Shown here: positions 1 through 64,000 of the stretch, piece by piece
Layout of the letters: each line of letters starts with the position of its first letter
Numbering within the stretch: the stretch's first letter is position 1
DNA from: an uncultured Acidobacteriota bacterium
GTDB lineage: Bacteria; Acidobacteriota; Terriglobia; Acidiferrales; UBA7541
Length of the DNA stretch: 64,000 nt
Assembly (NCBI GenBank): GCA_963836125.1
Contig: CAWIIK010000006.1
Coordinates: forward strand, 31,975 to 95,974
Direction: 5' to 3'
Translations under genes and position numbers: made by a program
Notes under the pieces: generated by a model
What the model saw: the letters and a program-made list of their open reading frames with translations, nothing else
What the model was told of the DNA's origin: nothing
Databases searched by the model: none

Positions 1-1207
1 CCGTGACAGTGCTGTCCTCAGGTTTGTAACCGAGACTCACGTGGTACGGCTCCCAGGGGCTCCTGGCCGTGTCCTCCGCAAACGTGAAGAACGTGTACGA
101 CTCCAGCCTTCCGGTGAGCGCCATGTCATTCACCTGTGGCCAGGTCTGGCCGATGTTGAGCAGAGATAGCCGAAGCGCCCGGCCCACCGTGCTATTCGCT
201 CGCCACCCGTGACCGAGCATGCCGATGCCGGAGTTAAAGCCAAGCTCCTGAGCGATCGGGCCGTCGACAACGACAACAGGCGTGAACGAGCCGGTCGAAG
301 CCTGCACGTGCGTCAAGTCATAGTGCCTATCGGTGAAGCCCTCCATCGCTGCCAGAATCACCGGGAAATACTCCGGCTTGGCGCCGGCCATCACCGCGTT
401 GACCGCTATCTTTTCGACGGTTGCGGTGCCATTTTTCGGCGCCGCCTGCCCAACTACATCTTTCGGCGAACGCGTAGTCCCCGCCAGCATCCCCTTCACC
501 AGCTCGGGCGTCGGCGGAACGGCAGGCAGACCGTCGATCCAGCGGTTGGCGAGGAACAGCTCATTCGTCTTCTCGAACGCGTCGAGGAAATCCTTGCCGG
601 TCACTTGAATGTTGCGATCCTCCCGCTCGATCTGTATGGGCGAGGGCTTCGCCTCCTCCGGGGTCAACGGGCGGGTGAGCGCGTCGATCAGGGAGTCGAA
701 ACACGCGCTGGCAAGGGGTTGCAACTCTTCTTTGCTGGCACGCGCGCGATAGTATTGGTCGGCCGGGAGAGGCAGGACCCGGATTCCGGGCATGCCGCGA
801 TCCTTCGCTGCCGATTCTGCGTCCCCGAGAAATTCGCTGGTGATGAAATAAACGCCGGGCATTCCTGACTTTTCAATTTCAATCGCGTCGTGGGAACCCC
901 ACCACGTGCAGCTCCCTCAATCGCCGACACCGAAAACAAAAAGGTCGCCCTGCTGCTTCACGGTCGGATACCACTTGGGCACGTTCGTGATCGTCTGCGC
1001 CGCCGGCTTCGCGTACATCACGACCGTTGCCTTCGGATACTTCTCTTTCAGCATGTCTGCGAGTACTTCGAGAAACTCGTTCGCGCCGAATTTGCCATTG
1101 TCGACCAGCACGAGTTTCCTTGCCGACAGGTCGGAAACGCGGGGGCTGATGCCCCGTGTGGCCGGCGGAGGAATTTCGCCGCGCGGGTTCATGACCTCAA
1201 GTTGCAT
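1..1207 (-). CDS. UxxC (UGSC-type) selenoprotein fused to a large C-terminal domain, paralog 1. Sec codon TGA at 917-919. The 3' end runs off the window.
   Basis: Listed ORF 917..1222(-) ends ...LFVFGVGD at a TGA. The same frame stays open to position 1 and reads U-GSCTWWGSHDAIEIEKSGMPGVYF...IDGLPAVPPT...VMAGAKPEYFPVILAAM...WEPYHVSLGYKPEDSTVT, colinear with paralogs 2-4. AAGGAGG lies 5 nt before the second ATG (1207), so that start is preferred over 1222. The downstream part is absent from the ORF track because it has no stop inside the window. Confidence 0.75.
889..916 (-). promoter_or_regulatory. Candidate SECIS-like hairpin just 3' of the TGA of paralog 1
   Basis: The minus-strand RNA after UGA is GGGAGCUGCACGUGGUGGGGUUCCCACG. 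Two foldings are possible: GGGAGCU/GGUUCCC (7 bp with two G-U pairs) or CGUGG/CCACG (5 bp). Both leave a G/U-rich loop. Folded by eye only. Confidence 0.4.
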
Positions 1208-1324
1208 CTGTGCCTCCTTCATGAAGCTTTCGCGTGGCCAAGTTTACCAAACGCGGCGTGCGCCACTGAGCTCGCCTTACGCCGCCGACTTGGCTCCAAC
1301 CTAGCCTATTCTAATGACCGAGTG

Positions 1325-1338
1325 GTTGTCAAAACAAC
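1325..1338 (-). promoter_or_regulatory. Operator-like 14-mer GTTGTTTTGACAAC (minus-strand reading) containing a TTGACA -35 hexamer that faces paralog 1
   Basis: The plus strand reads GTTGTCAAAACAAC, identical to 7045..7058. It is one of four copies of GTTGTYTTGACAAC in the window. No good -10 element at 17 nt was found for this copy. Confidence 0.5.
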
Positions 1339-1377
1339 CATCTGCTGCACCCTCGCTCCCACCGGCACCTTACTCAT

Positions 1378-1412
1378 GTTGTCTTGACAACTACAGTGCA
1401 GTCTGTTGTACT
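1378..1412 (+). promoter_or_regulatory. Operator-like palindrome GTTGTCTTGACAAC overlapping a candidate sigma70-type promoter for paralog 2
   Basis: The arms GTTGTC/GACAAC are perfect inverted repeats (1378..1391). TTGACA at 1384..1389 is followed by a 17-nt spacer and TGTACT at 1407..1412. The ATG at 1477 is preceded by AGGAG. Confidence 0.5.
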
Positions 1413-1476
1413 TACCGTCGTTTGACAAGAGTTTGGCGAAGCGCTCAAGCTCGGTGAATCTCGCAGGAGTCACGTC

Positions 1477-3246
1477 ATGGCCACGCTGTTGCGTTCGGCG
1501 GTATTAAATCCGGAGGCGTACCGAACCGTCAGAGCCGCCGCCGGGGACGCACCCGGTAAGCCGCCATCATTCGCTTCCCTCGCTCCGCGCCTGGACAACC
1601 TCACGGGCAAGACGATCTACCTCGTCGACACCGGATTTGGAGGAAGCGGCAAATTCCTGGACCAGGCGCAGGCATGGTTTGCCGAGAACATGCCATCGGT
1701 CAAGACCGTGCGCCGGCGGAAGACGGGCAACATCTTTCGCGACGATACAAAGGATCTCTGGGCCGAAATCAAGGAAAACGGCCAAGCCGCGATCTTAGGC
1801 GTCGCGGGTTGACCCGGCTGCGCAGCGGCGGTCGCCGCTTGCTCCCGCACGCTCGAGCAGGAATACGGAATCCCGACAGCGCCCGTCTCGACTTTTGAGT
1901 TTGCTAACGTCGTGGCCGACGATCGCCGCTTTCACGGCGTTCCCCTGCGCTTCATTTACACCCCGCATCCGGTCGTAGGCATGCCTCCTTCCGTTCTTCG
2001 CGGCTATATCGAAGGGAACGATCCGGCAACGCAACAAACCGTCATCGATGAAGTGATCGGGGCCCTCACAAAACCAGTCAGCGAAGACGAATTCACCGGG
2101 GACTTCGCGCCCGTGTCGCGGACGGGCGTCAGGCAAACCGTCCTTGAGCCGGACACGGACGACAACCTGCAGCGGCTTTTTTATGAACGAGGCTGGACCG
2201 ACGGGCTGCCCATCATCCTTCCCACGGAAGAGCGCGTCGCGGAAATGCTTGCGGGCACAAACCGGGCACCGGATGAGGTCGTCACGGAGATCTTCCTGCA
2301 CGACACCCAGGAATACTTGAAGTTCACCGTCGAAATGGTGGCCATCATAGGCGTCATGGCGGGAGCGCGGCCCGAGCACTTGCCCGTCCTTCTGGCCGTT
2401 GCCTCGACCGGGCATCCGTCGATCCCCGGCTCGACGACGCCATTTGCTTGCATGCTCCTCGTCAACGGCCCGATCCGCCATGAGATCGAGATGAATTCTG
2501 GGATTGGAGCTTTCAGTCCTCGCACCCTGGCGAATTCCGTAATCGGGCGCGCATGGACACTCCTGACAATCAACTGGGGTTACATGCGGCTCAGGAAGCA
2601 GTTCTGGACATCGCAAGGGAATCCCATCGGCTACAACAATATGTGTGTCGCAGAAAACGAGGAAAGAAGCGCCTGGGAACCCTTTCACGTGCAGAAAAAG
2701 TTTCGCCCGGAAGAGAGTGTCGTCAGCCTATTTCGCGGGTGGAGTTTCGTCAACAATGTCGTCGGATCGTCTCACCGGTCGGTAGGCAACGACATGTTCC
2801 TGCAGCTGGGAGCTCTGCCGGGCCTGTTTTCGGCAGCGACATTGATACTGGATCCGCTCGTCGCGCGGCACCTCAAGGAAAACGACGGCTTCCAGACCAA
2901 GCTGGATTTCTGCCGCTGGATTTCAGAAAATTTCACAATGCCTGCCGGACAATTCTGGGGCACGGATTTGATTCACATGATGATGGCCCCTCTCGCGGAT
3001 CAGGGTGTTGAACCATATGCGTCGTGGAAGAAGCTCCCCGAGGACACGCTGATCAGGCCGTACGACAAGCCCCCAAACATCAATATCGTCGTCGTGGGTG
3101 GCGAAACAAGTCCCATGTGGAAAGTCTCGGATTTCGCTTACGCCGTGAGCGCTTCGGTGGACAAGTGGCGCGCGAAGCCCGCCGCCGACGGCTGTACCGA
3201 TGGAAGCTGCGGCCTTCCCGATGAGCCGAGCAACGGAACCAGCTGA
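1477..3246 (+). CDS. UxxC selenoprotein fused to a large C-terminal domain, paralog 2. Sec codon TGA at 1810-1812, predicted residue 112 of 589.
   Basis: ORFs 1477..1812 and 1912..3246 are in the same frame (offset 435 nt) with a single TGA between them. The reading is ...AAILGVAG-U-PGCAAAVAACSRTLEQEYGIPTAPVSTFEFANVV-ADDRRFHGVPLRF... The segment between the TGA and the next start codon is conserved with paralog 4. Confidence 0.8.
1822..1842 (+). promoter_or_regulatory. Candidate SECIS-like hairpin 3' of the TGA of paralog 2
   Basis: GCAGCGGC-GGUC-GCCGCUUGC forms a stem of 6 contiguous pairs with a GGUC apical loop, starting 10 nt after the UGA. From memory, the E. coli fdhF SECIS also has a GGUC-containing apical loop. 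Confidence 0.5.
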
Positions 3247-3294
3247 CACCCGGAGACCCGTTCACAGACGAGACAGGAATCGAGGAGGCGGATC

Positions 3295-5088
3295 ATGGAT
3301 CGAAGAAAAATGTTGGCGTTGTTGGGAGCCGGCCCGGCTCTCGTGGCCGGTCGCTCGTCTTTTGCCCGGACCGCCGCGACAACAACCCCGCCCACTGCGC
3401 CGGGATCCGCGAGCTGTAGCGCGGACAACAGCGCGGTCACCGTCCTGAACCCTGCCATCGCCACCCGGCTTGCGGATCGCGTGCCTCTTGCGCCCCGCCT
3501 GGATTCCTTGGACGGCAAAACGATTTACCTTGTGGACTTCGACTGGGGAGGCATGGGGCAGAACGACACCATTCAACAGGAAATGCAAGCATGGTTTGCC
3601 CAGCATATGCCCGGCGTAAAAACGATCATCAAGGTCAAGGGCGGCAACTTTGTTACCGACGATCCCGGGCTGTGGAAGGAGATCGCCGCGAACCATGGCG
3701 ACGGAGTCATTATCGGCGTAGCTGGTTGACACGGCTGCGTCGGGGCCGTGAGCCTCGAAGCTGGAGAAATCGAGCGGAAATACGGCATTCCCACCGTTGC
3801 CGTCGCCGGTAGGAATGTCGTGTCGTTCGGCATTCACGCGAATTTCAAATACAACACCGGTATGCCTCTTCGGTTTGTCGGCTTCCCGTTCCCCTTTTCG
3901 GGCCAGCCGCAGTCGGTGATCCGGCAATACATCGAGGGGAAAGACAGCATAAGTGGCAAGCCTCTGATGCAAGCGATCGTGGATGGTCTCACGAAGCCGC
4001 TCACCGCGAATGAGGAATTGTCGGGCACCGCTCCTGATGCTCCGCCCCCGGAACCAAGACTGCTCGCCGCCGATACGCGGGACAATCTGCAGCAGCTGTT
4101 CCGTGACAAAGGATGGACGGACTACAACCCGGTGATCCTACCGACGCCCGAAAAAGTCGCCGCGATGCTCAAGGGCACCAGTCATTCGCCGGATGAGATC
4201 GTCAAAAGCGCCGCAGGAACCTTTGGGTCGCGCCGCCCATTTACAGTCGAGAAGGTGGCTACGATTGCGGTAATGGCGGGCGCCAAGCCTGAGTATTTGC
4301 CCGTGATCCTCGCCCTATCCACCAAGGTGCCGTATCAGGATTCTACGACTTCCATAGCGAACATGGTGGTGGTGAGCGGGCCAATACGCAAGAAGATTGG
4401 GATGAATTCGGGTCTTGGCGCCTTGGGTCCGGACAATGAAGCAAATGCCGTCATTGGCCGGGCCATGACGCTCATTCACAAGGTGATCCAGGGATACGTG
4501 GAGGGCGTGACCGGCTTTGCTTCGCTGAGCAACCCGCTGCGATACGACAATCTTTGCTTCGCCGAAGACGAGGAATCTCTCCCGGAAGGCTGGCTGCCTC
4601 TTCACGTGCAACTGGGCCACAAGCCGACCGATAGCGTCGTAACCATCTTCACCGGCTGGAATTTCATTAATAGCTCAGGCTGGGTCGAACAGCACTACGC
4701 CCCTCAATTCCTGATGCGCGACTACATGTCGTCGCTGTCCGGCATGAGCGCCACACTGATCATGGATCCCACGGTCGCGGAGCTGCTCAGTGGCGTGCAG
4801 GGCTTCAAGACAAAGGCAGATCTCGGCGCTTGGCTGTCGCAGAACGTCGAAAAAACCGCCGAATCCTACTGGGGCAATGCAATCGTGTCGAGCATGCTCG
4901 CGCCGCTGGCCCGCCAGGGTCTCAAGCCGTACGCAGACTGGTTGGATCTTCCTGGCAAGAGCTTAATCAAGCCGTTCGCCAACCCGAATGGTATCCGTGC
5001 GATCGTGGCCGGAGGGAAAACGGCGAGCGTTTGGTTCGCAACCGATTTCATGCCCGACAGAGGCACGTGGATCGACGAGTGGACCTGA
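3295..5088 (+). CDS. UxxC selenoprotein fused to a large C-terminal domain, paralog 3, with a Tat-like signal peptide. Sec codon TGA at 3727-3729, predicted residue 145 of 597.
   Basis: ORFs 3295..3729 and 3748..5088 are in the same frame (offset 453 nt). The reading is ...GVIIGVAG-U-HGCVGAVSLEAGEIERKYGIPTVAVAG... The N-terminus is MDRRKMLALLGAGPALVAGRSSFA. GAGGAGG precedes the ATG. Confidence 0.8.
3730..3750 (+). promoter_or_regulatory. Candidate SECIS-like hairpin 3' of the TGA of paralog 3
   Basis: CACGGC-UGCGUCGGG-GCCGUG forms a 6-bp perfect stem that begins directly after the UGA. Confidence 0.45.
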
Positions 5089-5132
5089 CGCGAGGCCAGA
5101 TCGTCGCTCGCCTTCCACCACGGCGCAATCTC

Positions 5133-6989
5133 TTAGTTCGAAACCGTTGCTTTTTGTGCCGGCGCGAACTCCGGTTCGGCGCTCGGCGCGGCTTCCGGGA
5201 TGCCGCAGGTGCCATCTTTGCAGGTCAGCGGCACTGGCATCCGAAGCGGTCGCGCGTCCCGGCGAATTCCGCACTTCGGCCGCCACGTATCAATCGAAAC
5301 GCTTCGGGTATATGTGAAATCCGTGGTGATCCACATCGGGTTCGTCTCGCCGCCGACAACTAAAATATTGAGGTCGTCGGGCGAGCGGCGTGGAGTGATC
5401 GGCTCGTCCTTGGGAAGCTTGGACCAGGAGGCAAACGGCTCCATCCCTTGTTCGGCCAGTCGCGCGGCAAAGCCCGATTGCATCTGGCCTTCCCAGAAAT
5501 GCCCGGCAGGAACTTTTGAATTTTTGACGATCCATCGGCAGGCATCCTGCTTGGTCTTGAAACCTTCCGTTCGCAGGTTCTTGGCCACTAGCGGATCCAC
5601 GACAAATGTAATGCTGGTCCCCATCGACCCAAACGTGGCGATGACGTGAGCCATCTCCTTCGCCGGACCGAGCCCAAAGTTAAGCAGATTCCATCCGCGG
5701 AACAGGCTCACCACACTTTCGTCCGGGCGGAAGCCTTTCTGCACATGGAACGGCTCGAAGGCGCTCAACTCCTCGTTCTCGCCGAAGCACATGTTGTTGT
5801 AATTCAAGTTGTGGCCAAACGTCGCCATGAAGTTTTCGCCCGCACGCGCGTCCCCGAAGTTGATGCTCATCAGCGTCCAAGCCCTGCCGATCACCGAATT
5901 CGCGAGATTGAATGGACTGAGTGCAGCCGTGCCGCAATTCATGCCGATCTCATTGCGCATGGGCCCGTTCACAACCATCATGCGGCCCCACGAGGTTGTC
6001 GAGCTCGGCATCGACGGTTCCTGCGAGGCGGCAAGCGCGAGGATCACCGGAAAGTGTTCCGGCCGCGCTCCCGCCATCACGGCGATCGCGGCCACTTTTT
6101 CGATGGTGTACTCCGTCTTTTCCTGATGCGTGGTAATCAACATCCGTCCGACGATCTCGTCGCGATCGTGATCCGTTCCGGTCAGCATTTCGGCCACGCG
6201 TTCCTCCGTGGGAAGCACGATCGGCAAACCGTCCGTCCATCCGTTTTCGACGAATTGGCGATAGAGATTTTCAGCGCGGTCGGCCGAAAGCAAGCGCGGT
6301 CGCCGCGGCTTCCGAGCAATCGTGGGATGCTTCTCTGTTTCGGTCAGCGGCTGCGTGAGCGCCTCGATCACTTCCTGCAGCAAAGGCTGTGACGTGATGG
6401 GATCGCTTCCCTCAACGTACCGTCGCAGCACGTCTCGCGGCATCCCCATCACCGGATACGGAGAGAACCCAAAGCGCAAAGGTGTCCCGCGAGCCCGCGC
6501 ATCGCGTTCCACGAAATCGGCAAATCGGGCGGTCACGAGGGGCGCTGTGGGAATCCCATATTCGTCTTCGAGAGTTCTCGAATAATCGGCGACACTCGCC
6601 GAGCAGGCCTCTCAACCACCCACACCCAAAATGACCGCGTCGCCGCCGCCCGATTTAATTTCGGCCCAGAGTTCGGGGTCGTCGGTGAACATCGTGCCTT
6701 TTTTATGCCGCAGCACCGTCTTCACGCTCGGCATGTTACGGCAAAACCAGTCCTGCACTTCCCGCATGAACTCGATGCTGCCCGCAAATCCCGTCTCGAC
6801 TAGATAGAGAGTCTTGCCTTCCAAAGTGCCAAGGCGCGGCGCCAGGGACATGCTTTTGAGATCGCCGCTCGGTTGGGCAACGGGGTCTAAAATGTCCCCG
6901 GGCTTCGACTGTGCGTCAAGACGGCGCCCAAAGATGCCGGAAGGCTGCCCGTGCGGATCCAACACCGTCAATTTGCCGCTCTGCTCCAT
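5133..6989 (-). CDS. UxxC selenoprotein fused to a large C-terminal domain, paralog 4. Sec codon TGA at 6612-6614, predicted residue 126 of 618.
   Basis: ORFs 6612..6989(-) and 5133..6536(-) are in the same frame (offset 453 nt). The reading is ...AVILGVGG-U-EACSASVADYSRTLEDEYGIPTAPLVTARFADF... GAGGAGG precedes the ATG. Confidence 0.8.
6587..6601 (-). promoter_or_regulatory. Candidate SECIS-like hairpin 3' of the TGA of paralog 4
   Basis: The minus-strand RNA CGGCGA-GUG-UCGCCG forms a 6-bp perfect stem starting 10 nt after the UGA. It could breathe to 5 bp with an AGUGU loop. Confidence 0.45.
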
Positions 6990-7023
6990 ATGAGTCCTCC
7001 TCTATCTAGCCGCGTCGCGCATA

Positions 7024-7058
7024 AGTTTAATCGTTCTTCATTTAGTTGTCAAAACAAC
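7024..7058 (-). promoter_or_regulatory. Operator-like 14-mer GTTGTTTTGACAAC overlapping a candidate promoter for paralog 4
   Basis: On the minus strand, TTGACA (7052..7047) is followed by a 17-nt spacer and TAAACT (7029..7024). This lies about 30 nt upstream of the RBS and ATG at 6989. The 14-mer at 7045..7058 is identical to 1325..1338. Confidence 0.55.
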
Positions 7059-7163
7059 CTTCTGCCATTCGACCCGGGGACGCGTGCGCGAAGTCCCTGG
7101 CGACTTAGTCAGGCAGCGAGCGTTTCGCATCTGCGTTATGGTTCCGCGTGCAATCAGGAACGT

Positions 7164-7739
7164 CTAACGGCGGCGGGCGGTACGATGCTTCTGTTGGATC
7201 GCAAGCTGAAACATTTCTTCCGCTCGGGCAGAAAGCAAGTCGAGTACTCGTTCCACGTCGCGAGCCCGTTGTCCCTGCAACAACTGGCGCTGATACTCCT
7301 CCGCGACTGGCGCGATCTTGCGCAAGAGCGCCTCACCCTTCTTCGTCAATGAGAGTAACGAAGCTCGGCTATCGGATGGATGCGACGTCCTCTGGATCAA
7401 TTTGCGGCGCAGCAAGCCCCTCAGCGAGCGGCTGATCCAGGCTTTGTCGACGTGCGTTCTGCGGCTCACTTCATTCACTGAGATGGGCTGATAGGCGCCC
7501 AGCATCACCAGGATCCGCAAATCCGTCGGCTTCACGCCGTAGCGATCTTTGAACGTGAGCGTGCCGATGCGAAGAATCAGTTCCGAGAGACGGACAATGC
7601 GCACGGAAACCAGCCGGATGAGCGTGTCGATATGGGGAGCGTGTTCCTGCCGGTGTCTCGGCTTCAACGGACTCGTTCGCCCGCTTCGGCCAGCTTCAAG
7701 GACCTTGGGATTGGCGGTCTGCGGTTCGCCAACGCTCAT
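7164..7739 (-). CDS. MarR-family transcriptional regulator
   Basis: The winged-helix core reads ...KPTDLRILVMLGAYQPISVNEVSRRTHVDKAWISRSLRGLLRRKLIQRTSHPSDSRASLLSLTKKGEAL... The start is taken at the internal ATG (MSVGEPQ), because the upstream part of the listed ORF is not protein-like. The predicted protein contains no cysteine. Confidence 0.85.
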   Translation of the reverse strand: MSVGEPQTANPKVLEAGRSGRTSPLKPRHRQEHAPHIDTLIRLVSVRIVRLSELILRIGTLTFKDRYGVKPTDLRILVMLGAYQPISVNEVSRRTHVDKAWISRSLRGLLRRKLIQRTSHPSDSRASLLSLTKKGEALLRKIAPVAEEYQRQLLQGQRARDVERVLDLLSARAEEMFQLAIQQKHRTARRR

Positions 7740-7776
7740 CGATGTTTCTCTCCCGAATGCGTCGATGCGAGCATAT

Positions 7777-7811
7777 GGTGTCTTGACAACAATAAGGTAC
7801 ACGAGTATATA
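7777..7811 (+). promoter_or_regulatory. Operator-like 14-mer GGTGTCTTGACAAC overlapping a near-consensus promoter for the PQQ dehydrogenase gene. It also lies in the marR upstream region.
   Basis: TTGACA at 7783..7788 is followed by a 17-nt spacer and TATATA at 7806..7811. The site has one mismatch to the palindrome at 1378..1391. It sits 38-51 nt upstream of the divergent marR ATG at 7739. Confidence 0.6.
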
Positions 7812-7889
7812 GCAGATCGGCTCGAGAATGCACGTCCTGAGAGAAGATTTCATGCGAAGAGCTGACCGCGCTATCGGAAAGAAGGAGTG

Positions 7890-9974
7890 ATGAATAGACG
7901 GCAAATATCGGCGACTGAGTTGAGGGCTCCAGCCCGAGGAAATGGGTCAACGAAGCGCATTTTCGCCTTCGTCCTGACCATCGTTGCGGCCGCAAGCATT
8001 ACTCTTGCCGCAGAGTCCGGCACCAACGAGTGGTCCACCGTGAACGGCACCGGCAACATGCGCTATTCCTCCCTCGCGCAGATCAACGCCGGGAACGTGG
8101 CGAAGATGGGAGCGGCGTGGGTGGTGGACGGGATCGAGCCGATGCCTTCAAATCGCGCCACGCCGGTAATCGACGCCGGTTTGATGTTCTTGACAGCGCC
8201 GCCTTACGTGTACGCGGTGGACATCAACACCGGGAAGATCGCCTGGAGCTATAAGGCTGACGCACCAACTGCGCACGGAGGCGTGGCGGTCGGCGATGGG
8301 CTTGTTTTCGTAGGTATTTGGAACCCCGCCAGAACGACCCTGATCGCGCTACGAGAGAAAACGGGGGAGCTTGCGTGGAAATCTTCTCTGGTGCCCTCGT
8401 CCGGCGAACCAACCGGCGGCGCTTCGGGTGCCCCCTTGTTCGCCGACGGAGTGGTATCGATCGGCACAAACGGGGATTACGGATATCGGGGCCAGATCGT
8501 AGCCTTTGATGCCAAGACCGGGAAGGAAGCCTGGCGGTTTTACGTGGTGCCGTCGCCGGGAGAGCCGGGGTCCAACACGTGGCCGAAGAACAATGACGCG
8601 TGGTTGCACGGCGGCGGCGCCGTCTGGCTGGATGGCGTTTACGATCCGGAATTGGGCCTGGAGTTTTACGTCACGGGAAACGCTGTCCCGCAATATGGCG
8701 GCGAATACCGGCCAGGCGACAATCTGTACACCGATTGCGTGATCGCTCTCGACAACCAGACCGGCAAGCTGCGCTGGTATTATCAGGTGGTCCACCACGA
8801 CATATGGGAAGCCGATATCGCTGAAGCGCCGGTTCTCTTCGATGCCGAAGTGGACGGCCACGTCCGCAAGGCGATTGCAGCCATGCGCACGGACGGATAC
8901 CTGTTCATGTTCGATCGCGCGACCGGTAAGCCACTCGATCCCATGGAAGAGCGGAGCGTGCAGCAAGACGCGTATCAGAAAACAGCGAAAACACAGCCCT
9001 ATCCCGTCGGCGCCGAACCCGTCCTGCCAGACTGCGATTACTGGAAAACGCAGGCTATACCCGCGGGTTTTGATTTGGGCTGTTTCTTCACGCCCGCGGC
9101 TGTCGATAAGCCGAATCTGCTTGTCCCGGTTTACGGCATGCGCGCCACGCCGATGGCATTCGATCCGCAAACGCACTTTTTCTATGCCACCGGAAATGCC
9201 GGATTGCAGTGGTTCCGGCGAACGAAAGATCCGGACTTTTTCAGCCTGGGCTTCAGCAATCGTGTACCAGGGCTGGGCAAATTGGGCTACGGCGTACTGG
9301 CCGCGATCGATAGCCGCACCGACAAGATCGTCTGGAAAAACGAAATCCACGATGGGAGGCCCAGCGGCGCCCTGGCGACCGCAGGAGGCCTGGTGTTTCA
9401 GATGGCTGGAGACGGCAATCTCCAAGCGTACGACGCCAAGGGTGGCTCTCTGCTGTGGCAGTTTCAGACCGGCTCGCCCGTCGGCGGTCCGCCGATCGCT
9501 TTCGAGAATCGTGGCGAGGAATACATTGCTAGCGTCGTGGGTGGCGCCGTCTGGGCCTTCACGCTCGGTGGAACGATTCCACAGCGCTCGGCGCTGCCCA
9601 TTCACCCGCAAGAAGATTTTTCAGGGCCAATTACTGATACGGCGAGCATCGAAACTGCGACTCTCGTGCGAGATATGGGCCTCACGGGCGCGCATTTCAT
9701 CGCCGACGAGTACGAGTTCAATCCCTACCGCGCTCGAGTTACGGTCGGCACGCGCGTCTCCTGGCGGAACAATGGCGTGATGGATCACACCATTGTGGCC
9801 GTGGATGACTCTTGGACAACCGGTACGCTCGACCCTCTCGACATCGGCACGGTCGTCTTCGACAAACCGGGGACGTATGTCTACCACTGTAAGGAGTACC
9901 CGTGGGACTACGGCGAAATCATCGTCGTACCCGCGGAGGCACAGAGCCAACCGGCCGGCCAACAGGATCCATAG
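7890..9974 (+). CDS. PQQ-dependent dehydrogenase (methanol/ethanol family beta-propeller) with a C-terminal cupredoxin-like domain
   Basis: Family-typical stretches are NMRYSSLAQINAGNVAKMGAAWV, ATPVIDAGLMFLTAPPYVYAVDINTGKIAWSYK and DNLYTDCVIALDNQTGKLRWYYQVVHHDIWE. The C-terminal ~100 aa read ...RVSWRNNGVMDHTIVAV...GTYVYHCKEYPWDYGEIIVV. AAGGAG lies 5 nt before the ATG at 7890, while the listed ORF starts at the GTG at 7887. Confidence 0.85.
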   Translation: MNRRQISATELRAPARGNGSTKRIFAFVLTIVAAASITLAAESGTNEWSTVNGTGNMRYSSLAQINAGNVAKMGAAWVVDGIEPMPSNRATPVIDAGLMFLTAPPYVYAVDINTGKIAWSYKADAPTAHGGVAVGDGLVFVGIWNPARTTLIALREKTGELAWKSSLVPSSGEPTGGASGAPLFADGVVSIGTNGDYGYRGQIVAFDAKTGKEAWRFYVVPSPGEPGSNTWPKNNDAWLHGGGAVWLDGVYDPELGLEFYVTGNAVPQYGGEYRPGDNLYTDCVIALDNQTGKLRWYYQVVHHDIWEADIAEAPVLFDAEVDGHVRKAIAAMRTDGYLFMFDRATGKPLDPMEERSVQQDAYQKTAKTQPYPVGAEPVLPDCDYWKTQAIPAGFDLGCFFTPAAVDKPNLLVPVYGMRATPMAFDPQTHFFYATGNAGLQWFRRTKDPDFFSLGFSNRVPGLGKLGYGVLAAIDSRTDKIVWKNEIHDGRPSGALATAGGLVFQMAGDGNLQAYDAKGGSLLWQFQTGSPVGGPPIAFENRGEEYIASVVGGAVWAFTLGGTIPQRSALPIHPQEDFSGPITDTASIETATLVRDMGLTGAHFIADEYEFNPYRARVTVGTRVSWRNNGVMDHTIVAVDDSWTTGTLDPLDIGTVVFDKPGTYVYHCKEYPWDYGEIIVVPAEAQSQPAGQQDP

Positions 9975-10160
9975 TCTTTTGGGGAACGGTAACGTTCCGC
10001 AGATTACAGCCGACGAGCCAGAGCGACGTCTGAAATCGAAAGCCACCCTGATCGGCGTGAGCACGGATGACGGCGACGCCTCGTCCCGACCCGGGTCCCG
10101 AGCAACGGCCATTGTTTCGACGGCAAAGAAGAGAGAGAATCGCGGCGCTCCGCCGGCGCT

Positions 10161-11423
10161 ATGGGCAATTCACTGCTCCAATTCGTCCCCAAGGAAGGCG
10201 CACAACTGATACTGGTGCTCTTCCTTTCCTTTCTGATCGGCCTCGAGCGCGAGGAACAGAAAATCATATCGGACCAGTACCGCTTTGGCGGAGTTCGCAC
10301 ATTTCCGCTGCTGGGCCTGCTCGGCTACGCGCTCTGCGTGTTTTCGGACGGAAATCTCGCGCTCCCCTCCGTCGGGTTCGCCGTCGTCGGAGCGTTTCTC
10401 TGGCAATCCTACCGGCACAAGCTCGAGGGAGTGGCGCTGGCCGGAATGACGACCGAGCTCTCCGGCTTGATGACCTATGTGATCGGAGCGCTCGTCTCGC
10501 GCGAGCAGTATTGGGTCGCGGTCACGCTTACGGTGCTCGCCGTCGCGCTGCTCGAGCTGAAGACGGGACTCGAGAGCCTCGCCAAACGAATGCCGGGCGC
10601 CGAAATCCTGACCTTCGCAAAGTTTCTCCTGCTGACCGCGGTAATCCTTCCCGTCGTGCCGAACCAGACATTCGGCTCCTTTAGCTTCAATCCGTTCAAG
10701 GCGTGGTTGGTCGTTGTCGTCGTCAGCGCCATTTCTTACGGCAGCTACCTCTTGCAGCTCTGGGCGCAAGGACGCGGCGGCGTTCTGCTGGCCGCTCTGC
10801 TCGGCGGAGCCTACTCCTCGACGCTCACCACCGTGGTGCTCGCCAAGCGCGCCCGCGAGCAGTCCCGCCCTCATCTATACTCCGGCTCGATACTCGTCGC
10901 ATCCGGCGTCATGTATTTGCGCCTTCTCGCGCTTCTGGCAATTTTCAGTCGCCCTCTGCTGCACAGGCTCGGATTGCCGTTTCTGCTGCTTGCTGCCGCT
11001 GCCCTTCTCGGTGGCTGGCTGTGGATGCGCATGCTCGATCGCGGCGGGACGAACGCACCACAAGCCTTGCAGCCGAAAAATCCGCTGGAGCTGAGTGCGG
11101 CGTTTTTGTTCGCGGCGTTGTTTGTGGGAATGCTGTTCATCACGCATGTTGCACTGCTCCATCTAGGCCGCGGGGGGCTCTTCGGAGTGGCTGGAGTGAT
11201 GGGCGTCACCGACGTGGATCCATTTATCTTGAGCCTGGCGGCTTCCAACTCGACGCTGACGCCTGTTGCGCTCGCCGCAGGAGCAATCGTGATCGCTGCC
11301 GCGAGCAACAACTTCATCAAGGGCATCTATGCGTATGGTTTCGGAGATCGCCGCACCGGCACGCAGGCGCTCATATTCCTCACGATCCTGGCGCTGCTTG
11401 GATTGTTGCCTTTACTCGTATGA
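10161..11423 (+). CDS. MgtC/SapB-family membrane protein with a DUF4010-like C-terminal region
   Basis: This is a polytopic hydrophobic protein. Its N-terminus, LILVLFLSFLIGLEREEQK, is typical of MgtC-family proteins. Confidence 0.7.
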   Translation: MGNSLLQFVPKEGAQLILVLFLSFLIGLEREEQKIISDQYRFGGVRTFPLLGLLGYALCVFSDGNLALPSVGFAVVGAFLWQSYRHKLEGVALAGMTTELSGLMTYVIGALVSREQYWVAVTLTVLAVALLELKTGLESLAKRMPGAEILTFAKFLLLTAVILPVVPNQTFGSFSFNPFKAWLVVVVVSAISYGSYLLQLWAQGRGGVLLAALLGGAYSSTLTTVVLAKRAREQSRPHLYSGSILVASGVMYLRLLALLAIFSRPLLHRLGLPFLLLAAAALLGGWLWMRMLDRGGTNAPQALQPKNPLELSAAFLFAALFVGMLFITHVALLHLGRGGLFGVAGVMGVTDVDPFILSLAASNSTLTPVALAAGAIVIAAASNNFIKGIYAYGFGDRRTGTQALIFLTILALLGLLPLLV

Positions 11424-11439
11424 AACCAGCCGCCGGACG

Positions 11440-12207
11440 TCAAGCCTTGCCCTTCTGCACCACTTCCACTGGCATGTGACTCAGCTTCGTATAGATCCGG
11501 ATTCGCCGGAGCAGAGGCCACCAGTCGTACAGATAAATCTGCATCGGCCGCCACATCGCAACCCAGCCGGCAATCGTAAGGCTCTCCCGCGCGACGGCGG
11601 CCCATGTGCCCAGAGCGCGACCCAACAATAGGTTCGTCAGAACTAGACACGCGGCCAGGAACAACAGCCCGATCAAAAGACTCGTACGGCCTTGCTTGAG
11701 GAGGCGCCTGAATTCCAAACGAGCGATCTGGACACGGTGCGAAAAGTGGTTGTGAACCGCCGTTTTGATCAGCTCTTTGGGATCCTCGGCCGGCCACTGA
11801 TCCAGGTAGATGCGCAACCGGATGGCAGCATTCGACGGGCATTCCTGGGCCCAACTTACGATGAACTCTTCCGCGTCATCGTCGAGATCGCGTTCGATGA
11901 ACGGAGAAGGATCCATTGAATTGAAAAGCTGGTTGATGTCGCGCAGTTTGACCCGGATGGTGTGCGTATGCCCCCGTTCCTTGCCGGCAGCACTCGGTAA
12001 CGGAAAACGCGCACGAGGATCCGCGTTGTCTTCCGTTCCGCTGGTATCGGCCCGTTCGACCAATGGATAGCCCCGATTCCTTTTGGAGCAGCTATTTTGC
12101 TCGCGAACTTGGTCCTCGCTACGACGCCGGAATTCTAGCAAGTCCCCGGGCAGAGCACCTACAAAGGCCCATGGCTGGCCAAGAGGCCGCTCGACCTTAC
12201 GCCGCAA
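11440..12207 (-). CDS. Hypothetical membrane protein (start codon uncertain)
   Basis: The ORF has a soluble N-terminal part (INQLFNSMDPSPFIERDLDDDAEEFIVSWAQE) and two C-terminal hydrophobic segments (LLIGLLFLAACLVLTNLLL and TIAGWVAMW). No family was recognised. Confidence 0.5.
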   Translation of the reverse strand: MRRKVERPLGQPWAFVGALPGDLLEFRRRSEDQVREQNSCSKRNRGYPLVERADTSGTEDNADPRARFPLPSAAGKERGHTHTIRVKLRDINQLFNSMDPSPFIERDLDDDAEEFIVSWAQECPSNAAIRLRIYLDQWPAEDPKELIKTAVHNHFSHRVQIARLEFRRLLKQGRTSLLIGLLFLAACLVLTNLLLGRALGTWAAVARESLTIAGWVAMWRPMQIYLYDWWPLLRRIRIYTKLSHMPVEVVQKGKA

Positions 12208-12650
12208 ACCGCCTCGCGCGCCTCAGAGTTCCGCAAGCGAAGTCGGTAATCCGCATGCGTAAGCGAAGGAGGCTGGCGAGCCAGAAAATTTCCGTTTTGA
12301 ACCAGCGAATTTCGAATGTTACTTCTTCCAATGACCTGAAATCCATGTCAGCAAAAACGGGCCAGTCGAGCCAAATCTTCTCCCTTTCGGTGGGGCTCAG
12401 AATTCAGTGCCCACGAGGAAAGCTGGCAAGATCGAGAGCACCTCTATCTCGCTGTATCGATTGACTTTGCTCATTGCGATCGCCGAATCCCCATTCAACT
12501 CTCAAATACCCGCTTCGCGAAACGTTCGGCGACACCTCGTTGTACTGGGAGGGCCACAATCCGCCCAATCGCTTCAGCTTTGGAAAAGTGATTGCATCTA
12601 ATCCGATTCTCTGGCAAAACTCTTCGCACGCTACGAGAGGGGTCGTGTCC

Positions 12651-13004
12651 ATGGCGATTTCGGTCCGGCAGAGCAACAACATAACCATCGTCGATGTGGT
12701 TGGCGACATCACGCTTCACAACACGCCTGAAGTGCGCAAAGTGTTGCTCGATCTGATCAAAGAAAAGCGTGCGAGCAGAGTCGTGATGAATCTCAGTGCG
12801 GTGAGATACATCGACAGCGCCGGCGTCGCCTCGCTCGTGGAAGGCCTGAAGATGTCGCGCGAAATGAAGAGCGGATTTGCTCTGTTTGGGTTGAGCCGGA
12901 CCGCGCGCGAGGTGCTGGAACTCACCCGGCTCATCAAGGTGTTTGAAGTTTACAACACCGAAGAAGAGGCTGTGCTCGGCCGCGCGGCGGCCTCGGCGTC
13001 ATAA
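12651..13004 (+). CDS. STAS-domain protein (anti-sigma-factor-antagonist / MlaB-like)
   Basis: The sequence MAISVRQSNNITIVDVVGDITLHNTPEVRKVLLDL...VVMNLSAVRYIDSAGVASLVEGL matches the STAS pattern. The ATG at 12651 was chosen over the long N-terminal extension of the listed ORF. Confidence 0.8.
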   Translation: MAISVRQSNNITIVDVVGDITLHNTPEVRKVLLDLIKEKRASRVVMNLSAVRYIDSAGVASLVEGLKMSREMKSGFALFGLSRTAREVLELTRLIKVFEVYNTEEEAVLGRAAASAS

Positions 13005-13065
13005 GCTCGGTCTCGGTCCGACCCTGCTGGATCTCAGCGCCCAAATACTCGAAGATGCCCTCGAA

Positions 13066-13863
13066 ATGCCACTAACCGAAACGATCGGCGAAGCGACGAT
13101 CAATGGCCTGGCCTACGTCGGCGGCCTGGCGCAACTCACCGGCGGCGCGGCCCGCGCGGTTTTCGTCGAACCCTTCCGCGGCGGCAAGCTCCGGTTCGGC
13201 CGAGCCATCCATCAGGCCATGGCCGTCGGAGTCGAAGCCCTTCCCATCGTTTCCCTGATTTCGTTTTTCATCGGGACGATTCTCGCCCTCCAGGGGGCCT
13301 ACGAACTCCGTAAATTTGGCGCCTTGAGCCAGGTCGCGAATGCCGTCGTAGTCATAATGACACGCGAACTCGGCCCGCTGATGACGGCAGTTGTCGTCAT
13401 CGGGCGCTCCGGGTCCGCGTTCGCCGCCGAGATCGGAACGATGAAGGTGAACGAAGAAATCGATGCGCTTGAAACGATGGCGCTCGATCCCGTCCATTTC
13501 CTGGTCGCCCCGAAGTTTCTCGCCATGATCCTCATGATGCCCTGCCTAACGACCTGGGCCGATTTCATGGGCGTCCTGGGCGGCGCGTTTTTCGGCATCG
13601 CCGCTGCTGGCTTCACTCTTGGCACCTACATCCAAGCGACCCTCGACGCGCTCATTTTGCACGACATCATGACGGGCTTGATCAAGAGCGTCATGTTCGC
13701 GCTGGTGATCACGGCAGTGGGCTGCCACGAAGGCTTTTTGACCGGTCTCGGCTCCGAACAGGTTGGCCGCTCGACCACGTCGGCCGTGGTGAAATCGATA
13801 TTTCTTGTGGTCGTGGTCGACCTTATATTCACCGGCATCTTTTATTTCACGGCACCACGGTAG
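13066..13863 (+). CDS. mlaE: MlaE-family ABC transporter permease
   Basis: Family-typical stretches are ...LPIVSLISFFIGTILALQGAYELRKFGA...VVIMTRELGPLMTAVVVIGRSGSAFAAEIGTMKVNEEIDALETMALDP... Confidence 0.85.
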   Translation: MPLTETIGEATINGLAYVGGLAQLTGGAARAVFVEPFRGGKLRFGRAIHQAMAVGVEALPIVSLISFFIGTILALQGAYELRKFGALSQVANAVVVIMTRELGPLMTAVVVIGRSGSAFAAEIGTMKVNEEIDALETMALDPVHFLVAPKFLAMILMMPCLTTWADFMGVLGGAFFGIAAAGFTLGTYIQATLDALILHDIMTGLIKSVMFALVITAVGCHEGFLTGLGSEQVGRSTTSAVVKSIFLVVVVDLIFTGIFYFTAPR

Positions 13864-13867
13864 AGCG

Positions 13868-14716
13868 ATGGCAACGAAACTTGTCCGAAAAGACGACGCG
13901 CCCGACGGCCCCGCCGACTGCGCGATTTCCGTCCAAAATCTGCGCGTGCAATACGGCGCTCGCGAAGTGCTGCACGGCATCAGCTTCGAGATTCCTGCCG
14001 GCGAGACGTTCGTAATTTTGGGCGGCTCCGGCTCGGGAAAGAGCACGCTCCTGCGCACGCTCGTCGGACTCGAGCATCCCAGCGGCGGGGAAATAATAAT
14101 GCGCGGAAAGAACTACGCCACGATCTCCGAGCCCGAGCGCGAGGAGCTTCTCAAGAAAATGGGAATGTCGTTTCAGCAAGGCGCGCTCTTCGGCTCGATG
14201 ACCGTCGGTGAAAACGTGGCCCTTCCCTTGCGCGAGCACACGGAACTCGATCAATCGACCATCGAGATTGTCGTGCGGCTCAAGCTCGACCAGGTCGGCC
14301 TCACCGGCTTCGACGACTACATGCCCGCGCAGCTCAGCGGCGGCATGCGCAAGCGCGCTGCCATCGCCAGGGCGCTCGCGATGGACCCCGAAATCCTTTT
14401 CTTCGACGAGCCCTCGGCCGGCCTCGATCCGATCATCGCCGCCGGGATCGACGAGCTGATTCTGAAGCTAAAAAAGGCTTTTCGGATGACGATCGTTGTC
14501 GTCACGCACGAGCTGGCCAGCGCGTTCCTGATCGCCGATCGCATGATTTTGATCGACAAGGGCGTGATCGTCGCGAACGGAACCACGGCGGAGCTGCGCG
14601 AGAGCAAGCATCCCCGAGTCCGGCAATTCTTGGATCGCGTGCCGGAACCTGAAATCTCGGAGGAGATCGACTACCTCCAGATGCTGACGGGCGAGACCCC
14701 TCCGGACCGGCGCTAG
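13868..14716 (+). CDS. mlaF: MlaF-like ABC transporter ATP-binding protein
   Basis: It has a Walker A motif (GGSGSGKST), the ABC signature (LSGGMRKR) and a Walker B motif (ILFFDEP). The ATG at 13868 directly follows the mlaE stop. Confidence 0.9.
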   Translation: MATKLVRKDDAPDGPADCAISVQNLRVQYGAREVLHGISFEIPAGETFVILGGSGSGKSTLLRTLVGLEHPSGGEIIMRGKNYATISEPEREELLKKMGMSFQQGALFGSMTVGENVALPLREHTELDQSTIEIVVRLKLDQVGLTGFDDYMPAQLSGGMRKRAAIARALAMDPEILFFDEPSAGLDPIIAAGIDELILKLKKAFRMTIVVVTHELASAFLIADRMILIDKGVIVANGTTAELRESKHPRVRQFLDRVPEPEISEEIDYLQMLTGETPPDRR

Positions 14717-14806
14717 GGCTGGCCATCCGCGGGACTCGTGATATATACTCGCCGCCCTGTGGGCGGCCGCCAGGCGCGCTTGAAATAGCACTAATCGAGG
14801 AAACGA

Positions 14807-15772
14807 ATGGACGCAAAACGAGAGTCGGCTCTCGTCGGCCTCTTCGTGTTGGTGGCTTCGGGACTGCTGATCACGGTCGTACTTCTCCTCTCCGGCTGGC
14901 TGACCGGCGGCGATGTGCCATTCCGCGCCTACTTCAAGAATGCGGGCGGCCTCGAGCCCGGCTTCGAAGTTCATTACGCCGGCGGCCCGCCGATCGGGCG
15001 CGTCACGAAAGTCCAGAACGATCCCCAGGATCCCGCACGGATGGAGGTCGACTTCGCCGTTCATCCGTCCGTTCCCGTAAAGACCGACAGCAAAGCCGAG
15101 ATCACCAGCAATAGTCCCCTCGGCGACAATTTTCTCGAAATCGAGCCCGGGAGCGTCTCGGCCCCGCGTGCCCAGAGCGGCGCCACGTTGCCGGCGAAGG
15201 ACTATACCAACATCGAGGACATGATCGCCGCGCTCGGACCGAAAGTCGGCGAGCTCGTCGACAATCTGAATGAGCGTGTCGTCGCCCTCAAGGAAACGCT
15301 CGACCGCGTGAACGATCTTCTCGACGCCCAGAATCGCGCCAATATCTCGGCCAGCTTGGCCAACCTCAACGGAATGCTCAAGGAAGACCGCCCGGACATT
15401 CACTCGACGCTCGATCATATGAATGAGGCGAGCGCCAAATTGAGCCCGTTGATCGACGACTTCCGCAAGACCTCAGCCCAGGCAAACGATGCGATCAAGA
15501 ACCTCGACGCCGCTCTGGCCGAGGATCGCCCCGATCTCCACGCGTCCCTTGAGACTCTCCGCAAGACGCTGGTTTCGGCGCAGTCGCTTACCGATCAGCT
15601 CGACCACACGATGAATAGCAATGCGGAGAATCTCGACGAGATTCTCGACAACTTGCGGCGCATCACCGAGAACATGACCGAGTTCACCAATACGATCAAG
15701 ACGCGGCCCTATACTTTGATCCGTGCGTCCACACCGAAACCGCACGAGCCCGGGGAGCCGCCTCCAAAATAG
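14807..15772 (+). CDS. mlaD: MlaD/MCE-family substrate-binding protein
   Basis: It has an N-terminal TM helix, an MCE-like core (YFKNAGGLEPGFEVHYAGGPPIGRV) and a long helical C-terminal region. Confidence 0.8.
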   Translation: MDAKRESALVGLFVLVASGLLITVVLLLSGWLTGGDVPFRAYFKNAGGLEPGFEVHYAGGPPIGRVTKVQNDPQDPARMEVDFAVHPSVPVKTDSKAEITSNSPLGDNFLEIEPGSVSAPRAQSGATLPAKDYTNIEDMIAALGPKVGELVDNLNERVVALKETLDRVNDLLDAQNRANISASLANLNGMLKEDRPDIHSTLDHMNEASAKLSPLIDDFRKTSAQANDAIKNLDAALAEDRPDLHASLETLRKTLVSAQSLTDQLDHTMNSNAENLDEILDNLRRITENMTEFTNTIKTRPYTLIRASTPKPHEPGEPPPK

Positions 15773-15789
15773 TGCGAGAAGGAGTCAGA

Positions 15790-16416
15790 GTGTCGAAGCA
15801 ACGCATCTGGCAGGTTGCGCTCGTAATTTTACTGGCGGGATTTTCCGCGGCGTGCGGCGCTGCGCGCCCCTATAAGTACTACGTGCTCGACGTCAATCCC
15901 CCGGCGCCAGCCGCCCAACCGGCTCCCTATCCGGTGAACCTGATCGTCGGCCGCGTGAGCGCTCCCGAACTGTACCGCGATTCACGCATCGTCTATGGCA
16001 GCGGCGACGTTCAGTTGGGAGCTTACGAATACCACCGCTGGGCGGAACTGCCCCCGGAAATGCTTCAACAGCTGCTGGTTTCCTCGCTGCGTGCAACGGG
16101 GCAATACCGCTCCGTCACCCCGATCGGAAGCACCGCCCGCGGCGACTACATCCTCCGCGGCCAGCTCTATTCCCTTTACGGCGTCGACAGACCCAACCTC
16201 GTCGCTCGCTTCTCGATGGAAATCGATCTGTTCGATCCCAAGTCTGGCGAGACGATCTGGAGCGACAGGTACTCGCACGATGAGCCCGTCCAAGGCAAAA
16301 CCGTCGCCGATGTCGTCGAGGCTATGGATCGCGACGTCCGCGAGAGTATGAATCAATTCACGACGAACCTGGGCCAGTACTTCGCCGCCCACCCGCCGCA
16401 AACTCCTCAGAACTGA
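15790..16416 (+). CDS. ABC-transport auxiliary lipoprotein (PqiC-like)
   Basis: It has a lipobox (LLAGFSAAC). GAAGGAG lies 5 nt before the GTG at 15790. Size and position after an MCE gene fit a PqiC-type lipoprotein. Confidence 0.65.
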   Translation: MSKQRIWQVALVILLAGFSAACGAARPYKYYVLDVNPPAPAAQPAPYPVNLIVGRVSAPELYRDSRIVYGSGDVQLGAYEYHRWAELPPEMLQQLLVSSLRATGQYRSVTPIGSTARGDYILRGQLYSLYGVDRPNLVARFSMEIDLFDPKSGETIWSDRYSHDEPVQGKTVADVVEAMDRDVRESMNQFTTNLGQYFAAHPPQTPQN

Positions 16417-16841
16417 CTGTAGGGCTTGTTCTCGAACGGAGAAACTTCCTGAGAGCCGGAGTGTACGTCACAAATCCCGCTCATGGAGGTTTGGTCGGAG
16501 TCAAAGTACGCGTCGCACTCGTCCGTCACCCAGTCGTTTTGGTGCGTGATCGGATCGTCTGGGATCGAGCCAATATACTTGCTGTCGACCAGATCCTGAA
16601 GCGACCCCGGCGCGGCGTTCTTGTCGCGAATGTACTCCTGAATGGACCGGCGCATCACATCGAGGTCGCTATGAAGAGCTGCTTCGCGGGCCTGAATCAC
16701 GGTCTGGCGGTAGCCGCCGGCCGCCATGGTGGCCAGTATCGCGATAATCACGATGACGATCATGGCCTCAAGGAGCGTGAAACCAGTCTCATCGCCCGCC
16801 CTTGGCTTCCTGCCGTAAACATGCATATCCTGAATGGTCAT
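16407..16841 (-). CDS. Prepilin-type N-terminal cleavage/methylation domain protein (type II secretion / type IV pilus pseudopilin)
   Basis: The sequence G-FTLLEAMIVIVIIAILATMA is the prepilin cleavage motif followed by the hydrophobic helix. The start was chosen at MTIQD, after the stop of the upstream gene. Confidence 0.8.
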   Translation of the reverse strand: MTIQDMHVYGRKPRAGDETGFTLLEAMIVIVIIAILATMAAGGYRQTVIQAREAALHSDLDVMRRSIQEYIRDKNAAPGSLQDLVDSKYIGSIPDDPITHQNDWVTDECDAYFDSDQTSMSGICDVHSGSQEVSPFENKPYSQF

Positions 16842-16866
16842 TGGCGTTCCACCGCGCTCCGATGTC

Positions 16867-17442
16867 CTACCAGTCAGAGTATTTTGTCCCGTCGAGCGCC
16901 GTGCCTTGCGACTTGCTGTAGACATCAAAAACATCCTGCCCGCCCCACGACGTCGAATCCGGGTCATCCTGCACGGAACGCAGGCCCCAATCGGTATTCC
17001 CGGTCATGGGATCGACCGGTATCTCTCGCAGGTACCGGATCCTTTGGCTCTGCCCGCTCTGGTCGCTCGAGGCGGTTTGTCCGCTCTGTCCGATTGCGGC
17101 CCCCAAAATTCCGACGCCCTGCGTCGTCATTTGAACGCCGTCCTTCAAGGTTTCCAGATCGGGCGGATAGTTCTCCGTGCCGGCCTCCACCTGAAATTTC
17201 CCTTTTTCGGCGTCGTCGTGATAGCGATCGATCGCATCGCGCATTTGGCGAAGATCGTAGCGCAGCGTTTCCTCCTTCGCGCTGATCACTCGGACGCGCT
17301 CGAGCGGCAGAGCTACGGTCGCCAGGATCACGAGGATCGAGCACGAAATGATTAACTCGAGCAGGGTCATCCCGGCTTCGGTCGCGCGCCGCCGCCCTAT
17401 CGATGAATCGCTCTCCTTGCGATCGGTGTTCGCCATCTTCAT
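16867..17442 (-). CDS. Prepilin-type N-terminal cleavage/methylation domain protein (pseudopilin)
   Basis: It contains the prepilin motif G-MTLLELIISCSILVILATVA. Confidence 0.8.
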   Translation of the reverse strand: MKMANTDRKESDSSIGRRRATEAGMTLLELIISCSILVILATVALPLERVRVISAKEETLRYDLRQMRDAIDRYHDDAEKGKFQVEAGTENYPPDLETLKDGVQMTTQGVGILGAAIGQSGQTASSDQSGQSQRIRYLREIPVDPMTGNTDWGLRSVQDDPDSTSWGGQDVFDVYSKSQGTALDGTKYSDW

Positions 17443-17448
17443 TTTTCC

Positions 17449-19794
17449 CTACGGCACTTCGATGTTCGCCTCGCCGGACACCATGGGAACGGTTTGCTGT
17501 TGGGAGTTGCGCGCGTTCACCTGAAGGATTTGGAGTGCGGTTTTGCCCGGAGCTACACCCCGAACCACGAGTTCGAGCAGGGTGCCCGACCCGTTCACTC
17601 CCGGCGTATTCGGCTGGCGGGTGGCCGAAACGATTACCTCGCCTCGCTGCGAGTCAATGCGCTGCACGATCGCGATCTCCTGCTTGCCGCCCGAGAGGAA
17701 ACCTCCATCGAGGACGTCCTCCACCTGCACGACCGCCGGATCGTAGTGAATCAACAATGGGATCGAATAGAGGTCGTTGACGTTCGAAACCGCCAGGCCC
17801 AAAGTCTTGCGCTCGCCGACCTGGAGCGTGGCATCCGATGGCTCAAAATGAAGTTGCGCCGCTGCACCCGTTTGTGGTGTCGCCTGCGAAGTCGACGGCA
17901 GAGGCGCAGGCGCTCCGGTGCTCGTGGCGGGAGCCTGCGTGAACTCGTCCTCGTGGTAGACGCGGGGATTGGAATCCGTTCCAGCCGCGAGCGTCCGCAG
18001 ATTCTCCGCCGAAATCGACGGGAAGCGGATCACGTGCGGCGTCATTACGATGAGCACTTCGCTCTCTGCGACGCTGGTGCTGTTGTCGGAGAACAAGTAA
18101 CGCAGAAGCGGGAGTTGCGCCAGGCCCGGAATGCCGTTGATGTTTTTCGTATCCGTTCGCTCGATCAGCCCACCGAGCATGTTCGACTCGCCGTCCTTCA
18201 ATCGGATGTCGTTCTCGATCGTGCGCTGGCCGATGATGGGCTGGTTGATTCCGCCGATGTTGCTCGTCCCGTCGATTTCCGACACCCCGACCGAGACCTT
18301 CATGCTGACGTCGCCGTCCGGATGCACGCGGGGCGTCACTTCGATATTCACGCCCACATCGATGTAAGTGAATTGCGTGTTCACCAAGGGGTTTACCACG
18401 CCCGCGCCGCCGCCGACCCCTACCCCAACTCCGGCCTGAAAGCTCCCCGTGGCAATGGGCACCCGCTCGCCCACTTTGAGCGTAGCCTTGTCGCCGTCAC
18501 TGACGCGAATCTCCGGATCCTGAATGATCTTTGTATTGTTGTCGGTGAGGATCGCGTTGGCCGTCGCCCCGGGCAGCGTCAAGCTGTAATCCGCCGTGGA
18601 GAGATTCTTTATGTTATTGAGCGCTATTTGCGTGGGCGTAGACGTCGAGGTCGTGCTGCTGGTCGTGCCGCAGCTGCTACTGCTGCTGCTCGGCTGGTTC
18701 GCGCAGGTTGGATTAAATGCCAGCGTGATGCTCTGTCCGGGCAGGAGTCCCAGGTCACGCAGCCGATTGATGCTGGCCGTCAGCACCTGCACGTGAATCA
18801 GGACCTCCGGCTTCGCCTTGTCGATGTCGTTGACGATTTTCGCGGCTAGCTCCACTTTGTCCGGTGTGTCGCGGACCACGATCGCATTCTGTGCGTTCAC
18901 CTGGGTAACCCGCCGCAAATCCAGAAGCTGGCGCAGGCCGCTCACCACCTCCGTCAGGTCTTGCGGTGTCAGTGTGTTCGAGAGATAGAACGTTCTGACC
19001 TCTTCATCCTCCAGGTCCCGCCGCTTTTGAGGGTTATCCGGTGCGACCATGATCACGTTGCTCGTCATCGGCTCCCAAAACGCCTTGCTTTCGAACGCCA
19101 CGGCATCCAGCGCCTCCTCAAGCGTGATGTTCGGAAGGTCCACGGAAATGCGGCGCGACGTGAAATCCGGGTCGAAGATCACGCTCACGCCCGCCAGTTT
19201 CCCGATTGTCTCGAAAACGGTGCGCGAGTCGTTCGTCATTTTCAGGTTGATCGGTTCCCGCGAAAGAGGCTTCAGTTCCGGCGGCGCCGCCAGAAGGTCT
19301 GCATCATTGGCCGGATTCGGATTTATCTTGGGCGTCTCCGCGGCGTTCTTCGCGGCGATAAGATCCATCGTGCGCTTCACTTCCTGATCGGCCGCCGCGT
19401 TGGAGGGATCGATGGCCTGCGCCTTCTGGAACTCCCCAAGAGCAAGCTGCAAGTCCCCTTTCTTGAGGGCCTTCTCGCCCTGATCAAGATGATATTGCCC
19501 GTCCTCAAATCGCATGTGGACTTCGCGAAGCTTGTATTCGGCGTTGGTGGGGTCAGTCCTCAGCGCCCGCTCGTAGTGAACCAGAGCGGTGTCGTAATCC
19601 TCAATCGCCTCGGCCTTTCGGCCGGCATCGTAGTCCTGGTTTCCCTTGGGGCAGCCTGCGAGAAGAAGGGCCAACGCCAAGACAGCCACACACGTTGAAC
19701 GGCGCAACAAGAACCTCCGAGAGGTCACCCGAGCCTTGTGAAGTCTAGCACCCGGGTTTTGATGCGGCAAGGAATCCTCCCTGTTGCCGGCCAT
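17449..19794 (-). CDS. Secretin (GspD/PilQ family) lipoprotein with an N-terminal TPR region and a C-terminal cohesin-like domain
   Basis: It has a lipobox (LLLAGC) and TPR-like repeats (AIEDYDTALVHYERALRTDPTNAEY). The secretin core reads GINQPIIGQRTIENDIRLKDGESNMLGGLI...INGIPGLAQLPLLRYLF...VLIVMTPHVIR. The C-terminal ~140 aa (LLIHYDPAVVQVEDVLDGGFL...GTLLELVVRGVAPGKTAL) fit a cohesin fold pattern. Confidence 0.85.
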   Translation of the reverse strand: MAGNREDSLPHQNPGARLHKARVTSRRFLLRRSTCVAVLALALLLAGCPKGNQDYDAGRKAEAIEDYDTALVHYERALRTDPTNAEYKLREVHMRFEDGQYHLDQGEKALKKGDLQLALGEFQKAQAIDPSNAAADQEVKRTMDLIAAKNAAETPKINPNPANDADLLAAPPELKPLSREPINLKMTNDSRTVFETIGKLAGVSVIFDPDFTSRRISVDLPNITLEEALDAVAFESKAFWEPMTSNVIMVAPDNPQKRRDLEDEEVRTFYLSNTLTPQDLTEVVSGLRQLLDLRRVTQVNAQNAIVVRDTPDKVELAAKIVNDIDKAKPEVLIHVQVLTASINRLRDLGLLPGQSITLAFNPTCANQPSSSSSSCGTTSSTTSTSTPTQIALNNIKNLSTADYSLTLPGATANAILTDNNTKIIQDPEIRVSDGDKATLKVGERVPIATGSFQAGVGVGVGGGAGVVNPLVNTQFTYIDVGVNIEVTPRVHPDGDVSMKVSVGVSEIDGTSNIGGINQPIIGQRTIENDIRLKDGESNMLGGLIERTDTKNINGIPGLAQLPLLRYLFSDNSTSVAESEVLIVMTPHVIRFPSISAENLRTLAAGTDSNPRVYHEDEFTQAPATSTGAPAPLPSTSQATPQTGAAAQLHFEPSDATLQVGERKTLGLAVSNVNDLYSIPLLIHYDPAVVQVEDVLDGGFLSGGKQEIAIVQRIDSQRGEVIVSATRQPNTPGVNGSGTLLELVVRGVAPGKTALQILQVNARNSQQQTVPMVSGEANIEVP

Positions 19795-19924
19795 CTTAGT
19801 TAATATGGGGATGGCGGTATCTGCATTCGTTACAATGCCGTGAAAGTCCGTTAGCACAATCCGGAAATCCACCACACAGCACAACTTGCAGGCGCTTGCC
19901 GCCCGCGGCTATCATGGCAAAACG

Positions 19925-20413
19925 GTGAAATCCACGGCAAAAAAACAGAGCCGGGAGGGCCTTCAGATCGTCGCCCAGAACCGGTCGGCCTCCTATAACT
20001 ACGATCTGCTCGACAAACTCGAAGCCGGTCTGGTTTTGGTCGGCACCGAGGTCAAAGCCCTTCGCGAGGGCAAGGGAACCCTTCGCGAAGCCTACGCCGA
20101 GCTTCGCGCCGGAGAGCCTTGGCTGGTAAACTTCCATGTCCCCGAGTACCAGCCCGGTGGATTTCGGAACCACGATCCGCTCCGGAGGCGCAAGCTGCTG
20201 CTCAACCGCCGCGAGATCGAGCGCCTGATCGTACAGACCCAGCAGAAGGGCATGACGATCGTCCCGCTCAAGATTTACTTCCGCGACGGCATCGCGAAAT
20301 GCGAACTGGCGGTCGCCAGAGGCAAGAAATTCCACGACCGCCGCGAATCCGAGAGACGCAAGGAAGCGAAACGCGAGGCGGACGAAGCGATCTACCGCTC
20401 CCGCCGGCGATGA
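19925..20413 (+). CDS. smpB: SsrA-binding protein SmpB
   Basis: Diagnostic stretches are ...IVAQNRSASYNYDLLDKLEAGLVLVGTEVKALREGK...GMTIVPLKIYF..GIAKCELAVARGKKFHDRRE. The start is uncertain: GTG 19925, or ATG 19914 if the A-run at 19919-19922 is one base short. Confidence 0.85.
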   Translation: MKSTAKKQSREGLQIVAQNRSASYNYDLLDKLEAGLVLVGTEVKALREGKGTLREAYAELRAGEPWLVNFHVPEYQPGGFRNHDPLRRRKLLLNRREIERLIVQTQQKGMTIVPLKIYFRDGIAKCELAVARGKKFHDRRESERRKEAKREADEAIYRSRRR

Positions 20414-20428
20414 AAGCGAAAGGAAACC

Positions 20429-21916
20429 ATGGAGATCCGACTCGAATCGCAGCCGTACTTTGCCGTACAGACCGACGCTCTCGTCACCTACGTATTCGAT
20501 AAGGACGAAAAGTTCGACGGGGTCCTCGGCGAGATCGATCGCGCGATCAGTGGCCAGCTCACCTCGCTCGTATCCAGCGGCGAGCTGACCGGCAAGTCGC
20601 TCGAGCTCACGCTGCTCCATTTCCCACAGGGGCTCACGGCCAAGAAGCTGCTTCTCGTCGGCGCGGGCAAGCCTGAAAAATTCACGGTCTCCGACCTTCG
20701 CAAGATCGCCGGCACCGCCGTGCGCCACCTGAAAACGCGCGGCGTGAAAAAACTCGCATTCCTGACGCGCGAAGGCGATCGCGGCCCTGCTGCCGCGCAA
20801 GCTGTTGTCGAGGGGCTGATCGTCGCCGACTTCGAATCGGACAAGTACCGCACCGACCGCAAGAACCGCGAGATCGAGTCCGTTTCACTTTGCGGATTCG
20901 ATGGCGGACTTGGCGCCGATCTCCAGGCCGCCATCGAAAACGGCCGCGTCCTCGCCGAATCGCAGAATTTTGCGCGCGATCTGATCAACGAGCCCTCGAA
21001 TAAGCTCACGCCCCGCATTCTCGCGGCGCGCGCCGAGGCCATGGCCAAGGAGGCCGGCCTTGCAATCGAAATTCTCGACGAAAGAAAAATCGGTGAACTC
21101 AAAATGGGTGCGCTGATCGGCGTCGCGCAAGGCAGCAACGAGCCGCCGCGCGTCATCGTCGTGCGCTACACGCCTGAACACCCGCGGCAGGGCGCTCCCG
21201 TGCTCGGCCTCGTCGGCAAGGCCGTCACATTCGATACGGGCGGCATCTCGATCAAGCCGGCCAACAATATGGAAAAGATGAAGTACGACATGGGCGGCGG
21301 CGCGACGATGCTCGGCGCAATGCGCGCGCTCGCGAAGCTCAAGCCGTCGATTTCCGTGATCGCCGTGATTCCCGCCACCGAAAACATGCCCGGCGGGCGC
21401 GCCCAAAAACCCGGCGACGTCCAGGTGGCGATGTCCGGCAAGACGATCGAGGTCATCAACACCGACGCCGAAGGCCGCCTCATCCTCGCCGACGCCGTCT
21501 ACTACGCGCGCCAGCTCGGCTGCACCGAGCTGATCGACGCGGCCACGCTGACCGGCGCGATCGAAGTCGCGCTCTCGAACGTCCACGTTGGCGCCTTCGG
21601 GACGCCGCGCGAATATCTCGACCGCTTCCTCGAAAGCGCCAAGGCCGCGGGCGAAAAAATGTGGCCGATGCCAATGGACGAGGAATACGAAGAAATGATC
21701 AAGAGCAACATCGCGGACATTCGCAACACCGGCAGCGGCAAGGGCGGCGGCGCAAGTACCGGCGCGTGGTTCATCAAAGAGTTCGCCGAAGACACGCCGT
21801 GGATCCACCTCGATATCGCCTCCACCTGCTGGGTCGACGACGGCCGCCCGTGGCTCGCCAAAGGCCCCACGGGCATCGCGATTCGCTCCATCGTAGATTT
21901 CGCGCTTAAGCAATAG
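20429..21916 (+). CDS. pepA: Leucyl aminopeptidase (M17 family)
   Basis: It has the M17 signature NTDAEGRLILADAVYYA and VGKAVTFDTGGISIKP. Confidence 0.95.
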   Translation: MEIRLESQPYFAVQTDALVTYVFDKDEKFDGVLGEIDRAISGQLTSLVSSGELTGKSLELTLLHFPQGLTAKKLLLVGAGKPEKFTVSDLRKIAGTAVRHLKTRGVKKLAFLTREGDRGPAAAQAVVEGLIVADFESDKYRTDRKNREIESVSLCGFDGGLGADLQAAIENGRVLAESQNFARDLINEPSNKLTPRILAARAEAMAKEAGLAIEILDERKIGELKMGALIGVAQGSNEPPRVIVVRYTPEHPRQGAPVLGLVGKAVTFDTGGISIKPANNMEKMKYDMGGGATMLGAMRALAKLKPSISVIAVIPATENMPGGRAQKPGDVQVAMSGKTIEVINTDAEGRLILADAVYYARQLGCTELIDAATLTGAIEVALSNVHVGAFGTPREYLDRFLESAKAAGEKMWPMPMDEEYEEMIKSNIADIRNTGSGKGGGASTGAWFIKEFAEDTPWIHLDIASTCWVDDGRPWLAKGPTGIAIRSIVDFALKQ

Positions 21917-22114
21917 CGGTGTGGCGCCGACAAATCTCCTGTTCTTTTCTGCTCCGACCGGTATACCTTTCCTATACTCGTCGGGGGCTTAAACAGGCTT
22001 AAAAAGCCAAAAAAAGCCAGACTTGGCAGCTTAACGAGCGATACACGGAGTTGGCGAAAATCCTGCCGGTGCTCTTACGATCTTCGCTTTCCATGCGCTG
22101 ACGACATTTCGTCA

Positions 22115-22795
22115 TCACCGGTAGCTGACGTACATTTCCGGAAAATCCTTTTTCAGGTTCGCGACCTTCGGAAGGTCGTTCATCATGATGTAGGGATTGT
22201 CCGGATTGTGCAGGGCGTAGTCCTGGTGGTAATCCTCGGCGCGATAGAACGCGCTGAACGGCGCAATCTGCGTCACGATCGGGCCCGAAAACGCCTTTGC
22301 CTCGGTCAGCTGAGCCACGTAGGCTTTCGCGATTCGCTGCTGATCGGGAGTTTCGTAGAAAATTGCCGACCGGTACTGCGTGCCGTAGTCCGGTCCCTGC
22401 CGGTTCAACTCCGTCGGATTGTGCGCGACCGAGAAAAATATCTTGAGCAGCTGCCCGAACGTGACCTTGGAAGGATCGTAGGCCACCTCGACCGATTCGG
22501 CGTGACCCGTCGTCCCGCTGCTCACTTCTTCGTAGCTGGGATTCTTGACCGTGCCGCCGGAGTAGCCGGCCGTTGCTTTCGTCACGCCTTTGACGTGCTC
22601 GAACACCGCCTGAACGCCCCAGAAACAGCCGCCCGCGAAAACGACCGTCTCGCTGCCCTTCGCGGTGGCCAGCGGCTCGTCCGCCTTCGGATCGGGAAGG
22701 GCCGTAGCGCCGCGAACCGGATTCCACCCGAGCGCGTAGAGGAGGCCCGCGGAGACCGCGACAATCGCCAGAAAAAATTTCAGAATTCGGCTCAT
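22115..22795 (-). CDS. msrA: Peptide-methionine (S)-S-oxide reductase MsrA, with a signal peptide
   Basis: It has the active-site motif GGCFWGVQAVFEHVKGV and the stretch YHQDY. The active-site residue is Cys, not Sec. Confidence 0.95.
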   Translation of the reverse strand: MSRILKFFLAIVAVSAGLLYALGWNPVRGATALPDPKADEPLATAKGSETVVFAGGCFWGVQAVFEHVKGVTKATAGYSGGTVKNPSYEEVSSGTTGHAESVEVAYDPSKVTFGQLLKIFFSVAHNPTELNRQGPDYGTQYRSAIFYETPDQQRIAKAYVAQLTEAKAFSGPIVTQIAPFSAFYRAEDYHQDYALHNPDNPYIMMNDLPKVANLKKDFPEMYVSYR

Positions 22796-22964
22796 TTCAC
22801 ATCTCCCTCATCATCGGTACCAACATAACGTCCTCCCGCTCTCCGTTACGAGTACGCAGAATCCTGGCGTTTGGATGCCTCGCCGAAATGTATCATGACG
22901 GCTAAGACACGCTGTTTGGGCGGTTGCAAAAGGATTGAACCGCAGATTTGCGGGAAACCTGGCG

Positions 22965-24977
22965 TCACATCATTTCCGGCGCGGTAATGCCGAGCAGCTC
23001 GAGAGCGGCTACGAGCGGTTGGTGTACGAGACCGGTCAGCCGTAGGAGAAAAGACTTTCTCTCAGGATCTTGCTCCGAGAGTATTTGGTGCTTGTGGTAG
23101 AAGACGTTGAAAGCTTGCGCAAGTTCAAAGGCGTAGCGCGTAAGGAACGCCGGCTCCCGAGCATCCACAGCCGCGCCAACGCGCGCATCCAGCGAACCTG
23201 CCAGCAGCGTCAGCTCCCATAGGTCGTCCCCTGATGGCGCACCGAGGAACTGCGAGACGTCGAGTTCTTTGCGCTCCATGCGAACATAGTTTCGAATATC
23301 GGCCTGGCGCATCTCCTCGCTCAGCTCAGACCATTTTCGTCCGATTCCGTTGATGCGCACCGCGGCGTACTGCACGTACGGCCCTGTCTCGCCCTCGAAG
23401 CTCAGCGCGTCCTTGAAATCGAAAGCGATCACCGTCGAGCGCGTGAATCGTAGCAGGAAATAACGCAGCGCGCCGATCGCCACGGCATTCGCGATCTGGT
23501 TGCCTTCATACGTGCCCGCCAGTTCGGGATGTCGCGACGCGACTTCCTGCCGCGTGCTCTCGAGCAGCTGATCGATCAGGTCGTCCGCCTTCACGCCCTG
23601 CCCTTTGCGTCCGCTCACCTCGATGTACGGCCGCTTCGCGTCTTCGGGTGGAATTTCGTAGCCCATTTCGAGCGCGCAACGCGGCGTGAGCGCGACCACG
23701 TTGTAAGAAAAATGCTTCAGACGATCGGCCTCCTCAGTGTAGCCCAGCGCGCGCAGCCCCGCGACCACCACCTGTTGCGGATACGCCTGCCGCGAGTCGA
23801 TCACGTTGAAGACTTCCTTCGCGTGGCCAAATTCCGGCGCGCCCGGCTCGCCTTCCTCGCTGGCGGTCGTCCACGCTTCATGTCCGTCCGGATGCTTGTG
23901 AAACCGGCGATAGTAAAAATCGCGGCCGAGCAATCCGAATTTCCAGAGATGGTAGGCGATGTCCTTGCCGACGTAGGTGACGGTGCCATTCGATCGCACG
24001 ATGATTTTCGCGTCGGCCAGCTCGTCGGGCTCTTCCGCTTCGGCACCTTCGGCCTTCTGTTTGTCTGGAGGAAGCTGCATCACCCAGCAGCCCGCGTTCT
24101 TACCGGAAGTCGCGTACTGGACCGCGCCGCGCTGCTTCAGCATCTCGAACGCCGCGTCCCAGAATTTCAGGTGCAGGATTTCGCTCTCGCGCGAAAGCAA
24201 GTCATAGTCGATGCCCAGACGGTCGAGAGTGCGCAAATGGCAGTGGACGATTGCCGTCGACACAACCTCCGCCATCTTCGCCGCCGCGCCGTGCCCCTCC
24301 TCGATCTCCTTGAGCGTTTGTGCGCGAAGGTCGAGCCGCGATTTGTCTTCCGCAAGCCACTGTGTCACGTGCGTATAAAGGTCCCAGCAGAGGTAGTCGA
24401 ATTTCGGCTGGTCGGCGAGCGCGCGCACCTCGCCTGGCGTTCTCGGCTCGAGATGCGTGAATCCGAGAACGACATCGGCGACTTGCACGCCGGTGTTGTC
24501 GATGTAGTTCTGCACCTCGACGCGCTCGCCCGCGTAGCGCAGTAGCCGGCAAAACGTGTCGCCGAGGACGGCGTTGCGCAGGTGCCCGATGTGCGCGGCC
24601 TTATTCGGATTCACGCTGGTGTGCTCGACCAAAACCTTCGGCGCATCCTTGGCGGGCGCCGGCGCTTCCTTCAACGATTCGCCGCACGCCGCGCGAAAGA
24701 ATTCGGCGCGGTCGAGGAACGCGTTCAGATATCCGCCGCCAGCCACCTCGACTCGCGCGACGCCCGGAATCGGCTTCAGCGAATTCGCGATCTCCTGCGC
24801 CAGCGCGCGCGGCGGCTTCTTCAGCCGCTTGGCCAGCTCGAAGCACACCGGCGAAGCCACCTCGCCCATCGCGAGCTTCGGCGGCCGCTCCGTCACTACC
24901 GGCACGTCCGTCTTATAGCGCTCGTGGATGTGATGCCGCAGCGCCTTGCGAATCCGTTCGTCGATCGTCTTATACAC
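22965..24977 (-). CDS. argS: Arginine--tRNA ligase
   Basis: It has the class I HIGH motif (AAHIGHLRNAVLGD), an ArgRS-type N-terminal additional domain and a C-terminal anticodon-binding domain ending ...PEMM. The start codon is GTG. Confidence 0.9.
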   Translation of the reverse strand: MYKTIDERIRKALRHHIHERYKTDVPVVTERPPKLAMGEVASPVCFELAKRLKKPPRALAQEIANSLKPIPGVARVEVAGGGYLNAFLDRAEFFRAACGESLKEAPAPAKDAPKVLVEHTSVNPNKAAHIGHLRNAVLGDTFCRLLRYAGERVEVQNYIDNTGVQVADVVLGFTHLEPRTPGEVRALADQPKFDYLCWDLYTHVTQWLAEDKSRLDLRAQTLKEIEEGHGAAAKMAEVVSTAIVHCHLRTLDRLGIDYDLLSRESEILHLKFWDAAFEMLKQRGAVQYATSGKNAGCWVMQLPPDKQKAEGAEAEEPDELADAKIIVRSNGTVTYVGKDIAYHLWKFGLLGRDFYYRRFHKHPDGHEAWTTASEEGEPGAPEFGHAKEVFNVIDSRQAYPQQVVVAGLRALGYTEEADRLKHFSYNVVALTPRCALEMGYEIPPEDAKRPYIEVSGRKGQGVKADDLIDQLLESTRQEVASRHPELAGTYEGNQIANAVAIGALRYFLLRFTRSTVIAFDFKDALSFEGETGPYVQYAAVRINGIGRKWSELSEEMRQADIRNYVRMERKELDVSQFLGAPSGDDLWELTLLAGSLDARVGAAVDAREPAFLTRYAFELAQAFNVFYHKHQILSEQDPERKSFLLRLTGLVHQPLVAALELLGITAPEMM

Positions 24978-25055
24978 GCGGCTCCTTATGTCGCAAAGAA
25001 TCGAAGATTATAGTATCGTTTTGTTGTAGGTCCGCAGCAGAAACACAAACCATTC

Positions 25056-27116
25056 ATGGATCAACCGAACTCTTCAAGCAAAAAGTTCTACCTGACGACG
25101 CCGATTTACTACGCAAATTCGCGCCCGCACGTCGGCTCCGCGTACACGACCATCGTCTGCGACGTGATCGCTCGCTACAAGCGGATGTGCGGCTACGACG
25201 TCGCCTACCTCACGGGCACCGACGAGCACGGCGTCAATATCGAGCGCGCCGCCGAAGCGGCTGGGATCGCGCCGCAGCAGCTTGTCGACAAGAACGAAAA
25301 GATTTTCCGCGATCTCTGGAAACTGCTCGGGATCACGATTACCGATTTCATCCGCACGACTTCACCCGAACACGAGCGCGCCGTGCAGACGCTCGTACAG
25401 CGGACGCTCGATCGCGACAAGAATCTGCCGCCCGAGAAGCGCTCGATCTACAAGGCGAAATACGAAGGCCGCTACTGCATCTACGACAACGCCTACGTCA
25501 GCGACACGCCTGAGCCGGTGAATTGCCCCACGTGCGGCCGCCCCGCAGAGCTGATTTCCGAGGAGAACTACTTTTTCCGGCTTTCCGCCTACCAAGAAAA
25601 GCTGCTGCAGCTCTATCTCGACAAGCCCGAATTCGTTCAGCCCGATTTCCGGATGAACGAAGTAAGGAGCTTCGTCCAGGCGGGGCTAAAGGACGTCTCG
25701 ATCAGCCGCAAGACGATCAAATGGGGCATCCCATGGCCCGGCGACCCCGAGCACGTCTTCTACGTCTGGTACGACGCGCTTACCAGCTACATGACCGGCA
25801 TCGGCTACGCCAGCGAGGACAAAGAGAAAGAAGAAAAGTTCAACCGCTTCTGGCCGGCCGATCTCCACATGATTGGCAAAGAAATCATCCGCTTCCACGC
25901 GGTCTACTGGCCCGCTTTCTTGATGGCCGCCGATTTGCCGCTGCCGGAAAAAATCTTCGCGCACGGCTGGCTGCTCTTCGAGCAGGAAAAGATGAGCAAG
26001 TCCAAGGGCAACGTCGCCTATCCCGAACCAATCGTAAAGGTGCTGGGCAATGACGCGCTGCGTTATTACCTCCTCCGCGAAACTGTTTTCGGCCAAGACG
26101 GCAATTTCTCGCGCGAGGCCCTGATCACCCGCTACAACGCGGACTTGGCGAATGGCCTCGGCAATCTCGCCAGCCGCGTTCTAACTATGATTGACCGCAA
26201 TCTAGGCGGGCGGGTGCCGTGGCTCGATAGCGGCGCCGTTTTGACCCGCCACCCTGAGACGAGGGAGAGCTTTACGGACGAAAATCTGGAGGACATCAAC
26301 CGGCTGTACCAGAACTTTCAGTTTTCTCAGGCCGTCGAGAAGATCTGGGGGCTCATCGCTACGTGGGACAGATATCTCGCGACCGAGAAGCCATGGACAT
26401 ATGCGGACGATTCAAAAAGCCGGGAACGTTTGGAGCACACCCTCTTTACGGCTGCAGAGGCATTAAGAATCATAGCCGTCTTATCGCATCCGATCATCCC
26501 AGACGCAACACAAAGACTTTGGCAGCAATTGGGGAGGACCGAACGACTCGAGGATCAACGCATCGACCAAGTCGCCTGGGCAAGCATTCCTGGAAGCACG
26601 AGAATCGGGAAGCCGGAAGCGGTGTTTCCGCGAGCGGACAAAAAAGAAGTATTGGAGAGGATTGAAACGATGGAAAACGAGATACGGAATCCCGGCCCCT
26701 CGACTTCGGCTGGAACCGGCACAGGGAGCACTAGCCCCTCGACTTCGCTCGGGACGGGCGCACAAGACGCGCCCGCGACGGCAAGCGCCAAGATCGGCAT
26801 CGAGGATTTCGCCAAGGTGGAACTGCGCGTCGGGGTGATCAAATCGGCCGAGCGGATTCAGGGCGCGGACAAGCTGCTAAAGCTACTCGTCGATATCGGC
26901 GACGAAGTACGGCAGGTGCTCGCGGGGATCGCGCTGGCGTATGCGCCCGAGGAGTTGATCGGGCGCAAGGTGGTGATCGTCGCGAACTTGGCGCCGCGAA
27001 AGATGCGCGGCCTCGAATCAAACGGGATGCTGCTCGCGGCGTCGGTCGGCGCGGACGGCAAGCCCGTCCTGTGCACTTTCGGCGAGGACATCGCTCCCGG
27101 CGCGAAGGTCAAATGA
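25056..27116 (+). CDS. metG: Methionine--tRNA ligase with a C-terminal tRNA-binding (Trbp111/EMAP-like) domain
   Basis: It has PIYYANSRPHVGSAYT (HIGH region), a KMSKS motif and a zinc knuckle (CPTCGRP). The C-terminal domain reads DFAKVELRVGVIKSAE...VVIVANLAPRKMRGLESNGMLLAA. Confidence 0.95.
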   Translation: MDQPNSSSKKFYLTTPIYYANSRPHVGSAYTTIVCDVIARYKRMCGYDVAYLTGTDEHGVNIERAAEAAGIAPQQLVDKNEKIFRDLWKLLGITITDFIRTTSPEHERAVQTLVQRTLDRDKNLPPEKRSIYKAKYEGRYCIYDNAYVSDTPEPVNCPTCGRPAELISEENYFFRLSAYQEKLLQLYLDKPEFVQPDFRMNEVRSFVQAGLKDVSISRKTIKWGIPWPGDPEHVFYVWYDALTSYMTGIGYASEDKEKEEKFNRFWPADLHMIGKEIIRFHAVYWPAFLMAADLPLPEKIFAHGWLLFEQEKMSKSKGNVAYPEPIVKVLGNDALRYYLLRETVFGQDGNFSREALITRYNADLANGLGNLASRVLTMIDRNLGGRVPWLDSGAVLTRHPETRESFTDENLEDINRLYQNFQFSQAVEKIWGLIATWDRYLATEKPWTYADDSKSRERLEHTLFTAAEALRIIAVLSHPIIPDATQRLWQQLGRTERLEDQRIDQVAWASIPGSTRIGKPEAVFPRADKKEVLERIETMENEIRNPGPSTSAGTGTGSTSPSTSLGTGAQDAPATASAKIGIEDFAKVELRVGVIKSAERIQGADKLLKLLVDIGDEVRQVLAGIALAYAPEELIGRKVVIVANLAPRKMRGLESNGMLLAASVGADGKPVLCTFGEDIAPGAKVK

Positions 27117-27568
27117 CCATCTGACGGGCCCCCTTACTGTGTCGATTAGCAATGGACACCGATCGTTTGTTTACAGCGAGTTAGTGGCGTTTCTAGTCGC
27201 CGCAGTGTCGATTAGATTTGCGGCTCGGCTCCGGCCGGGATGGCTCGCAATGGGCGCCGCTTCTCGGAGCGCTGGCCTCCGGCCGGCGCTTTTACCACGG
27301 GTAGCTTGCTCCCGAAGAAAGGCCGCCGAGACGCCGACGCTACAAGCGATCACGCGAGCTTCGGGTAAAATTGATTGGGTGCTGACGTCTTCTTGAAGAC
27401 CGAGTTTTCAAAGAGCGTTCGGCCCTCGTCGAGAGGGCGGGCGGCATTTGCCACCTCCATCACGGTAGCAGATTGCGTGCAACAATCGGCTGGCCTTCGG
27501 TACAGTTTTAGCACGGGGCGCGTGTGCTGGCGTTCGCAACCCGCTTGGTGCGCTTCTTTCAAAAAAAC

Positions 27569-28396
27569 ATGAAAATCATCGACTCGCATGCGCACCTGGA
27601 AACGGCGGAATTCGACGCCGACCGCGCGGCGATGCTCGAGCGGGCCCGCGCGGCGGGCGTCGAGGCGCTGCTGGCGATTGGCAGCGGGACGAGTCCCGCC
27701 GAGCGCATCGACGCCGCGATTCCTTTCGCCGAGCAGCACGACTGGATCTACGCGACGATCGGCGTTCACCCGTACGACGCGAAGGCTGCCACCGAAGAAC
27801 ACTTCGCCCAGCTCGATGCGCTCGCCCGGCATCCACGCGTGATCGCGTGGGGCGAGATGGGGCTCGACTACCACTACGACGAGGAGCAGGCCCCGCACGA
27901 CGTCCAACAGCGGGTCTTCCGGCGGCAACTCGAGCAGGCGCGCGCCGCAAGGCTGCCGATCGTGATTCACTGCCGCGATGCGTGGGACGATTGCCTGACC
28001 ATCCTCGAAGAGGACTGGCGGCCAAGCGGGCTGGGCGGCATCTTTCATTGCTTCACGGCGACGCCGGCCGAGGCACGGCGCGGGCTCGACATGGGGTTTC
28101 TCGTGTCGTTCGCGGGCAACGTCACCTACCCGAAAATGCAGCATTTGCGCGACGTGTCGCGCGAGCTGCCGCTCGAAAGCCTGCTCACCGAGACCGATTC
28201 GCCGTTCCTGCCGCCGCAAGGACGCCGGGGGAAGCGCAACGAGCCCGCCTTTGTGGTAGAGGTAGCGCAAGCCTTGGGGAATGTGAGAAACTTAGCGGCC
28301 GAAGAGGTCGCGGCCACCACCGCGGCGAATTTTCGGCGGTTCTTCAGACTCGGCACGCCAGCTTTTCAGGACCAGCCCCACGGGGGCGCGAGGTAG
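27569..28396 (+). CDS. TatD-family metal-dependent hydrolase
   Basis: It starts MKIIDSHAHLE, and contains GEMGLDYHY, IHCRDA and LLTETDSPFL. Confidence 0.9.
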   Translation: MKIIDSHAHLETAEFDADRAAMLERARAAGVEALLAIGSGTSPAERIDAAIPFAEQHDWIYATIGVHPYDAKAATEEHFAQLDALARHPRVIAWGEMGLDYHYDEEQAPHDVQQRVFRRQLEQARAARLPIVIHCRDAWDDCLTILEEDWRPSGLGGIFHCFTATPAEARRGLDMGFLVSFAGNVTYPKMQHLRDVSRELPLESLLTETDSPFLPPQGRRGKRNEPAFVVEVAQALGNVRNLAAEEVAATTAANFRRFFRLGTPAFQDQPHGGAR

Positions 28397-28403
28397 ACCC
28401 AGG

Positions 28404-29414
28404 ATGGCATTCGCTGTCCAAATGGCCAAGGGCATCAAGGGCATCTTCGATCTGGTGCGCGACGACCTCGCGCTGGTCGAGCGCGAGATTGCTGGCGAGA
28501 GCTGCGGCGCGATCGAGCCGGTGGCGGAGATTTCCAGCTACTTGCGCGAGGGCGGCGGAAAGCGGCTGCGTCCGGCGTTGCTGCTGCTGAGCGCCGGGGC
28601 GGCGGGCTATCGCGGCGAGAGCGCGATCCGGCTGGGCGCGGTGGTCGAGATGATCCACAGCGCGACGCTGGTCCACGACGATGTGATCGACGGCGCCGAA
28701 ACGCGGCGCGGGCGCCCGAGCACCAACGCGCGCTGGGGCAACCACATGAGCGTACTCGCGGGCGACTGGCTCTACATGCAGTCGTTTGAGATGGCGCTGC
28801 GCGAGCGGAATTTCGCGGTGCTCGATATCCTGATCGACCTCACGCAAAACATGGTCGAGGGCGAACTGCTGCAGCTCGCGTGCCTCGGGCGAATCGACTT
28901 GACCGAGGCGGAGGCGATCGACCTCGCCTATCGCAAGACGGCGTGCCTTTTCAGCGGGTGCGCGCGCCTCGGCGCCGTGCTTGGCCAGCAGCCGAAACAC
29001 ATCGAAGAAGCGCTCGCGGAATATGGGCGCAACGCGGGGCTGGCGTTTCAGCTGGTCGACGATCTGCTGGATTTCACGGCGTCGCCCGAGAAGCTGGGCA
29101 AGCCGGTGCTGAGCGATTTGAAGGAAGGCAAAGTGACGCTGCCGCTGATCTTTGCTCTGCAGAATGGGGCCGGTGCCGGCGATAACAAAGGCAACGGGCA
29201 TTCGGCCTCCGAGGGCCGCAAGCTGACCGCGCGCGTCCTCGAAGAGCGCGGGTTCCTGAGCGTGCATCCGGACCAGATCACGAAGCTGGTGCGCGAAACG
29301 GGTGCGCTCGACCGCGCCGCCAATCTCGCACGCGAATATGTGAACCGCGCGAAGGCCTGCCTCGAGCGAACTCCCCGACACCGAATATCGCCGCGCTCTG
29401 CTCGCGGTTCCTGA
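28404..29414 (+). CDS. Polyprenyl diphosphate synthase (IspB-like, long-chain trans-prenyltransferase)
   Basis: It has both aspartate-rich motifs: LVHDDVIDGAETRRGRPS and FQLVDDLLDF. Confidence 0.9.
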   Translation: MAFAVQMAKGIKGIFDLVRDDLALVEREIAGESCGAIEPVAEISSYLREGGGKRLRPALLLLSAGAAGYRGESAIRLGAVVEMIHSATLVHDDVIDGAETRRGRPSTNARWGNHMSVLAGDWLYMQSFEMALRERNFAVLDILIDLTQNMVEGELLQLACLGRIDLTEAEAIDLAYRKTACLFSGCARLGAVLGQQPKHIEEALAEYGRNAGLAFQLVDDLLDFTASPEKLGKPVLSDLKEGKVTLPLIFALQNGAGAGDNKGNGHSASEGRKLTARVLEERGFLSVHPDQITKLVRETGALDRAANLAREYVNRAKACLERTPRHRISPRSARGS

Positions 29415-29471
29415 TTTCATCCTCGAACGCGAAAATTAAGAAAAGAGCCGACGAGCCCCCCGGCGCTACGT

Positions 29472-30443
29472 TCAATTCGCGCGCGGCCCGTCTTTCGCCG
29501 GATCGGATTTCGCCACGGCCGTCGAGCCTTTTCCTTCCTCTAGCGCGGCGCTCGCATCGGCCACGAGATCCTTGGGCGTCCACTGATTGTCCTCGTACCA
29601 CTTGTAGACCGTGCCCTCGGGCGAAATTACGGTCGTGCTCAGCGAATGAACGATCTGGCCGCCGTTGGGCGTGAAGAAAAGCCCGAAATAATCCGCGATT
29701 TTCTTCAGATCGGCCTGCGACGGAACGGCAAATTCCCAGCGGTCGAACGGAACCTTGCCGGCGACATCTTCGAACGATCCGCCATAGGCGCGAAGGACCT
29801 TCGGCGTGTCGTGCTCGGGATCGAAGCTGATCGTGAGCAGGCGCACTTTCGAGGCGAGCGCGGGATCTTTGCGCGTCTGCGCGTAAACCTCGGCGAAATT
29901 GCGCGAGACGAGCGGGCAGAACGTCGGGAATGGGCATCGTGTGTAGATGAACGTGACGAGCAGGACGTGGCCCTCGAACGAGCTCAGATGGATTCGCTTT
30001 CCGTCCTGATTGGTCAGCGCGAAATCGGGAACTTTTTCGCCGGGCTGGGGTTCGTGTTCGGTGCTCGGCGACTCGCCCTTGCCGCCGGTGCCTTTTTTGG
30101 TGACGACGATGTTCTCGAGGTAAGCGCCATCGCTCGCGACCACAACGTCGGCGGTGATTTCATCGCCCACGTCGAGCGGCTGGAGAATGTGCACGTCGCG
30201 CACGGGATATGCCATCGTCATCGCATCCATGAAGCCGGGGATGGCCTGATGATCGACGACGACCGAGCTGCCGCGCACGTCGACAGCAACGACCTTGCCG
30301 ACGAGGTGGTAGCGCTTGGCATTGGCGTCCTGCTGATGCTTGCATGCCGCGAGACCGAAAAGACAGCAGACAACGACGAGCGCGAGTGTGGCGTGCGCCA
30401 GCCGCCGTTCATGATTTCGTAAGCTTTGCATATTCAATTTCAC
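29472..30443 (-). CDS. SCO1/SenC-family copper chaperone lipoprotein with an N-terminal CusF-like copper-binding domain
   Basis: It has a lipobox (FGLAAC), a CusF-like stretch (YHLVGKVVAVD...VVVDHQAIPGFMDAMTMAYPV) and the SCO thioredoxin-fold motif FIYTRCPFPTFCP. Confidence 0.85.
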   Translation of the reverse strand: MKLNMQSLRNHERRLAHATLALVVVCCLFGLAACKHQQDANAKRYHLVGKVVAVDVRGSSVVVDHQAIPGFMDAMTMAYPVRDVHILQPLDVGDEITADVVVASDGAYLENIVVTKKGTGGKGESPSTEHEPQPGEKVPDFALTNQDGKRIHLSSFEGHVLLVTFIYTRCPFPTFCPLVSRNFAEVYAQTRKDPALASKVRLLTISFDPEHDTPKVLRAYGGSFEDVAGKVPFDRWEFAVPSQADLKKIADYFGLFFTPNGGQIVHSLSTTVISPEGTVYKWYEDNQWTPKDLVADASAALEEGKGSTAVAKSDPAKDGPRAN

Positions 30444-30494
30444 CCTTCTTTCTGGTGCCCCTCCATTTTACGCGCGCGAATCCGGAAATCGAAG

Positions 30495-32780
30495 TCAGTA
30501 ATGGAAGCGCCAGCGGAATTCCGCGTAAATTTCGCGGGGGTTATCGTAATGAAATCCACCGAAGGTCAGGCTGTTGTCGATCAACAAATGGCGGTTCGCG
30601 ACGTTGAGCGCGGTCACGGAAAACGAGTAGCGCTCGCCGAATTGTTTGCCGAGCGACAGATCGACCTGGGCGTGGCCCGGAAGATAGGGATCCTGATACG
30701 GCGAGCCCTCCACGCCCGCTTCGCCATTCGAGAAGCCCGAGCCGTAGTAAATATTTAGGCCCGCATAGGACTGCCACGGCAAAGTGACGTTCGAGCCCAC
30801 GCTGAGCGTGTTGCGCTGGTCGTGATCGAGCGCGCCCCATCCCGGCGGGGGCGTGGGGCCGAGGATCAAGCCGCCGGTTTCGGCTCCCTGGGCTTGGGCG
30901 ATCTGATTCGAATAGGCGAGGTGGACCTGCGCGCGATTCCAGATGCGGGGCGAGCGAATGGTGAGTTCGGTGCCGCGAATGCGCGATTCGGAGAACGTCA
31001 CGGGAATGAAGATGCTCGATTCGCCGATATTGTTGTGATCGAGGAAATTCACGCCTCGCGTTTCGAAATTGTCGATGTCGAGCGCCCAGCCGCGAATCGG
31101 GATCGTGACGCCGAACTGATGTTCCTCATCGCGCTCGCCATGCAAGGGTTCGAACGTGGTCAGGTTGCCTGAGTTTGTGAGCGTGATGAGATAGCTGAGC
31201 AGAGGTCCCGAGATCGTGACGAGCGGAGGCGGCTGGTAAAAGCGGCCCCAGAACGCGCGGAACACCCAGTTGACGTGCGGAATGCGAAGCGTGCCGCCGA
31301 TGCGCGGATAGGTGGTGTTCTCGGAGACGCCCGCCGAAAAGTGAGTCGCGCGGACACCGCCGATCAGCGTCAGCCAGGAAGTGACGCTGAATTTATCGCT
31401 GGCGAAGAGGGCGATGTCGTCGCCGGGGACGTTCTCGACATCAGAGATCGGAGCGGTGTCGCTGCCATCGTTGAAGATCAGCCCAAAGTTTTCATGCTGG
31501 CTTGCGGCGAAGGAGTAGACACCCACCTGCGCGTCATTTCTCGGGGCGTGAAAGGAGAGAACGGCCTGGCCGCCGCCGTAGTTCGTGGAAAATATCGCGT
31601 CGGTAGCGACGGGCGTATCGGTGACCGGACTGTGATAGCCGGAGGTGTTGTAGTGGTAGAACGGCGAGACGGTGAGGACCGCATTCGGGTTGAACGTGTG
31701 CACCCAGGAGAAGAGTGCGTACCCGTCCGTTTCCCGCTCGTGATCGCGCAAGCCGCTGGTCGGCCACTGCGAGTTGTCGAAACTGTCGGGATCGGGATCG
31801 TAGGGAATCTGGTAGTAGTCCTGGCGCAACTGCCCGTCGAAACGCAGCTGATCGTTCTGATCGAGGTTGTACATCAGCGAGCTGAAGCCGCCGTAGCCGT
31901 TTTCGGCGTCGTGGTAGATCTGCGCAATCGGGGTTTGGAGCCCGAGGTTGCTGCGGTTCCCATCCACGCTGGCGTAATACGCGAAGCGCTGTGTATGGCC
32001 GCCGAGGCTGAGCTGATCGTCGGTTTGATAGAAGCTGCCGACGGTGGTGGTGAGTTCGGCGTCGTTGTTCATGTCGAACCCCGACTTGGGAAGGATGTTG
32101 AACATGCCATAGGTGCGATCGCCGTATTGCGCGTCGTAACTGCCGCGGAGAATCTCGACGTAATCGACATCCTGCGGGTCGACGCGAGGAGCGAGGCTGG
32201 TCGCGATATTCGTGTCGGGAATGGGAACGCCGTCGATGAGCCACGAAGTCTGGTGGCCGCCGCGCATGTGGAGCATGTCGTGGGTGAGGTAGGCGGCGGG
32301 CGTGAAGTCGGTGATCATCGCAAGGCTGTTGGTCAAATCGGCGCCGGGCGTTCGCTCAATCTCCTCGCGATCGACCAGCGTGGTCGGCGTGAACGTCTCC
32401 TGCGCGGATGTGCCGATCTGGGAAGTCACGACTGCCGTCTGGCTGACGGGCGCAATGGAAAGCTGCAAATGAAGCACCTCGGAAGTATCCGAGGCCAGCG
32501 GAAAGCTCTGTTGCAACTCGGCGAACCCCGGCGCTTTCGCGGAGACGATATAGGCGCCGAAAGGCACGGCCGGGAAGGTGAATTCGCCGTCGGAATTCGT
32601 CTGCGTTTGCTCGGACCACTCGGAAGTGGCCGATTTCAGTGTAACGTGAGCGCCGGCGATGGGCCGATGCTGGGGATCGTGCACGATCCCGCGAACGGTC
32701 CCGAATACCGTCGCCTGCAAACCGCAGAGCGGCACGAGCAGGAGAGAAGCGACAGCTAGTCCTATCCACACCCACCGCAT
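30495..32780 (-). CDS. TonB-dependent receptor with an N-terminal carboxypeptidase-regulatory-like domain
   Basis: It has a signal peptide and a CarboxypepD_reg-like stretch (GAHVTLKSATSEW...TNSDGEFTFPAVPFGAYIV). Plug and barrel sequence follow, ending in aromatic residues (...EFRWRFHY). Confidence 0.85.
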   Translation of the reverse strand: MRWVWIGLAVASLLLVPLCGLQATVFGTVRGIVHDPQHRPIAGAHVTLKSATSEWSEQTQTNSDGEFTFPAVPFGAYIVSAKAPGFAELQQSFPLASDTSEVLHLQLSIAPVSQTAVVTSQIGTSAQETFTPTTLVDREEIERTPGADLTNSLAMITDFTPAAYLTHDMLHMRGGHQTSWLIDGVPIPDTNIATSLAPRVDPQDVDYVEILRGSYDAQYGDRTYGMFNILPKSGFDMNNDAELTTTVGSFYQTDDQLSLGGHTQRFAYYASVDGNRSNLGLQTPIAQIYHDAENGYGGFSSLMYNLDQNDQLRFDGQLRQDYYQIPYDPDPDSFDNSQWPTSGLRDHERETDGYALFSWVHTFNPNAVLTVSPFYHYNTSGYHSPVTDTPVATDAIFSTNYGGGQAVLSFHAPRNDAQVGVYSFAASQHENFGLIFNDGSDTAPISDVENVPGDDIALFASDKFSVTSWLTLIGGVRATHFSAGVSENTTYPRIGGTLRIPHVNWVFRAFWGRFYQPPPLVTISGPLLSYLITLTNSGNLTTFEPLHGERDEEHQFGVTIPIRGWALDIDNFETRGVNFLDHNNIGESSIFIPVTFSESRIRGTELTIRSPRIWNRAQVHLAYSNQIAQAQGAETGGLILGPTPPPGWGALDHDQRNTLSVGSNVTLPWQSYAGLNIYYGSGFSNGEAGVEGSPYQDPYLPGHAQVDLSLGKQFGERYSFSVTALNVANRHLLIDNSLTFGGFHYDNPREIYAEFRWRFHY

Positions 32781-32965
32781 AGAAATATTCCTCGTCCGTC
32801 CGGCAGTCCCCAATGTGGACGACTGCCCGTAACGCGTCGGGAAGCAGGCCTGGCTAGGGACTCGACGGCAGCGCAGGCGGGCACCCGCAGCTTGAGCTCA
32901 GAGGTGTTCAGCCCCGACGCGCACATACGCCGAGACTCAACGCGAGTTCATTTCAGGAGATGGAC

Positions 32966-33334
32966 TTAGCTTCGCGGAGGTTCGAAGGGAGCGGCGAAGA
33001 AACCGGAAGGGGCGGAGTACATTTGCGAAGCGAGTATCCGGGCGGCCGTAACCGACGCCACAAGAGACGCGACTGGCAGTGGCGCCGTCGGAGCCATCAG
33101 CGTGCTCAGACCGTAATCCGGCGGGTGATGCTTCGTATTCATCGCGCACTGGTGAAGCGAGCCGGCGGCCTGCCCGCACAGCATCGGGGCGCGGTGCCCC
33201 TGCGCGAGAAGGGTTCGATTCACCAGGTCGCACATGCAGTCGCACGCGGACTGGCTGCAATCGGAACGCGCCAGCAGCGCCATCGGAGTTGCCAGCAGGG
33301 CGAGGATCACGAGAATCGCATGCGCACGCCGCAT
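32966..33334 (-). CDS. Small secreted Cys/His-rich protein (hypothetical)
   Basis: It has a signal peptide (MRRAHAILVILALLATPMALLA) followed by DCSQSACDCMCD...H..PMLC...HQC...KHH. It lies directly upstream of, and co-oriented with, the TonB-dependent receptor. Confidence 0.55.
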   Translation of the reverse strand: MRRAHAILVILALLATPMALLARSDCSQSACDCMCDLVNRTLLAQGHRAPMLCGQAAGSLHQCAMNTKHHPPDYGLSTLMAPTAPLPVASLVASVTAARILASQMYSAPSGFFAAPFEPPRS

Positions 33335-33443
33335 CGCGAAAAACCCTAACACACGGTCACGGTGCGTGGCAATGCCGAATTCGGCCTGATCCGTGCGGGC
33401 GCGAATTGTTTTCTGCGGGCGTTCGCGATAGGCTGGCCGAATT

Positions 33444-34382
33444 GTGCTGCCATTCAAGCTGGTCTACGACGAACGCTACGATCTTAATTTGGGCACGCAC
33501 GTCTTTCCCTCGCAGAAATTCCGGATGATCCACGACCACTTGCTCGCGGAGAAGCTGGCGTCGCCCGATGATTTCCTCGCGCCTGAGCCCGCCTCGGACA
33601 AAGACATTTTGCGCGTCCACTCGCAGGACTACGTCTACAAGCTGAAATCAGGAACGCTCAGCCATACCGAGATTTTGCGGATGGAAGTTCCCTACTCGAA
33701 AAAACTGGTGGAAGCCTGCTGGCTCGCTGCCGGCGGATCGATTCTCGCGGGGCAGCGCGCGCTCGAAGGCGGCTGGGCCGCGAACGTCGGGGGAGGGTTT
33801 CATCACGCCTGCCCGGATCATGGCGAGGGCTTCTGCGTGATCCACGATGTGGCCGTCGCGATCCGACGGCTACAATTTGACGGCAAGATCGAGCGCGCGA
33901 TGGTCGTCGATACGGACGTCCATCAGGGCAACGGCACCGCCGAGATTTTCAGTGGCGATGGGGACGTGTTTACGCTCTCGATCCATCAGGAACACAATTA
34001 TCCGTTCCCGAAATCGCGCTCGACGGTCGATATCAGCCTGCCCGACCGCATCGGCGACGCCGATTATCTCGCGATCCTCGAGAAGTACTTGCACGAGGCA
34101 TTTCGCGATTTTTCGCCGCAGATTCTTTTCTACGTCGGCGGCGCCGATCCCTACCGCGAAGACCAACTGGGCGGCCTCTCGCTGACGATGGAAGGCCTCG
34201 CGCGCCGCGATGCCCTCGTCTTTGATTACGCGCGGCGCAATGGCGCGCCGGCGGTGATTACGCTGGCGGGAGGCTACGCGCGGAAGATCGAGGATACGGT
34301 GAGCATCCACATCAACACGATTCTCGCCGCGCGCGATGCCGCGCTCGAGAGCGCGCACAGCCAGGAATCGAAGGCCCATTGA
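33444..34382 (+). CDS. Histone deacetylase-family (acetoin utilisation / deacetylase-like) amidohydrolase
   Basis: The core reads GGFHHACPDHGEGFCVIHDVAVA...VVDTDVHQGNGTAEIF. The start codon is GTG. Confidence 0.9.
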   Translation: MLPFKLVYDERYDLNLGTHVFPSQKFRMIHDHLLAEKLASPDDFLAPEPASDKDILRVHSQDYVYKLKSGTLSHTEILRMEVPYSKKLVEACWLAAGGSILAGQRALEGGWAANVGGGFHHACPDHGEGFCVIHDVAVAIRRLQFDGKIERAMVVDTDVHQGNGTAEIFSGDGDVFTLSIHQEHNYPFPKSRSTVDISLPDRIGDADYLAILEKYLHEAFRDFSPQILFYVGGADPYREDQLGGLSLTMEGLARRDALVFDYARRNGAPAVITLAGGYARKIEDTVSIHINTILAARDAALESAHSQESKAH

Positions 34383-34397
34383 CGCGGCGCCCCGAAA

Positions 34398-35711
34398 TTA
34401 TGGCGGTGTGGTTAGCGCCTTCTGGATGGCCGCTGTGAGGGATTCGGTGAATCCTTCGGGCGGAAGACCGCCGACGCGATACACGATGTTTCCGCTGCGG
34501 CCGAGAACCAAAACCGTCGGCAGGCTATCGACTTTCATGAAATCGTCAAGGCCGTCGGCATAGATCACCGGGACATCCCATTTCTGGCTGGCGACGAATG
34601 GCGGGACCTGCGTCTGATCGTCGTCGGTATTGGCGGCGAAGAACGCGACGTCGGTATTTCGCGCGTAATTCCCGGCTACCTGGTTGAACAGCGGCTCGAG
34701 TTCCTGACAAGGCTCGCACCAGGTAGCCCAAAAACTCAGCACGACCACTTTGCCCTTGAGCGGCGCGAGCGGCAGCGGCGAGCCATCGAGGCGCCGCACC
34801 ACAAATTCGAATGCGTCCTTGGCATCCTTGTTTCGCGCCGCAGGCCCTTTGGCGGAATCGGCTTGAGCTGGATAGGCGCGGTCGTATGCGGCGAGGATGA
34901 CGTCGCCTAATCCCTGATCGCTGCCGTGAACTTGCCGCCACACATTGCCGAGCTTGCGCCGCAGATCGCGGCGGTCCACCGTGCCGGCCGGGCCATTTTC
35001 GGGAAGCGCAAATGCGAGCGCATATTCGTCGATCGCCCGAGCGGAATCGTTTCTCAGTTCGGCGATTTCACCGAGCTGTTCGGCGGCGAGCGCATTCGGG
35101 CGCGCGGAATTGCTCTTGTGCAGATCTTTCACCGCCGCATCGTAGTTTTTCTGCGAGGTTTCGATCTGCCCGCGGACGTAATAGAGAGCTGCGAGAAGCT
35201 GGCTGTGGCCGTCCTGCCATTCGGCAAGCGATTCGCTCGATGGTTTCTCGTCGGGCGGAGTTTTTTCGACGCGATCCAGCACGCGCGACACGTATCCGGA
35301 GGCTCGCACGAGGCTCGCATCGTCTCCCTTTTTCTGCAGGAGGCTCGTGGCGAGCAACATCATCTGCGAATCGTCCGGGCGCAGCGCGATAAATCGCTCG
35401 GCGTAGTCGAGGGCGCAGTCGTTGTTGCGGATCTGCTGGCAGCCTTCAACGAGCGCGCGATAGATGCTGGGGCGGCGCGGCGAATCGGGAAAACGGGCGA
35501 GATAGGCCGTTAGATTCCGCACCAGCGCGGCGCTGTCGTCGCCCGCATCGGCGAGCGCCTTTTGCAACTCGGCTTCCTCCTGCGCCTGTTTTTTTGCTTG
35601 AGCTTCCTGGGCCGCTTTCGAGGGGGCCGCATCGGGACTGGGTTCCTGCGCCCTGGCAGCGCTCGACACTAGAAGGACGCCGGCCACCAACGCGAAACAT
35701 AGGGCTCGCAT
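34398..35711 (-). CDS. TPR-repeat protein with a C-terminal TlpA/ResA-like thioredoxin domain
   Basis: It has a signal peptide (MRALCFALVAGVLLVSSAARA), TPR-like helices and a redox motif (VVVLSFWATWCEPCQ). Confidence 0.8.
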   Translation of the reverse strand: MRALCFALVAGVLLVSSAARAQEPSPDAAPSKAAQEAQAKKQAQEEAELQKALADAGDDSAALVRNLTAYLARFPDSPRRPSIYRALVEGCQQIRNNDCALDYAERFIALRPDDSQMMLLATSLLQKKGDDASLVRASGYVSRVLDRVEKTPPDEKPSSESLAEWQDGHSQLLAALYYVRGQIETSQKNYDAAVKDLHKSNSARPNALAAEQLGEIAELRNDSARAIDEYALAFALPENGPAGTVDRRDLRRKLGNVWRQVHGSDQGLGDVILAAYDRAYPAQADSAKGPAARNKDAKDAFEFVVRRLDGSPLPLAPLKGKVVVLSFWATWCEPCQELEPLFNQVAGNYARNTDVAFFAANTDDDQTQVPPFVASQKWDVPVIYADGLDDFMKVDSLPTVLVLGRSGNIVYRVGGLPPEGFTESLTAAIQKALTTPP

Positions 35712-35766
35712 CAGGCCACGATCCTGACGTGAAGACCATGCAAGACCCAGCGCATCGTTCGGCGGC

Positions 35767-37068
35767 TCATTGAAAGTCGAGCAGGACATCTACCGTGTGG
35801 GTCGCAGGATCCTTCTGAAGGAACCGCCCGATCTTTTCGTAGTGAAAGGGAAAACCGGCAAACGCCTCCTTGATTCCATCGGAGAGAAAATCCTCATACA
35901 TGCTGTTGTCGAACACCGCGCCCGGCGGAATCTTCCAGGCAGCGCGAGCGCGGCTTTCGCCATCGATCGAGAGGCCGCTCAGGACCAGCTTGCCCATGTG
36001 GTATTGCGGACCTTCCGCGATCGAAACCGAATAGTTTACTTTCGCCGCGGCGTCATCGAAACGAGGGACCGGCTTGAGATCGACATCGAGGTAGCCGTGC
36101 TGCATGTAAAGCGCGCGCGCCGCCTCCCAGCCTGCCTCGATTTTCATCCCATCGGCGGGCTCGCCGGCGTGCAGCGGAATCGCCGTATCCAGATCGAGCA
36201 CCCCGACCGCCGAATTGCCGCTCCACGTGGCGCCGCCCCAGGTGAAGGCGGGGCCCGGATCGACATGGGCTACCACGGCCACCGCGCCACTCGCGAATTT
36301 CGCCTGCGGCGGATCGAACCGCACTTGCAGGAAAGCGTGCGCCAGATACACGGGACGCACCTGCTCGAATTCGAAAAGCTCGACCGCGCTGCGGGAAAAC
36401 GGCTGCCCGACAATGTCGCCAAGGCGGGCGTGAATGCCGCGATCGCCCTGAGCAAGCGGATCGGTAAAATCAACCGAGGCGATCCGGATCGCATTCCCTT
36501 CGATGTGAAACTGCACAACCTTGTCGCCGGAGGGCTGCGTGATCAGCGCGTGAGACACCGTGAAGTTCATCCCGTGCGTGGCGATCAATTTTGCAAGAGC
36601 CTCCGACATGGCATCGAGAATCGCGCCGTGCGGGGGCGCCTGGCCATCGAAAAGCACGCCCGCGGATTTAATTGCCGCTTTCAGCTCATCGTCCGTGAAT
36701 CCGGGAAAATTGTCGAACGAAATCGGGACCTCGGGGCCATCCGTCACCTGGTATTCCACGCGCACGCCCGCGTCGCCGCTGGAAAAACGGTAATTGACCG
36801 TGGTGAACGGGCCGAGCTGCACGAGCGCGTTGGCCGCCTTCTGCAAATCGTCGCGAGAAACCTGCGTGCCCACCTGAAGGCCGGTTGCGGGAACCAGTAG
36901 CGCCGAAGAAAAGCGCGAAGAGCCCGTCACCTCGACGGAATCAAGGCGCGAAGTCGCCTCTTGCGATTGCGACGCCGCGCACATCGGCAACAGCGCGAAG
37001 ACGATCGATGCCAAACAGATGGCCGCCGGAGCGTGCAGTCGCAACCGGAACCAGCCTCGATGCCTCAT
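35767..37068 (-). CDS. POTRA-domain-containing secreted protein
   Basis: It has a signal peptide followed by repeated POTRA-like units (LDSVEVTGSSRFSSALLVPATGLQVGTQVSRDDLQKAANALVQLG...). No obvious beta-barrel follows. Confidence 0.6.
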   Translation of the reverse strand: MRHRGWFRLRLHAPAAICLASIVFALLPMCAASQSQEATSRLDSVEVTGSSRFSSALLVPATGLQVGTQVSRDDLQKAANALVQLGPFTTVNYRFSSGDAGVRVEYQVTDGPEVPISFDNFPGFTDDELKAAIKSAGVLFDGQAPPHGAILDAMSEALAKLIATHGMNFTVSHALITQPSGDKVVQFHIEGNAIRIASVDFTDPLAQGDRGIHARLGDIVGQPFSRSAVELFEFEQVRPVYLAHAFLQVRFDPPQAKFASGAVAVVAHVDPGPAFTWGGATWSGNSAVGVLDLDTAIPLHAGEPADGMKIEAGWEAARALYMQHGYLDVDLKPVPRFDDAAAKVNYSVSIAEGPQYHMGKLVLSGLSIDGESRARAAWKIPPGAVFDNSMYEDFLSDGIKEAFAGFPFHYEKIGRFLQKDPATHTVDVLLDFQ

Positions 37069-37077
37069 ACGCTGAGT

Positions 37078-38934
37078 TTATTCGACCGTGACGGATTTTG
37101 CGAGGTTGCGCGGCTGATCGACGTCGCAGCCGCGGCGCACCGCGATGTGATAGGCGAGCAGCTGGAGCGGCACAATCTCGAGGATCGGCGCAATCAGCTC
37201 GGGAGCGGACGGAATTTCGATCACGTGGTCGGCGGTTCCCTTCGCGAGATTGTCGCCCTCGGTGACGACGGCGATCACGATGCCGTCGCGCGCCTTCACT
37301 TCCTGCAAGTTCGAAATCGTCTTTTCGTAGCGCATCATCGACTCGGGATCGGATTCGTCGCGCGTGGCAATCATCACAACCGGCAGGTTTTCGTCGATCA
37401 GCGCGTTCGGCCCGTGCTTCATCTCGCCCGCCGGATAACCCTCGGCGTGAATGTAGGAGATTTCCTTCAGCTTAAGGGCGCCTTCGAGCGCGATCGGATA
37501 GTGGATGCCGCGTCCGAGGTAGAGAAAATCGGTGTGGCGGAAAAACTGGCGCGCGAGATCTTCTATTTGCGCGTCGTGCTGCAGAATCGTCTCGATCTTG
37601 TGCGGAACGCGCGTAAGCTCCTGCATCAGCTTCTGGGATTCGGCATTCGCGAGCTTACCGCGCACCTGCCCGAGATAGAGAGCCGTCAGCAGCAGCGCGG
37701 TGAGCTGGCCCGTGAAAGCCTTGGTCGAAGCGACGCCGATTTCCGGGCCGGCGTGCGTGTAGATCGTGCCGCTCGATTCGCGCGTCAGCATCGCGCCGAC
37801 CACGTTGCAGATCGCGATCACCTTGCCGCCCTTCTGGCGGGCTTCGCGTTCGGCGGCAAGCGTGTCGGCGGTTTCGCCGGACTGGCTGATCGCGATGATC
37901 AGGCTGTGCTTGTCGACGATCGGATCGCGATAACGAAACTCGCTGCCGTAATCCACCTCGACCGGTATCTGCGCCAGCCGCTCGATCATGAACTTGCCTG
38001 CGAGCGCAGCATGCCAGCTCGTGCCGCAGGCGACGATCTTGATGTCGCGGAAATTGCGGAATTCTTCCTCGGTGAGGTTCATTTCGTCGAGGAAGACTTT
38101 CCCGGTTTCCTGCGAAATCCTGCCGAGCAGCGTGTCGCGGACGGCGCGGGGCTGCTCGAAGATTTCCTTCTGCATGAAATGCTTGAAGCCGCCCTTTTCC
38201 GCCATGATCGGGTCCCAGGTGATGTGCTGGGGCGGGCGTGTGATCGTGTGGCTTTCGAAATCGCTGAGCTTGACTCCCTGCGGCGTGAGAGTGGCCATTT
38301 CGCCGTCGCCGAGGAAGAAAATGCTGCGCGTGTGCGCGAGGATCGCCGGGATGTCGCTCGCGACGAAGAATTCGTGGTCGCCCAAACCCACGACGATCGG
38401 AGGTCCCAGGCGCGCCGCGACAATTTTGTTCGGGTCCTTCGCGGAAACGGCAACCAGCGCGTAGGCGCCGGTCATCGCTTTCACGGCCTTGCGCACCGCT
38501 TCCTCGAGCGGGGAGTCCTTCGAAAACTTCTCGATCAGGTGGGCGATGATTTCCGTGTCCGTTTCGGTGATGAACTTGTGGCCCTCGGCGATCAGATTTT
38601 TCTTGAGCTCGATGTAATTTTCGATGATGCCGTTGTGCACCACCACGATATCGCCGGCGCAGTCGCGATGTGGATGGGCGTTTTCTTCGGTGGGACGGCC
38701 GTGCGTGGCCCAGCGCGTGTGGCCGATGCCGTAGACTCCTTCGAGCGGAGTGGTGCGAATCGACTCTTCGAGATTGCGCAACTTGCCGGGCGCGCGACGG
38801 ATTTCGAGCTTGCCGTTGTCGCCAACCACGGCGATTCCGGCGGAATCATATCCGCGATATTCCAGGCGCTTGAGACCGTCGAGGATCAGTGGCACAACAC
38901 GCTTGGGTCCGATATAGCCGACGATGCCGCACAT
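37078..38934 (-). CDS. glmS: Glutamine--fructose-6-phosphate aminotransferase (isomerising)
   Basis: It starts MCGIVGYIG (the Ntn Cys), has two SIS domains and ends ...[11 protein letters not shown]. Confidence 0.97.
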
Positions 38935-39352
38935 TTTGGTGTTTCTCCTTGAGGCGCCGCCGCACGCAGCGATCTTCAGATGTTAGCGCAAAGCAACGAC
39001 GATAGCCTAGAGCCGGTCGAGCCGCCCTTACCTTGGATGCCACTACGGCTCGCAAAGGAGAGCCGCGAGTTGCTTCGCTCGCGATGTTTGGGCGCGGCGC
39101 GTCCGTGCCGATTCGAAAAATCGCGCACCGTGCGAATTCGTTATGCATCGCGCGCGATCTGTGTTATCTATTTCTTCGTGGCACGCGATAGACATCTTCG
39201 ATTCTTTCAACACCATCTCTCATCCCGCGAATTTTTCCGTCTGCTGAGCTACACAGCCAGCTACTTCTAAGCCGTCGCGATTGACGCAACACTCCATTCG
39301 CTACGGGTGTTTTCACATTCTCGATTTTGAGCGGGCTCAACCGGGAGGACAC

Positions 39353-40351
39353 ATGAGCACAGCTACAGAGGTATTGGCAACGAGCACGATTTCTTCGTTC
39401 ATCAAGCTCCACTATCGCCATTTCAATGCGGCCGTGGTTGTCGACGCGGCGGAAGGCTACGTGAAGCATCTCGCCAAGGGAGGCAAGATGTTTCTCACGC
39501 TTGCCGGGGCCATGAGCACGGCGGAGCTCGGCATTTCGGTCGCCGAGCTGATTCGCCAAAATAAAGTGCACGGCATCTGTTGCACGGGAGCGAATCTCGA
39601 AGAAGACCTTTACAACCTGGTCGCGCACGATCACTACCGGCGCGTTCCGGATTACCGGCAACTCACGCCGGCGCAAGAGGTGGAGCTTCTCAACAACCAT
39701 CTGAATCGCGTCACCGATACCTGCATCCCCGAGGAAGAAGCGATGCGCCGCATCGAACGCATCGTGATCGAGGAATGGCGCGACGCGGATCGAACTGGCA
39801 AGCGATATCTGCCGCACGAGTTTCTGTACAAGATTCTTAACGCGGGAAAGCTGAAGCAGTTTTACCAGATCGATCCGAAGAACAGCTGGATGATCGCGGC
39901 CGCCGAAAGGAATCTGCCGGTATTCGTTCCGGGCTGGGAAGACTCGACGCTCGGGAACATGTTCGCGGCGCAGGTAATTGGCGGCGGCGTGAAGAACGCG
40001 ACGACGATTCGAGGCGGCATCGAGTACATGGTCGAGCTTGCTCGCTGGTACATGGAGACGGCGACGAAAAATTCGCTCGGCTTTTTCCAGATCGGCGGCG
40101 GCATCGCAGGAGACTTCCCCATCTGCGTCGTGCCGATGCTGCACCAGGATCTGCGGAAGGAAAACGTGCCGCTGTGGGGCTACTTCTGCCAGATCAGCGA
40201 TTCGACGACGAGCTACGGATCGTATTCCGGCGCGGTGCCCAACGAGAAAATCACTTGGGGCAAGCTCGCGGTCGATACGCCGCGGTACATCATCGAATCG
40301 GATGCCACGATCGTCGCGCCGCTCGTGTTTGCCTACGTCCTGGGCTGGTGA
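39353..40351 (+). CDS. Deoxyhypusine synthase-family protein
   Basis: Family-typical stretches are ...MFLTLAGAMSTAELGISVAELIRQNKVHGICCTGANLEEDLYNLV... and ...FFQIGGGIAGDFPICV... GGGAGG precedes the ATG at 39353. Confidence 0.75.
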   Translation: MSTATEVLATSTISSFIKLHYRHFNAAVVVDAAEGYVKHLAKGGKMFLTLAGAMSTAELGISVAELIRQNKVHGICCTGANLEEDLYNLVAHDHYRRVPDYRQLTPAQEVELLNNHLNRVTDTCIPEEEAMRRIERIVIEEWRDADRTGKRYLPHEFLYKILNAGKLKQFYQIDPKNSWMIAAAERNLPVFVPGWEDSTLGNMFAAQVIGGGVKNATTIRGGIEYMVELARWYMETATKNSLGFFQIGGGIAGDFPICVVPMLHQDLRKENVPLWGYFCQISDSTTSYGSYSGAVPNEKITWGKLAVDTPRYIIESDATIVAPLVFAYVLGW

Positions 40352-40377
40352 TTCGGAGTGGCGGCGGCAGCTCGGGG

Positions 40378-41376
40378 CTATTGTCCCGAGTCGCTCCAGC
40401 CGGTTTTCGTGCCGTACGGCTCGTTCGGCAGCATGAACGCCTGAATGAGCTGAATCTGCCCGTGCTCGACCTTGAACAGCTCGTTCAGGATGTTGTTGCG
40501 CGGGTTGGCAACGGCGGGCGGCGCGGGAACCTCCTTGCCGTCGCGGATCCAGGTTTTGCTGCCGGGGATGTCGAACACCACTTGCGCCACGACGAGCCCG
40601 CGCGTTTCGTCGACCACCGGGAACCGGCGAGGGCGCACGTGCGGAATGTATGTGAAGAGCATCGCCTGGAACTGCCCCTGGCAGCCGAGCGGCGGAAGCC
40701 CTTCGGAGTTGGTCGGATTGTTCGTCGTGAGCTGGCCGTTCTCGATGCGGTTGCATCCGGGAGCGAATGGAATGTGGCCCGGGCCATGCTCGATGCCGTC
40801 AAAGTATGCGTTCGCGGCGGCGATGAGCTGGGCACGCGACTCGCGCTGCCCAACCGGAATCTCGCTTTCGAGAAACGGCTTGATCACCGCGAGCACCTGC
40901 AGATCGGGCATGACCTCGAAACCGTCGCGCACTGCCTTCGGATCGGAGCCGTGCGGCACAATCGTTTCCACTTCGGTGATCTTCCCGTTCTTCACTTTGA
41001 GCCGAACCATCAGCAATGACACGAAATCTTCCTGGATCGCTCCCCAATACGTGACTTGCCCGGTCGACGGATCGGCGATCGTTTCGCCGTAGAATTTCAT
41101 GAACTTGATCGTCTTCGACACGCCTTGGCCCAGCGGCGTCGGCCTCGTATTTTCCGTGGACTTGAGATTGGCGACCACGGGAAGCCCTGCAGGATCGTGC
41201 TTCACGAGCGCCGCGATGTATTCGTCCATGATGTGGTCCAAGCACGAGCGATCACATTGCGTAGCCGCCGCAGCTGGCGCATTCGCGTCAGCCGTGGGCA
41301 CGCAAATGCCGAAGCTGGCAATCGCCAGCAGTCCGAGTGCAAGCACAGGCGATACGAAAGGTTTTCCCTGCATCAT
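40378..41376 (-). CDS. Secreted hypothetical protein
   Basis: It has a signal peptide (MMQGKPFVSPVLALGLLAIASFGICVPTADA) and a protein-like composition. No family was recognised. Confidence 0.6.
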   Translation of the reverse strand: MMQGKPFVSPVLALGLLAIASFGICVPTADANAPAAAATQCDRSCLDHIMDEYIAALVKHDPAGLPVVANLKSTENTRPTPLGQGVSKTIKFMKFYGETIADPSTGQVTYWGAIQEDFVSLLMVRLKVKNGKITEVETIVPHGSDPKAVRDGFEVMPDLQVLAVIKPFLESEIPVGQRESRAQLIAAANAYFDGIEHGPGHIPFAPGCNRIENGQLTTNNPTNSEGLPPLGCQGQFQAMLFTYIPHVRPRRFPVVDETRGLVVAQVVFDIPGSKTWIRDGKEVPAPPAVANPRNNILNELFKVEHGQIQLIQAFMLPNEPYGTKTGWSDSGQ

Positions 41377-41443
41377 CCCTCCTTGAATGCAATTTCGTGC
41401 GCGGATTCAATATCAAAAGGATCGAATCGCATACCGCAGCGGC

Positions 41444-43084
41444 CTACTTCCTTCCGTGATACTGCTTCGATACCGCAATCTCCTTGCGCGTGATGAATTC
41501 GAGCAGCGCCGGCACGCCTTTCTCGGTCTGCTGGATTCCCCTGTGGATCGCGGGGACGATCTGCGCGGGGTCGGTGACGCGCTCGCCGTATCCGCCGAAT
41601 GCGCGCGCCATCGCCGCATAGTCGCCTGAAATATCCGTCGCGCGATATTTCTCGGTCGAGACGGGCATGATCGGAATTTCCATCGCCATGCTGAAATTAT
41701 TCAGCAGCACCGAAAGAATCGGGATGCGCTCGCGCACCGCCGTCTCGAAATCCATGCCGGTGAAGCCGATCGCGGCGTCGCCCCAGACGTTGATGCACAG
41801 CTTGTCCGGGCAGGCGAGCTTCGCGCCCATCGCAAGACCAAGCCCGTAGCCGAGCTGCGTCGTTTTGCCCCAGCCGATGTAAGTGAGCGGCTTTTTCGTC
41901 ACCCAGAAGGGCGCGAGCTGATCGCGCGGGCTGCCCGCATCGTGCGTGATGATCGTATTTGCCACGTCCACCGTCGCCTGCAAATCGCGCAAGACGCGAT
42001 ACGGGGAAAACGGCGCTTCATCCGAATTGATTCGCGGCGCCCATTCGTCGAGCCACGCTTTGCGGACTTCAGCGATCTCCTCGGCGGCGGACCAGACTCG
42101 CGGCTTCTTGATCAGGCGCTCGACTTCCGCGCAGAGACCTTCGAGCGTAAGCTGCGCATCACCGATCAGCCCGATTTCCGCGCGAACGTCCTTGTTGAGG
42201 TGGTTCGGATCGAGCGTAGCGTGGATGAACTTCTTTCCCGGCGGCATGGCGATGCCGAAGGCCGTCTCGGTAAAGCTGCACCCGACGCCGAAGATCCAAT
42301 CGGCCTTCGCGAGGAAATGCGGAACCGTGCCCGGGAACGCATTGCCCCCCGCGCCGAGCCCGAGCGGATGGTCCTCCGGAAAGGCGCTCTTGCCCTGCAG
42401 GCTGGTCGCGACAGGCGCGCCCAGCAATTCGGCGAGGCGTTTCAGCGAGTCCCACGCGCGCGCGTAGTGAATTCCCTGCCCCGCATAGATCACGGGACAT
42501 TTCGCGTCGACCAAAGCAGCAGCCGCCCTGCGCACGTCCGCGACGTCCGGGCCGTAGCGCGCCGAAATCACAGGTTCGTACGACCAAGGCTCCGGCATCT
42601 CCTCCGCGAAGAGATCGGTCGGAATCTCGACCAACGCCGGGCCGCCCCGCCCGTTGCGCAGGCGCGAAAACGCACGGCGAAAGATATTCGGAATCTCGGC
42701 CGCTGCCATGACCGGCTCGGCCGACTTGGTCACCAAACGCATGCTCGCCACCGAGTTGAAATTCGGATCGACGTGGGCCAGCCGCCGCGCGTAGCCCATC
42801 GGCAAAACCAAAATCGGCACCGATTCGCTGTAGGCTTGCGCCACGCCGCCGAAGGCGTTCTCGGACCCCGGGCCGTGCTGCATGGCGAAAACTCCGATCC
42901 GCCGCCCACTGGTGAGCCGCGAAAACGCGTCCGCCATGTGCAGCCCCACGCGTTCCTGGCGCACGACGACGGGCCGGATTCCGGCCGCAGCCGCCGCTTC
43001 GAGGACGTGGTTCACCGGATAGCCAAACATCACGTCCACGCCCTCGCGCTTTAGTATTTCGGCGATCGCGTCGCCAACCTTCAT
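41444..43084 (-). CDS. Thiamine diphosphate-dependent enzyme (acetolactate synthase / benzoylformate decarboxylase superfamily)
   Basis: The N-terminal Pyr domain reads GVDVMFGYPVN...GVFAMQHGPGSENAFGGVAQAYSESVPILVL. The C-terminal ThDP-binding region reads GDAAIGFTGMDFETAVRERIPILSVLLNN. Confidence 0.85.
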   Translation of the reverse strand: MKVGDAIAEILKREGVDVMFGYPVNHVLEAAAAAGIRPVVVRQERVGLHMADAFSRLTSGRRIGVFAMQHGPGSENAFGGVAQAYSESVPILVLPMGYARRLAHVDPNFNSVASMRLVTKSAEPVMAAAEIPNIFRRAFSRLRNGRGGPALVEIPTDLFAEEMPEPWSYEPVISARYGPDVADVRRAAAALVDAKCPVIYAGQGIHYARAWDSLKRLAELLGAPVATSLQGKSAFPEDHPLGLGAGGNAFPGTVPHFLAKADWIFGVGCSFTETAFGIAMPPGKKFIHATLDPNHLNKDVRAEIGLIGDAQLTLEGLCAEVERLIKKPRVWSAAEEIAEVRKAWLDEWAPRINSDEAPFSPYRVLRDLQATVDVANTIITHDAGSPRDQLAPFWVTKKPLTYIGWGKTTQLGYGLGLAMGAKLACPDKLCINVWGDAAIGFTGMDFETAVRERIPILSVLLNNFSMAMEIPIMPVSTEKYRATDISGDYAAMARAFGGYGERVTDPAQIVPAIHRGIQQTEKGVPALLEFITRKEIAVSKQYHGRK

Positions 43085-43252
43085 AGGCCATGCCCTCCGG
43101 AAAATGTATACTCACCGAACGCGCATCGGCGAGCCGCCAGCAAGTGTTCGAGAATACCCGGTAGAACGAGCGCCGGAAAGCTTAATCGGTGGCCCGAATC
43201 TCATGCACAATTTTCGTGCGATTCAGGCGGTTGGGGCCGGGCAAGCGCAAGG

Positions 43253-44461
43253 ATGCATGCGATGACTCGACGGGAACGGAAGGTTTCGTCGCCGCGCGTG
43301 GTGAATATCGGCGATTTGCGGCGACTGGCGCAGCAGCGGCTGCCGCGCGTCCTGTTCGACTATCTCGATGGCGGCGCGGACGCCGAAGTGACGCTGCGCG
43401 AAAATACCCGCGCCTTCGAAGAAGCCACATTTCGCCCGCGCAACGGGCTGTACATCCCGGAACGCGATACGCGCACATCGGTGCTCGGCAGCAACGTGAG
43501 CATGCCCGTGTTTCTCGCGCCATGCGGGTTCACCCACATGTTTTACCCGCATGGGGAGCCGACGGCAGCGCGCGCAGCCGGCAAAGCCGGCATCGGCTAC
43601 GTTCTCACCACGATGTCGGGACATCGACTCGAAGACGTTGCGCAGGCCACGTCGGGACCGCTGTGGTATCAGCTCTATCTCGCAGGCGGCCACGACGCGG
43701 GCAAAGCGGCGATCGAGCGGGCACAGAAGGCCGGCTTTTCGGCGCTCGTGATTACGATCGACACCGGCACGTTCGGCATGCGCGAGCGCGACGTGCGCAA
43801 TGGCGCGGGCGCCCTGCTGGGTGCGAATCTGTTCGCGAAGATTCCATTCCTGCCGCAAGTTCTCGCCCATCCCGGATGGCTGGCCGGCTTTCTCCGGGCG
43901 GGAGGCGTACGCAAGCTGCACAACATCGTCGTGCCGGGGCGGGGCACGCTGCCGCTCTCCGAGGCCCAGTCGAGCCTCGCGCAATCGGTCGTCACCTGGG
44001 ACGACCTGAAATGGATTCGCAAAGAATGGCCCGGCCCGATCGTGGTGAAAGGCGTGATGATCGCCCAAGACGCGAAGCGCGCGGTCGAAGAAGGAGCGGC
44101 GGGCGTGATCGTCTCAAATCACGGTGGGCGGCAACTCGACGGCGTCGCCCCGACGCTGCGCGCGCTTCCGGAAATCGTGGCGGCGGTCGGCAATCGCACC
44201 GAAGTGCTGGTCGATGGCGGCATTCGCCGCGGCAGCGACATCGCGAAAGCAATCTGCCTCGGCGCACGGGCCGTGCTCGTCGGCCGCGCCTACATGTACG
44301 GCCTGGGCGCGGCGGGAGAGGCTGGAGTCGCGCGAGCGATCGCGATTCTGCGCGCCGATCTTGAGCGCACGATGGCCCTGCTCGGCTGCAAGTCGATTGC
44401 GGAGCTGAATCGTTCCTACGTGGATGTTCCGGCGAGATGGCCGGTTCAACCCCAAAACTGA
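43253..44461 (+). CDS. FMN-dependent alpha-hydroxy acid dehydrogenase/oxidase (LldD / glycolate oxidase / mandelate dehydrogenase family)
   Basis: Family-typical stretches are NIGDLRRLAQQRLPRVLFDYLDGGADAEVTLRENTRAFE..., VSNHGGRQLDG and DGGIRRGSDIAKA. Confidence 0.9.
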   Translation: MHAMTRRERKVSSPRVVNIGDLRRLAQQRLPRVLFDYLDGGADAEVTLRENTRAFEEATFRPRNGLYIPERDTRTSVLGSNVSMPVFLAPCGFTHMFYPHGEPTAARAAGKAGIGYVLTTMSGHRLEDVAQATSGPLWYQLYLAGGHDAGKAAIERAQKAGFSALVITIDTGTFGMRERDVRNGAGALLGANLFAKIPFLPQVLAHPGWLAGFLRAGGVRKLHNIVVPGRGTLPLSEAQSSLAQSVVTWDDLKWIRKEWPGPIVVKGVMIAQDAKRAVEEGAAGVIVSNHGGRQLDGVAPTLRALPEIVAAVGNRTEVLVDGGIRRGSDIAKAICLGARAVLVGRAYMYGLGAAGEAGVARAIAILRADLERTMALLGCKSIAELNRSYVDVPARWPVQPQN

Positions 44462-44601
44462 ATCGCGCTGGCACGCGCGCCCGAACCCCGGGAACGCCAA
44501 TCTCCCGGTTGGCGCTCTTCGTCCCCGCGTGAAGCACACCATCGACACAAAGACGATCTATCAGGCGTAGCGAGGGGAAGCTTTTCCGGCAAACGCGGGC
44601 G

Positions 44602-46038
44602 CTACCACAGAGCGCGCGGCTCAACCATTTTGCCCGGGTTCATCCGGTTCTCCGGATCGAGCGTCTGCTTGATCGCGCGCATCACGTCGAGTGCCGCGCC
44701 GTGCTCGATCGGCAAGTACTTCTTGCGGCCCGCGCCGATGCCGTGCTCGCCGGTACACGTGCCGCCCATTTCGAGCGCGCGCAGGATCACCTTTTCTTCC
44801 AGAGCCTTGGCCTCGGCCAATTCGGAAGCGCTCGCCGGATCGATCATGAACGACATGTGAAAGTTGCCGTCGCCGACGTGCCCGACGATTGGAGCCGGAA
44901 ACGACGCGCGCTCGATATCCTTCTTGGATTCGACGATGCAGTCCGCAAGGCGCGAGATCGGCACGCAGATATCCGTGGTGAACATTTTCGCGCCCGTGCG
45001 ATACGCCACGTTCGCAAAATACGCCTCGTGCCGCATCTTCCAGAGCTGCGCGCGCTCTTCTGGCGTCGTGAACCACCGGAATTCGCGCCCCTGATGCTCT
45101 TCTGCCAATTTCTTCACGGTCTCGGCTTGTTCGTCGACGCTGCGAACGCTGTCGCCGTGAAACTCGAAAAACAGGATCGGCGCCACCGGATAATTCGTTT
45201 TCGAATAGCGGTTGCACGCTTCGACCTGCACTTCGTCCATGAATTCGATGCGCGCGACGGCGATGCCCAGCTGGATCGTCTCCATGGCGGTCTCGATCGC
45301 ATCGCGAATCGTCGCGAACGTGCAGCTCGCCCCGCCCACGGCCTCGGGCTGCGGGTGGAGCCGCACCGTCACCTCGGTAATGACGCCGAGCGTGCCCTCC
45401 GCGCCCACCAACAGGCGCGTGAGATCGTAGCCCGCGGCGGACTTTCGCGCACGTGAGCCGGTCTTGATCACGCGGCCATCGGCAAGCACCACTTTGAGCG
45501 CCATCACGTTCTCGCGCATCGTGCCGTAGCGCACGGCCGTGGTGCCGGAAGCGCGCGTGGAAGCCATGCCGGCGAGCGTGGCGTCCGCGCCCGGATCGAT
45601 GAAAAATGTGAAGCCGGTATTCTCGAGCGCCTTATTCAGCTGCAAACGCGTCACGCCCGCTTCGACTGTCGCTTGCAGATCTTCCACGCTGATGTCGAGG
45701 ATCTTGTTCATCTGGCGCATGTCGAGCGTGATGCCGCCGTAGATCGCGTTCACCTGCGCTTCCATCGACGTGCCCCCGCCGAACGGAATCACCGGCACGC
45801 CGTATTTCGCGCTGATCTTCACGATCGCGCTTACCTCTTCGGTCGATTGCGGAAAGCAGACCACATCCGGCAGCGCGGCCGGATGGTACGACTCGCCGTG
45901 ACTGTGATGTTCGCGGATCGCGTCCGCGGTGGTAGCGCGCTGGCCGAGCAGCGCCTGCAATTCGGCGATGGCGCCCTGAATCTGCGCCGCAGCCGGCGGA
46001 ACAAATTCTGCGGTGCTGACGGCAGTGTCTGGTTTCAT
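44602..46038 (-). CDS. FAD-linked oxidase (D-lactate dehydrogenase / GlcD-like)
   Basis: The FAD_binding_4 pattern is present (VPVIPFGGGTSMEAQVNAIYGGITLDM). The C-terminal domain reads GGTCTGEHGIGAGRKKYL. The start was chosen at MKPDTAV. Confidence 0.85.
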   Translation of the reverse strand: MKPDTAVSTAEFVPPAAAQIQGAIAELQALLGQRATTADAIREHHSHGESYHPAALPDVVCFPQSTEEVSAIVKISAKYGVPVIPFGGGTSMEAQVNAIYGGITLDMRQMNKILDISVEDLQATVEAGVTRLQLNKALENTGFTFFIDPGADATLAGMASTRASGTTAVRYGTMRENVMALKVVLADGRVIKTGSRARKSAAGYDLTRLLVGAEGTLGVITEVTVRLHPQPEAVGGASCTFATIRDAIETAMETIQLGIAVARIEFMDEVQVEACNRYSKTNYPVAPILFFEFHGDSVRSVDEQAETVKKLAEEHQGREFRWFTTPEERAQLWKMRHEAYFANVAYRTGAKMFTTDICVPISRLADCIVESKKDIERASFPAPIVGHVGDGNFHMSFMIDPASASELAEAKALEEKVILRALEMGGTCTGEHGIGAGRKKYLPIEHGAALDVMRAIKQTLDPENRMNPGKMVEPRALW

Positions 46039-46107
46039 AGGTTCAGACCAAGAAAGTGTTCCACCCGAAATAATATACCGCAACACCAAGCCCGCGCCGA
46101 ACGCCGT

Positions 46108-46512
46108 TCACGGATGCACGGTCACGTCGTAATAGAGCACCGAGCCGTCGCTCGAGAGCGCAGGGTCGATGCGCACCACTTGAAACGTCTGCCCTTTCAA
46201 GTTGCGCTCCGTCCGGCCAAGAATATCGTGCGTCTCGCGCTCGAGTTCCGGAGTCGATTTCGCGGCGCGCTTTTCGGGAGGCAGCGCCTTCGCATCGAGC
46301 CGGTAGGTCCGCGTGTCGCTGTCGGCATCTTGGGAGACCATTTGGACGGCGGCGCTAGCCAAGACGGTCGTTTGTGGCTCGTCGTGAAACCACTTCCGCG
46401 GGGTCACCAGCACGAACAGAACGATCGCGACCACCATCACGTCGTAGGGCCACGTCCCGCGCTCGTAAGACCAGAAAATGATCCGACCGACGCCGCGCCA
46501 GAAGGATCGCAT
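46108..46512 (-). CDS. Small membrane protein (hypothetical)
   Basis: The ATG at 46512 lies 1 nt after the stop of the upstream ABC ATPase gene. It has one TM helix (WPYDVMVVAIVLFVLV). Confidence 0.55.
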   Translation of the reverse strand: MRSFWRGVGRIIFWSYERGTWPYDVMVVAIVLFVLVTPRKWFHDEPQTTVLASAAVQMVSQDADSDTRTYRLDAKALPPEKRAAKSTPELERETHDILGRTERNLKGQTFQVVRIDPALSSDGSVLYYDVTVHP

Positions 46513-46513
46513 G

Positions 46514-47260
46514 TTAGTGGACGGCCGGCCCGTCGACAACGACTCCGTCGCGCATGTGCAGCACGCGATTCCCATAAGTGGCCGCTTCGGGATTGTGCGT
46601 GATCATCACGATCGTCTGGCCGAGGTCTTTGTTCAGTTGGCGCAGCAAGGCCAGCACGAGATCGGATGTTTTCGTGTCGAGGTTTCCCGTCGGCTCGTCC
46701 GCGAGCACGATCTTCGGCTCGCTGATGATCGCGCGCGCCAGCGCCACGCGCTGCTGCTCGCCGCCGGAAAGCTCCGAGGGCTTGTGATGCAGGCGCTCCG
46801 TCAAGCCGAGTAATTTCGTCACGACCTCGAAGCGGTGAGGATCGAAGCCGTCGCCGTGGATGTGTTGCGCGAGCGCGATATTGTGATACGCGTCGAGCGT
46901 GGGCAGCAGATTGAACTTCTGAAACACGAATCCCACCTTGTGGCGGCGGAGCAGCGTTCGCGCCGCGTCGGTCATGCCGGTGAGATCGTTGCCATCGAGC
47001 AGCACGTGGCCTTTCGTCGCCTGCGCGAGCCCGCCGATCACATGCAGGAATGTCGATTTCCCGCAGCCGGAAGGCCCCATCACCGAAACGAATTCGCCCG
47101 GAAAGATTTCGACGTCGATTCCGCGCAGCGCCGGCACGTCCACCTTGCCCGTGCGATACACTTTCCACAGATTTTCGGTCTTGAGTATCGGCTCCAAAGC
47201 CGTCTCCCGGACGAGCGAGCAAACTGGCGCGGATAAAATCATTTTAGTCGCGTTTTGCAT
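46514..47260 (-). CDS. ABC transporter ATP-binding protein (LolD/MacB-type)
   Basis: It has a Walker A motif (GPSGCGKST), the ABC signature ([15 protein letters not shown]) and a Walker B motif ([12 protein letters not shown]). Confidence 0.9.
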
Positions 47261-47292
47261 TTCTGCCTAGAAGCGAAAAGGTTCCGGCGAAA

Positions 47293-48393
47293 TTATTCGT
47301 AAGCAAGCGCTTCGACCGGATCCTTGCGGCTGGCGAGCCAAGCGGGATAGGCGGCGCCGAGCAAGCCGCCGACGATGGCAATCAGCGTGGATAGCAGCAT
47401 CCATTTGGGCGTGATCAAAATCGTGAGTGAAGGAAACACGCGCAGGCAGATCGTCCGGACGAGAAAGCTCAGCCCGATGCCGCAGGCGACTCCCGCGAGG
47501 CAAAGCAGAGTAGTTTCGCTGAGAATGATCTCGACGACGTAAATTTTCGATGCGCCCAGCGCTTTCAAGACGCCGATTTCGCGCGTGCGCTCGATGATCG
47601 TGGTGTACATCGAAAGGAAAATCACCAGAAAGCCGATCCCGACGGCAATCGTGATCATCACGTTGATAAACGCGCCGAGGCCGGGCAGATTCGAAGACGT
47701 CATCAGCGATATGAAATCCCTCAGCGGCCGCACCTCGTAGCCCGGCAGGAGGGAGTGAACTTCGTCAGCAGCGGCCGCGGTGTGGTCCGAGCGGTCACAC
47801 TTGATGAAGAACACGGAGGCCTTGTCGCGCGCTCCCGACATCTCCTGCAGCGTCGACATAAAAACGAAGAGCCGCGCGCCCTTGCCGTGCTCGACGATCC
47901 CGGCGACGTGGAAATCGTGCTCGAGGATGTGCAGGGTCTGCCCCACATGGACTTTCTTGGCGCGCGCGTACACGTCGTCCACCAGAATGTCGTTCGGATC
48001 GACCAGGGTCGTGCCTTGGCGCACCACGAATCCGCCGGAAACCGCGTCAAACGAATCCGGCTGGATGCCGTAGACGATGTCGAGGCCATTCACGGAATTG
48101 AACTGGATCAGAACGGGCGCCACCGCGTGCACGTAATCGAGCTGCAGCAGCTTGTTGGCGATGCTGATCGGCATCGGCGCGCCGCTGAACGCCATGAAGA
48201 TCGACGCCGACGGCGGCTGCACCATGATGTCCGCGCCGATTCCCTCGGTGCGTTTCGCGGATTCGAAGATCAAGCCGCTCGTCAGCCCCACCACGATGAC
48301 CACGAGCATCACTTCCACGGCAACCGCGATCACGGTGATCGCCGTGCGAACCGGCCGGTGCATCGCGTTGCGCAGAATCAGGTGGCCGATCAA
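47293..48393 (-). CDS. ABC transporter permease (FtsX/MacB/LolC-E family)
   Basis: It has an N-terminal TM helix, a large periplasmic domain and a C-terminal FtsX-like 3-TM bundle (...REIGVLKALGASK...). Confidence 0.85.
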   Translation of the reverse strand: MIGHLILRNAMHRPVRTAITVIAVAVEVMLVVIVVGLTSGLIFESAKRTEGIGADIMVQPPSASIFMAFSGAPMPISIANKLLQLDYVHAVAPVLIQFNSVNGLDIVYGIQPDSFDAVSGGFVVRQGTTLVDPNDILVDDVYARAKKVHVGQTLHILEHDFHVAGIVEHGKGARLFVFMSTLQEMSGARDKASVFFIKCDRSDHTAAAADEVHSLLPGYEVRPLRDFISLMTSSNLPGLGAFINVMITIAVGIGFLVIFLSMYTTIIERTREIGVLKALGASKIYVVEIILSETTLLCLAGVACGIGLSFLVRTICLRVFPSLTILITPKWMLLSTLIAIVGGLLGAAYPAWLASRKDPVEALAYE

Positions 48394-49310
48394 GGCTTGG
48401 CCTCCGGCTCCGGCGCGCTTTCGCCCACGCGCTCGAGCTGCGTTCCGGGCGGCTGCTTCAATACGAACTTGTCAGCGGTAATCGTTTCGTCCAGCGTCAG
48501 CTTGGTGACCCCAATATCAAGACGGTAATCGTTCTCCGGCCGTTCCAACGAAATCTGGCGCGGGTATCGTATCCCGCCAAACGTATCCCATCCGCTGTAG
48601 CGCACGTCCGAGACGAGCTTGCCGCCGGCATCGTATGTCTCGATGCGAGCAATGCTCAGGTCGGAGCGATCGAACCAGATTCTGCTCGCGATCTCCCAAT
48701 CCTGCGGGCTCGCGCCGTTCGTTGCTCGCACCACGGTCAAGACGTAAAACTGCGAATTCCCATCCCGCTCCTGCTCGAAAAGAACGGGCGCATCCACCGG
48801 AATCGGATTCCAGAAAACCGCGTTGATCAGGTGCTGCGGCCGCAGGTTTTCGATGGCCTTCGACGAAGGCCGCTCGACGTTCTCCGAACCCGTAATGAAC
48901 TTGCCCTGCGACGGGATGAAAATGTCGAAGGTCTCGCCGTCGCTCACCATATCGAAAATATTCGTCCCGACCACCGGCGCCTGCCCTATTGCTCGGATAC
49001 TCGAAGGGCGTTGCGCGAGAATAAAGCCCGTAATCTGGTGGTACTGCTTGATCACGCCCGTATATTGCGAGCCCGCCGTCAGTGTCATCGTCACCCCAGC
49101 GTTAAGCGACGTAACGGCTGTAGCTTGGCGATTGTACGCGGCAATCAGATCGGCTCTCGATGCCGTCTCGACCGCCACCGGCGCGCTCGCCGGCTTCGTC
49201 GCCGTGGGCTGGCTCATCGCGCAACCCCAGGCCAGCACCGCGCCAAGCGCAGCTGAAACCAGTAGGAATAGTCCGGGGAGCCTATGTTTGCGTCGAGTGA
49301 GAAACACCAA
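48390..49310 (-). CDS. LolA-like / outer-membrane lipoprotein-sorting lipoprotein
   Basis: It has a lipobox (LAWGC). Size and sequence pattern are LolA-fold-like. It overlaps the downstream permease gene by 4 nt. Confidence 0.55.
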   Translation of the reverse strand: MVFLTRRKHRLPGLFLLVSAALGAVLAWGCAMSQPTATKPASAPVAVETASRADLIAAYNRQATAVTSLNAGVTMTLTAGSQYTGVIKQYHQITGFILAQRPSSIRAIGQAPVVGTNIFDMVSDGETFDIFIPSQGKFITGSENVERPSSKAIENLRPQHLINAVFWNPIPVDAPVLFEQERDGNSQFYVLTVVRATNGASPQDWEIASRIWFDRSDLSIARIETYDAGGKLVSDVRYSGWDTFGGIRYPRQISLERPENDYRLDIGVTKLTLDETITADKFVLKQPPGTQLERVGESAPEPEAKP

Positions 49311-49425
49311 CCAGCAAATTTATCAGCCGCATCCAATCGAGTCAACAAACCGTGTTCGATGGCAGTGGCGTCATTTGCTCCTCAAATCACACCACTACCC
49401 GCTCGATTGTGTTCCCCGCGCATTC

Positions 49426-49860
49426 TCACTGCACGGTCGAGCGCGGCGCGGGAGGCAGCGGCGAGGCATGATGCGCGACGAGCAACCACTTGCCCTCGCG
49501 CTCGACGAAAATATTCGTCGCCTGCACGGTGGCTTCGTCGAATCCGTCCGCAAACGCCGTCGTGACGCGGGCCGTGCACGCCACCCAGCCGACCTGCCCC
49601 TCGACGCGCACCCAGATGCCGCTCAGCGCCAGGCGCACGCGCTTCGTGTTCTTGAAAATCCGCGCCCAGCGTTCGCGCACTTCCTCCCAGCCGAGCAGCA
49701 GATCCCAGCCCGGTTGCACGCACTCGACGCCTTCGTCGTGCGCCCACACCGCTTCCATCTCGGCAAGGTTCAACGCCTCGAATGCCGCATAAAACCGCTG
49801 ATTCGCATCGCGAACCGCATCTTCGGGCGTCTGTTTTTCTCGGGCAGCTTTTGGAGGCAT
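49426..49860 (-). CDS. SnoaL-like / NTF2-fold protein (DUF4440-like)
   Basis: The pattern ...ANQRFYAAFEALNLAEMEAVWAHDEGVECVQPGW...ATNIFVREGKWLLVAHHAS is typical of this fold family. Confidence 0.7.
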   Translation of the reverse strand: MPPKAAREKQTPEDAVRDANQRFYAAFEALNLAEMEAVWAHDEGVECVQPGWDLLLGWEEVRERWARIFKNTKRVRLALSGIWVRVEGQVGWVACTARVTTAFADGFDEATVQATNIFVEREGKWLLVAHHASPLPPAPRSTVQ

Positions 49861-49913
49861 CGGGATCAGGAACAGAACTTGGCTCCCGATTATACCCTCA
49901 AGTAAGCCGGGCG

Positions 49914-50894
49914 CTACTCACTGTTGGGCTGGGCTTCCGTGATCAAGGGGGCGTCCGCCGTGGCCATCTCGCCGTTCTTATCGGCGCCATGCACTTTCCC
50001 GGCCTTGTCGAGCAGAAACGAACGCCGCCCGCTCTTGCCGTAGTTTTCAGGAGTGGCCGCGAGCTCGAATTTCGGGTCGCCCGGTCGCGCCGGCTCGGCC
50101 CCATCCGACGGCTCCGGAGCCGTGGCGACGACCCGGTATTGAAATCGATAGCCGCCCACGCTGCCCGTCGCCAATTTCGCATCGATCAGCGATGCCTGCT
50201 CGTCCGAAATCTCTCCCTTGGGCGCAGGACCGAGCTGCGCGAGGGAATCCGGCAACTTGCCGTAGGCATCCAGATAGGTGCGAATCGCTTCGGCAAGATT
50301 GTGCAGCGTCGCGATGGCCGCATCTTCGCTCGCGACGAGATCGCTCTCCGCCCACTCTTTCGAGAGCTGCGGAATATCCAGCAGCACGAGCCCCAGCGAA
50401 AGCAATCGCCAGCCGCCATTCTCGCGCACCAGCCCGAATTGCGTCTGTTGCGCGTCCACCACGGTCACGGGAACGAACGAAAGGTTCTCGTGCGTTTTCG
50501 CGGCGCCGAAGCGAAACTCGGCCGTCTGCTCGTCGGTCATGCAGCGGAAAATCGTGTGTCCCTGCATGTCGGCCGAAATCAGGGGCCTGCCCTCGTTGTC
50601 CGACAGCGAAAACCTCTTCATGAACGACGTCCGCTGCTCCGGAGGAAGCGCGTGAAATGCAGCCGCATTGTCCGCGGTCAGGTAGTTCGCAAATTCCGTT
50701 TCGTTCGCGCGGCAGGCGGCCGAAAGCGCGCCCGACAGCGCCGCGACAGCACCGGCCGGCTGCTCGTCCGCCGGGGATTGTTGCGCCGTCGCCGGCAGCG
50801 CGAAAAGCAGCAGAGCGAAAAAGATTGTCGCGGCGCCAAGGACGCGCCCAAACGCCGAACCGAATGCCGCCAAGATCGAAACTGCTTTCATCAA
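49914..50894 (-). CDS. Secreted hypothetical protein
   Basis: It has a signal peptide (...FALLLFALPATAQQ). It overlaps the upstream receiver gene by ATGA. Confidence 0.55.
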   Translation of the reverse strand: MMKAVSILAAFGSAFGRVLGAATIFFALLLFALPATAQQSPADEQPAGAVAALSGALSAACRANETEFANYLTADNAAAFHALPPEQRTSFMKRFSLSDNEGRPLISADMQGHTIFRCMTDEQTAEFRFGAAKTHENLSFVPVTVVDAQQTQFGLVRENGGWRLLSLGLVLLDIPQLSKEWAESDLVASEDAAIATLHNLAEAIRTYLDAYGKLPDSLAQLGPAPKGEISDEQASLIDAKLATGSVGGYRFQYRVVATAPEPSDGAEPARPGDPKFELAATPENYGKSGRRSFLLDKAGKVHGADKNGEMATADAPLITEAQPNSE

Positions 50895-51250
50895 GGTTGG
50901 GATTTCGCGCGGGCCAGGATGGTTGCCAGGTCCTGCGTGAACTTCGATCGCGGCATCACGTCCGCGCAGCCCGCCGCCCGCGCCTGCGCCGCGAGATCGA
51001 CCTGCACGTGAGAAAGAAAACCAATCAGAGGAATTTCGGCCCCGCTGGCGCGCACGCGTTCGATCGCCTCCAGCGGATTTGATCGCGCATTCAAATCGAC
51101 CACGACCAGCTTCGGCACTCGCGCCCCGATCTCATCGGCCAGCGCGTCCGCCGTCGCGCACGTCCGCAGCTCCACGCCCAGCTGCTTCGCCGTCTCGATC
51201 AGCTTCGCCTGAAAAAACAAATCGTCGACAAGCGCTACGACCTGCGCCAT
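50891..51250 (-). CDS. Single-domain response-regulator receiver protein
   Basis: It follows a CheY-like pattern: VVALVDDLFF..., KLVVVDLN, and IGFLSH... Confidence 0.65.
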   Translation of the reverse strand: MAQVVALVDDLFFQAKLIETAKQLGVELRTCATADALADEIGARVPKLVVVDLNARSNPLEAIERVRASGAEIPLIGFLSHVQVDLAAQARAAGCADVMPRSKFTQDLATILARAKSQP

Positions 51251-51318
51251 CCGCGTCTCCTCGCTCCTCAGTGTACACGCGGCCACGCACAAGCGCACGG
51301 AGCCTGGAATAATCGGGT

Positions 51319-51708
51319 TCAGATTATTTCGACCCGCACCGGGCCGCCCGCTTTCGCCAGCGCATGATCTCGCGTGACGAGCGGAGCATCCAGCGCTTCA
51401 GCAAGCGCTACATACGCCGCGTCATAAGCCGTTAGACCGTGCCGCAATCTCCAGATGCGCTCGAGCAGGACGAAATGCGGATAGCGGGTGAGCGGGAAGT
51501 CCACGAGATCGGCGAGGGCTTCGGCGCCCCGTTCAGCGGAGATTACCGCCGAGCGCACGTAGCGGCGCAGGACCTGTGCGATCTCGAGGTCGATCAGGTG
51601 CGGAGCATGCAGCGTCTCGTTGGCGGCGAATATGAACCGGTTCACGCGCCGGGCTGCGGGCGTTTGCAAGAGAACCTCAAGAATCGCGGAAGCATCGACG
51701 ACGATCAG
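51319..51708 (-). CDS. vapC: PIN-domain toxin VapC (no canonical start codon; possible CTG start overlapping the vapB stop)
   Basis: The frame reads P-L-IVVDASAILEVLLQTPAARR...HAPHLIDLEI...LTAYDAAYVALAEALDAPLVTRD. The listed ORF starts only at TTG 51669, which would remove the first conserved PIN aspartate. Confidence 0.7.
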   Translation of the reverse strand: MIVVDASAILEVLLQTPAARRVNRFIFAANETLHAPHLIDLEIAQVLRRYVRSAVISAERGAEALADLVDFPLTRYPHFVLLERIWRLRHGLTAYDAAYVALAEALDAPLVTRDHALAKAGGPVRVEII

Positions 51709-51935
51709 CGGCTCTTCCTCTCGGCGCGCACGGCAGCCGCCGGCGCAGGACGCGGCCGGACGGGCTCGCGGCTCGAAAGCCGTTTCCGCATTTCGTCAAG
51801 AGTAGGCCGGTCAATGGCGTGGCGCAGTTCGCGGAGCAGATAGTCCGAGAGGGACATGCCTTCCAGCGCCGCTCGCGCTTTGAGCTCGCGATGCAAATCG
51901 GAAGGTACGTTTCGGATCTGAACCATCACTGACAT
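51705..51935 (-). CDS. vapB: Ribbon-helix-helix antitoxin (FitA/VapB-like)
   Basis: The start MSVMVQIRNVPSDLHRELKARAALEGMSLSDYLLRELR is a typical RHH antitoxin N-terminus. The gene lies directly upstream of the PIN gene. Confidence 0.8.
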   Translation of the reverse strand: MSVMVQIRNVPSDLHRELKARAALEGMSLSDYLLRELRHAIDRPTLDEMRKRLSSREPVRPRPAPAAAVRAERKSR

Positions 51936-52019
51936 GCGATCAGCATACTCACATGCGAAACACATGTCAACGGTTCGAACGACGATGGCTTGCTACCAGG
52001 GAACAATTGCGAATCCCAA

Positions 52020-53531
52020 TCAGCTTCCCGCGCGCGCCACCGAGTAGCGCCCGCTCTCGAGCGCTTCCTGCGACACCCACATCCCGTGGAACGTCATGCG
52101 CACGCGATGCGGCAGCTTCACGATCGCCACCGGGCCCGCATCGAGATTTTGCGCGTCGAGGATCGCTAGATCGCTGCGGTTCTCCGCCATGCGATTTACC
52201 AGCGCGAGCAGGTAGCCATCGCCCTCCGGCGAATTCGGCTTGCGCGGCGCAAACAACGGCTCCTGCACGCCCGAATCCGGCCCCGGATTCCACAATGTGG
52301 CGCTGCCCGTCTTATGATCGAACTCGCCGACGGCGCCGAACCCGATGTTCCCCGCCCCGGGCGTGTTCGGATCGCGGCAAATGACGTAGCCTTTCCGGTA
52401 CGTTCCGTTGCCGTAGTAGCGGTCGTCGGCGCGCGGCATCTCGCACATCCAATCGTAAAGCTGCTCCGTTTTGTAGTCTTCCGTGTTGCCGGCCAGATCG
52501 AACGTCAACCGAGTGAGATGCGGAAGCGCGGTCGTGGGATCGGGCGTCGTGCCGTCGTGATTCGGGAAGAAAAAGAACGAGCTGCCTTGCGAGAGGCACA
52601 CGTCGAGGCTCACCTTCGAACCGTTCGTGCTGCCGTTCATCATGTGCCCTGCGAAGCTCGTCGGCCCGCGGAACCAGCGCACCTGATCCGAGGTGCCGTA
52701 GCGCGGCACCACCGCGACCACGGTTTCCTTGTCGCGATGCCAGGTGTAGAACGGCCCGCCCTTTTTCATCACGTCCACATCGGTGAGCAGCGGGAAAAAC
52801 GGAAAGATCACGTACTGATCCGAAATCGCGAAGTCGTGAACCATTCCCGCCCACGGCGCGTTGAACCACACCTCGTGTTTCAGCTTGCCGTCCGGCCCGA
52901 TCACGAAATACGCGACGTCGGTCGTGCCGTCACCCTTGGCCTGGTACGCGAATGTGAGCAGCTCGTTCGTGGTCTGATCAAGATGCGGGTGCGCGGACAT
53001 CCACACCGACTTCACGCTGCCGTTGTAGTCGTAGCGGCCAATCGTCTCGAGCGTATAGGGATTCAGCTCGTACGGCATGTCGTCTTCTTTCAGCGCCAGC
53101 AACCTGCCCGCGTGCCACACGACGTTCGTGTTCGCTGTCCCGGGATTGCAGCCCTTGACGACCGGATCGTGCGTGTAGCGATTCCGGTACCGGCCAAAAA
53201 GCCCGCGGCGATGCTTTTCCTGCAACTTGAAACGCTCGGTGCGCACGTAGCGGCTCTTGTAATCGACGTGGCCGTTCTCAAATTTGAACATCACGACCAT
53301 GCCTTCGCCGTCGATGAAAATATCGTCGCCAAGCAGCGGCGGATACTGCCGGTCGGGTCCGCAGCGATAGAGAATCCCGTTGAGGTCCTTCGGCACCGCG
53401 CCATACGTCACTTCGCAGTCGCGCAGATCGGCCTCAAGCCGGCTCGGCGCGCCAAAACCCTGATAGATCGGAATGTCCGGAAAGCGGATCGCACCCACCG
53501 CCGAAAGTTCTTCAAGATAAATGGTCGACAT
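52020..53531 (-). CDS. Carotenoid oxygenase family protein (carotenoid/stilbene cleavage dioxygenase)
   Basis: Family-typical stretches are LNGILYRCGPDRQYPP...DGEGMVVMFKFENGHVDYKSRYVRTERF..., NTNVVWHAGRLLALKEDDMPYELNP and HDFAISDQYVIFP. Confidence 0.85.
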   Translation of the reverse strand: MSTIYLEELSAVGAIRFPDIPIYQGFGAPSRLEADLRDCEVTYGAVPKDLNGILYRCGPDRQYPPLLGDDIFIDGEGMVVMFKFENGHVDYKSRYVRTERFKLQEKHRRGLFGRYRNRYTHDPVVKGCNPGTANTNVVWHAGRLLALKEDDMPYELNPYTLETIGRYDYNGSVKSVWMSAHPHLDQTTNELLTFAYQAKGDGTTDVAYFVIGPDGKLKHEVWFNAPWAGMVHDFAISDQYVIFPFFPLLTDVDVMKKGGPFYTWHRDKETVVAVVPRYGTSDQVRWFRGPTSFAGHMMNGSTNGSKVSLDVCLSQGSSFFFFPNHDGTTPDPTTALPHLTRLTFDLAGNTEDYKTEQLYDWMCEMPRADDRYYGNGTYRKGYVICRDPNTPGAGNIGFGAVGEFDHKTGSATLWNPGPDSGVQEPLFAPRKPNSPEGDGYLLALVNRMAENRSDLAILDAQNLDAGPVAIVKLPHRVRMTFHGMWVSQEALESGRYSVARAGS

Positions 53532-53754
53532 AGGAACTCCTCGCCGCGCGCCCCAACTCGCGCTTCACCTGATTCTGCGGCCATGCTATGCGCCCGCGGA
53601 CACGATTGTCAACCGAGGCACAATCAACAGAACAGAAGCTCCTTCAGGCTCGGTCTTCTGCTTTCTTGTAGCTTGAGAAACATCCAGACCCGTTGGACGT
53701 CGGCGGAGGAACACGACGAATCATTCTCCGTGCGATGGAAGGAACCTCTGAAAT

Positions 53755-54195
53755 CTAGTGTTCGGATTCTTCGTGGGCGCCGACCGTTTCATCGGGCACG
53801 TCGCCCGTGCGGCCTTTCACGCGGTCGTAGACGCTGTATTGGCAGGTGGAACCGAGGGCTTCGTTGTAGTACGTGGGCACGCCGAGCGCGGTCCGCAACT
53901 CTTCGTTGAAGGTGCGCAGGTCGCCGAGCTGCGCCACACGGATCGGCAGCTTCAGGCCTTCGTTCGTCAGCAGGAATTTTTGATACCCGGCGTCCCACAG
54001 GCGCGTGAATTGCCCCTGATGCATGATCGAGGGAATGATGGTCATCTGGAAGTGCCCGGCAGGCGACTTGCGCAGCTCCGCGCCGCAGCCGTGCTTCTCG
54101 ATGCGAACCACGCCGCCCGAGCTGCGCACCAGAAACCCTTTCGCCGCGAGCGATTCAACCTGCGCTTGATCGAAGAGCTTGTTGACGTACCACAT
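53755..54195 (-). CDS. Hypothetical protein
   Basis: This is a 146-aa ORF with protein-like composition. The competing antisense ORF is Arg/Ala-rich. No family was recognised. Confidence 0.5.
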   Translation of the reverse strand: MWYVNKLFDQAQVESLAAKGFLVRSSGGVVRIEKHGCGAELRKSPAGHFQMTIIPSIMHQGQFTRLWDAGYQKFLLTNEGLKLPIRVAQLGDLRTFNEELRTALGVPTYYNEALGSTCQYSVYDRVKGRTGDVPDETVGAHEESEH

Positions 54196-54447
54196 GGTCC
54201 TTCAGCATAGGGATTTTCCCGCCTTCGTGTAAAGCCAAAAAAACGGCCATGGTTTGGTTCGCTCAGCGAGACCACAAGAGTAGATCCCTCGCTAGGTCGC
54301 GCGCCCGCAAAAAGCGCGGGAAAGGACAAGGCGCGCGCAACTCCGCTCGGGATGACCGGGTCGGTGCTCAGTACCAAAGGATGCCGGGCCGAAAGAGGCG
54401 CCCCACTTGAAAGAGGCGCCCACTTGCACCGGTGACGTAAAACTGAT

Positions 54448-56319
54448 ATGCAATTCGCCGTGAGAATGAATCGAGCCGGCTTCGCTTCGCTGCTTTTGCT
54501 GGCGCCAGCGATTCTGTGCGCTGCGCCGCGCACGTCGGCGCAGGCGACGCCTGACGGCGCTGCGCTCTTCCGGCAGCACTGCGCCGCGTGCCACGCCGGC
54601 GCGGCCGCGGCCACCAGCCGAGCGCCCACGCGCGCCGTGCTTGCCGAGAAAACGCAGCAGGAAATTTTGCAGACGCTCGAATCCGGCGCGATGGTGATCT
54701 ACGGCAATCAAATGAACGAAGCCGAACGCCGCGCCGTCGCCGCCTTCCTCAGCTCGAAACTCGGCGAGGACGTTTCGCGCGCCAACCTCTGCGCCGGCGT
54801 GCCGCCCATCACGCCCGCGGGCCTCGCGAATCCGCACAACTGGAACGGCTGGGGCGTCGACCTCGTGAATTCGCGCTACCAGCCGCATACGAGCCTCGAT
54901 CCCGAAAACGTCGCGCACATGAAATTGAAATGGGCGTTCGGCATTCCCAACGCAAGCTCGGCGCTCGGCCAGCCGACCATCGTCTCCGGCCGCCTCTTCG
55001 TCGGCTCGGGCGACGGCACCGTCTACGCGCTTGACGCCTCGACCGGGTGCACGATCTGGGCGTTCAAAGCCGATACGACCGTGCGCGATGCGATTACCGT
55101 CGCGCCGGGAGCGAAGGGCCGCGCCCGCGCGTATTTCGGCGACAGCGAAGCCAATCTCTACGCGCTCGATGCCTCCGACGGCAAGCTCATTTGGAAAATA
55201 AAAGTCGATCCGCATCCCACCGCCCGGATCACCGGCGCGCCGCAGCTTTACGACGGCCGCCTCTACGTGCCGCTCACCGGAAACGAGGAACTCACGGGCG
55301 GCGACCCGGCTTATCCGTGCTGCACGTTTCGCGGCAACATCACCGCCGTTGACGCGCGCAGCGGCAAAGTTATCTGGAAGGCTTACGGCATCGCCAAAAC
55401 GCCCGGCCCTTCCGCGCCCGGCACGAGCCACGCAAAATTCAGCCCGGCGGGCGGCGCGATGTGGAGCGCTCCCACGATCGATGTAAAACTCGGCAGGCTC
55501 TACACCGGCACCGGCGACGCCTACGTCGATCCCGCGGCCGAGGGCACCGACGCGATCGTCGCTTTCGATCTCGCGAGCGGGAAGCGCCTCTGGCTGCAGC
55601 AGAAAACCTCCGGCGACGTTTTCAATTTTGGCTGCTTCCAGGCGCATCCGATCAACTGCCCGCCGAAAGTCGGCCCCGATTTCGATTTCGGTTCGTCGGT
55701 AATTTTGCAGAACCTCGGCGACGGCCATCGCGTCTTGCTGGCGGGCCAGAAAAGCGGCGTGCTCTTCGCGCTCGATCCCGATGATGGCGGCAAAGAACTC
55801 TGGCATATCCGCGTCGGCCACGGCGGCGGGCTCGGCGGAATCGAGTGGGGCTTCGCCACCGACGGCACAAACGCCTACGTCGCGCTTTCAGATATTCCGT
55901 CCGCGCTCTCGCCGCCGAAGCCCGGCGCGGTCGTGCCGCCGTCGGGCGGTCTTTTCGCGATCGACATCCGCACGGGCAAACTCGTCTGGAAAACGATGCC
56001 GCCCAAGCCGGCATGCGAAGGACAGCCCGGATGCAGCGCGGGCCAGCTCGCCGCGGTTACCGTTGTTCCCGGCGTCGTCTTTTCCGGCTCGATGGATGGC
56101 CACCTCCGCGCGTATTCCGCCAGAGACGGCGCGATCCTGTGGGATTACGACACGCTGCCGAGCGTCCCAACGGTGAATGGTGTGAAAGCGCACGGCGGCT
56201 CGATGAGCGGCAGCGGCCCGACCGTTTCGGGCAACATGGTATTCGTCACCTCCGGCTTCACTGGCACCTCGGGCATGCCCGGCAATCTGCTCCTCGCCTT
56301 CGAAGCACCGGCGAAGTAA
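54448..56319 (+). CDS. PQQ-like beta-propeller protein with an N-terminal c-type cytochrome domain (polyvinyl-alcohol-dehydrogenase-like architecture)
   Basis: It has a signal peptide and a CxxCH haem motif (FRQHCAACHAG). Repeated propeller units follow: GTVYALDASTGCTIWAFK, ANLYALDASDGKLIWKIK, GVLFALDPDDGGKELW and GHLRAYSARDGAILW. Confidence 0.8.
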   Translation: MQFAVRMNRAGFASLLLLAPAILCAAPRTSAQATPDGAALFRQHCAACHAGAAAATSRAPTRAVLAEKTQQEILQTLESGAMVIYGNQMNEAERRAVAAFLSSKLGEDVSRANLCAGVPPITPAGLANPHNWNGWGVDLVNSRYQPHTSLDPENVAHMKLKWAFGIPNASSALGQPTIVSGRLFVGSGDGTVYALDASTGCTIWAFKADTTVRDAITVAPGAKGRARAYFGDSEANLYALDASDGKLIWKIKVDPHPTARITGAPQLYDGRLYVPLTGNEELTGGDPAYPCCTFRGNITAVDARSGKVIWKAYGIAKTPGPSAPGTSHAKFSPAGGAMWSAPTIDVKLGRLYTGTGDAYVDPAAEGTDAIVAFDLASGKRLWLQQKTSGDVFNFGCFQAHPINCPPKVGPDFDFGSSVILQNLGDGHRVLLAGQKSGVLFALDPDDGGKELWHIRVGHGGGLGGIEWGFATDGTNAYVALSDIPSALSPPKPGAVVPPSGGLFAIDIRTGKLVWKTMPPKPACEGQPGCSAGQLAAVTVVPGVVFSGSMDGHLRAYSARDGAILWDYDTLPSVPTVNGVKAHGGSMSGSGPTVSGNMVFVTSGFTGTSGMPGNLLLAFEAPAK

Positions 56320-56515
56320 TCGTGAATAGTGACCAATGATCGGCGAGTCGCAGGAACAGCCAGCGGGAGGCTACTTGCCCGCCATAAGCCTATGAACCGA
56401 GTCGAGCGCGTTTGAACATTACAAGCGCCGACAGCGTCCCTACCAAAGCCGGAAGGGGCAGTATGAATACCATCAGAACGGCACAGACAAACTGCGTATT
56501 GAAAGCAGGCGATCC

Positions 56516-56722
56516 TTAAGGCGGTCGACCATATAGCAGCGACACAACGAAGCACGCCAGAAGCAGAAGGTGTGGCGCGAGCAGCAAAAGGCCGGCAATC
56601 CGTTTTCCGGTTCCCATCTTTCCCCAGGATCGACCGGCGAAATAGAGAGCCGCGAAGAACGCCAGAACAATCACAGCAAGCAAGACCATCCAGGGCAGCT
56701 CTTTCATTCCGGCACTATACAA
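56516..56722 (-). CDS. Small two-TM membrane protein (hypothetical; start uncertain)
   Basis: The sequence is hydrophobic: MKELPWMVLLAVIVLAFFAALYFAG...IAGLLLLAPHLLLLACFVVSLL. AGGAGG lies upstream but is poorly spaced from any candidate start. Confidence 0.4.
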   Translation of the reverse strand: MYSAGMKELPWMVLLAVIVLAFFAALYFAGRSWGKMGTGKRIAGLLLLAPHLLLLACFVVSLLYGRPP

Positions 56723-56992
56723 AGCCTCCTATACCCCCGCAAGATTACCTGCCGCCAATGCGTTACTGACGATCCAGATCGAAGCCGGGTCGTGGCAAAC
56801 ATGCGCGCGTATTCAAACAGGGCCGGATGAAACTAAACGGGAAGCCATCTGGAAATAACGGGGATCGGGACCCAAGAAGCTTCACACAATGGTCGTAGGG
56901 GTCGCGCAGGCACTTTGAGTCATCACATGCACGTGATTCGTTTCTTTATGGATGTGGACAGCTTTCACAGGCCCGAGAAAAAGGAGCGCATC

Positions 56993-57519
56993 ATGCCTGT
57001 CGCTTTGATCGGGGCGTCACCGTAGCCTTCGCCTTTCTCGGGTGGGGCGTCTTCGCCGCGCAATACATTTGGCCGTCGATACGCAAACGGGAACGCGCAG
57101 AAGCGCTCAGGCCGATCCTCGTACTGCACGGTTTCAGGTACATCGGCCTCGCGGCCTTGATCTCTCGCGTCGTTTCTCCGCAGTTGTCCGGCACTCCATT
57201 CGCTCTTGAACTTGCCTACGGTGACCTAGCAGCTGCGACCCCTGGCCCTTCTCGCGCTCGCGACTCTCAGGACGAGATTGGCAGGAACCCTGGTCTGGAT
57301 CTTCAACATTTTCGGGACCGATCTGCGGAATGCGTTTTATCAGGGTAGCCGTATTTCGCTCGCGAACGCGCCGGGACTGTTGGGCGCGGTTTATTTCCTC
57401 CCGATCTTCGGAGTCCCTCTCCTATTGATCACGCATGTTCTTGTGTTCAGGTTGTTGCTGCGCAAAGAGGTGGCTGCGCCTTCGGCTGTTGCCGGTCGTG
57501 CGGAGGCAGAGGTCGCGCG
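56993..57519 (+). pseudogene. Polytopic membrane protein gene interrupted by two compensating frameshifts
   Basis: AAAGGAG precedes the ATG at 56993 (frame 2, MPVALI...), and a stop follows 10 codons later. The coherent hydrophobic protein continues in frame 1 (GVTVAFAFLGWGVFAAQYIWP...LAYGDLAAAT). It then returns to frame 2 (LALLALATLRTRLAGTLVWIFNIFGTDLRNAFYQG...VPLLLITHVLVFRLLL). The switches coincide with GGGG at 57011-57014 and CCCC at 57239-57242. No in-frame stop occurs before the convergent mtgA gene, so the 3' end is approximate. Confidence 0.6.
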
Positions 57520-57520
57520 A

Positions 57521-58249
57521 TTACCAGCCCATTTGGCGCATGCGCTCGAGGATGAGCGCGCTGTAGTGATTCATGCGATCCGGGCGCCTCTTCAGGGGCA
57601 ACGGCAAAATTGCGGCGAGCCGGGCCGACCGTTCGCGGTCCATATTTCGCGCCGAGGTTTGGTAGTAGTAGCGGCATGCCGACTCGGCGCCATACACGCC
57701 AGGACCCCATTCGACCACGTTGAGATAGAGCTCCAGAATCCTCCGCTTGCCGAGGACCAGTTCGGCCACCGGCACGAGCGTGGCCTCGAAGCCCTTGCGC
57801 AGGACCGAGCGCCCCGTCCCGAAGAACATGTTTTTTACCAGTTGCTGCGTGATGGTGGATCCTCCGCGAATGCGGTGGCCGCCTTCCATATCGTCTTCGG
57901 CGGCGATCTCCATCGCCTGCCAATCGAATCCATGGTGCTGGTAAAAACGCGCGTCTTCCGCGGCGATCACGGCATGCTGGAAATCGGGCGAAATCTGGCT
58001 GAGCGGAACGAATTCGTACCGCTTGCGATACGGCTTGCCGTGAATCCAGGCCTCCAAGCGGCGCTCCGTCTGGACTGCAGTCGTCGGTGGATCGATCCAT
58101 CTCGCAGCCACGAGGATCAGCGCAGCAAAAGACCAAAGAAGCGCTGCCCCGATCACAACCCATCGGATAAAGGATCGGACAGAGCCTTTGCTAACCGGGG
58201 GCTGGACGCTTTCGCGGGCGCTTGCGTTCGCGTCTGGATTCTCGGTCAC
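57521..58249 (-). CDS. mtgA: Monofunctional biosynthetic peptidoglycan transglycosylase
   Basis: GT51 motifs are present: AVIAAEDARFYQHHGFDW, RGGSTITQQLVKN and RILELYLNVVEWG. Confidence 0.9.
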   Translation of the reverse strand: MTENPDANASARESVQPPVSKGSVRSFIRWVVIGAALLWSFAALILVAARWIDPPTTAVQTERRLEAWIHGKPYRKRYEFVPLSQISPDFQHAVIAAEDARFYQHHGFDWQAMEIAAEDDMEGGHRIRGGSTITQQLVKNMFFGTGRSVLRKGFEATLVPVAELVLGKRRILELYLNVVEWGPGVYGAESACRYYYQTSARNMDRERSARLAAILPLPLKRRPDRMNHYSALILERMRQMGW

Positions 58250-58539
58250 ATTTCAGAATAATCCGCTGGGCTCGAATTACATAGCGCGCGCTAAGTTGGG
58301 GGTAAGACATAGGGGGAGGCAACCGTACGCCACTCCGCCGTCCGGTTCGTGCCGGGAGCAATGTCCGGTTACCCCTGCGGGCACTTGGCAAGTCCGAGGT
58401 TTTGTGGCGCGGCGAGCATCCTCAAGTCTGTCTTAATCCATAAAAGAAGACGAAACTTTCCAGCCTCGCTTCCCGTATCTTTAACCATAACGGGAGGGCG
58501 AGAAGCCGTCTGCCCCAACTCGACACTTCCGAAACGACC

Positions 58540-58785
58540 TCCCATGTCGGACTGGGATCGGCGGTCTTTGCGTATTTGTGGTTCAAGTCCGGATACATTC
58601 CCAGAACACTCGCCGCTTGGGGCGTGTTTTCATCCGTGCTGGTTGTGGGGTGTGAATTGGCCTTCATTGTTCTCCCGAATTTGGCGCGCACTCTCCAACC
58701 AGGCTTCTACGTGCCGATCGGCCTTTTTGAACTAATAGTAGGCTTGTGGCTCTTGATCAAGGGACTAAGTCCTTCGACGGGTTAG
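58540..58785 (+). pseudogene. 3' remnant of a DUF4386-family membrane protein gene
   Basis: Only a C-terminal-like ~80 aa are encoded (GLGSAVFAYLWFKSGYIPRTLAAWGVFSSVLVVGCELAFIVLPN...GLFELIVGLWLLIKGL). Only about 330 nt lie upstream before mtgA, which is too short for a full-length gene. The family assignment is from memory of the typical C-terminal pattern. Confidence 0.45.
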
Positions 58786-58898
58786 GTCGCTCCCAAGAGC
58801 AAGATCGGCGCGATTCGCCTCAGCCGTTAACTCCCGTGTCGGATGGCCGGACATTTCCTCTGCGAGTCAACACATCGACTTTCCCGAGCCTGCGCCGG

Positions 58899-60626
58899 CT
58901 ACTCGTCGTGGGGATTCTTGAACTCAAAGGGGATGTGGACGACGGCTTCGAGATCGACCGGTACGCCCGCGCGCCGTCCGGGCAGGAATTTCCATCGCGC
59001 GAGCGCGGCCATCGCGTTCTTATCGAGTTGTGGGTCGAGGCTGCGCATCACCTGAATGCTGTCGACCGAGCCGTCCTTGCGGATGATCGCGTAGAGGACC
59101 ACCTGGCCGTCGATATGCTCCTTGATCGCATCTTCGGGATATTCGGGGTCGACTTTGAGGATCGGCTCGGGCGCCGATAGCGGCCCCTTCGGCCGGTAGG
59201 GCGGCCGCGGGTCCTCGTCGAGCTGCGCGAAACTCAGGACCCAGCTCCCGCTCGCGCTGGTCAAGTTCGGAAGATTGATCCGTAGCGTGTAGATTTCCTT
59301 CCCGCCGAATATGGTTTCTGGCGGCTGGCTCGGGTTGAGCCCCGCAACATTCGCGGGCCCTCGCCTGACGCTCGCCGACGGCTCCATCGCCACCATCGGC
59401 TGAAGGATCAGCCCGCGATGCGCCGGCGCCAGCCCTCCGCCCGCCGAGCGTGGGTTTCCGCCGCTCACGCTGATCGCAGCCGGCAGTTCGCTGTTGCCTG
59501 CACCGCCCGCCATCGCGGAAACGCTCCCCGCTCCGCCGCTCGCACCCGCTGATGCACCGTCGCCCGCCGCAGCCGAGCCTCTGCCCTCGCTCGCTCCTGT
59601 GGCGCCGCGCGCCGCGCCGCCGGGAGCGCCCGGCTTCGCGTCCGGCCCCATCGAAATCCGCGCGGCCAGATTGCCCTGCGGCACGCTCACCACCGGAGCA
59701 GGCGGCGCCGGAGTCGCGGACAGCGCAATCAAGCGCCGCGCGCTCGAATCGCCCTGATTCTCCGCAATTTCCGGCGCGGCTGCCGGATTCTCGCGCGCGA
59801 TGCGCTGCCGCGCGACCGACTTCGACATCGGGCTCAGCGGAATTTGCGGACGCGCGATCTCCACCTGCGATTGCGCGATGTTCAGCGGCCCGGAATTTTT
59901 CTCGTTGTTGGCGACTTCCGGCGCGGCGACGTCGCGCACCTTGCGCCGCTCGATCTTCGGCGCGACAGCCGTCGGCACCACCGGAATCCGCAGCTTCGGC
60001 TGCTCCTTCTCAGCCCACTCGACGATATTCGGCAATGGCGTGACGATCTTCGGCGGCGTCGCCGGCGCATCCGGCTGGATCAGCGTCTGCCGCGGGTGCG
60101 TCACTTTCACGGGAACCGAAAGAATCGTTTGGCGCGGATGATACACATCTTCGCCGCGCTCGACTGGCTGCTTGCTCGCGTCATCCGCCTTCTTTGGCGG
60201 CGGGCTCGGCTTCGCTCTGGCGACCGGCAGCGAAATCTTCGGTAAATCGGGCGGATCGTACACGTCGTATTCGATCTGGACCGGCGCGAGCGTCGGCCGA
60301 GTTTGCGGCAGGAAACCCCAGATCGGCAGAATCAGCACCCACACGGCAACCACGTGCCAGAGGGACGACGCGAGAAACGCCTTCGCCGGCGGCTTCCCCT
60401 CGACCCAATCAACGCGCAGCGGGCGGCCCTCGGGAACCTCGCTATCCTTCGGCGCTCGCGGCCCCGCAAAAAAGGCGCGCGCGCTGGTGACGAACTCTTC
60501 CTGCGGCGATTCCCAATCGATCGCCAGATCGAGCCTCGGCAAACGCGAGTGTGGCGGGAGTTCCTCGATCGAACCCTTCAGCGGATGCGAATCGCCCTGC
60601 AGAAGAGGGTGCATGGGTCCGGCCAT
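58899..60626 (-). CDS. TonB-family energy transducer, unusually long, with Pro-rich and Gly/Ala-rich spacers
   Basis: It has an N-terminal TM helix (SSLWHVVAVWVLILPIWGF). The C-terminal TonB domain reads PEPILKVDPEYPEDAIKEHIDGQVVLYAIIRKDGSVDSIQVMRSLDPQLDKNAMAALARWKFLPG. Confidence 0.8.
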   Translation of the reverse strand: MAGPMHPLLQGDSHPLKGSIEELPPHSRLPRLDLAIDWESPQEEFVTSARAFFAGPRAPKDSEVPEGRPLRVDWVEGKPPAKAFLASSLWHVVAVWVLILPIWGFLPQTRPTLAPVQIEYDVYDPPDLPKISLPVARAKPSPPPKKADDASKQPVERGEDVYHPRQTILSVPVKVTHPRQTLIQPDAPATPPKIVTPLPNIVEWAEKEQPKLRIPVVPTAVAPKIERRKVRDVAAPEVANNEKNSGPLNIAQSQVEIARPQIPLSPMSKSVARQRIARENPAAAPEIAENQGDSSARRLIALSATPAPPAPVVSVPQGNLAARISMGPDAKPGAPGGAARGATGASEGRGSAAAGDGASAGASGGAGSVSAMAGGAGNSELPAAISVSGGNPRSAGGGLAPAHRGLILQPMVAMEPSASVRRGPANVAGLNPSQPPETIFGGKEIYTLRINLPNLTSASGSWVLSFAQLDEDPRPPYRPKGPLSAPEPILKVDPEYPEDAIKEHIDGQVVLYAIIRKDGSVDSIQVMRSLDPQLDKNAMAALARWKFLPGRRAGVPVDLEAVVHIPFEFKNPHDE

Positions 60627-60673
60627 TATACCCGCCCGATGGGGGAAGGCCAGAAGGGTCAGATGCGCTTGGG

Positions 60674-61237
60674 TCAGGCGGCGGCTGCCAGGCAGTAGAA
60701 GCTCAGCGCGGCATCGCCCTGCTCGACTACGCGCATGCGTTCGAGCCGCGTAAACCGTTCCGGGAGTTCGGTTTTCGAGGAATGCTCGACGATCGCGAGT
60801 CCCTGCGGCGCGAGCAAATGCGATTCATCGAGGAACTCGAGCACGAGCAGCTGTTCTTCCTCGTCCTCATACGGCGGATCGAGAAAGACGAAATCCGCCA
60901 TCCGGTGCCGCGCCGCAAGCTTCTCGAGCGCCTTCGCCGCCGTCGCGGTAATGACTTCGGCGGTGCCGGTTGCGCCGAGGGCCTTGAGGTTTTCCTGAAT
61001 CAGCCGCGCGCTCGCCGCGTGCTCCTCGACAAACACCACCTCCTTCGCGCCCCGGCTGATCGCCTCGATTCCGATCGCGCCCGTCCCGGCATACAAATCG
61101 ACAAAGAGCGAATCCTCCACCGCCGGCCCCAGAATATTGAACAGCGTCTCGCGCAAACGGTCGCTCGTCGGCCGCATCCGCAGCTTCCCCGGCCCCTTGA
61201 GCTTCCGGCTCCCGAATTTTCCCGCGATCACGCGCAT
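60674..61237 (-). CDS. rsmD: 16S rRNA (guanine966-N2)-methyltransferase RsmD
   Basis: It starts MRVIAGKFGSRKL...RPTSDRLRETLFNIL, and contains DLYAGTGAIGIEAISRGA and DFVFLDPPY. Confidence 0.9.
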   Translation of the reverse strand: MRVIAGKFGSRKLKGPGKLRMRPTSDRLRETLFNILGPAVEDSLFVDLYAGTGAIGIEAISRGAKEVVFVEEHAASARLIQENLKALGATGTAEVITATAAKALEKLAARHRMADFVFLDPPYEDEEEQLLVLEFLDESHLLAPQGLAIVEHSSKTELPERFTRLERMRVVEQGDAALSFYCLAAAA

Positions 61238-61265
61238 CGCCTTGCTTGCTTCCTTCCCTCCTCCT

Positions 61266-63384
61266 TCACCCCACCGACGCCAGCTGATACCGTGCCCGCC
61301 ACGACGGGCTCACCGCTTCCAACCGCCTGGCAATTTCCTCCGCCCGCGCCAGATCCTCCGCCACGGCAAAGGCCTCGCGCCGCGCCATCTCGAGAATCTC
61401 GTGGTCGCGCAACGGCTGCGCGAACGAGAACGCCGCGTCGCCGTTCTGCCGCGTGCCGAAAAATTCTCCCGGGCCGCGCTGCTTCAGATCGCGCTCCGCA
61501 ATCTCGAATCCGTTCGACGTCGCCACCATCGTCTCGATCCGTTCCCGCGCATCTCCAAGGATGGATTTCGGCGCCACAAGGATGCAATACGACTTCTCTT
61601 TCCCGCGCCCGATCCTGCCGCGAAGCTGGTGCAGCTGCGCAAGGCCAAAGCGATCCGCGTGCTCGATCACCATGACGGTCGCGTTCGGCACGTCCACGCC
61701 AACCTCGATCACCGTGGTCGCCACCAGGATCTGCAGTTCGCCGCGGCGAAACTGCTCCATCACCGAATCTTTGTCTTCGTTCTTCAGCCGCCCGTGCAGC
61801 AGGCCCACCCTCAGTTTTGGAAAAACATTCTTCGCGAGCCGCTCGTATTCCGCTGTCGCTGCCTTCAGCTCCTGCTTCGATTCCTCGATCACCGGATACA
61901 GTACATACGCCTGCCGGCCCTTCGCGATTTCGCGCCGCAAGAATTCCCACACGCCCGGCAATTGCGCGTCCGCCGTCCAGCGCGTCTCGATCGGCGTGCG
62001 CCCCGGCGGCATTTCGTCGATCACCGAAAGTTCGAGGTCGCCGTAAAGCGTCAGCGCGAGCGTGCGCGGGATCGGCGTCGCCGTCATCACCAGCACGTGC
62101 GGCGACGCGCCCTTTTCGATCAGCCGCTTGCGCTGCAAGACGCCAAAGCGATGCTGCTCGTCGACAATCGCCAGGCCCAGCTTGTGAAATTTCACCGGAT
62201 CTTCGATCAGCGCGTGCGTCCCAACCACCAGCTTCGTCTCGCCGCTTTCGATGCGCGCCAGCGCCTCTTCGCGCTCCGCGCGCTTGCGCCCGCTCACGAT
62301 CAAATCGACGCGATAGCCTGCCACGCGCGAAAACACGCCGCGCCGAAAGGAAATGCTGCGCAGCGAGAATTTCAGTCGGCGCCATCAGCGCCACCTGGTA
62401 GCCATTTTCGATCACGATCGTGGCGGCCTCGAGCGCCACGATCGTTTTCCCGCTGCCGACGTCGCCCTCGAGCAGCCGGTGCATCGGAAACGGCTTTTCG
62501 AGGTCGCTTGCGATTTCCGCCAGCACGCGCTTCTGCGCCGCCGTCGGCTTGAACGGCAAAATCCGCTTCAGCGCTTCGCGGACTTTTTCTTCGCGCACGC
62601 GCATCGCGATCCCGCGCTGCCGGTGATCCTGCGAGCGGCGCAGCGCCAGCGCGATCTGGTAGTAGAAGAACTCCTCGAAAATCAGCCGCAGGTGCGCCGG
62701 GCTGCGGAACGTGTTGAGCAGCTCGACGTTTTCGTTTTTCGCCGGAAAATGAACCGCGAGCAGCGCCTCGCGCCGGCCCGGAAACCGGTAGCGCGCGCGA
62801 ATCTCCTCCGGCAGCGGATCGGGGATGTTGCCGTCGAAATTCAGCAGCACGGCATAGATGATTCGCCGCAGCATCCGCGAGCTGATCGCGCCAATCGCTT
62901 CGTACACCGGCACGATGCGTCCCACTTCGGTCGAATCCGCGGGCGCGCCATCGCCGCTCAGAATCTCGATCTGCGGATTCACCATCTCGATCCGCCCCGG
63001 CCGGTACGCGTCGACCTCCGCCTTGCCGTGCATCACGAGCCGCTGCCCTTCCTTAAGCCGCCCTTCGAGATACGCGCCGTGAAAAAATCGCGCGTGCAGC
63101 GAGCCCGACGCGTCGCGCACCGTCACGTGAAACACGGGGCCGCGCCCGCCGCGGAACCGCACCGTGCTTCCGCCGCCGCTCGCCACTTCGGCCAGAATCG
63201 TCTGCACCTGCCCGGGAATAATTTCGGCGATCTTCGTGAATCGAATCCGGTCCTCGTAGCGGAATGGCAGATAGCCGAGCAGGTCGCCAACGGTCACAAT
63301 CCCGCGCTCCTCGAGCGCCGCCGCACGATGCGGCCCCACGCCGCGCAAATATTTCACCGGATTGCTGAGATTGATCGACATCAC
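61266..63384 (-). pseudogene. recG: ATP-dependent DNA helicase RecG with its reading frame broken near 62330-62340
   Basis: The N-terminal part reads cleanly in one frame (wedge domain and Walker A, LLEGDVGSGKTIVAL...MAPTEILAAQHFLSARRV). It then degenerates into Arg/Gly/Ala-rich nonsense. The remainder (...SRVAGYRVDLIVSGRKRAEREEAL...GTHALIEDPV...IVDEQHRFGV...TATPIPRTL...HQLRGRIGRG) is in the +1 frame as ORF 61266..62336. The switch lies at or next to the T4 run (A4 on the plus strand, 62330-62333). Confidence 0.85.
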
Positions 63385-63509
63385 CAGGCGTACAGTGGCA
63401 CCGACAATCCTGTCGGTGCGCTTACCCGAGCGTTCTCCAATTTATATCATCGGTTCGCTTGGGGTATAGTCTCCCGCGTTGGCACGAAGGTTTCGGGGGA
63501 ACCGACACG

Positions 63510-64000
63510 ATGAACATAGGGAACGTCCGCATTCTTGCGCTCGCGTTGCTCATCGCCGCAAGCGGGTTTTTCAGCCCTGCCGCGTCGGCTCAATCCTCAT
63601 CGACAACATCGGGGGCGACGGCCACGCCAATCGCCGCCGACCAGCTCGCGAATCGTTGCGCATCCGATGTCAAGCCCGCGCCGCCCGCCGCGCCCTCTTG
63701 GACCGGCTGGGGCGTACATCCCGCGAACTGGCGCTTCCAGCCCGCAGCCGAGGCGGGAATTTCCGCGGAGGACGTCCCGCACCTCAAGCTGAAATGGGCC
63801 TTCGGCATTCCCCACGTGCGCATGGTGCGCTCGCAGCCCGCGGTTTTCGGCGGCCGCGTCTACGTCAGCGGCAACGACGGCTCGGTCTACTCGCTCGACG
63901 CCGCCACCGGCTGCACCTTCTGGGCGACCGCCACGACGAAGCCCGTGCGCTCCGGCATGCTTGTCGGCAAAGCCGGTTCCGTCGAAGCGGTTTTCTTCGG
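63510..64000 (+). CDS. PQQ-like beta-propeller protein, paralog of 54448..56319 without the cytochrome c domain. The 3' end runs off the window.
   Basis: This gene is not in the ORF track because it has no stop in the window. From the ATG at 63510 it reads MNIGNVRILALALLIAASGFFSPAASAQ...SWTGWGVHPANWRFQP...HLKLKWAFGIPHVRMVRSQPAVFGGRVYVSGNDGSVYSLDAATGCTFWA. This is colinear with NWNGWGVDLVNSRYQP...HMKLKWAFGIPNASSALGQPTIVSGRLFVGSGDGTVYALDASTGCTIWA. Confidence 0.75.
   Translation, partial: MNIGNVRILALALLIAASGFFSPAASAQSSSTTSGATATPIAADQLANRCASDVKPAPPAAPSWTGWGVHPANWRFQPAAEAGISAEDVPHLKLKWAFGIPHVRMVRSQPAVFGGRVYVSGNDGSVYSLDAATGCTFWATATTKPVRSGMLVGKAGSVEAVFF

What the first reader, a model, noticed from the sequence alone, without database searches (positions are those of the whole stretch)
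1..6989. Four paralogs of a UxxC selenoprotein, each split by the ORF caller at an in-frame TGA
Seen directly: three ORF pairs share a frame and are separated by a single TGA. They are 1477..1812 + 1912..3246 (offset 435 nt), 3295..3729 + 3748..5088 (offset 453 nt), and 6989..6612 + 6536..5133 on the minus strand (offset 453 nt). A fourth ORF (1222..917, minus) stays open after its TGA to the window edge. The TGA always has the same context: GVGD-U-GSC, GVAG-U-PGC, GVAG-U-HGC and GVGG-U-EAC. The stretch between the TGA and the next possible start codon is conserved as protein. Paralog 2 reads SRTLEQEYGIPTAPV and paralog 4 reads SRTLEDEYGIPTAPL. Of these 15 codons, 8 differ synonymously, 2 change the amino acid and 5 are identical. 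That is the signature of translated sequence, not of a spacer. Other genes here end in TGA (for example metG and paralog 2 itself), so TGA is not generally a sense codon in this organism. Established knowledge: Sec in a U-x-x-C redox motif is typical of thiol-oxidoreductase-like selenoproteins, and I recall a 'UGSC' (seleno)protein family name from prokaryotic selenoproteome work and NCBI naming (not checked here). Inference on what is unusual: the ~100-140 aa UGSC-like module is fused to a ~450-470 aa domain that I cannot place in a named family. Its motifs are GWTDGLPI(I/V)LPT, VMAGA(R/K)PE(H/Y)(L/F)PV, NGPxRxEIxMNSG, ANxVIGRA and EPFHVQ. The fusion is present as four divergent, clustered copies under apparently common control. 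Standard annotation would report 7-8 unrelated short and long hypothetical genes here.
Basis: partly seen in the sequence, partly recalled or inferred. Interest (0 to 1): 0.9.

Follow-up and report, generated by a model that had tools for sequence, protein, structure and literature searches.

The report
Four clustered UGSC-family selenoprotein genes
Four neighbouring genes in this soil acidobacterial fragment each encode a ~550-620-residue selenocysteine protein of the already known but functionally unexplained "UGSC" family; ordinary gene callers cut each gene in two at the selenocysteine UGA codon.

Summary
Four paralogs (30-52% identical) each carry one in-frame TGA in a G-V-G/A-x-U-x-x-C motif.

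The TGA encodes selenocysteine. In 76 related genome loci from about 10 phyla, the codon is TGA in 70, TGC in 3 and Leu in 3. In 80 metagenome relatives of paralog 1 it is always TGA. Uninterrupted full-length Cys-containing homologues exist. Every TGA is followed 13-30 nt later by a hairpin, mostly with a GGUC or GUG loop. The hairpin shows compensatory changes, suppresses synonymous variation, and is degraded in the Cys forms.

The N-terminal ~170 residues match Pfam UGSC (PF24696). The family has been known since about 2007, with function unknown. A "UGSC/Unknown_1" fusion was reported in 2008, so this is a new member of a known kind.

What I add:
- The ~370-residue C-terminal domain matches no Pfam or NCBIfam model. 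It has no PDB relative by sequence or fold, although the models are confident.
- The four copies belong to four old subfamilies, and one of them is exported.
- Relatives sit next to thioredoxin-reductase-like or short-chain dehydrogenase genes, often among organic-acid genes.

A reductase role is my inference. The Sec machinery could not be checked.

The parts
1..1222 (-). Paralog P1 (GVGD-U-GSC, the canonical UGSC motif), cut by the window edge. In the near-identical contig L081 the gene continues as a 96-aa piece plus a 458-aa piece.
   Evidence: Translation. Pfam UGSC 112 bits over residues 9-183. Complete gene seen in L081. 80 of 80 metagenome relatives have TGA here.
917..919 (-). Sec codon (TGA) of P1
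889..916 (-). SECIS-like hairpin of P1. The minimum-free-energy fold pairs +4..+10 with +22..+28 and has a GUG tip. An alternative 5-bp stem pairs +14..+18 with +27..+31 and puts GGU at +22..+24.
   Evidence: Fold. Synonymous diversity is 0.05 in codons +1..+10 against 0.42 elsewhere in 71 relatives, p=5e-6. The alternative stem is my own reading of the sequence.
1477..3246 (+). Paralog P2 (GVAG-U-PGC), 589 aa including Sec. UGSC domain at about 1573-1989; C-terminal domain at about 2143-3243.
   Evidence: C-domain model has pLDDT 92.
1810..1812 (+). Sec codon (TGA) of P2
   Evidence: All 20 genome loci of the U-PGC class have TGA at this position.
1824..1839 (+). SECIS-like hairpin of P2: stem +15..+20 with +25..+30, GGUC loop at +21..+24
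   Evidence: 81.7% of cells paired, 42 double-change cells, covariation score 0.306 against 0.163 in shuffles, 0 of 500 shuffles as high.
3295..5088 (+). Paralog P3 (GVAG-U-HGC), 597 aa including Sec. The N-terminal Tat-like signal peptide MDRRKMLALLGAGPALVAG lies at about 3295-3369.
   Evidence: All four U-WGC homologues also have signal peptides.
3727..3729 (+). Sec codon (TGA) of P3
3741..3757 (+). SECIS-like hairpin of P3: 6-bp stem +15..+20 with +26..+31, CGUGA loop, the same as in the U-WGC class
   Evidence: folds of W_P3, L040, L044, L050. Pair register is my own reading.
5133..6989 (-). Paralog P4 (GVGG-U-EAC), 618 aa including Sec
6612..6614 (-). Sec codon (TGA) of P4
   Evidence: 17 genome loci of the U-DGC/EAC class have TGA here.
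6586..6602 (-). SECIS-like hairpin of P4: 7-bp stem +13..+19 with +23..+29, GUG loop
   Evidence: 97.5% of cells paired, 3 pairs with compensatory changes, slid controls at most 60% paired.
1223..1476 (.). Divergent intergenic region between P1 and P2 (254 bp), presumed to hold promoters. Not analysed further.
   Evidence: distances.
7164..7904 (-). MarR-family regulator gene, upstream of P4 on the same strand with a 174-nt gap. Context only.
   Evidence: The same arrangement is seen in L081 and L112.

Best explanation
The region holds four intact genes for two-domain selenoproteins of the UGSC family.

Decoding. In each mRNA a single UGA is decoded as selenocysteine. A short hairpin 13-30 nt downstream (a bacterial SECIS, mostly with a GGUC or GUG tip) would recruit SelB carrying Sec-tRNA(Sec). 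The hairpin, its covariation and the synonymous constraint on it are shown here. SelB binding is inferred.

Protein. Each product has an N-terminal alpha/beta domain of about 170 residues. Its U-x-x-C motif sits between a beta-strand and the N-terminus of a helix, the usual geometry of a redox-active (seleno)thiol pair. This domain packs against a C-terminal domain of about 370 residues, with nearly invariant Asp, Thr, Asn, Arg and Glu, that has no described relatives. The four copies belong to four old subfamilies: U-GSC, U-PGC, U-H/WGC and U-E/DGC. The third subfamily carries a signal peptide and is probably exported.

Most likely mechanism (inferred, about 0.35). The C-terminal domain binds a small polar substrate, probably one bearing a carboxylate. 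The Sec/Cys pair delivers two electrons or forms a transient Se-C or Se-S intermediate and ends as a selenenylsulfide. The pair is then re-reduced by a thioredoxin-type system. In other members a thioredoxin-reductase-like flavoprotein gene lies directly downstream. This resembles how the substrate-specific selenoprotein B components of glycine and proline reductase work (from memory). The paralogs would then be isoenzymes for different substrates or compartments.

The confidence of 0.9 applies to the identity claim: Sec-decoded, two-domain UGSC-family proteins.
For: - In-frame read-through gives continuous conserved proteins.
- Pfam UGSC is matched above its cutoff by all four.
- Codon at the U column in genome loci: TGA 70, TGC 3, CTG/CTA 3, across Acidobacteriota, Chloroflexota, Actinomycetota, Thermodesulfobacteriota, Bacillota, Latescibacterota, Binatia, Rokubacteria and Alpha-/Betaproteobacteria.
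- 80 of 80 P1-like metagenome loci have TGA.
- Unsplit homologues of 526-667 aa carry CSTC, CPGC or CGSC at the aligned site.
- Hairpin covariation is above both shuffle and slide controls.
- Synonymous variation collapses only in the 30 nt after the UGA.
- Cys forms with the same peptide keep 1-3 of 6 stem pairs, against 4.5-6 in Sec forms.
- TGA is a normal stop elsewhere in the window.
- The full-length Cys homologue models as one compact unit with pLDDT 94 and pTM 0.93.
- For the mechanism: a TrxB-like gene with its own CxxC lies downstream in 8 of 29 U-STC/U-SSC loci and next to the Cys forms P0132, P0169 and P0222.
- An SDR gene lies nearby in 15 of 36 U-PGC/U-DGC loci.
- Neighbouring genes point to organic acids: TctC receptors, PrpD, PrpF, aconitase and an isocitrate-lyase-like gene.
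- GOS counted 255 Sec forms against 21 Cys forms for this family (PMC2398784), so Sec is strongly preferred.
Against: - No selA, selB, selD or tRNA-Sec gene lies in the 64-kb window or in the fetched loci, and the rest of the genome could not be searched.
- No Rfam SECIS family matches.
- None of the four paralogs reaches the NCBIfam UGSC equivalog cutoff (22-90 bits against 125).
- For the mechanism, no TrxB-like or SDR gene is adjacent to the four genes in this window.
- Many family members have S, T, G, A or L instead of Sec/Cys, so the C-terminal domain can work without the redox pair.
- The neighbourhood associations cover a minority of loci and differ between subfamilies.
Confidence: 0.9

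Rival explanations
1. The TGAs are true stops. Each locus would then be two genes, a protein of 96-144 aa and a protein of 444-467 aa, as automatic annotation reports.
For: Public records do call them this way. Bacterial Sec insertion is inefficient (from memory), so some truncated N-terminal product is probably made as well.
Against: The 6-33 codons between the TGA and the next possible start are conserved as protein with mostly synonymous change. The UGSC Pfam domain spans the TGA. Cys forms are single uninterrupted ORFs. The hairpin is conserved and covaries.
Confidence: 0.03
2. The UGA is read through or recoded without selenocysteine, for example by near-cognate Trp or Cys insertion, in an organism that lacks Sec machinery.
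For: The Sec machinery was not observed, because it could not be searched for.
Against: The downstream hairpin has the position and the G-U-containing apical loop typical of bacterial SECIS elements. The GGUC loop at +21..+24 matches the E. coli fdhF element from my own knowledge. The hairpin is lost where the codon is TGC. The family is an established selenoprotein family with predicted SECIS elements (PMC1976440, PMC2398784). TGA is used as a stop in 13 of 28 genes.
Confidence: 0.04
3. The genes are decaying pseudogenes, or the TGAs are assembly errors.
For: None beyond the presence of an internal stop.
Against: The same codon sits at the same column in 150 independent loci. There are no other stops or frameshifts. 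Purifying selection acts on both sides.
Confidence: 0.01
4. Functional rival. The proteins are real selenoproteins, but the C-terminal domain carries out non-redox chemistry such as hydratase, isomerase or hydrolase activity on an organic acid or amide. The UxxC would then be a regulatory or protective redox switch or a metal/metalloid ligand, not the catalytic centre.
For: Many homologues lack any Cys/Sec at the site yet keep all C-domain motifs. The only fold resemblances, all weak, are to class I fumarate hydratase and Toblerone-fold cyclic amide hydrolases. Neighbours include PrpD, PrpF, aconitase and MaoC hydratases/isomerases.
Against: Sec is strongly preferred over Cys in the redox-motif subfamilies (70 to 3; 255 to 21 in GOS), which is typical of catalytic rather than regulatory residues. 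A dedicated TrxB-like gene lies immediately downstream in several lineages. The fold matches are not significant (TM about 0.2).
Confidence: 0.3

Closest known systems
UGSC-containing selenoprotein family (Zhang & Gladyshev; Pfam PF24696; NCBIfam NF041046)
   Same: Both have the U-x-x-C motif after a G-V-G-x strand. All four paralogs match the Pfam model. Sec forms greatly outnumber Cys forms. Both are abundant in non-marine environmental samples. Function is unknown in both cases.
   Different: Only P1 has the literal UGSC tetrapeptide. P2-P4 carry UPGC, UHGC and UEAC and score far below the NCBIfam equivalog cutoff. The literature calls the fold 'likely Trx-like'. The model here shows repeated beta-alpha units, and its weak PDB matches are to flavodoxin/Rossmann-like proteins.
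'UGSC/Unknown_1 fusion' of the Global Ocean Sampling selenoproteome (PMC2398784, Fig. S1A)
   Same: [quoted passage not shown]
   Different: I could not verify that Unknown_1 is the C-terminal domain seen here. The figure is held only as an image and the sequence file is truncated. GOS reads could cover only a fraction of a 370-residue domain.
Substrate-specific selenoprotein B components of glycine/sarcosine/betaine and D-proline reductases (GrdB, PrdB; Pfam PF07355)
   Same: This is a works-like comparison. Both have a UxxC selenoprotein, multiple substrate-specific paralogs, dependence on a thioredoxin/thioredoxin-reductase system encoded nearby, and carboxylate-bearing substrates. These properties of Grd/Prd are from my own knowledge. 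PrdB's UxxC motif is listed.
   Different: There is no sequence match to PF07355. No pyruvoyl subunit or GrdA-like partner was seen. The domain architecture is different. This family is not a member of PF07355.
E. coli fdhF-type bacterial SECIS element
   Same: Both are hairpins starting a few nucleotides after the UGA, with the apical loop about 20 nt downstream and G-U in the loop. GGUC sits at +21..+24 in 42 of 50 class-A sequences. The fdhF comparison is from my own knowledge.
   Different: No Rfam SECIS model matches. Stem length and register differ between the four subfamilies. SelB binding is untested.

Membership tests
Pfam PF24696 (UGSC family) | HMM score above the gathering cutoff of 25 bits | tested here: met
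   P1 112.1, P2 61.8, P3 36.5 and P4 66.6 bits with U written as C.
Pfam PF24696 (UGSC family) | Sec or Cys in a U/C-x-x-C motif at the conserved position | tested here: met
   GVGD-U-GSC, GVAG-U-PGC, GVAG-U-HGC and GVGG-U-EAC. Aligned with CSTC, CPGC and CGSC in homologues.
NCBIfam NF041046 (UGSC family (seleno)protein, equivalog) | Score at or above the curated cutoff of 125 bits | tested here: not met
   90.4, 50, 21.8 and 44.2 bits. These are relatives of the family, not equivalogs by NCBI's criterion.
Bacterial selenoprotein gene (general criteria) | In-frame UGA conserved among orthologues, with conserved protein on both sides | tested here: met
   70 of 76 genome loci and 80 of 80 metagenome loci.
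Bacterial selenoprotein gene (general criteria) | Homologues with Cys aligned to the UGA | tested here: met
   TGC in L064, L067 and L073. At least 9 full-length CxxC proteins.
Bacterial selenoprotein gene (general criteria) | SECIS stem-loop shortly downstream of the UGA with G/U in the apical loop, supported by covariation | tested here: met
Bacterial selenoprotein gene (general criteria) | selA, selB, selC (tRNA-Sec) and selD present in the same genome | not testable with these tools
   None in the window or the fetched loci.
Bacterial selenoprotein gene (general criteria) | Selenium incorporation shown by 75Se labelling or mass spectrometry | not testable with these tools
   This needs an experiment.
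Rfam SECIS families | Covariance-model match | tested here: not met
   No match at gathering score across the window, nor at E<=10 in bases 1-7200.
Thioredoxin-fold oxidoreductases (the literature's suggestion for UGSC) | Thioredoxin-like fold of the U-x-x-C domain | tested here: inconclusive
   The model shows an alternating beta-alpha order (E44-48, H54-68, E74-78, H88-96, E100-106, H111-125, E130-135, H136-148). Its weak PDB matches are to Rossmann/flavodoxin-like proteins and none is to a thioredoxin.
GrdB/PrdB selenoprotein B (Pfam PF07355) | HMM match | tested here: not met
   UGSC is the only Pfam family found for the four paralogs at E<=0.01, and the only recurrent one among 100 family members at E<=1.

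The most novel reading that the evidence does not exclude
The long-form UGSC proteins would be an undescribed class of selenoenzymes. A selenocysteine-bearing alpha/beta module is re-reduced by a dedicated thioredoxin-reductase-like flavoprotein. It is fused to a catalytic domain with a fold absent from the PDB and reduces or reductively cleaves small organic-acid or amino-acid-derived substrates. The four subfamilies in this window, one of them periplasmic, would be substrate- or compartment-specific isoenzymes. That would finally give a function to one of the most abundant environmental selenoprotein families.
Probability: 0.3. Interest if true: 0.7.

Novelty: new member of a known kind. Interest (0 to 1): 0.45.

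Why it matters
UGSC proteins are among the most abundant selenoprotein families in environmental metagenomes, and a 2026 review still lists them as functionally uncharacterised. This window, with the comparative data gathered here, shows four things.

1. The usual form is a two-domain protein of about 550-620 residues. Its larger domain has no Pfam model and no solved structural relative, although it defines thousands of sequence clusters.
2. The family has at least four old Sec-containing subfamilies, which can sit side by side in one genome.
3. One subfamily is exported.
4. Recurrent gene partners (TrxB-like flavoprotein, SDR, tricarboxylate and peptide transporters, organic-acid enzymes) give concrete biochemical hypotheses to test.

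There is also a practical point. Public MAG records still split these genes, and some of the C-terminal fragments are labelled 'UGSC family (seleno)protein'.

Tried and rejected
I used the exact post-TGA sequences instead.
- Sequence search of the C-domain against the PDB found nothing. A profile search gave only noise with E>=0.047.
- Foldseek searches of the full-length model and of the C-domain model against the PDB gave no hit with E<=0.001, and all TM-scores were about 0.2. I therefore reject any fold assignment.
- Pfam scans of unusually long family members, looking for informative fusions, returned only UGSC, Cu_amine_oxidN1 and a weak pentapeptide-repeat match below its cutoff.
- A Pfam scan of 100 members at E<=1 found no recurrent second family.
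- Rfam gave no match at gathering score or at E<=10.
- ARAGORN found no tRNA-Sec in the window or in 60 loci.
- I tried to read GOS Fig. S1A and Dataset S1 to identify 'Unknown_1'. The figure is an image and the file is truncated.
- A search with the N-domain of a Cys form, meant to estimate stand-alone versus fused UGSC proteins, returned only 3 hits.
- The Cys in the 'VMAGC' motif of the C-domain shows no pattern against presence or absence of the U/CxxC motif.
- The link of P1 to the PEP-utilizer and biotin-carboxylase operon holds only in the closest relatives, so I do not use it for function.
- Promoter and terminator scans were not above chance.
Full report
**Observation**

The ORF list and in-frame translations confirm the finding as written. 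There are three complete genes. P2 is 1477..3246 on the + strand, P3 is 3295..5088 on the + strand, and P4 is 6989..5133 on the - strand. P1 (1222..<1, - strand) is cut by the window edge. Each contains exactly one internal stop, always TGA, in the contexts GVGD-U-GSC (P1), GVAG-U-PGC (P2), GVAG-U-HGC (P3) and GVGG-U-EAC (P4).

The paralogs are 30-52% identical over their whole length. TGA ends 13 of 28 well-supported genes in the window, including metG, argS, P2 and P3, so it is not a general sense codon. A six-frame scan for other TGAs with long open flanks and a CxxU/UxxC context gave nine sites, and only these four lie in real coding frames.

**Family assignment**

With U written as C, the first ~170 residues of all four proteins match Pfam PF24696 'UGSC family' at 36-112 bits against a cutoff of 25. 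They also hit NCBIfam NF041046 'UGSC family (seleno)protein', but below its equivalog cutoff (22-90 bits against 125).

UGSC-containing proteins have been a recognised selenoprotein family of unknown function since about 2007. They were first noted in Hyphomonas neptunium and in marine metagenomes (PMC1976440). In the Global Ocean Sampling data they were one of the most abundant families, with 255 Sec forms against 21 Cys forms, and they were most frequent in non-marine samples (PMC2398784). Reviews from 2022 and 2026 still list the family without a function.

**Is the TGA selenocysteine?**

Three independent lines of evidence say yes.

1. *Conservation of the codon.* A scan of one genome per species found more than 590 relatives. 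In the best 76 informative loci, from about ten phyla, the codon aligned with U is TGA in 70, TGC in 3 and CTG/CTA in 3. Protein sequence is conserved on both sides. In 80 soil and peat metagenome relatives of P1 it is TGA in all 80.

2. *Uninterrupted homologues.* A profile search of 1.84 billion representative proteins found 5779 family clusters. Among the best 150, about 34 are unsplit proteins of 526-667 aa whose N-terminal part aligns with the UGSC module. At the U column they carry Cys (CSTC, CPGC, CGSC) or, in other branches, S/T/G/A. The two halves are therefore one protein.

3. *A SECIS-like hairpin.*
   - Every TGA is followed by a hairpin whose tip lies about 20 nt downstream.
   - For the PGC/STC/SSC classes (50 sequences, including P2), a 6-bp stem closing a GGUC loop is paired in 81.7% of cells. 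It has 42 double-change cells and a covariation score of 0.306 against 0.163 in shuffles (0 of 500 shuffles as high). Scores when the 3' partner is slid are at most 0.18.
   - For the DGC/EAC class (17 sequences, including P4), a 7-bp stem with a GUG loop is paired in 97.5% of cells and has three compensatory pairs.
   - P3 shares the 6-bp stem and CGUGA loop of the WGC class.
   - For P1, 71 distinct relatives show synonymous-site diversity of 0.05 in the ten codons after the UGA against 0.42 elsewhere (p=5e-6). That is the signature of an RNA element overlapping the coding sequence.
   - The three Cys-form loci encode nearly the same peptide (STCAPAVA) but keep only 1-3 of the 6 stem pairs and lack the GGUC loop.
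   - The position of the hairpin and the G-U in its loop match what I know of the E. coli fdhF SECIS.
   - No Rfam model matches.

What remains untested is the Sec machinery itself. No selA, selB, selD or tRNA-Sec gene lies in the window or in the fetched loci, and the rest of the genome was out of reach.

**Architecture and structure**

A full-length Cys homologue (P0132) modelled with pLDDT 94 and pTM 0.93 as one compact unit. The N-terminal module is built of alternating beta-alpha units. The redox motif lies between strand 100-106 and helix 111-125.

The C-terminal domain of the window's own P2 (window 2143-3243) modelled with pLDDT 92 and pTM 0.91. Neither model has a significant match in the PDB:
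- The best Foldseek E-values are 4-5e-3, with TM-scores of about 0.2.
- The N-domain hits are to Rossmann/flavodoxin-like proteins.
- The C-domain hits are to class I fumarate hydratase and Toblerone-fold amidohydrolases. All are too weak to use.

Sequence and profile searches of the PDB found nothing either. No Pfam or NCBIfam model covers the C-terminal ~370 residues, even when 100 members were scanned at E<=1. Nearly invariant residues across 100 diverse members include D, T (PPT), T (GT), the VMAG motif, NGP, N and R (ANxxIGR), E (ENE) and PW.

**The four copies are four old subfamilies**

P2 is 58-62% identical to U-PGC proteins of Dehalococcoidales, but only 52% identical to P4 and 43% to P3. 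Each paralog falls in a motif class found across phyla: U-GSC, U-PGC, U-H/WGC and U-D/EAC.

All four U-WGC homologues, and P3 itself, start with a signal peptide. In P3 this is the Tat-like MDRRKMLALLGAGPALVAG, so this subfamily is probably exported.

Tandem or clustered copies are common in other genomes, for example L001, L002, L013, L023 and L033. The P1-P2-P3(-P4) arrangement recurs in several close metagenome relatives.

The four genes do not form one operon. P1 and P2 are divergent with 254 bp between them. P2 and P3 are co-directional with a 48-nt gap. P3 and P4 are convergent. P4 follows a MarR gene on the same strand. 'Common control' is therefore unproven.

**Clues to function**

- In U-STC/U-SSC loci a thioredoxin-reductase-like flavoprotein gene (Pyr_redox_2, with its own CxxC) is present in 8 of 29 loci, usually as the next gene.
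- The same is true for the Cys forms P0132 (flanked on both sides, together with a peptide ABC transporter), P0169 and P0222.
- In U-PGC/U-DGC loci a short-chain dehydrogenase is the recurrent neighbour, in 15 of 36 loci.
- TctC tricarboxylate receptors occur in 5 loci.
- P0222 lies inside an operon with two PrpD-family genes, PrpF, MaoC, an isocitrate-lyase/PEP-mutase-like gene and both aconitase subunits.
- A near-identical contig shows that P1 is followed, beyond the window's left edge, by a PEP-utilizer/PPDK_N pair and a biotin carboxylase set. This link holds only in the closest relatives.

From this I infer, at about 0.35, a thioredoxin-system-coupled (seleno)thiol reductase acting on small carboxylate-bearing substrates. 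It would work like selenoprotein B of the glycine and proline reductases without being related to it.

The main functional rival, at about 0.3, is non-redox chemistry in the C-domain with UxxC as an accessory. This rival is supported by the many family members that lack any Cys/Sec at the site.

**Novelty and score**

The selenoprotein family, its UxxC motif, its mis-annotation by gene callers and even a fusion to an unknown domain are already in the literature. NCBI already names some fragments 'UGSC family (seleno)protein'. The finding is therefore a new member, or set of members, of a known kind.

The new parts are these:
- The long two-domain form is the rule across about ten phyla.
- The large domain is un-modelled and has no solved structural relative.
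- Four Sec subfamilies co-reside in one genome, and one is exported.
- The family has recurrent redox-partner and organic-acid gene contexts.

That makes a long-standing question, what UGSC selenoproteins do, more testable. It does not overturn anything. Interest is 0.45.

Noticed in passing
window 3295-3369 (+); L040, L044, L050, L052 upstream of the match: P3 and all four U-WGC homologues begin with a signal peptide. P3 has the Tat-like RRKML motif, and L052 looks lipoprotein-like. This subfamily of the selenoprotein is probably exported, where a cytoplasmic thioredoxin reductase could not serve it.
   Followed up: partly
L081 411-7477 (-), which lies beyond the window's left edge: Downstream of P1 on the same strand lie PEP-utilizers (609 aa), PPDK_N (349 aa), a biotinyl carrier, biotin carboxylase, an HMGL-like/PYC_OADA carboxyltransferase and a HAD hydrolase. 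This is a phosphorylating and carboxylating gene set, and the first pair resembles phenylphosphate synthase (from memory). It is conserved only in the closest P1 relatives (5 of 34 long loci).
   Followed up: partly
window 7887-9974 (+) and 54448-56319 (+); L090-L169: The window holds two PQQ-dependent dehydrogenase genes, the second with a cytochrome c domain. In 27 of 47 long P1-like metagenome loci a PQQ-dehydrogenase-like gene is nearby, often with genes that look like a cytochrome c and a TlpA-like thioredoxin. These neighbour identities were judged from the sequences and were not checked against Pfam.
   Followed up: no
P0039, P0071, P0099 (GenBank MGA9885619.1, HVB87561.1, MEE8413432.1): GenBank MAG records name C-terminal fragments of 443-474 aa, which start after the TGA, 'UGSC family (seleno)protein'. 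The split annotation persists, and the family name is being propagated to the un-modelled domain.
   Followed up: partly
L071, L072, L078 at the U column; P0125, P0127, P0140 and others: Three genome loci have Leu (CTG/CTA) where others have Sec. Many full-length family members have S/T/G/A there and no second Cys. Part of the family has lost, or never had, the redox motif while keeping every C-domain motif.
   Followed up: partly
P0161, P0173, P0183, P0203, P0245 (709-741 aa): These family members match the C-domain profile in two separate stretches and have no Pfam match at all. They may be internal duplications or a different N-terminal partner.
   Followed up: no
JGI 3300075153 contig carrying P0125: Two UGSC-domain genes (564 and 561 aa; P0125 lacks the redox motif, the second was not checked) lie in tandem, directly upstream of a peptide-type ABC transporter (SBP_bac_5 and permease). 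This suggests a possible hetero-oligomer of paralogs.
   Followed up: no
window 7052-7024 (-): A sigma-70-like site (TTGACA, 17 nt, TAAACT; 10 of 12 matches) lies in the MarR-P4 intergenic region, about 35 nt upstream of the P4 start. The number of such sites in the region is not above chance.
   Followed up: no

What the first reader, a model, noticed from the sequence alone, without database searches (positions are those of the whole stretch)
889..6601. A hairpin lies 0-11 nt after each of the four in-frame TGAs (candidate bacterial SECIS elements)
Seen directly: every one of the four TGAs is followed by a stem-loop. Paralog 2 has GCAGCGGC-GGUC-GCCGCUUGC at 1822-1842. Paralog 3 has CACGGC-UGCGUCGGG-GCCGUG at 3730-3750. 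Paralog 4 has CGGCGA-GUG-UCGCCG at 6601-6587 on the minus strand. Paralog 1 has GGGAGCU...GGUUCCC or CGUGG...CCACG at 916-889 on the minus strand. All the loops contain G and U. Established knowledge: bacterial SECIS elements are hairpins inside the coding sequence immediately 3' of UGA, with unpaired G/U in the apical loop contacted by SelB. The GGUC loop of paralog 2 matches what I recall of the E. coli fdhF element. The primary sequences differ between paralogs while a hairpin is retained at the same place. That argues for selection on structure, although GC-rich DNA forms hairpins easily.
Basis: partly seen in the sequence, partly recalled or inferred. Interest (0 to 1): 0.6.

Follow-up and report, generated by a model that had tools for sequence, protein, structure and literature searches.

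The report
Selenocysteine insertion hairpins in four paralogs
Each of the four in-frame TGA codons is a selenocysteine codon followed by a short RNA hairpin of the known bacterial SECIS type, in a known selenoprotein family (UGSC) that has expanded unusually in this soil Acidobacteriota genome.

Summary
The hairpins are at the stated coordinates and are very probably bacterial SECIS elements. The genes are four paralogs with an N-terminal UGSC selenoprotein domain (PF24696) and an uncharacterised C-terminal domain. The genome has tRNA-Sec, SelA, SelB, SelD and a TGA-containing FdhA whose hairpin has an AGUU loop (G23 U24).

Plain folding energy is not significant against dinucleotide or codon-preserving shuffles. 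The support is comparative:
- 184 of 186 homologous loci from several phyla keep TGA.
- 91 distinct hairpin haplotypes all place a GpU-containing 3-5 nt loop 20-26 nt after the U of UGA, except one with a CUUGA loop.
- Stems covary, partly through paired amino-acid changes.
- Synonymous variation collapses in codons +4 to +10.
- Terminal TGA stops of the same genes lack such hairpins, as do the two Cys-codon homologs.

P1 is best read as GUGGG-GUU-CCCAC (902-890, minus strand). P3 is best read as a hairpin with a CGUGA loop at 3740-3758. P2 (1822-1842) and P4 (6602-6586) stand, and the recalled GGUC loop of E. coli fdhF is correct.

This is a known mechanism in a known family. The 12-16-fold paralog expansion is the less ordinary part. 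Earlier scan notes concern this same window only.

The parts
1..1222 (-). Paralog 1 (A type). The gene runs off the window start; the full open frame is about 585 aa. It has a UGSC domain plus a C-terminal domain, with the motif G-D-U-G-S-C.
917..919 (-). Sec codon (TGA) of paralog 1
   Evidence: TGA is kept in all 14 A-type homologs
886..906 (-). SECIS of paralog 1. The core is GUGGG-GUU-CCCAC at 902-890 (nt 18-30 from the U of UGA), with G23 U24 in the loop. An outer 3 bp extend it to 906-886.
   Evidence: E = -12.6 kcal/mol, empirical p 0.0027. Pairs 21-27 and 22-26 covary with standalone UGSC genes (GC to CG, GC to AU). Synonymous entropy is 0 in codons +4 to +10.
1477..3246 (+). Paralog 2 (589 aa, U112). 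It ends in a genuine TGA stop at 3244-3246 that has no SECIS-like hairpin.
1810..1812 (+). Sec codon (TGA) of paralog 2
   Evidence: TGA in all 60 P2-clade sequences
1822..1842 (+). SECIS of paralog 2: a 6+2 bp stem with a bulged U on the 3' side and a GGUC loop at 1830-1833 (nt 21-24)
   Evidence: Covariation on 58 sequences: 89.3% paired against 76.8% in shuffles, and 59 double-changed cells against 17 (0 of 500 shuffles reach it). 40 distinct haplotypes fold alike.
3295..5088 (+). Paralog 3 (597 aa, U145), with an RR-containing N-terminal signal-like stretch. It ends in a genuine TGA stop at 5086-5088 that has no hairpin.
3727..3729 (+). Sec codon (TGA) of paralog 3
   Evidence: TGA in all 25 P3-clade sequences
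3732..3763 (+). SECIS of paralog 3. The upper stem-loop is 3740-3758 (7 bp), with a CGUGA loop at 3747-3751 (G22 U23). The lower stem pairs 3732-3736 with 3759-3763.
   Evidence: E = -13.8, p 0.0021. Compensatory changes occur at pairs 15-31, 17-29 and 18-28. The proximal hairpin is broken in the most divergent member while the distal one is perfect there.
5133..6989 (-). Paralog 4 (618 aa, U126), with a TAA stop
6612..6614 (-). Sec codon (TGA) of paralog 4
   Evidence: TGA in all 23 P4-clade sequences plus 6 further metagenome relatives
6586..6602 (-). SECIS of paralog 4: UCGGCGA-GUG-UCGCCGA, with the loop at 6595-6593 (G20 U21)
   Evidence: E = -9.8, p 0.009. Orthologues either keep it, change G18-C24 to U18-A24, or re-register to a hairpin with a GGUC loop at nt 21-24.

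Best explanation
The four in-frame TGAs are selenocysteine codons of four paralogous selenoproteins, each a UGSC redox domain with a UxxC motif fused to an uncharacterised C-terminal domain of about 350 aa. Each TGA is followed, inside the reading frame, by a bacterial SECIS element. This is a 5-8 bp hairpin that starts 9-14 nt after the UGA. Its 3-5 nt apical loop exposes a GpU, with the G 20-23 nt from the U of UGA in this window and 20-25 nt across the family.

By analogy with E. coli and Moorella, the SelB-GTP-Sec-tRNA(Sec) complex binds this loop through its C-terminal winged-helix domains. That tethers it to a ribosome whose A site holds the UGA, so Sec is inserted instead of release-factor termination.

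Shown here: the hairpins; their covariation and synonymous constraint; their absence at true TGA stops and in Cys-codon homologs; and the presence of selA, selB, selC and selD plus a second selenoprotein gene (fdhA) with the same kind of hairpin. Inferred: SelB binding and actual Sec insertion.
For: Sec machinery and gene family
- tRNA-Sec is found by ARAGORN and by Rfam RF01852 (66 bits) and is the only UCA-anticodon tRNA. SelB scores 368 bits, SelA 556 bits and SelD 363 bits, all above their cut-offs.
- The UGSC domain scores above the Pfam threshold in all four paralogs.
- 184 of 186 unique homologous loci have TGA at the aligned site. They come from Acidobacteriota, Dehalococcoidales, Desulfobacterota-type MAGs, Bacillota, Chloroflexia and others.

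Structure conservation
- P2 clade: 7 of 9 pairs show double changes, with 59 compensated cells against 17 in shuffles (0/500). Slid-register controls pair only 29-68% against 89%. Loop positions 1 and 4 covary (GC 46, AU 12, never mismatched).
- Several compensations are non-synonymous. One example is Ala to Val on the 5' arm paired with Ala to Thr on the 3' arm.
- Synonymous codon entropy in codons +4 to +10 is 0.0-0.7 bits, against 0.75-1.46 bits outside, in all six clades.
- A SECIS-like hairpin with E <= -5 occurs in 98.9% of 178 Sec forms. The rate is 5.4% at in-gene background positions and 6.4% at 1340 TGA ends of long frames in this genome.
- 91 distinct nt 13-35 haplotypes fold by unconstrained MFE to a hairpin with the loop in the same place.

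Controls
- The six terminal TGA stops of the paralogs score 0 to -0.8.
- The only B-type Cys-codon homolog (L157) differs from 36 invariant Sec forms by two synonymous changes, and both break stem pairs (E = -1.4). The other Cys form (L143) scores -3.1.
- This genome's FdhA has UGA followed by a 7 bp hairpin with an AGUU loop, G23 U24. E. coli fdhF has GGUC at nt 22-25.
- All four elements meet the published bSECIS constraints: loop 3-9 nt, stem 4-16 bp, G in the first two loop positions, spacing 16-37 nt, MFE <= -7.5 (PMC13188914).
- Independent soil-metagenome contigs show no variant at any of the four TGAs.
Against: - Plain MFE is no better than dinucleotide shuffles or codon-preserving recodings.
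- For P2, 38% of synonymous recodings give an equally good SECIS-like hairpin. Its Ala-Ala-Ala-Val-Ala-Ala peptide nearly forces one.
- The geometric criterion (GU in the loop, G at 20-26) was chosen after inspection.
- The homologs are related, so the counts overstate independence.
- Only two Cys-codon homologs were available for the contrast.
- No Rfam SECIS family matches.
- There is no RNA or proteomic evidence; no RNA run holds the locus.
- For P1 and P3, alternative proximal hairpins of similar energy exist, so the exact functional register is inferred.
Confidence: 0.9

Rival explanations
1. The hairpins are by-products of GC-rich coding sequence and of the conserved peptide after the active site. 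They have no recoding role.
For: Generic MFE is not better than shuffles or synonymous recodings. The P2 peptide alone yields a comparable hairpin in 38% of recodings.
Against: - Synonymous sites are frozen exactly over the stem, while the third loop nucleotide and the flanking codons vary.
- Compensatory changes alter amino acids on both arms.
- The loop GpU is supplied by different codon positions in different clades.
- Hairpins are lost in the Cys forms and absent at terminal TGA stops.
Confidence: 0.04
2. The UGA is recoded by a SelB-type mechanism, but to cysteine (a selC*-like tRNA-Cys) or by an acidobacterial allo-tRNA suppressor, rather than to selenocysteine.
For: Such tRNAs are described in deltaproteobacteria and Acidobacteria (PMC5389517).
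Against: The genome has SelA and SelD above their cut-offs. It has a single UCA-anticodon tRNA, which matches Rfam tRNA-Sec over its full length with a 6 bp D-stem. ARAGORN found no second opal suppressor.
Confidence: 0.03
3. The reader's proximal hairpins are the functional SECIS of paralogs 1 and 3, or act as an obligatory lower helix. These are P1 at nt 4-28 (916-892) and P3 at nt 4-24 (3730-3750).
For: Both are the MFE solution in some window sizes. Both are 96-97% paired across their clades.
Against: - There is no compensatory change in either; only one-sided or wobble changes occur.
- Their apical loops lie 6-11 nt after UGA, outside the 16-37 nt range of the bSECIS model. An A-site ribosome would cover them (established knowledge of the E. 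coli minimal SECIS; PMC8659212).
- The P1 proximal stem is disrupted in the 68%-identical A-type homolog and absent in standalone UGSC genes (59% paired).
- The P3 proximal stem is broken in the most divergent member, where the distal stem is perfect.
Confidence: 0.12
4. The TGAs are true stops. The genes would then be split, pseudogenised or mis-assembled.
For: Gene callers truncate these proteins. Most database entries are 416-474 aa fragments that start after the TGA.
Against: - TGA sits at one aligned codon in 184 loci from many assemblies and phyla, with conserved protein sequence on both sides.
- Four soil-metagenome contig sets (one study; two may be the source sample, two are other samples) show no variant at the TGAs.
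- The site is the first residue of a UxxC redox motif in a family already known as a selenoprotein family (PMC2398784).
Confidence: 0.01

Closest known systems
E. coli fdhF SECIS (minimal 17-nt upper stem-loop, nt 15-31, with loop G23 U24)
   Same: It is a hairpin inside the ORF just 3' of the Sec UGA, with a GpU in a small apical loop about 22-24 nt from the U of UGA. P2 even has the same GGUC tetraloop, at nt 21-24 against 22-25 in fdhF. The spacer of 9-14 nt compares with 11 nt in E. coli.
   Different: No 5'-side bulged U17 equivalent is seen. P2 instead has a bulged U on the 3' side. Loops are 3-5 nt (GUU, GGUC, CGUGA, GUG). The G position shifts between 20 and 25 among paralog clades. 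There is no primary-sequence similarity in the stems.
bSECIS consensus model of bSECISearch (as summarised in PMC13188914)
   Same: All four elements meet the constraints on loop size, stem length, G in the first two loop positions followed by U or G, 16-19 nt spacing, and MFE <= -7.5. The model's N1-N2 loop base pair matches the covariation of loop positions 1 and 4 (GGUC and AGUU) in the P2 clade.
   Different: P4 sits at the lower limit of the spacing (16 nt). bSECISearch itself was not run.
UGSC-containing selenoprotein family (NF041046 / PF24696; Zhang and Gladyshev GOS study, PMC2398784)
   Same: The N-terminal domain matches PF24696, the U is in a UxxC motif, and P1 has the literal UGSC. 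Sec forms far outnumber Cys forms (255 to 21 in GOS; 184 to 2 here). A 'UGSC/Unknown_1' fusion was already noted in GOS data.
   Different: All four score below the NF041046 equivalog cut-off (22-90 bits against 125). They are about 590-620 aa fusion proteins, not about 150-180 aa standalone proteins. There are 12-13 paralogs per genome. I could not check whether the fused domain equals GOS 'Unknown_1', because that figure is held only as an image.
FdhA (FdnG-type formate dehydrogenase) SECIS of the same genome
   Same: It has the same architecture and the same GpU position: a 7 bp stem with an AGUU loop, G23 U24. The AGUU loop also occurs as a variant in the P2 clade.
   Different: It belongs to an unrelated protein family and has a different stem sequence.

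Membership tests
bacterial SECIS (bSECIS consensus model, PMC13188914) | Stem-loop inside the ORF immediately downstream of an in-frame UGA that aligns with Cys or Sec in homologs | tested here: met
bacterial SECIS (bSECIS consensus model, PMC13188914) | Apical loop of 3-9 nt and upper stem of 4-16 bp | tested here: met
   P1 3 nt / 5 bp; P2 4 nt / 6(+2) bp; P3 5 nt / 7 bp; P4 3 nt / 7 bp
bacterial SECIS (bSECIS consensus model, PMC13188914) | G in one of the first two loop positions, usually followed by G or U | tested here: met
   The loops are GUU, GGUC, CGUGA and GUG. Across 178 Sec forms the loops are GGUC 63, CGUGA 27, GUC 26, GUU 25, GUG 18 and AGUU 11.
bacterial SECIS (bSECIS consensus model, PMC13188914) | 16-37 nt between the UGA and the apical loop | tested here: met
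P1 19, P2 17, P3 17 and P4 16 nt for the hairpins proposed here.
bacterial SECIS (bSECIS consensus model, PMC13188914) | Free energy <= -7.5 kcal/mol | tested here: met
   -12.6, -14.0, -13.8 and -9.8 kcal/mol
bacterial SECIS (bSECIS consensus model, PMC13188914) | Genome encodes selA, selB, selC (tRNA-Sec) and selD | tested here: met
bacterial SECIS (bSECIS consensus model, PMC13188914) | Binds SelB and directs Sec insertion at the UGA | not testable with these tools
   Needs binding and reporter assays or proteomics
E. coli fdhF-type SECIS | Bulged U (U17) on the 5' arm of the upper stem, together with loop G23 U24 | tested here: not met
   No 5'-arm bulged U occurs in any of the four; P2 has a 3'-arm bulged U. 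A loop GpU is present in all.
UGSC family (seleno)protein | Match to Pfam PF24696 above the gathering score | tested here: met
   112.1, 61.8, 36.5 and 66.6 bits against 25
UGSC family (seleno)protein | Match to the NCBIfam equivalog NF041046 above its cut-off (125 bits) | tested here: not met
   90.4, 50.0, 21.8 and 44.2 bits. These are domain-level relatives, not equivalogs of the standalone protein.
UGSC family (seleno)protein | U-G-S-C active-site motif | tested here: inconclusive
   P1 has UGSC. P2 has UPGC, P3 UHGC and P4 UEAC, so the UxxC pattern is kept throughout.
Rfam SECIS families | Covariance-model match | tested here: inconclusive
   There is no match at E <= 10 in window 1-9000. 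Rfam's bacterial SECIS models are family-specific.

The most novel reading that the evidence does not exclude
The genes define an essentially Sec-obligate enzyme family (184 of 186 loci with TGA). A UGSC redox domain is fused to a domain of about 350 aa that has no relative among solved structures. The family has expanded to 12-16 copies per genome in part of one soil Acidobacteriota genus and lies next to a MarR-type regulator gene, with a shared palindrome between the genes. After duplication the SECIS diversified into at least six sequence classes within one genome. All of them keep only a GpU loop at +20 to +25. This would mean that this organism's SelB reads little more than loop GpU plus distance, and that SECIS pairing has driven paired amino-acid substitutions in the helix after the active site.
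Probability: 0.35. Interest if true: 0.55.

Novelty: new member of a known kind. Interest (0 to 1): 0.35.

Why it matters
It turns four "split ORFs" into correctly read selenoprotein genes, and it does the same for 12-13 in this genome and hundreds in related MAGs. Public databases mostly list these as truncated hypothetical proteins.

The family offers a natural mutagenesis series: about 90 hairpin haplotypes around an invariant GpU. That series can define what an acidobacterial SelB recognises. It is also a clear example of an RNA structure shaping protein sequence.

The mechanism itself is textbook, so the value lies in annotation and comparison, not in concept.

Tried and rejected
- Rfam scan of window 1-9000 at E <= 10: no match.
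- Generic MFE tests gave nothing significant: dinucleotide shuffles, in-gene sliding windows (1.5-16% for the four window genes, about 60% for the B-type paralogs) and codon-preserving recodings.
I therefore could not read the DNA of two database proteins that show Cys (P0054) or Arg (P0077) at the U position. A metagenome scan with P0054 returned only TGA-bearing relatives, not its own locus. P0054 may be a Sec protein written with C.
- No RNA holder is listed for the locus, so nothing can be said about expression.
- Fold searches: the whole protein and the C-terminal domain alone gave no Foldseek hit at E <= 0.001. VIA-align gave only generic flavodoxin/CheY-like matches for residues 41-205 (Z 8-10) and Z <= 5.6 for the C-terminal domain.
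- The Atlas search found only unnamed hypothetical-protein clusters.
- The GOS supplement figure of 'Unknown_1' is held only as an image.
- I did not build a covariance model. It would mostly re-find homologous coding sequence and would not be an independent test.
Full report
WHAT IS THERE

The window (contig C6:31975-95974 of a 4.73 Mb, 12-contig genome) starts with four paralogous genes. Each is interrupted by one in-frame TGA at a homologous position:
- P1: minus strand, 1222 to beyond the window start, TGA at 919-917.
- P2: 1477-3246, TGA at 1810-1812.
- P3: 3295-5088, TGA at 3727-3729.
- P4: minus strand, 6989-5133, TGA at 6614-6612.

Read through, each gives a protein of about 590-620 aa with the motif G-x-U-x-x-C. 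The N-terminal 150-170 residues match Pfam PF24696 (UGSC family) at 36-112 bits against a threshold of 25. They match NCBIfam NF041046, 'UGSC family (seleno)protein', below its equivalog cut-off. The C-terminal part of about 400 residues matches nothing in Pfam or NCBIfam. Record titles of near-identical loci name the organism as an Acidobacteriota MAG ('Candidatus Acidiferrales' / 'Acidoferrum') from soil.

THE SELENOCYSTEINE MACHINERY IS PRESENT

The genome has one tRNA with anticodon UCA. ARAGORN calls it tRNA-SeC, and Rfam tRNA-Sec (RF01852) matches it over its full length at 66 bits. It also has SelB (368 bits), SelA (556 bits) and SelD (363 bits), all above the curated cut-offs. An FdnG-type formate dehydrogenase gene also carries one in-frame TGA. 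That TGA is followed by a 7 bp hairpin with an AGUU loop in which G and U are nucleotides 23 and 24, counted from the U of UGA. TGA is also used as an ordinary stop; P1, P2 and P3 themselves end in TGA.

THE OBSERVATION

The recalled GGUC loop of E. coli fdhF is correct: in K-12 fdhF, nt 15-31 after the Sec140 UGA form the upper stem-loop, with GGUC at nt 22-25. In P2 the GGUC loop is at nt 21-24.

IS IT MORE THAN CHANCE?

By folding energy alone, no.
- Z-scores against dinucleotide shuffles of the 60 nt after each TGA are -1.9, +0.3, -1.3 and -1.0.
- Against 2000 synonymous recodings that keep the peptide, MFE z-scores are -1.4 to +1.2.
For P2, the Ala-Ala-Ala-Val-Ala-Ala peptide almost forces a hairpin: 38% of recodings are as good.

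A SECIS-specific geometry does better. The criterion is a hairpin whose 3-8 nt loop contains GU, with the G at nt 20-26.
- The four elements score -12.6, -14.0, -13.8 and -9.8 kcal/mol.
- Their empirical p-values are 0.0027, 0.0021, 0.0021 and 0.0091 against 6740 other in-frame positions of the 12 paralogs.
- They fall in the top 1.4-9% of recodings, except for P2.
- I set this criterion after seeing the sequences, guided by the E. coli G23/U24 rule (PMC8659212). It is supportive, not decisive.

COMPARATIVE EVIDENCE (THE DECISIVE PART)

TGA conservation and paralog expansion
- The genome holds 12-13 paralogs, each with one TGA at the same site.
- 7 of 24 other species of the genus hold 8-16 matches (whole or fragmentary copies) each; the other 17 have none.
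- Homologs occur in MAGs labelled Dehalococcoidales, Desulfatiglandales, Desulfobacteraceae, Bacillota, Chloroflexia and others.
- Of 186 unique loci aligned at the U position, 184 have TGA, one has TGC and one has TGT.

Clade-specific hairpins
- The sequences fall into clades with different hairpin sequences. When nt 13-35 are folded alone, all 91 distinct haplotypes give a hairpin with the apical loop in the same place.
- The haplotype counts are 40 for P2-type, 14 for P4-type, 11 for P3-type, 11 for B, 7 for B', 3 for A and 5 for standalone UGSC. A GpU is in the loop in all but one.
- Loop types among 178 Sec forms are GGUC 63, CGUGA 27, GUC 26, GUU 25, GUG 18, AGUU 11 and a few others. The G lies at nt 20-25.

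Covariation
It has 59 doubly changed cells against 17 (0 of 500 shuffles reach this). Slid registers pair only 29-68%.
- Compensation often changes the protein. GCG to GUG (Ala to Val) on the 5' arm goes with GCU to ACU (Ala to Thr) on the 3' arm. Desulfatiglandales-type genes use a wholly different GGAGG/CCUCC stem around the same loop.
- Loop positions 1 and 4, both synonymous third positions, covary as G...C (46) or A...U (12) with no exception. This matches the N1-N2 pair of the published bSECIS model.

Synonymous constraint
- In all six clades, synonymous codon entropy drops to 0.0-0.7 bits in codons +4 to +10, from 0.75-1.46 bits elsewhere.
- In the B clade the stem codons are invariant in 36 sequences. 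The third loop nucleotide and the flanking codons vary freely.

Controls
- The six terminal TGA stops of the paralogs have no SECIS-like hairpin (0 to -0.8 kcal/mol).
- Of 1340 TGAs that end long open frames in the genome, 6.4% reach -5 kcal/mol, against 98.9% of the Sec TGAs.
- The only B-type homolog with a Cys codon (L157, in a genome whose other paralogs keep TGA) differs from the invariant Sec-form stem by two synonymous changes. Both break base pairs (E = -1.4). The other Cys form scores -3.1. With n = 2 this is suggestive only.
- Soil-metagenome contigs from other samples of the same study show no variant at any of the four TGAs.

RE-REGISTERING TWO OF THE FOUR HAIRPINS

P3
- It places its loop 6 nt after UGA, outside the 16-37 nt range.
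- It is broken in the most divergent clade member.
- The overlapping distal hairpin (nt 14-32, 3740-3758, loop CGUGA with G22 U23, plus a lower stem 3732-3736/3759-3763) shows compensatory changes at three pairs. It is perfect in that divergent member. Position 17-29 is mismatched in about half of the sequences.

P1
The register GUGGG-GUU-CCCAC (nt 18-30, 902-890) puts G23 U24 in a triloop.
- It is positionally homologous to the hairpin CGUGCA-GUN-UGCACG of standalone UGSC genes, with two compensated pairs between the two clades.
- It coincides with the block of frozen synonymous sites, while nt 4-9 vary.
- In E. coli, only the upper 17-nt stem-loop 11 nt from UGA is essential. This also argues against hairpins that start at nt 4.

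With these registers, all four elements meet every computable constraint of the published bSECIS consensus.

THE PROTEINS AND THEIR CONTEXT

'UGSC-containing protein' is an established selenoprotein family with a UxxC motif. In the GOS data it counted 255 Sec forms against 21 Cys forms, and a 'UGSC/Unknown_1' fusion was noted there (PMC2398784). It is listed in the 2026 review under NF041046.

- Most database entries for the present family are 416-474 aa fragments starting after the TGA and are named 'hypothetical protein'. A few are named 'UGSC family (seleno)protein'.
- In other Terriglobia families, a gene homologous to the C-terminal domain lies next to a standalone UGSC selenoprotein gene of about 180 aa. 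This links the two parts functionally.
- AlphaFold models are confident: pLDDT 80.5 for the whole protein and 87.2 (pTM 0.89) for the C-terminal domain.
- The UGSC domain resembles generic flavodoxin/CheY-like alpha/beta folds (Z 8-10). The C-terminal domain has no convincing solved relative (Z <= 5.6; Foldseek E >= 0.03).
- Next to the cluster lie a MarR-family regulator gene and a PQQ-dehydrogenase gene. A 14-bp palindrome occurs four times in the intergenic regions.

VERDICT

The hairpins are real and are, with about 90% confidence, functional bacterial SECIS elements of UGSC-type selenoprotein genes. Two hairpin registers are corrected.

This is a new set of members of a known kind of element in a known selenoprotein family. 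Three aspects are less ordinary:
- the near-absence of Cys forms;
- the 12-16-fold expansion in part of one genus;
- the diversity of SECIS stems around a fixed GpU.

Limits
- No RNA run holds the locus.
- There is no experimental evidence for SelB binding or Sec insertion.

Noticed in passing
whole genome G000 and same-genus genomes: The UGSC-fusion family has 12-13 TGA-containing paralogs in this genome and 8-16 matches (whole or fragmentary copies) in 7 of 24 other species of the genus, with none found in the other 17. It is a patchy, large single-family selenoprotein expansion.
   Followed up: partly
window 2149-3186 (C-terminal domain of P2); models m77f4e3a9630c and m51c33543a8c4: The C-terminal domain of about 350 aa gives a confident AlphaFold model (pLDDT 87, pTM 0.89) but has no convincing match among solved structures (best Z 5.6; Foldseek E >= 0.03). 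The Atlas neighbours are unnamed hypothetical proteins of 370-397 aa.
   Followed up: partly
loci L144-L151 (other Terriglobia families): A homolog of the C-terminal domain (open frame of about 500-570 aa, no TGA) lies next to a standalone UGSC selenoprotein gene of about 180 aa (motif A-D-U-G-S-C-T-T-C). This is the split form of the fusion seen in the window.
   Followed up: partly
window 1325-1338, 1378-1391, 7045-7058, 7777-7790: The 14-bp palindrome GTTGTC-WWR-ACAAC occurs four times (0.05 expected by chance). The sites lie in the intergenic regions between P1 and P2, upstream of P4, and upstream of the MarR-family gene (7167-7904, minus strand). It is a likely operator of a MarR-controlled selenoprotein regulon.
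   Followed up: partly
codon -1 before each Sec TGA (e.g. window 1807-1809, 3724-3726): The codon just upstream of the UGA shows zero synonymous variation in clades A, B, B' and P3. This may be a context effect on Sec decoding.
   Followed up: no
L157 (G183:C76:40455-41648): One B-type paralog has TGC (Cys) instead of TGA, in a genome whose other paralogs keep TGA. Two synonymous changes break its hairpin.
   Followed up: yes
proteins P0054 and P0077: Two database homologs show C (P0054) and R (P0077, G-R-D-G-C) at the U position.
   Followed up: partly
window 3295-3390: P3 alone starts with an RR-containing, hydrophobic, signal-like N-terminus followed by a Thr/Pro-rich stretch. It may be an exported paralog.
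   Followed up: no
window 3190-3243 and 5133-5230 (C-termini of P2 and P4): P2 and P4 end with a C-x-D-G-x-C-G-(L/I)-P motif that P3 lacks.
   Followed up: no
window 887-922: In the Logan contigs of the source soil samples, assembly breaks at a 36-nt node of higher depth that covers the P1 TGA and its hairpin. This fits the stretch being identical between paralogs or strains.
   Followed up: no
window 7887-9971: A PQQ-dependent dehydrogenase beta-propeller protein (PF01011, 256 bits) is encoded divergently from the MarR gene next to the selenoprotein cluster.
   Followed up: no
G000:C1:294248-297394 (minus strand): An FdnG-type formate dehydrogenase alpha subunit has one in-frame TGA and a hairpin with an AGUU loop (G23 U24). 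It is a second selenoprotein family in this genome.
   Followed up: yes

What the first reader, a model, noticed from the sequence alone, without database searches (positions are those of the whole stretch)
1325..7811. The same 14-bp near-palindrome GTTGTYTTGACAAC sits on the -35 box of four promoters around a MarR gene
Seen directly, there are four copies, each oriented toward the downstream gene. The copies are 1338..1325 (minus, GTTGTTTTGACAAC, toward paralog 1), 1378..1391 (plus, GTTGTCTTGACAAC, a perfect 6+2+6 palindrome, toward paralog 2 and probably paralog 3), 7058..7045 (minus, GTTGTTTTGACAAC, toward paralog 4) and 7777..7790 (plus, GGTGTCTTGACAAC, toward the PQQ dehydrogenase and within the divergent marR upstream region). 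Each contains TTGACA. In three of the four, a -10-like hexamer follows after exactly 17 nt: TGTACT, TAAACT and TATATA. Established knowledge: MarR-family dimers bind short palindromes overlapping -35/-10 elements and usually autoregulate. Inference: the MarR at 7164..7739 represses a small regulon made of the four selenoprotein genes, the PQQ dehydrogenase/cupredoxin gene and itself. The MarR has no cysteine, so it is unlikely to be an OhrR-type thiol sensor. A small-molecule ligand is more likely.
Basis: partly seen in the sequence, partly recalled or inferred. Interest (0 to 1): 0.7.

Follow-up and report, generated by a model that had tools for sequence, protein, structure and literature searches.

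The report
MarR repressor operator on four promoters
A 14-base near-palindrome sits on the RNA-polymerase landing site of four promoters around a MarR-type regulator gene in an uncultured soil acidobacterium; it is very probably that regulator's binding site, an ordinary type of switch that here controls a cluster of selenium-containing proteins of unknown function.

Summary
GTTGTYTTGACAAC (at most 1 mismatch) occurs at 1325-1338(-), 1378-1391(+), 7045-7058(-) and 7777-7790(+), and nowhere else in the 64 kb. Each copy points its TTGACA toward the adjacent gene.

Comparative evidence supports the interpretation:
- In 20 orthologous loci from Candidatus Acidiferrales MAGs (319 kb), 42 sites with at most 1 mismatch were found, against about 0.1 expected. 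The sites inspected lie ahead of transcription units of the same, variously rearranged cluster. The 14-mer is invariant while its flanks have diverged.
- Distant homologues of the MarR (about 40-48% identity, same recognition helix) in Proteobacteria carry the same palindrome next to the marR start, beside quite different target genes.
- UGSC-fusion orthologues in other phyla with no such MarR nearby lack the motif.
- In one locus the MarR is a frameshifted remnant. There one operator has a 1-nt insertion and another has lost its left half, yet the -35/-10 elements remain.

Most likely mechanism: a dimeric MarR repressor occludes the -35 box (site centre about -34.5) and is released by an unknown small molecule. 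Autoregulation is plausible but its geometry varies between orthologues. No binding experiment exists. This is a new, uncharacterised member of a textbook kind. Its value is as a handle on the function of UGSC selenoproteins.

The parts
1325..1338 (-). Operator O1 (GTTGTTTTGACAAC), on the promoter of UGSC-fusion paralog 1
   Evidence: The same promoter class is conserved in L002, L003, L004, L006 and L007.
1308..1313 (-). Candidate -10 TAGAAT for paralog 1. It lies 13 nt after TTGACA and 18 nt after the left-half hexamer TTGTTT (1337..1332).
   Evidence: TAGAAT/TACAAT is conserved 12-13 nt after TTGACA in orthologous promoters.
1378..1391 (+). Operator O2 (GTTGTCTTGACAAC, perfect palindrome), on the promoter of the paralog 2-3 operon
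   Evidence: Invariant in 15 of 16 promoters of this class.
1404..1412 (+). Extended -10 TGtTGTACT, 17 nt after TTGACA (1384-1389)
   Evidence: TTTGnTGTACTT is conserved in nearly all orthologues.
7045..7058 (-). Operator O3 (GTTGTTTTGACAAC), on the promoter of paralog 4
   Evidence: Conserved in L003-L008.
7024..7029 (-). -10 TAAACT, 17 nt after TTGACA (7052..7047)
   Evidence: 10 of 12 match to the sigma-70 consensus
7777..7790 (+). Operator O4 (GGTGTCTTGACAAC), in the divergent marR / PQQ-like dehydrogenase region, with TTGACA pointing toward the dehydrogenase
   Evidence: Present in 18 of 18 orthologous promoters listed.
7806..7811 (+). -10 TATATA, 17 nt after TTGACA (7783-7788)
   Evidence: TATATA/TATACA is conserved.
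7770..7775 (-). Candidate marR -10 (TATGCT), one base from O4. It is homologous to the cTATACTcgc element conserved about 35 nt upstream of marR in L001-L006 and L010.
   Evidence: inference
7164..7739 (-). marR: a 191-aa MarR-family winged-helix regulator with no cysteine and recognition helix RRTHVDKAWISRS
1..1222 (-). UGSC-fusion selenoprotein paralog 1, which runs off the window start. The Sec codon TGA is at 917-919. The true start is probably the second ATG, at 1207.
1477..3246 (+). UGSC-fusion selenoprotein paralog 2 (Sec TGA at 1810-1812)
3295..5088 (+). UGSC-fusion selenoprotein paralog 3 (Sec TGA at 3727-3729). It starts 48 nt after paralog 2 with no operator of its own, so it probably shares that operon. 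Its N-terminus looks like a Tat signal.
5133..6989 (-). UGSC-fusion selenoprotein paralog 4 (Sec TGA at 6612-6614)
7887..9974 (+). PQQ-type beta-propeller dehydrogenase-like protein with a weak cupredoxin-like C-terminus

Best explanation
The 14-bp near-palindrome GTTGTY-TT-GACAAC is the operator of the MarR-family regulator encoded at 7739..7164.

Proposed mechanism:
- A MarR dimer binds each copy. With TTGACA as the -35 hexamer the site spans about -41 to -28, centred near -34.5, so bound MarR excludes sigma-70 region 4 and represses transcription.
- Four transcription units are controlled in the window: paralog 1, paralogs 2-3, paralog 4, and the PQQ-like dehydrogenase. marR itself is probably controlled too, through the shared divergent region.
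- The central TT is not needed for the palindrome. It turns the right half into a perfect -35 box and gives each site its direction.
- Repression is presumably relieved by a small-molecule ligand, most likely a substrate or intermediate of the pathway encoded by the cluster.

Shown: the sites, their specificity, their conservation, and their co-occurrence with the MarR subfamility across phyla. Inferred: binding, the direction of regulation (repression), autoregulation and the ligand.
For: - Specificity: there are 4 sites in a 6.5-kb stretch and none in the other 57 kb of housekeeping genes.
- Footprint: 42 sites with at most 1 mismatch occur in 319 kb of 20 Acidiferrales loci, against about 0.1 expected. 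The sites inspected are oriented toward a gene start and fall into four promoter classes, each with its own conserved -10. Flanks are diverged and the 14-mer is invariant.
- The motif persists through gene-order rearrangements and precedes other enzymes in relatives: an SDR, a PEP-utilising-domain protein and a TPP E1 subunit.
- Cross-phylum link to the regulator: MarR homologues with the same recognition helix carry GTTGTCAAGACAAC (0-1 mismatch) 10-27 nt upstream of their start in L020, L026, L029, L030 and L032. Further sites occur in L022 and L031. The neighbours there are RPE65/SnoaL, aldehyde dehydrogenase or GMC oxidoreductase genes.
- Dissociation: UGSC-fusion orthologues in three other phyla, with no such MarR within 5 kb, have no motif within 5 kb.
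- Natural experiment in L025: the MarR is reduced to a frameshifted C-terminal remnant. One operator carries a 1-nt insertion (GTTGTCTTTGACAAC) and another has lost its left half (GCTCACTTGACAAC), while the -35/-10 elements persist.
- The protein is a bona fide MarR wHTH (PF12802 E 3.6e-11; best PDB match 2fa5, E 2e-16).
- A characterised analogue works this way. PhcR of Sphingobium SYK-6 binds inverted repeats over the -35/-10 of four promoters, autoregulates, and is released by a pathway intermediate (PMC12447483).
Against: - There is no binding, footprinting, TSS or expression evidence. All promoters are consensus predictions.
- The loci were collected by searching for the MarR, so the co-occurrence is partly ascertained from the regulator side. 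Only the UGSC-side check and L025 go the other way.
- Two homologues with essentially the same recognition helix (L018, L019, Cellvibrionaceae) have no recognisable site within 10 kb. L023 and L028 have only 2-mismatch sites.
- The paralog-1 class has its conserved -10 only 12-13 nt after TTGACA, so the simple '-35 = TTGACA' picture does not hold for all four promoters.
- The distance from the operator to marR ranges from 38 nt in the window to about 230 nt in L001. This weakens a uniform autoregulation model.
- The L025 remnant could be an assembly error.
Confidence: 0.8

Rival explanations
1. The 14-mer is only an extended -35 or promoter signature of strong sigma-70-type promoters in this lineage, and no dedicated regulator binds it.
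For: Every copy contains a perfect TTGACA, and three of the four have a -10 at 17 nt. In L025 the right half (TTGACAAC) survives while the left half changes.
Against: - The conserved left half (GTTGT) lies upstream of the -35 box and forms a dyad with the right half, a feature of dimeric regulators rather than of sigma contacts.
- No other promoter in 57 kb of housekeeping genes carries even TTGACAAC.
- The paralog-1 class conserves the motif although its -10 is 12-13 nt from TTGACA.
- The same palindrome accompanies the MarR subfamily in Proteobacteria.
- It is missing from UGSC genes that have no such MarR nearby.
Confidence: 0.04
2. The palindrome is a real operator, but for a different transcription factor encoded elsewhere. 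The adjacent MarR would then recognise something else.
For: No binding data exist. Some distant loci also encode LysR, AraC or GntR regulators nearby. L018 and L019 share the recognition helix but lack the motif.
Against: - The MarR is the only regulator common to all motif-bearing loci across two phyla.
- In five proteobacterial loci the site lies 10-27 nt from the marR start.
- Operator decay coincides with MarR decay in L025.
- No other shared motif exists in the three intergenic regions for the MarR to bind.
Confidence: 0.08
3. The MarR binds the 14-mer but activates or counter-silences transcription (SlyA/RovA style) instead of repressing it.
For: Some MarR-family proteins activate (established knowledge). 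Perfect -35 boxes paired with weak -10 elements such as TGTACT might need help.
Against: A site centred near -34.5 covers the -35 hexamer itself. That position is typical of repression by occlusion and does not fit class I or class II activator positions (established knowledge). The characterised analogue PhcR, with inverted repeats over -35/-10, is a repressor.
Confidence: 0.07

Closest known systems
PhcR of Sphingobium lignivorans SYK-6 (MarR-type repressor of beta-5 lignin-dimer catabolism; PMC12447483)
   Same: It is a MarR-family homodimer. Inverted repeats overlap the -35 or -10 of four separate promoters plus its own operon, forming a small local catabolic regulon. It is released by a pathway intermediate (DCA-CC). 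Its repeat also begins with GTTG.
   Different: PhcR's repeat is a 19-bp imperfect consensus, NGTTGNNGANTCANNANNN, which does not match GTTGTC-N2-GACAAC. Its targets are GMC oxidoreductases, decarboxylases and a transporter, not selenoproteins.
Classical MarR-family repressors with short palindromic operators (E. coli MarR, MexR GTTGA-N5-TCAAC, SlyA TTAGCAAGCTAA, OhrR); operator sequences recalled from memory
   Same: They share the winged-helix MarR domain, a 12-20 bp dyad operator overlapping -35/-10, divergent autoregulated arrangements, and ligand- or signal-induced release.
   Different: The operator sequence differs. There is no cysteine, so OhrR-type oxidation sensing is excluded. The window protein has a 40-residue N-terminal extension. 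The closest solved structure, 2fa5, is an uncharacterised Xanthomonas protein.
UGSC-containing selenoprotein family, including the 'UGSC/Unknown_1' fusion (Zhang & Gladyshev 2008, PMC2398784; Pfam PF24696; NCBIfam NF041046)
   Same: The regulated genes have an N-terminal UGSC domain with Sec in a U-x-x-C motif, fused to a large conserved domain of unknown function.
   Different: No regulator or operon context had been described for this family in the literature I could search. Here 4 paralogs (2-4 in the related loci mapped) form one regulon together with a PQQ-type dehydrogenase.

Membership tests
MarR family transcriptional regulators | Winged helix-turn-helix MarR domain | tested here: met
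   PF12802 at 43.5 bits (cutoff 27) and PF01047 at 35.2 bits (cutoff 24.6). There are 31 PDB MarR-family matches, the best being 2fa5 at E 2.2e-16.
MarR family transcriptional regulators | Dimer binds a short (pseudo)palindromic operator | not testable with these tools
   A 6+2+6 dyad is present and co-occurs with the subfamily across phyla. Physical binding is untested.
MarR family transcriptional regulators | Operator overlaps -35/-10 of the target promoters and lies in the regulator's own upstream region | tested here: met
   The sites contain the predicted -35 of three promoters, with a -10 at 17 nt. O4 lies 38 nt upstream of the marR ATG. The promoters are predictions only.
MarR family transcriptional regulators | Ligand- or signal-induced release from DNA | not testable with these tools
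   No ligand can be inferred. Analogy with PhcR, HpaR and CouR suggests a pathway metabolite.
OhrR-type (thiol-oxidation-sensing) MarR subfamily | Conserved redox-sensing cysteine | tested here: not met
   The 191-aa protein has 0 cysteines. The OhrR model scores only 24.9 bits against a cutoff of 200.
UGSC family (seleno)proteins (target genes) | UGSC domain match | tested here: met
   Pfam PF24696 at 61.8 bits (cutoff 25) for paralog 2. The NCBIfam equivalog NF041046 scores only 50 bits against a cutoff of 125, so this is a domain-level match, not an equivalog-level one.
UGSC family (seleno)proteins (target genes) | In-frame UGA at the U-x-x-C position, with the reading frame conserved beyond it | tested here: met
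   The motifs are G-U-GSC, G-U-PGC, G-U-HGC and G-U-EAC in the four paralogs, with about 440-490 conserved residues after the TGA in the three complete paralogs. tblastn alignments in orthologues run across the TGA.
UGSC family (seleno)proteins (target genes) | SECIS hairpin downstream of the UGA, and Sec machinery in the genome | tested here: inconclusive
   Hairpins start within a few to about 12 nt after each UGA, but z-scores are weak (-1.9 to +0.6). There is no Rfam hit and no tRNA-Sec in the window. The rest of the genome was not available.
PhcR-type regulon (SYK-6) | Operator matching NGTTGNNGANTCANNANNN | tested here: not met
   By inspection, GTTGTYTTGACAAC does not fit the GA-N-TCA core. 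It works like PhcR but is not shown to be its orthologue.

The most novel reading that the evidence does not exclude
This MarR subfamily and its GTTGTC-N2-GACAAC operator may mark a cross-phylum regulon for catabolism of plant-derived, lignin-related aromatic dimers or alcohols.
- In Proteobacteria it sits beside carotenoid-oxygenase (lignostilbene-dioxygenase-like) plus SnoaL/NTF2 gene pairs, PQQ dehydrogenases, SDRs and PEP-utilising enzymes.
- In Acidiferrales the same operator drives several paralogous UGSC-'Unknown_1' selenoproteins.

On this reading those selenoproteins would be catabolic redox enzymes of such a pathway. That would be the first functional assignment for a widespread selenoprotein family that has been orphan since 2008.
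Probability: 0.15. Interest if true: 0.7.

Novelty: new member of a known kind. Interest (0 to 1): 0.4.

Why it matters
The mechanism is textbook: a MarR repressor sitting on the -35 box.

The value lies in what it controls. UGSC selenoproteins are among the most abundant selenoprotein families in aquatic metagenomes and still have no function. Their fused 430-residue domain has thousands of homologues, no Pfam model and no structural match.

A well-defined operator and a dedicated ligand-responsive repressor give a practical entry point. Identifying the molecule that releases the MarR would identify the substrate class of the whole cluster. The operator also allows regulon prediction in uncultured Acidiferrales. 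The same operator/regulator pair could be tested easily in culturable Alphaproteobacteria.

Tried and rejected
- Function of the UGSC-fusion C-terminal domain. There was no Pfam or NCBIfam hit beyond UGSC and no PDB sequence hit. An AlphaFold model built from 25 sequences (pLDDT 72) gave no significant Foldseek match in the PDB (best E 0.03, TM 0.19). This was a dead end.
- Literature search for the 14-mer in four spellings found 0 papers.
- Rfam scan of the window for SECIS or other RNAs found 0 hits. The tRNA scan also found 0.
- I looked for a clear marR promoter. A conserved TATACT lies about 35 nt upstream of marR in several orthologues, but there is no convincing -35 and the distance to the operator varies. 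Autoregulation is therefore left as plausible.
- I considered a repeat or mobile element and rejected it. The flanks of the four copies are unrelated, and only an 8-mer is shared among the intergenic regions.
- I considered an alternative-sigma promoter and rejected it. The hexamers are sigma-70-like and the dyad extends upstream of the -35 box.
- I compared the motif with the PhcR consensus. It does not match.
- A genome-wide specificity test was not possible. Only about 20-kb loci can be fetched, and a 14-mer scan of whole collections would be swamped by chance hits.
Full report
**1. The observation**

Reading the window and searching it confirm four copies of GTTGTYTTGACAAC:
- 1338..1325 (-, GTTGTTTTGACAAC)
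- 1378..1391 (+, GTTGTCTTGACAAC, a perfect 6+2+6 palindrome)
- 7058..7045 (-, GTTGTTTTGACAAC)
- 7777..7790 (+, GGTGTCTTGACAAC)

Allowing 2 mismatches, nothing else in 64 kb matches. The expected count is 0.31, and no shuffle of 100 reached the observed count. The window has only ten perfect TTGACA hexamers, four of them in these sites, and all four TTGACAAC octamers are these sites. The only k-mer of 7 or more bases shared by the three intergenic regions (1223-1476, 6990-7163, 7740-7889) is the motif core.

The 17-nt spacings to TGTACT (1407-1412, preceded by TG, so an extended -10), TAAACT (7029..7024) and TATATA (7806-7811) are exact.

**2. The genes**

Four paralogs each carry an in-frame TGA inside G-U-x-x-C and continue for roughly 440-490 conserved residues after it (paralog 1 runs off the window):
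- <1..1222 (-)
- 1477-3246 (+)
- 3295-5088 (+)
- 5133-6989 (-)

They match Pfam UGSC (61.8 bits). UGSC is a selenoprotein family known since the GOS survey, which already noted a 'UGSC/Unknown_1' fusion. Its function is still unknown.

The regulator (7739..7164) is a 191-aa MarR-family protein with no cysteine. The divergent gene (7887-9974) is a PQQ-type propeller dehydrogenase-like protein with a weak cupredoxin-like tail. The remaining roughly 54 kb encodes housekeeping functions (Mla transporter, secretin, PepA, ArgRS, MetRS, GlmS, TonB receptors) and has no copy of the motif.

**3. Orthologous loci**

A scan of one genome per species with the MarR returned 25 loci. Twenty are from Candidatus Acidiferrales or other Acidobacteriota MAGs, with MarR identity of 68-92%. 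They carry the same cluster in different arrangements.

In 319 kb of these loci there are 25 exact and 17 one-mismatch sites, against about 0.1 expected. The sites inspected lie ahead of a transcription unit with TTGACA pointing at the gene.

Aligned by class, the 14-mer is invariant while the flanks are diverged. Each class has its own conserved -10:
- The dehydrogenase class has TATATA or TATACA.
- The paralog 2/5 class has TTTGnTGTACTT.
- The paralog 4 class has TAAAAT, TACAAT or TAGAAT at 17-18 nt.
- The paralog 1 class has TAGAAT or TACAAT only 12-13 nt after TTGACA. This suggests that its -35 is the left half of the operator (TTGTTT, spacer 17-18 nt).

In relatives the motif also precedes an SDR, a PEP-utilising-domain protein and a TPP-dependent E1 subunit.

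**4. Linking the motif to the MarR**

Distant homologues share the recognition helix RR[TAS]HVDKAW[IV]SRS. They are about 40-48% identical to the window MarR and come from Caulobacteraceae, Sphingomonadaceae and other metagenomic contigs.

Five of them have GTTGTCAAGACAAC (0-1 mismatch) 10-27 nt upstream of the marR start: L020, L026, L029, L030 and L032. Two of these are tandem pairs. L022 and L031 have two or three sites each near neighbouring genes. L027's contig begins with AAGACAAC, which is half a site cut off by the contig end.

The neighbours there are not selenoproteins. They are carotenoid-oxygenase-family (RPE65) plus SnoaL-like pairs, an aldehyde dehydrogenase, a GMC oxidoreductase and PQQ enzymes.

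Conversely, UGSC-fusion orthologues 60-73% identical to paralog 2, from Acidimicrobiales, Dehalococcoidales and a 'Dormibacteraeota' MAG, have no such MarR nearby and no site with 2 or fewer mismatches within 5 kb. The motif therefore tracks the regulator, not the target genes.

In L025 the MarR survives only as a frameshifted C-terminal remnant. There one promoter reads GTTGTCTTTGACAAC (one extra base between the half-sites) and another reads GCTCACTTGACAAC (left half lost), while the -35 and -10 elements persist.

Exceptions exist. L018 and L019 (Cellvibrionaceae) have no site, and L023 and L028 have only 2-mismatch sites.

**5. Mechanism**

With TTGACA as the -35 hexamer, the dyad spans about -41 to -28 and is centred near -34.5. 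A bound dimer would exclude RNA polymerase, which is the standard MarR repression geometry (established knowledge).

The central TT is not part of the dyad. It completes the -35 box and sets the direction of each site.

Autoregulation is plausible. In the window a candidate marR -10 (TATGCT, 7775..7770) lies one base from the operator, which would place the operator in the promoter spacer. In the proteobacterial homologues the site lies next to the marR start. In L001-L006, however, the conserved marR -10 (TATACT) lies roughly 60-190 nt from the operator (read from the sequences printed).

The lack of cysteine rules out OhrR-like sensing, so a small-molecule effector is the reasonable default.

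**6. Comparison with known systems**

The closest characterised analogue found is PhcR of Sphingobium SYK-6. It is a MarR-type homodimer that binds inverted repeats over the -35/-10 of four promoters, autoregulates, and is released by a pathway intermediate. Its repeat, NGTTGNNGANTCANNANNN, is different.

No paper in the searchable library contains the 14-mer. All close MarR homologues are annotated only as 'MarR family'.

The finding is therefore a new, uncharacterised member of a known kind.

**7. What led nowhere**

The C-terminal domain of the selenoproteins has more than 4,700 homologues but no Pfam model, no PDB sequence match and no significant structural match. Rfam and tRNA scans of the window were empty. 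The hairpins after the UGA codons are present but not statistically distinctive.

**8. Verdict**

Interest is moderate. The switch itself is ordinary, but it offers a route to the unknown function of UGSC selenoproteins.

Noticed in passing
window 1-6989 (four paralogs); alignment A1: The roughly 430-aa domain fused to UGSC has more than 4,700 homologues in Acidobacteriota, Acidimicrobiales, Dehalococcoidales and others. It has no Pfam model, no PDB sequence hit and no significant Foldseek hit (AF2 pLDDT 72). The alignment has many invariant residues, for example D97, C245, E248, E250, E251 and H259 (paralog-2 C-terminal numbering). Databases mostly call it as a separate ORF because of the TGA.
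   Followed up: partly
window 3295-3390 (N-terminus of paralog 3); also the P5-like paralog in L025 (about 7780) and L011 (18793): Paralog 3 and the 'fifth' paralog type begin MDRRKMLALLG...A, or otherwise carry a signal-like N-terminus, which suggests Tat or Sec export. Paralogs 1, 2 and 4 have none. The regulon may therefore combine periplasmic and cytoplasmic selenoproteins with a periplasmic PQQ-type enzyme.
   Followed up: no
L025 3900-4400, 6000-6200, 7700-8100: The MarR is reduced to a frameshifted C-terminal remnant. One operator has a 1-nt insertion (GTTGTCTTTGACAAC) and another has lost its left half (GCTCACTTGACAAC), while the -35/-10 elements are kept. This could be a natural loss-of-repressor state or an assembly artefact.
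   Followed up: partly
L020, L026, L028, L029, L032 (and the P0262 contig, for which no DNA was held): Proteobacterial members of this MarR subfamily are repeatedly divergent from a carotenoid-oxygenase-family (RPE65) gene followed by a two-domain SnoaL-like gene, with SDR, PQQ and PEP-utiliser genes nearby. This resembles the lignostilbene dioxygenase plus NTF2-like LdpA/PcfL pairs of sphingomonad lignin-dimer pathways (PMC9942872, PMC12997858). It is a resemblance only and was not tested.
   Followed up: partly
window 7812-7836: About 25 nt downstream of the dehydrogenase -10 (GCAGATCGGCTCGAGAATG) are conserved across most orthologues, beyond what a 5'-UTR would need. The -10 TATATA is self-complementary, and on the marR strand it reads TATACT. 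This may be a second regulatory element or a marR-direction promoter. It remains unexplained.
   Followed up: no
window 1205-1222: The first ATG of paralog 1 (1222) is followed by AAGGAGG and a second ATG at 1207. The second is the likelier start.
   Followed up: no
window 1420-1428: An isolated half-site-like TTTGACAAG lies in the predicted 5'-UTR of paralog 2. It is not conserved in orthologues. L013, L014 and L016 have CTTGACAAAC on the opposite strand, about 25 nt upstream of their operator.
   Followed up: no
window 7887-9974: The PQQ-type protein scores best against NCBIfam 'acido-empty-quinoprotein group A' (321 bits, below the cutoff of 650) and about equally against PQQ methanol/ethanol dehydrogenases (311 bits, below 480). 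Its C-terminus weakly resembles amicyanin or halocyanin (E about 5e-4). Whether it binds PQQ at all is open.
   Followed up: no
L027 1-8: The contig starts with AAGACAAC, the right half of the operator cut off by the contig end. It lies upstream of a gene that precedes a MarR homologue and a tannase-family gene.
   Followed up: no
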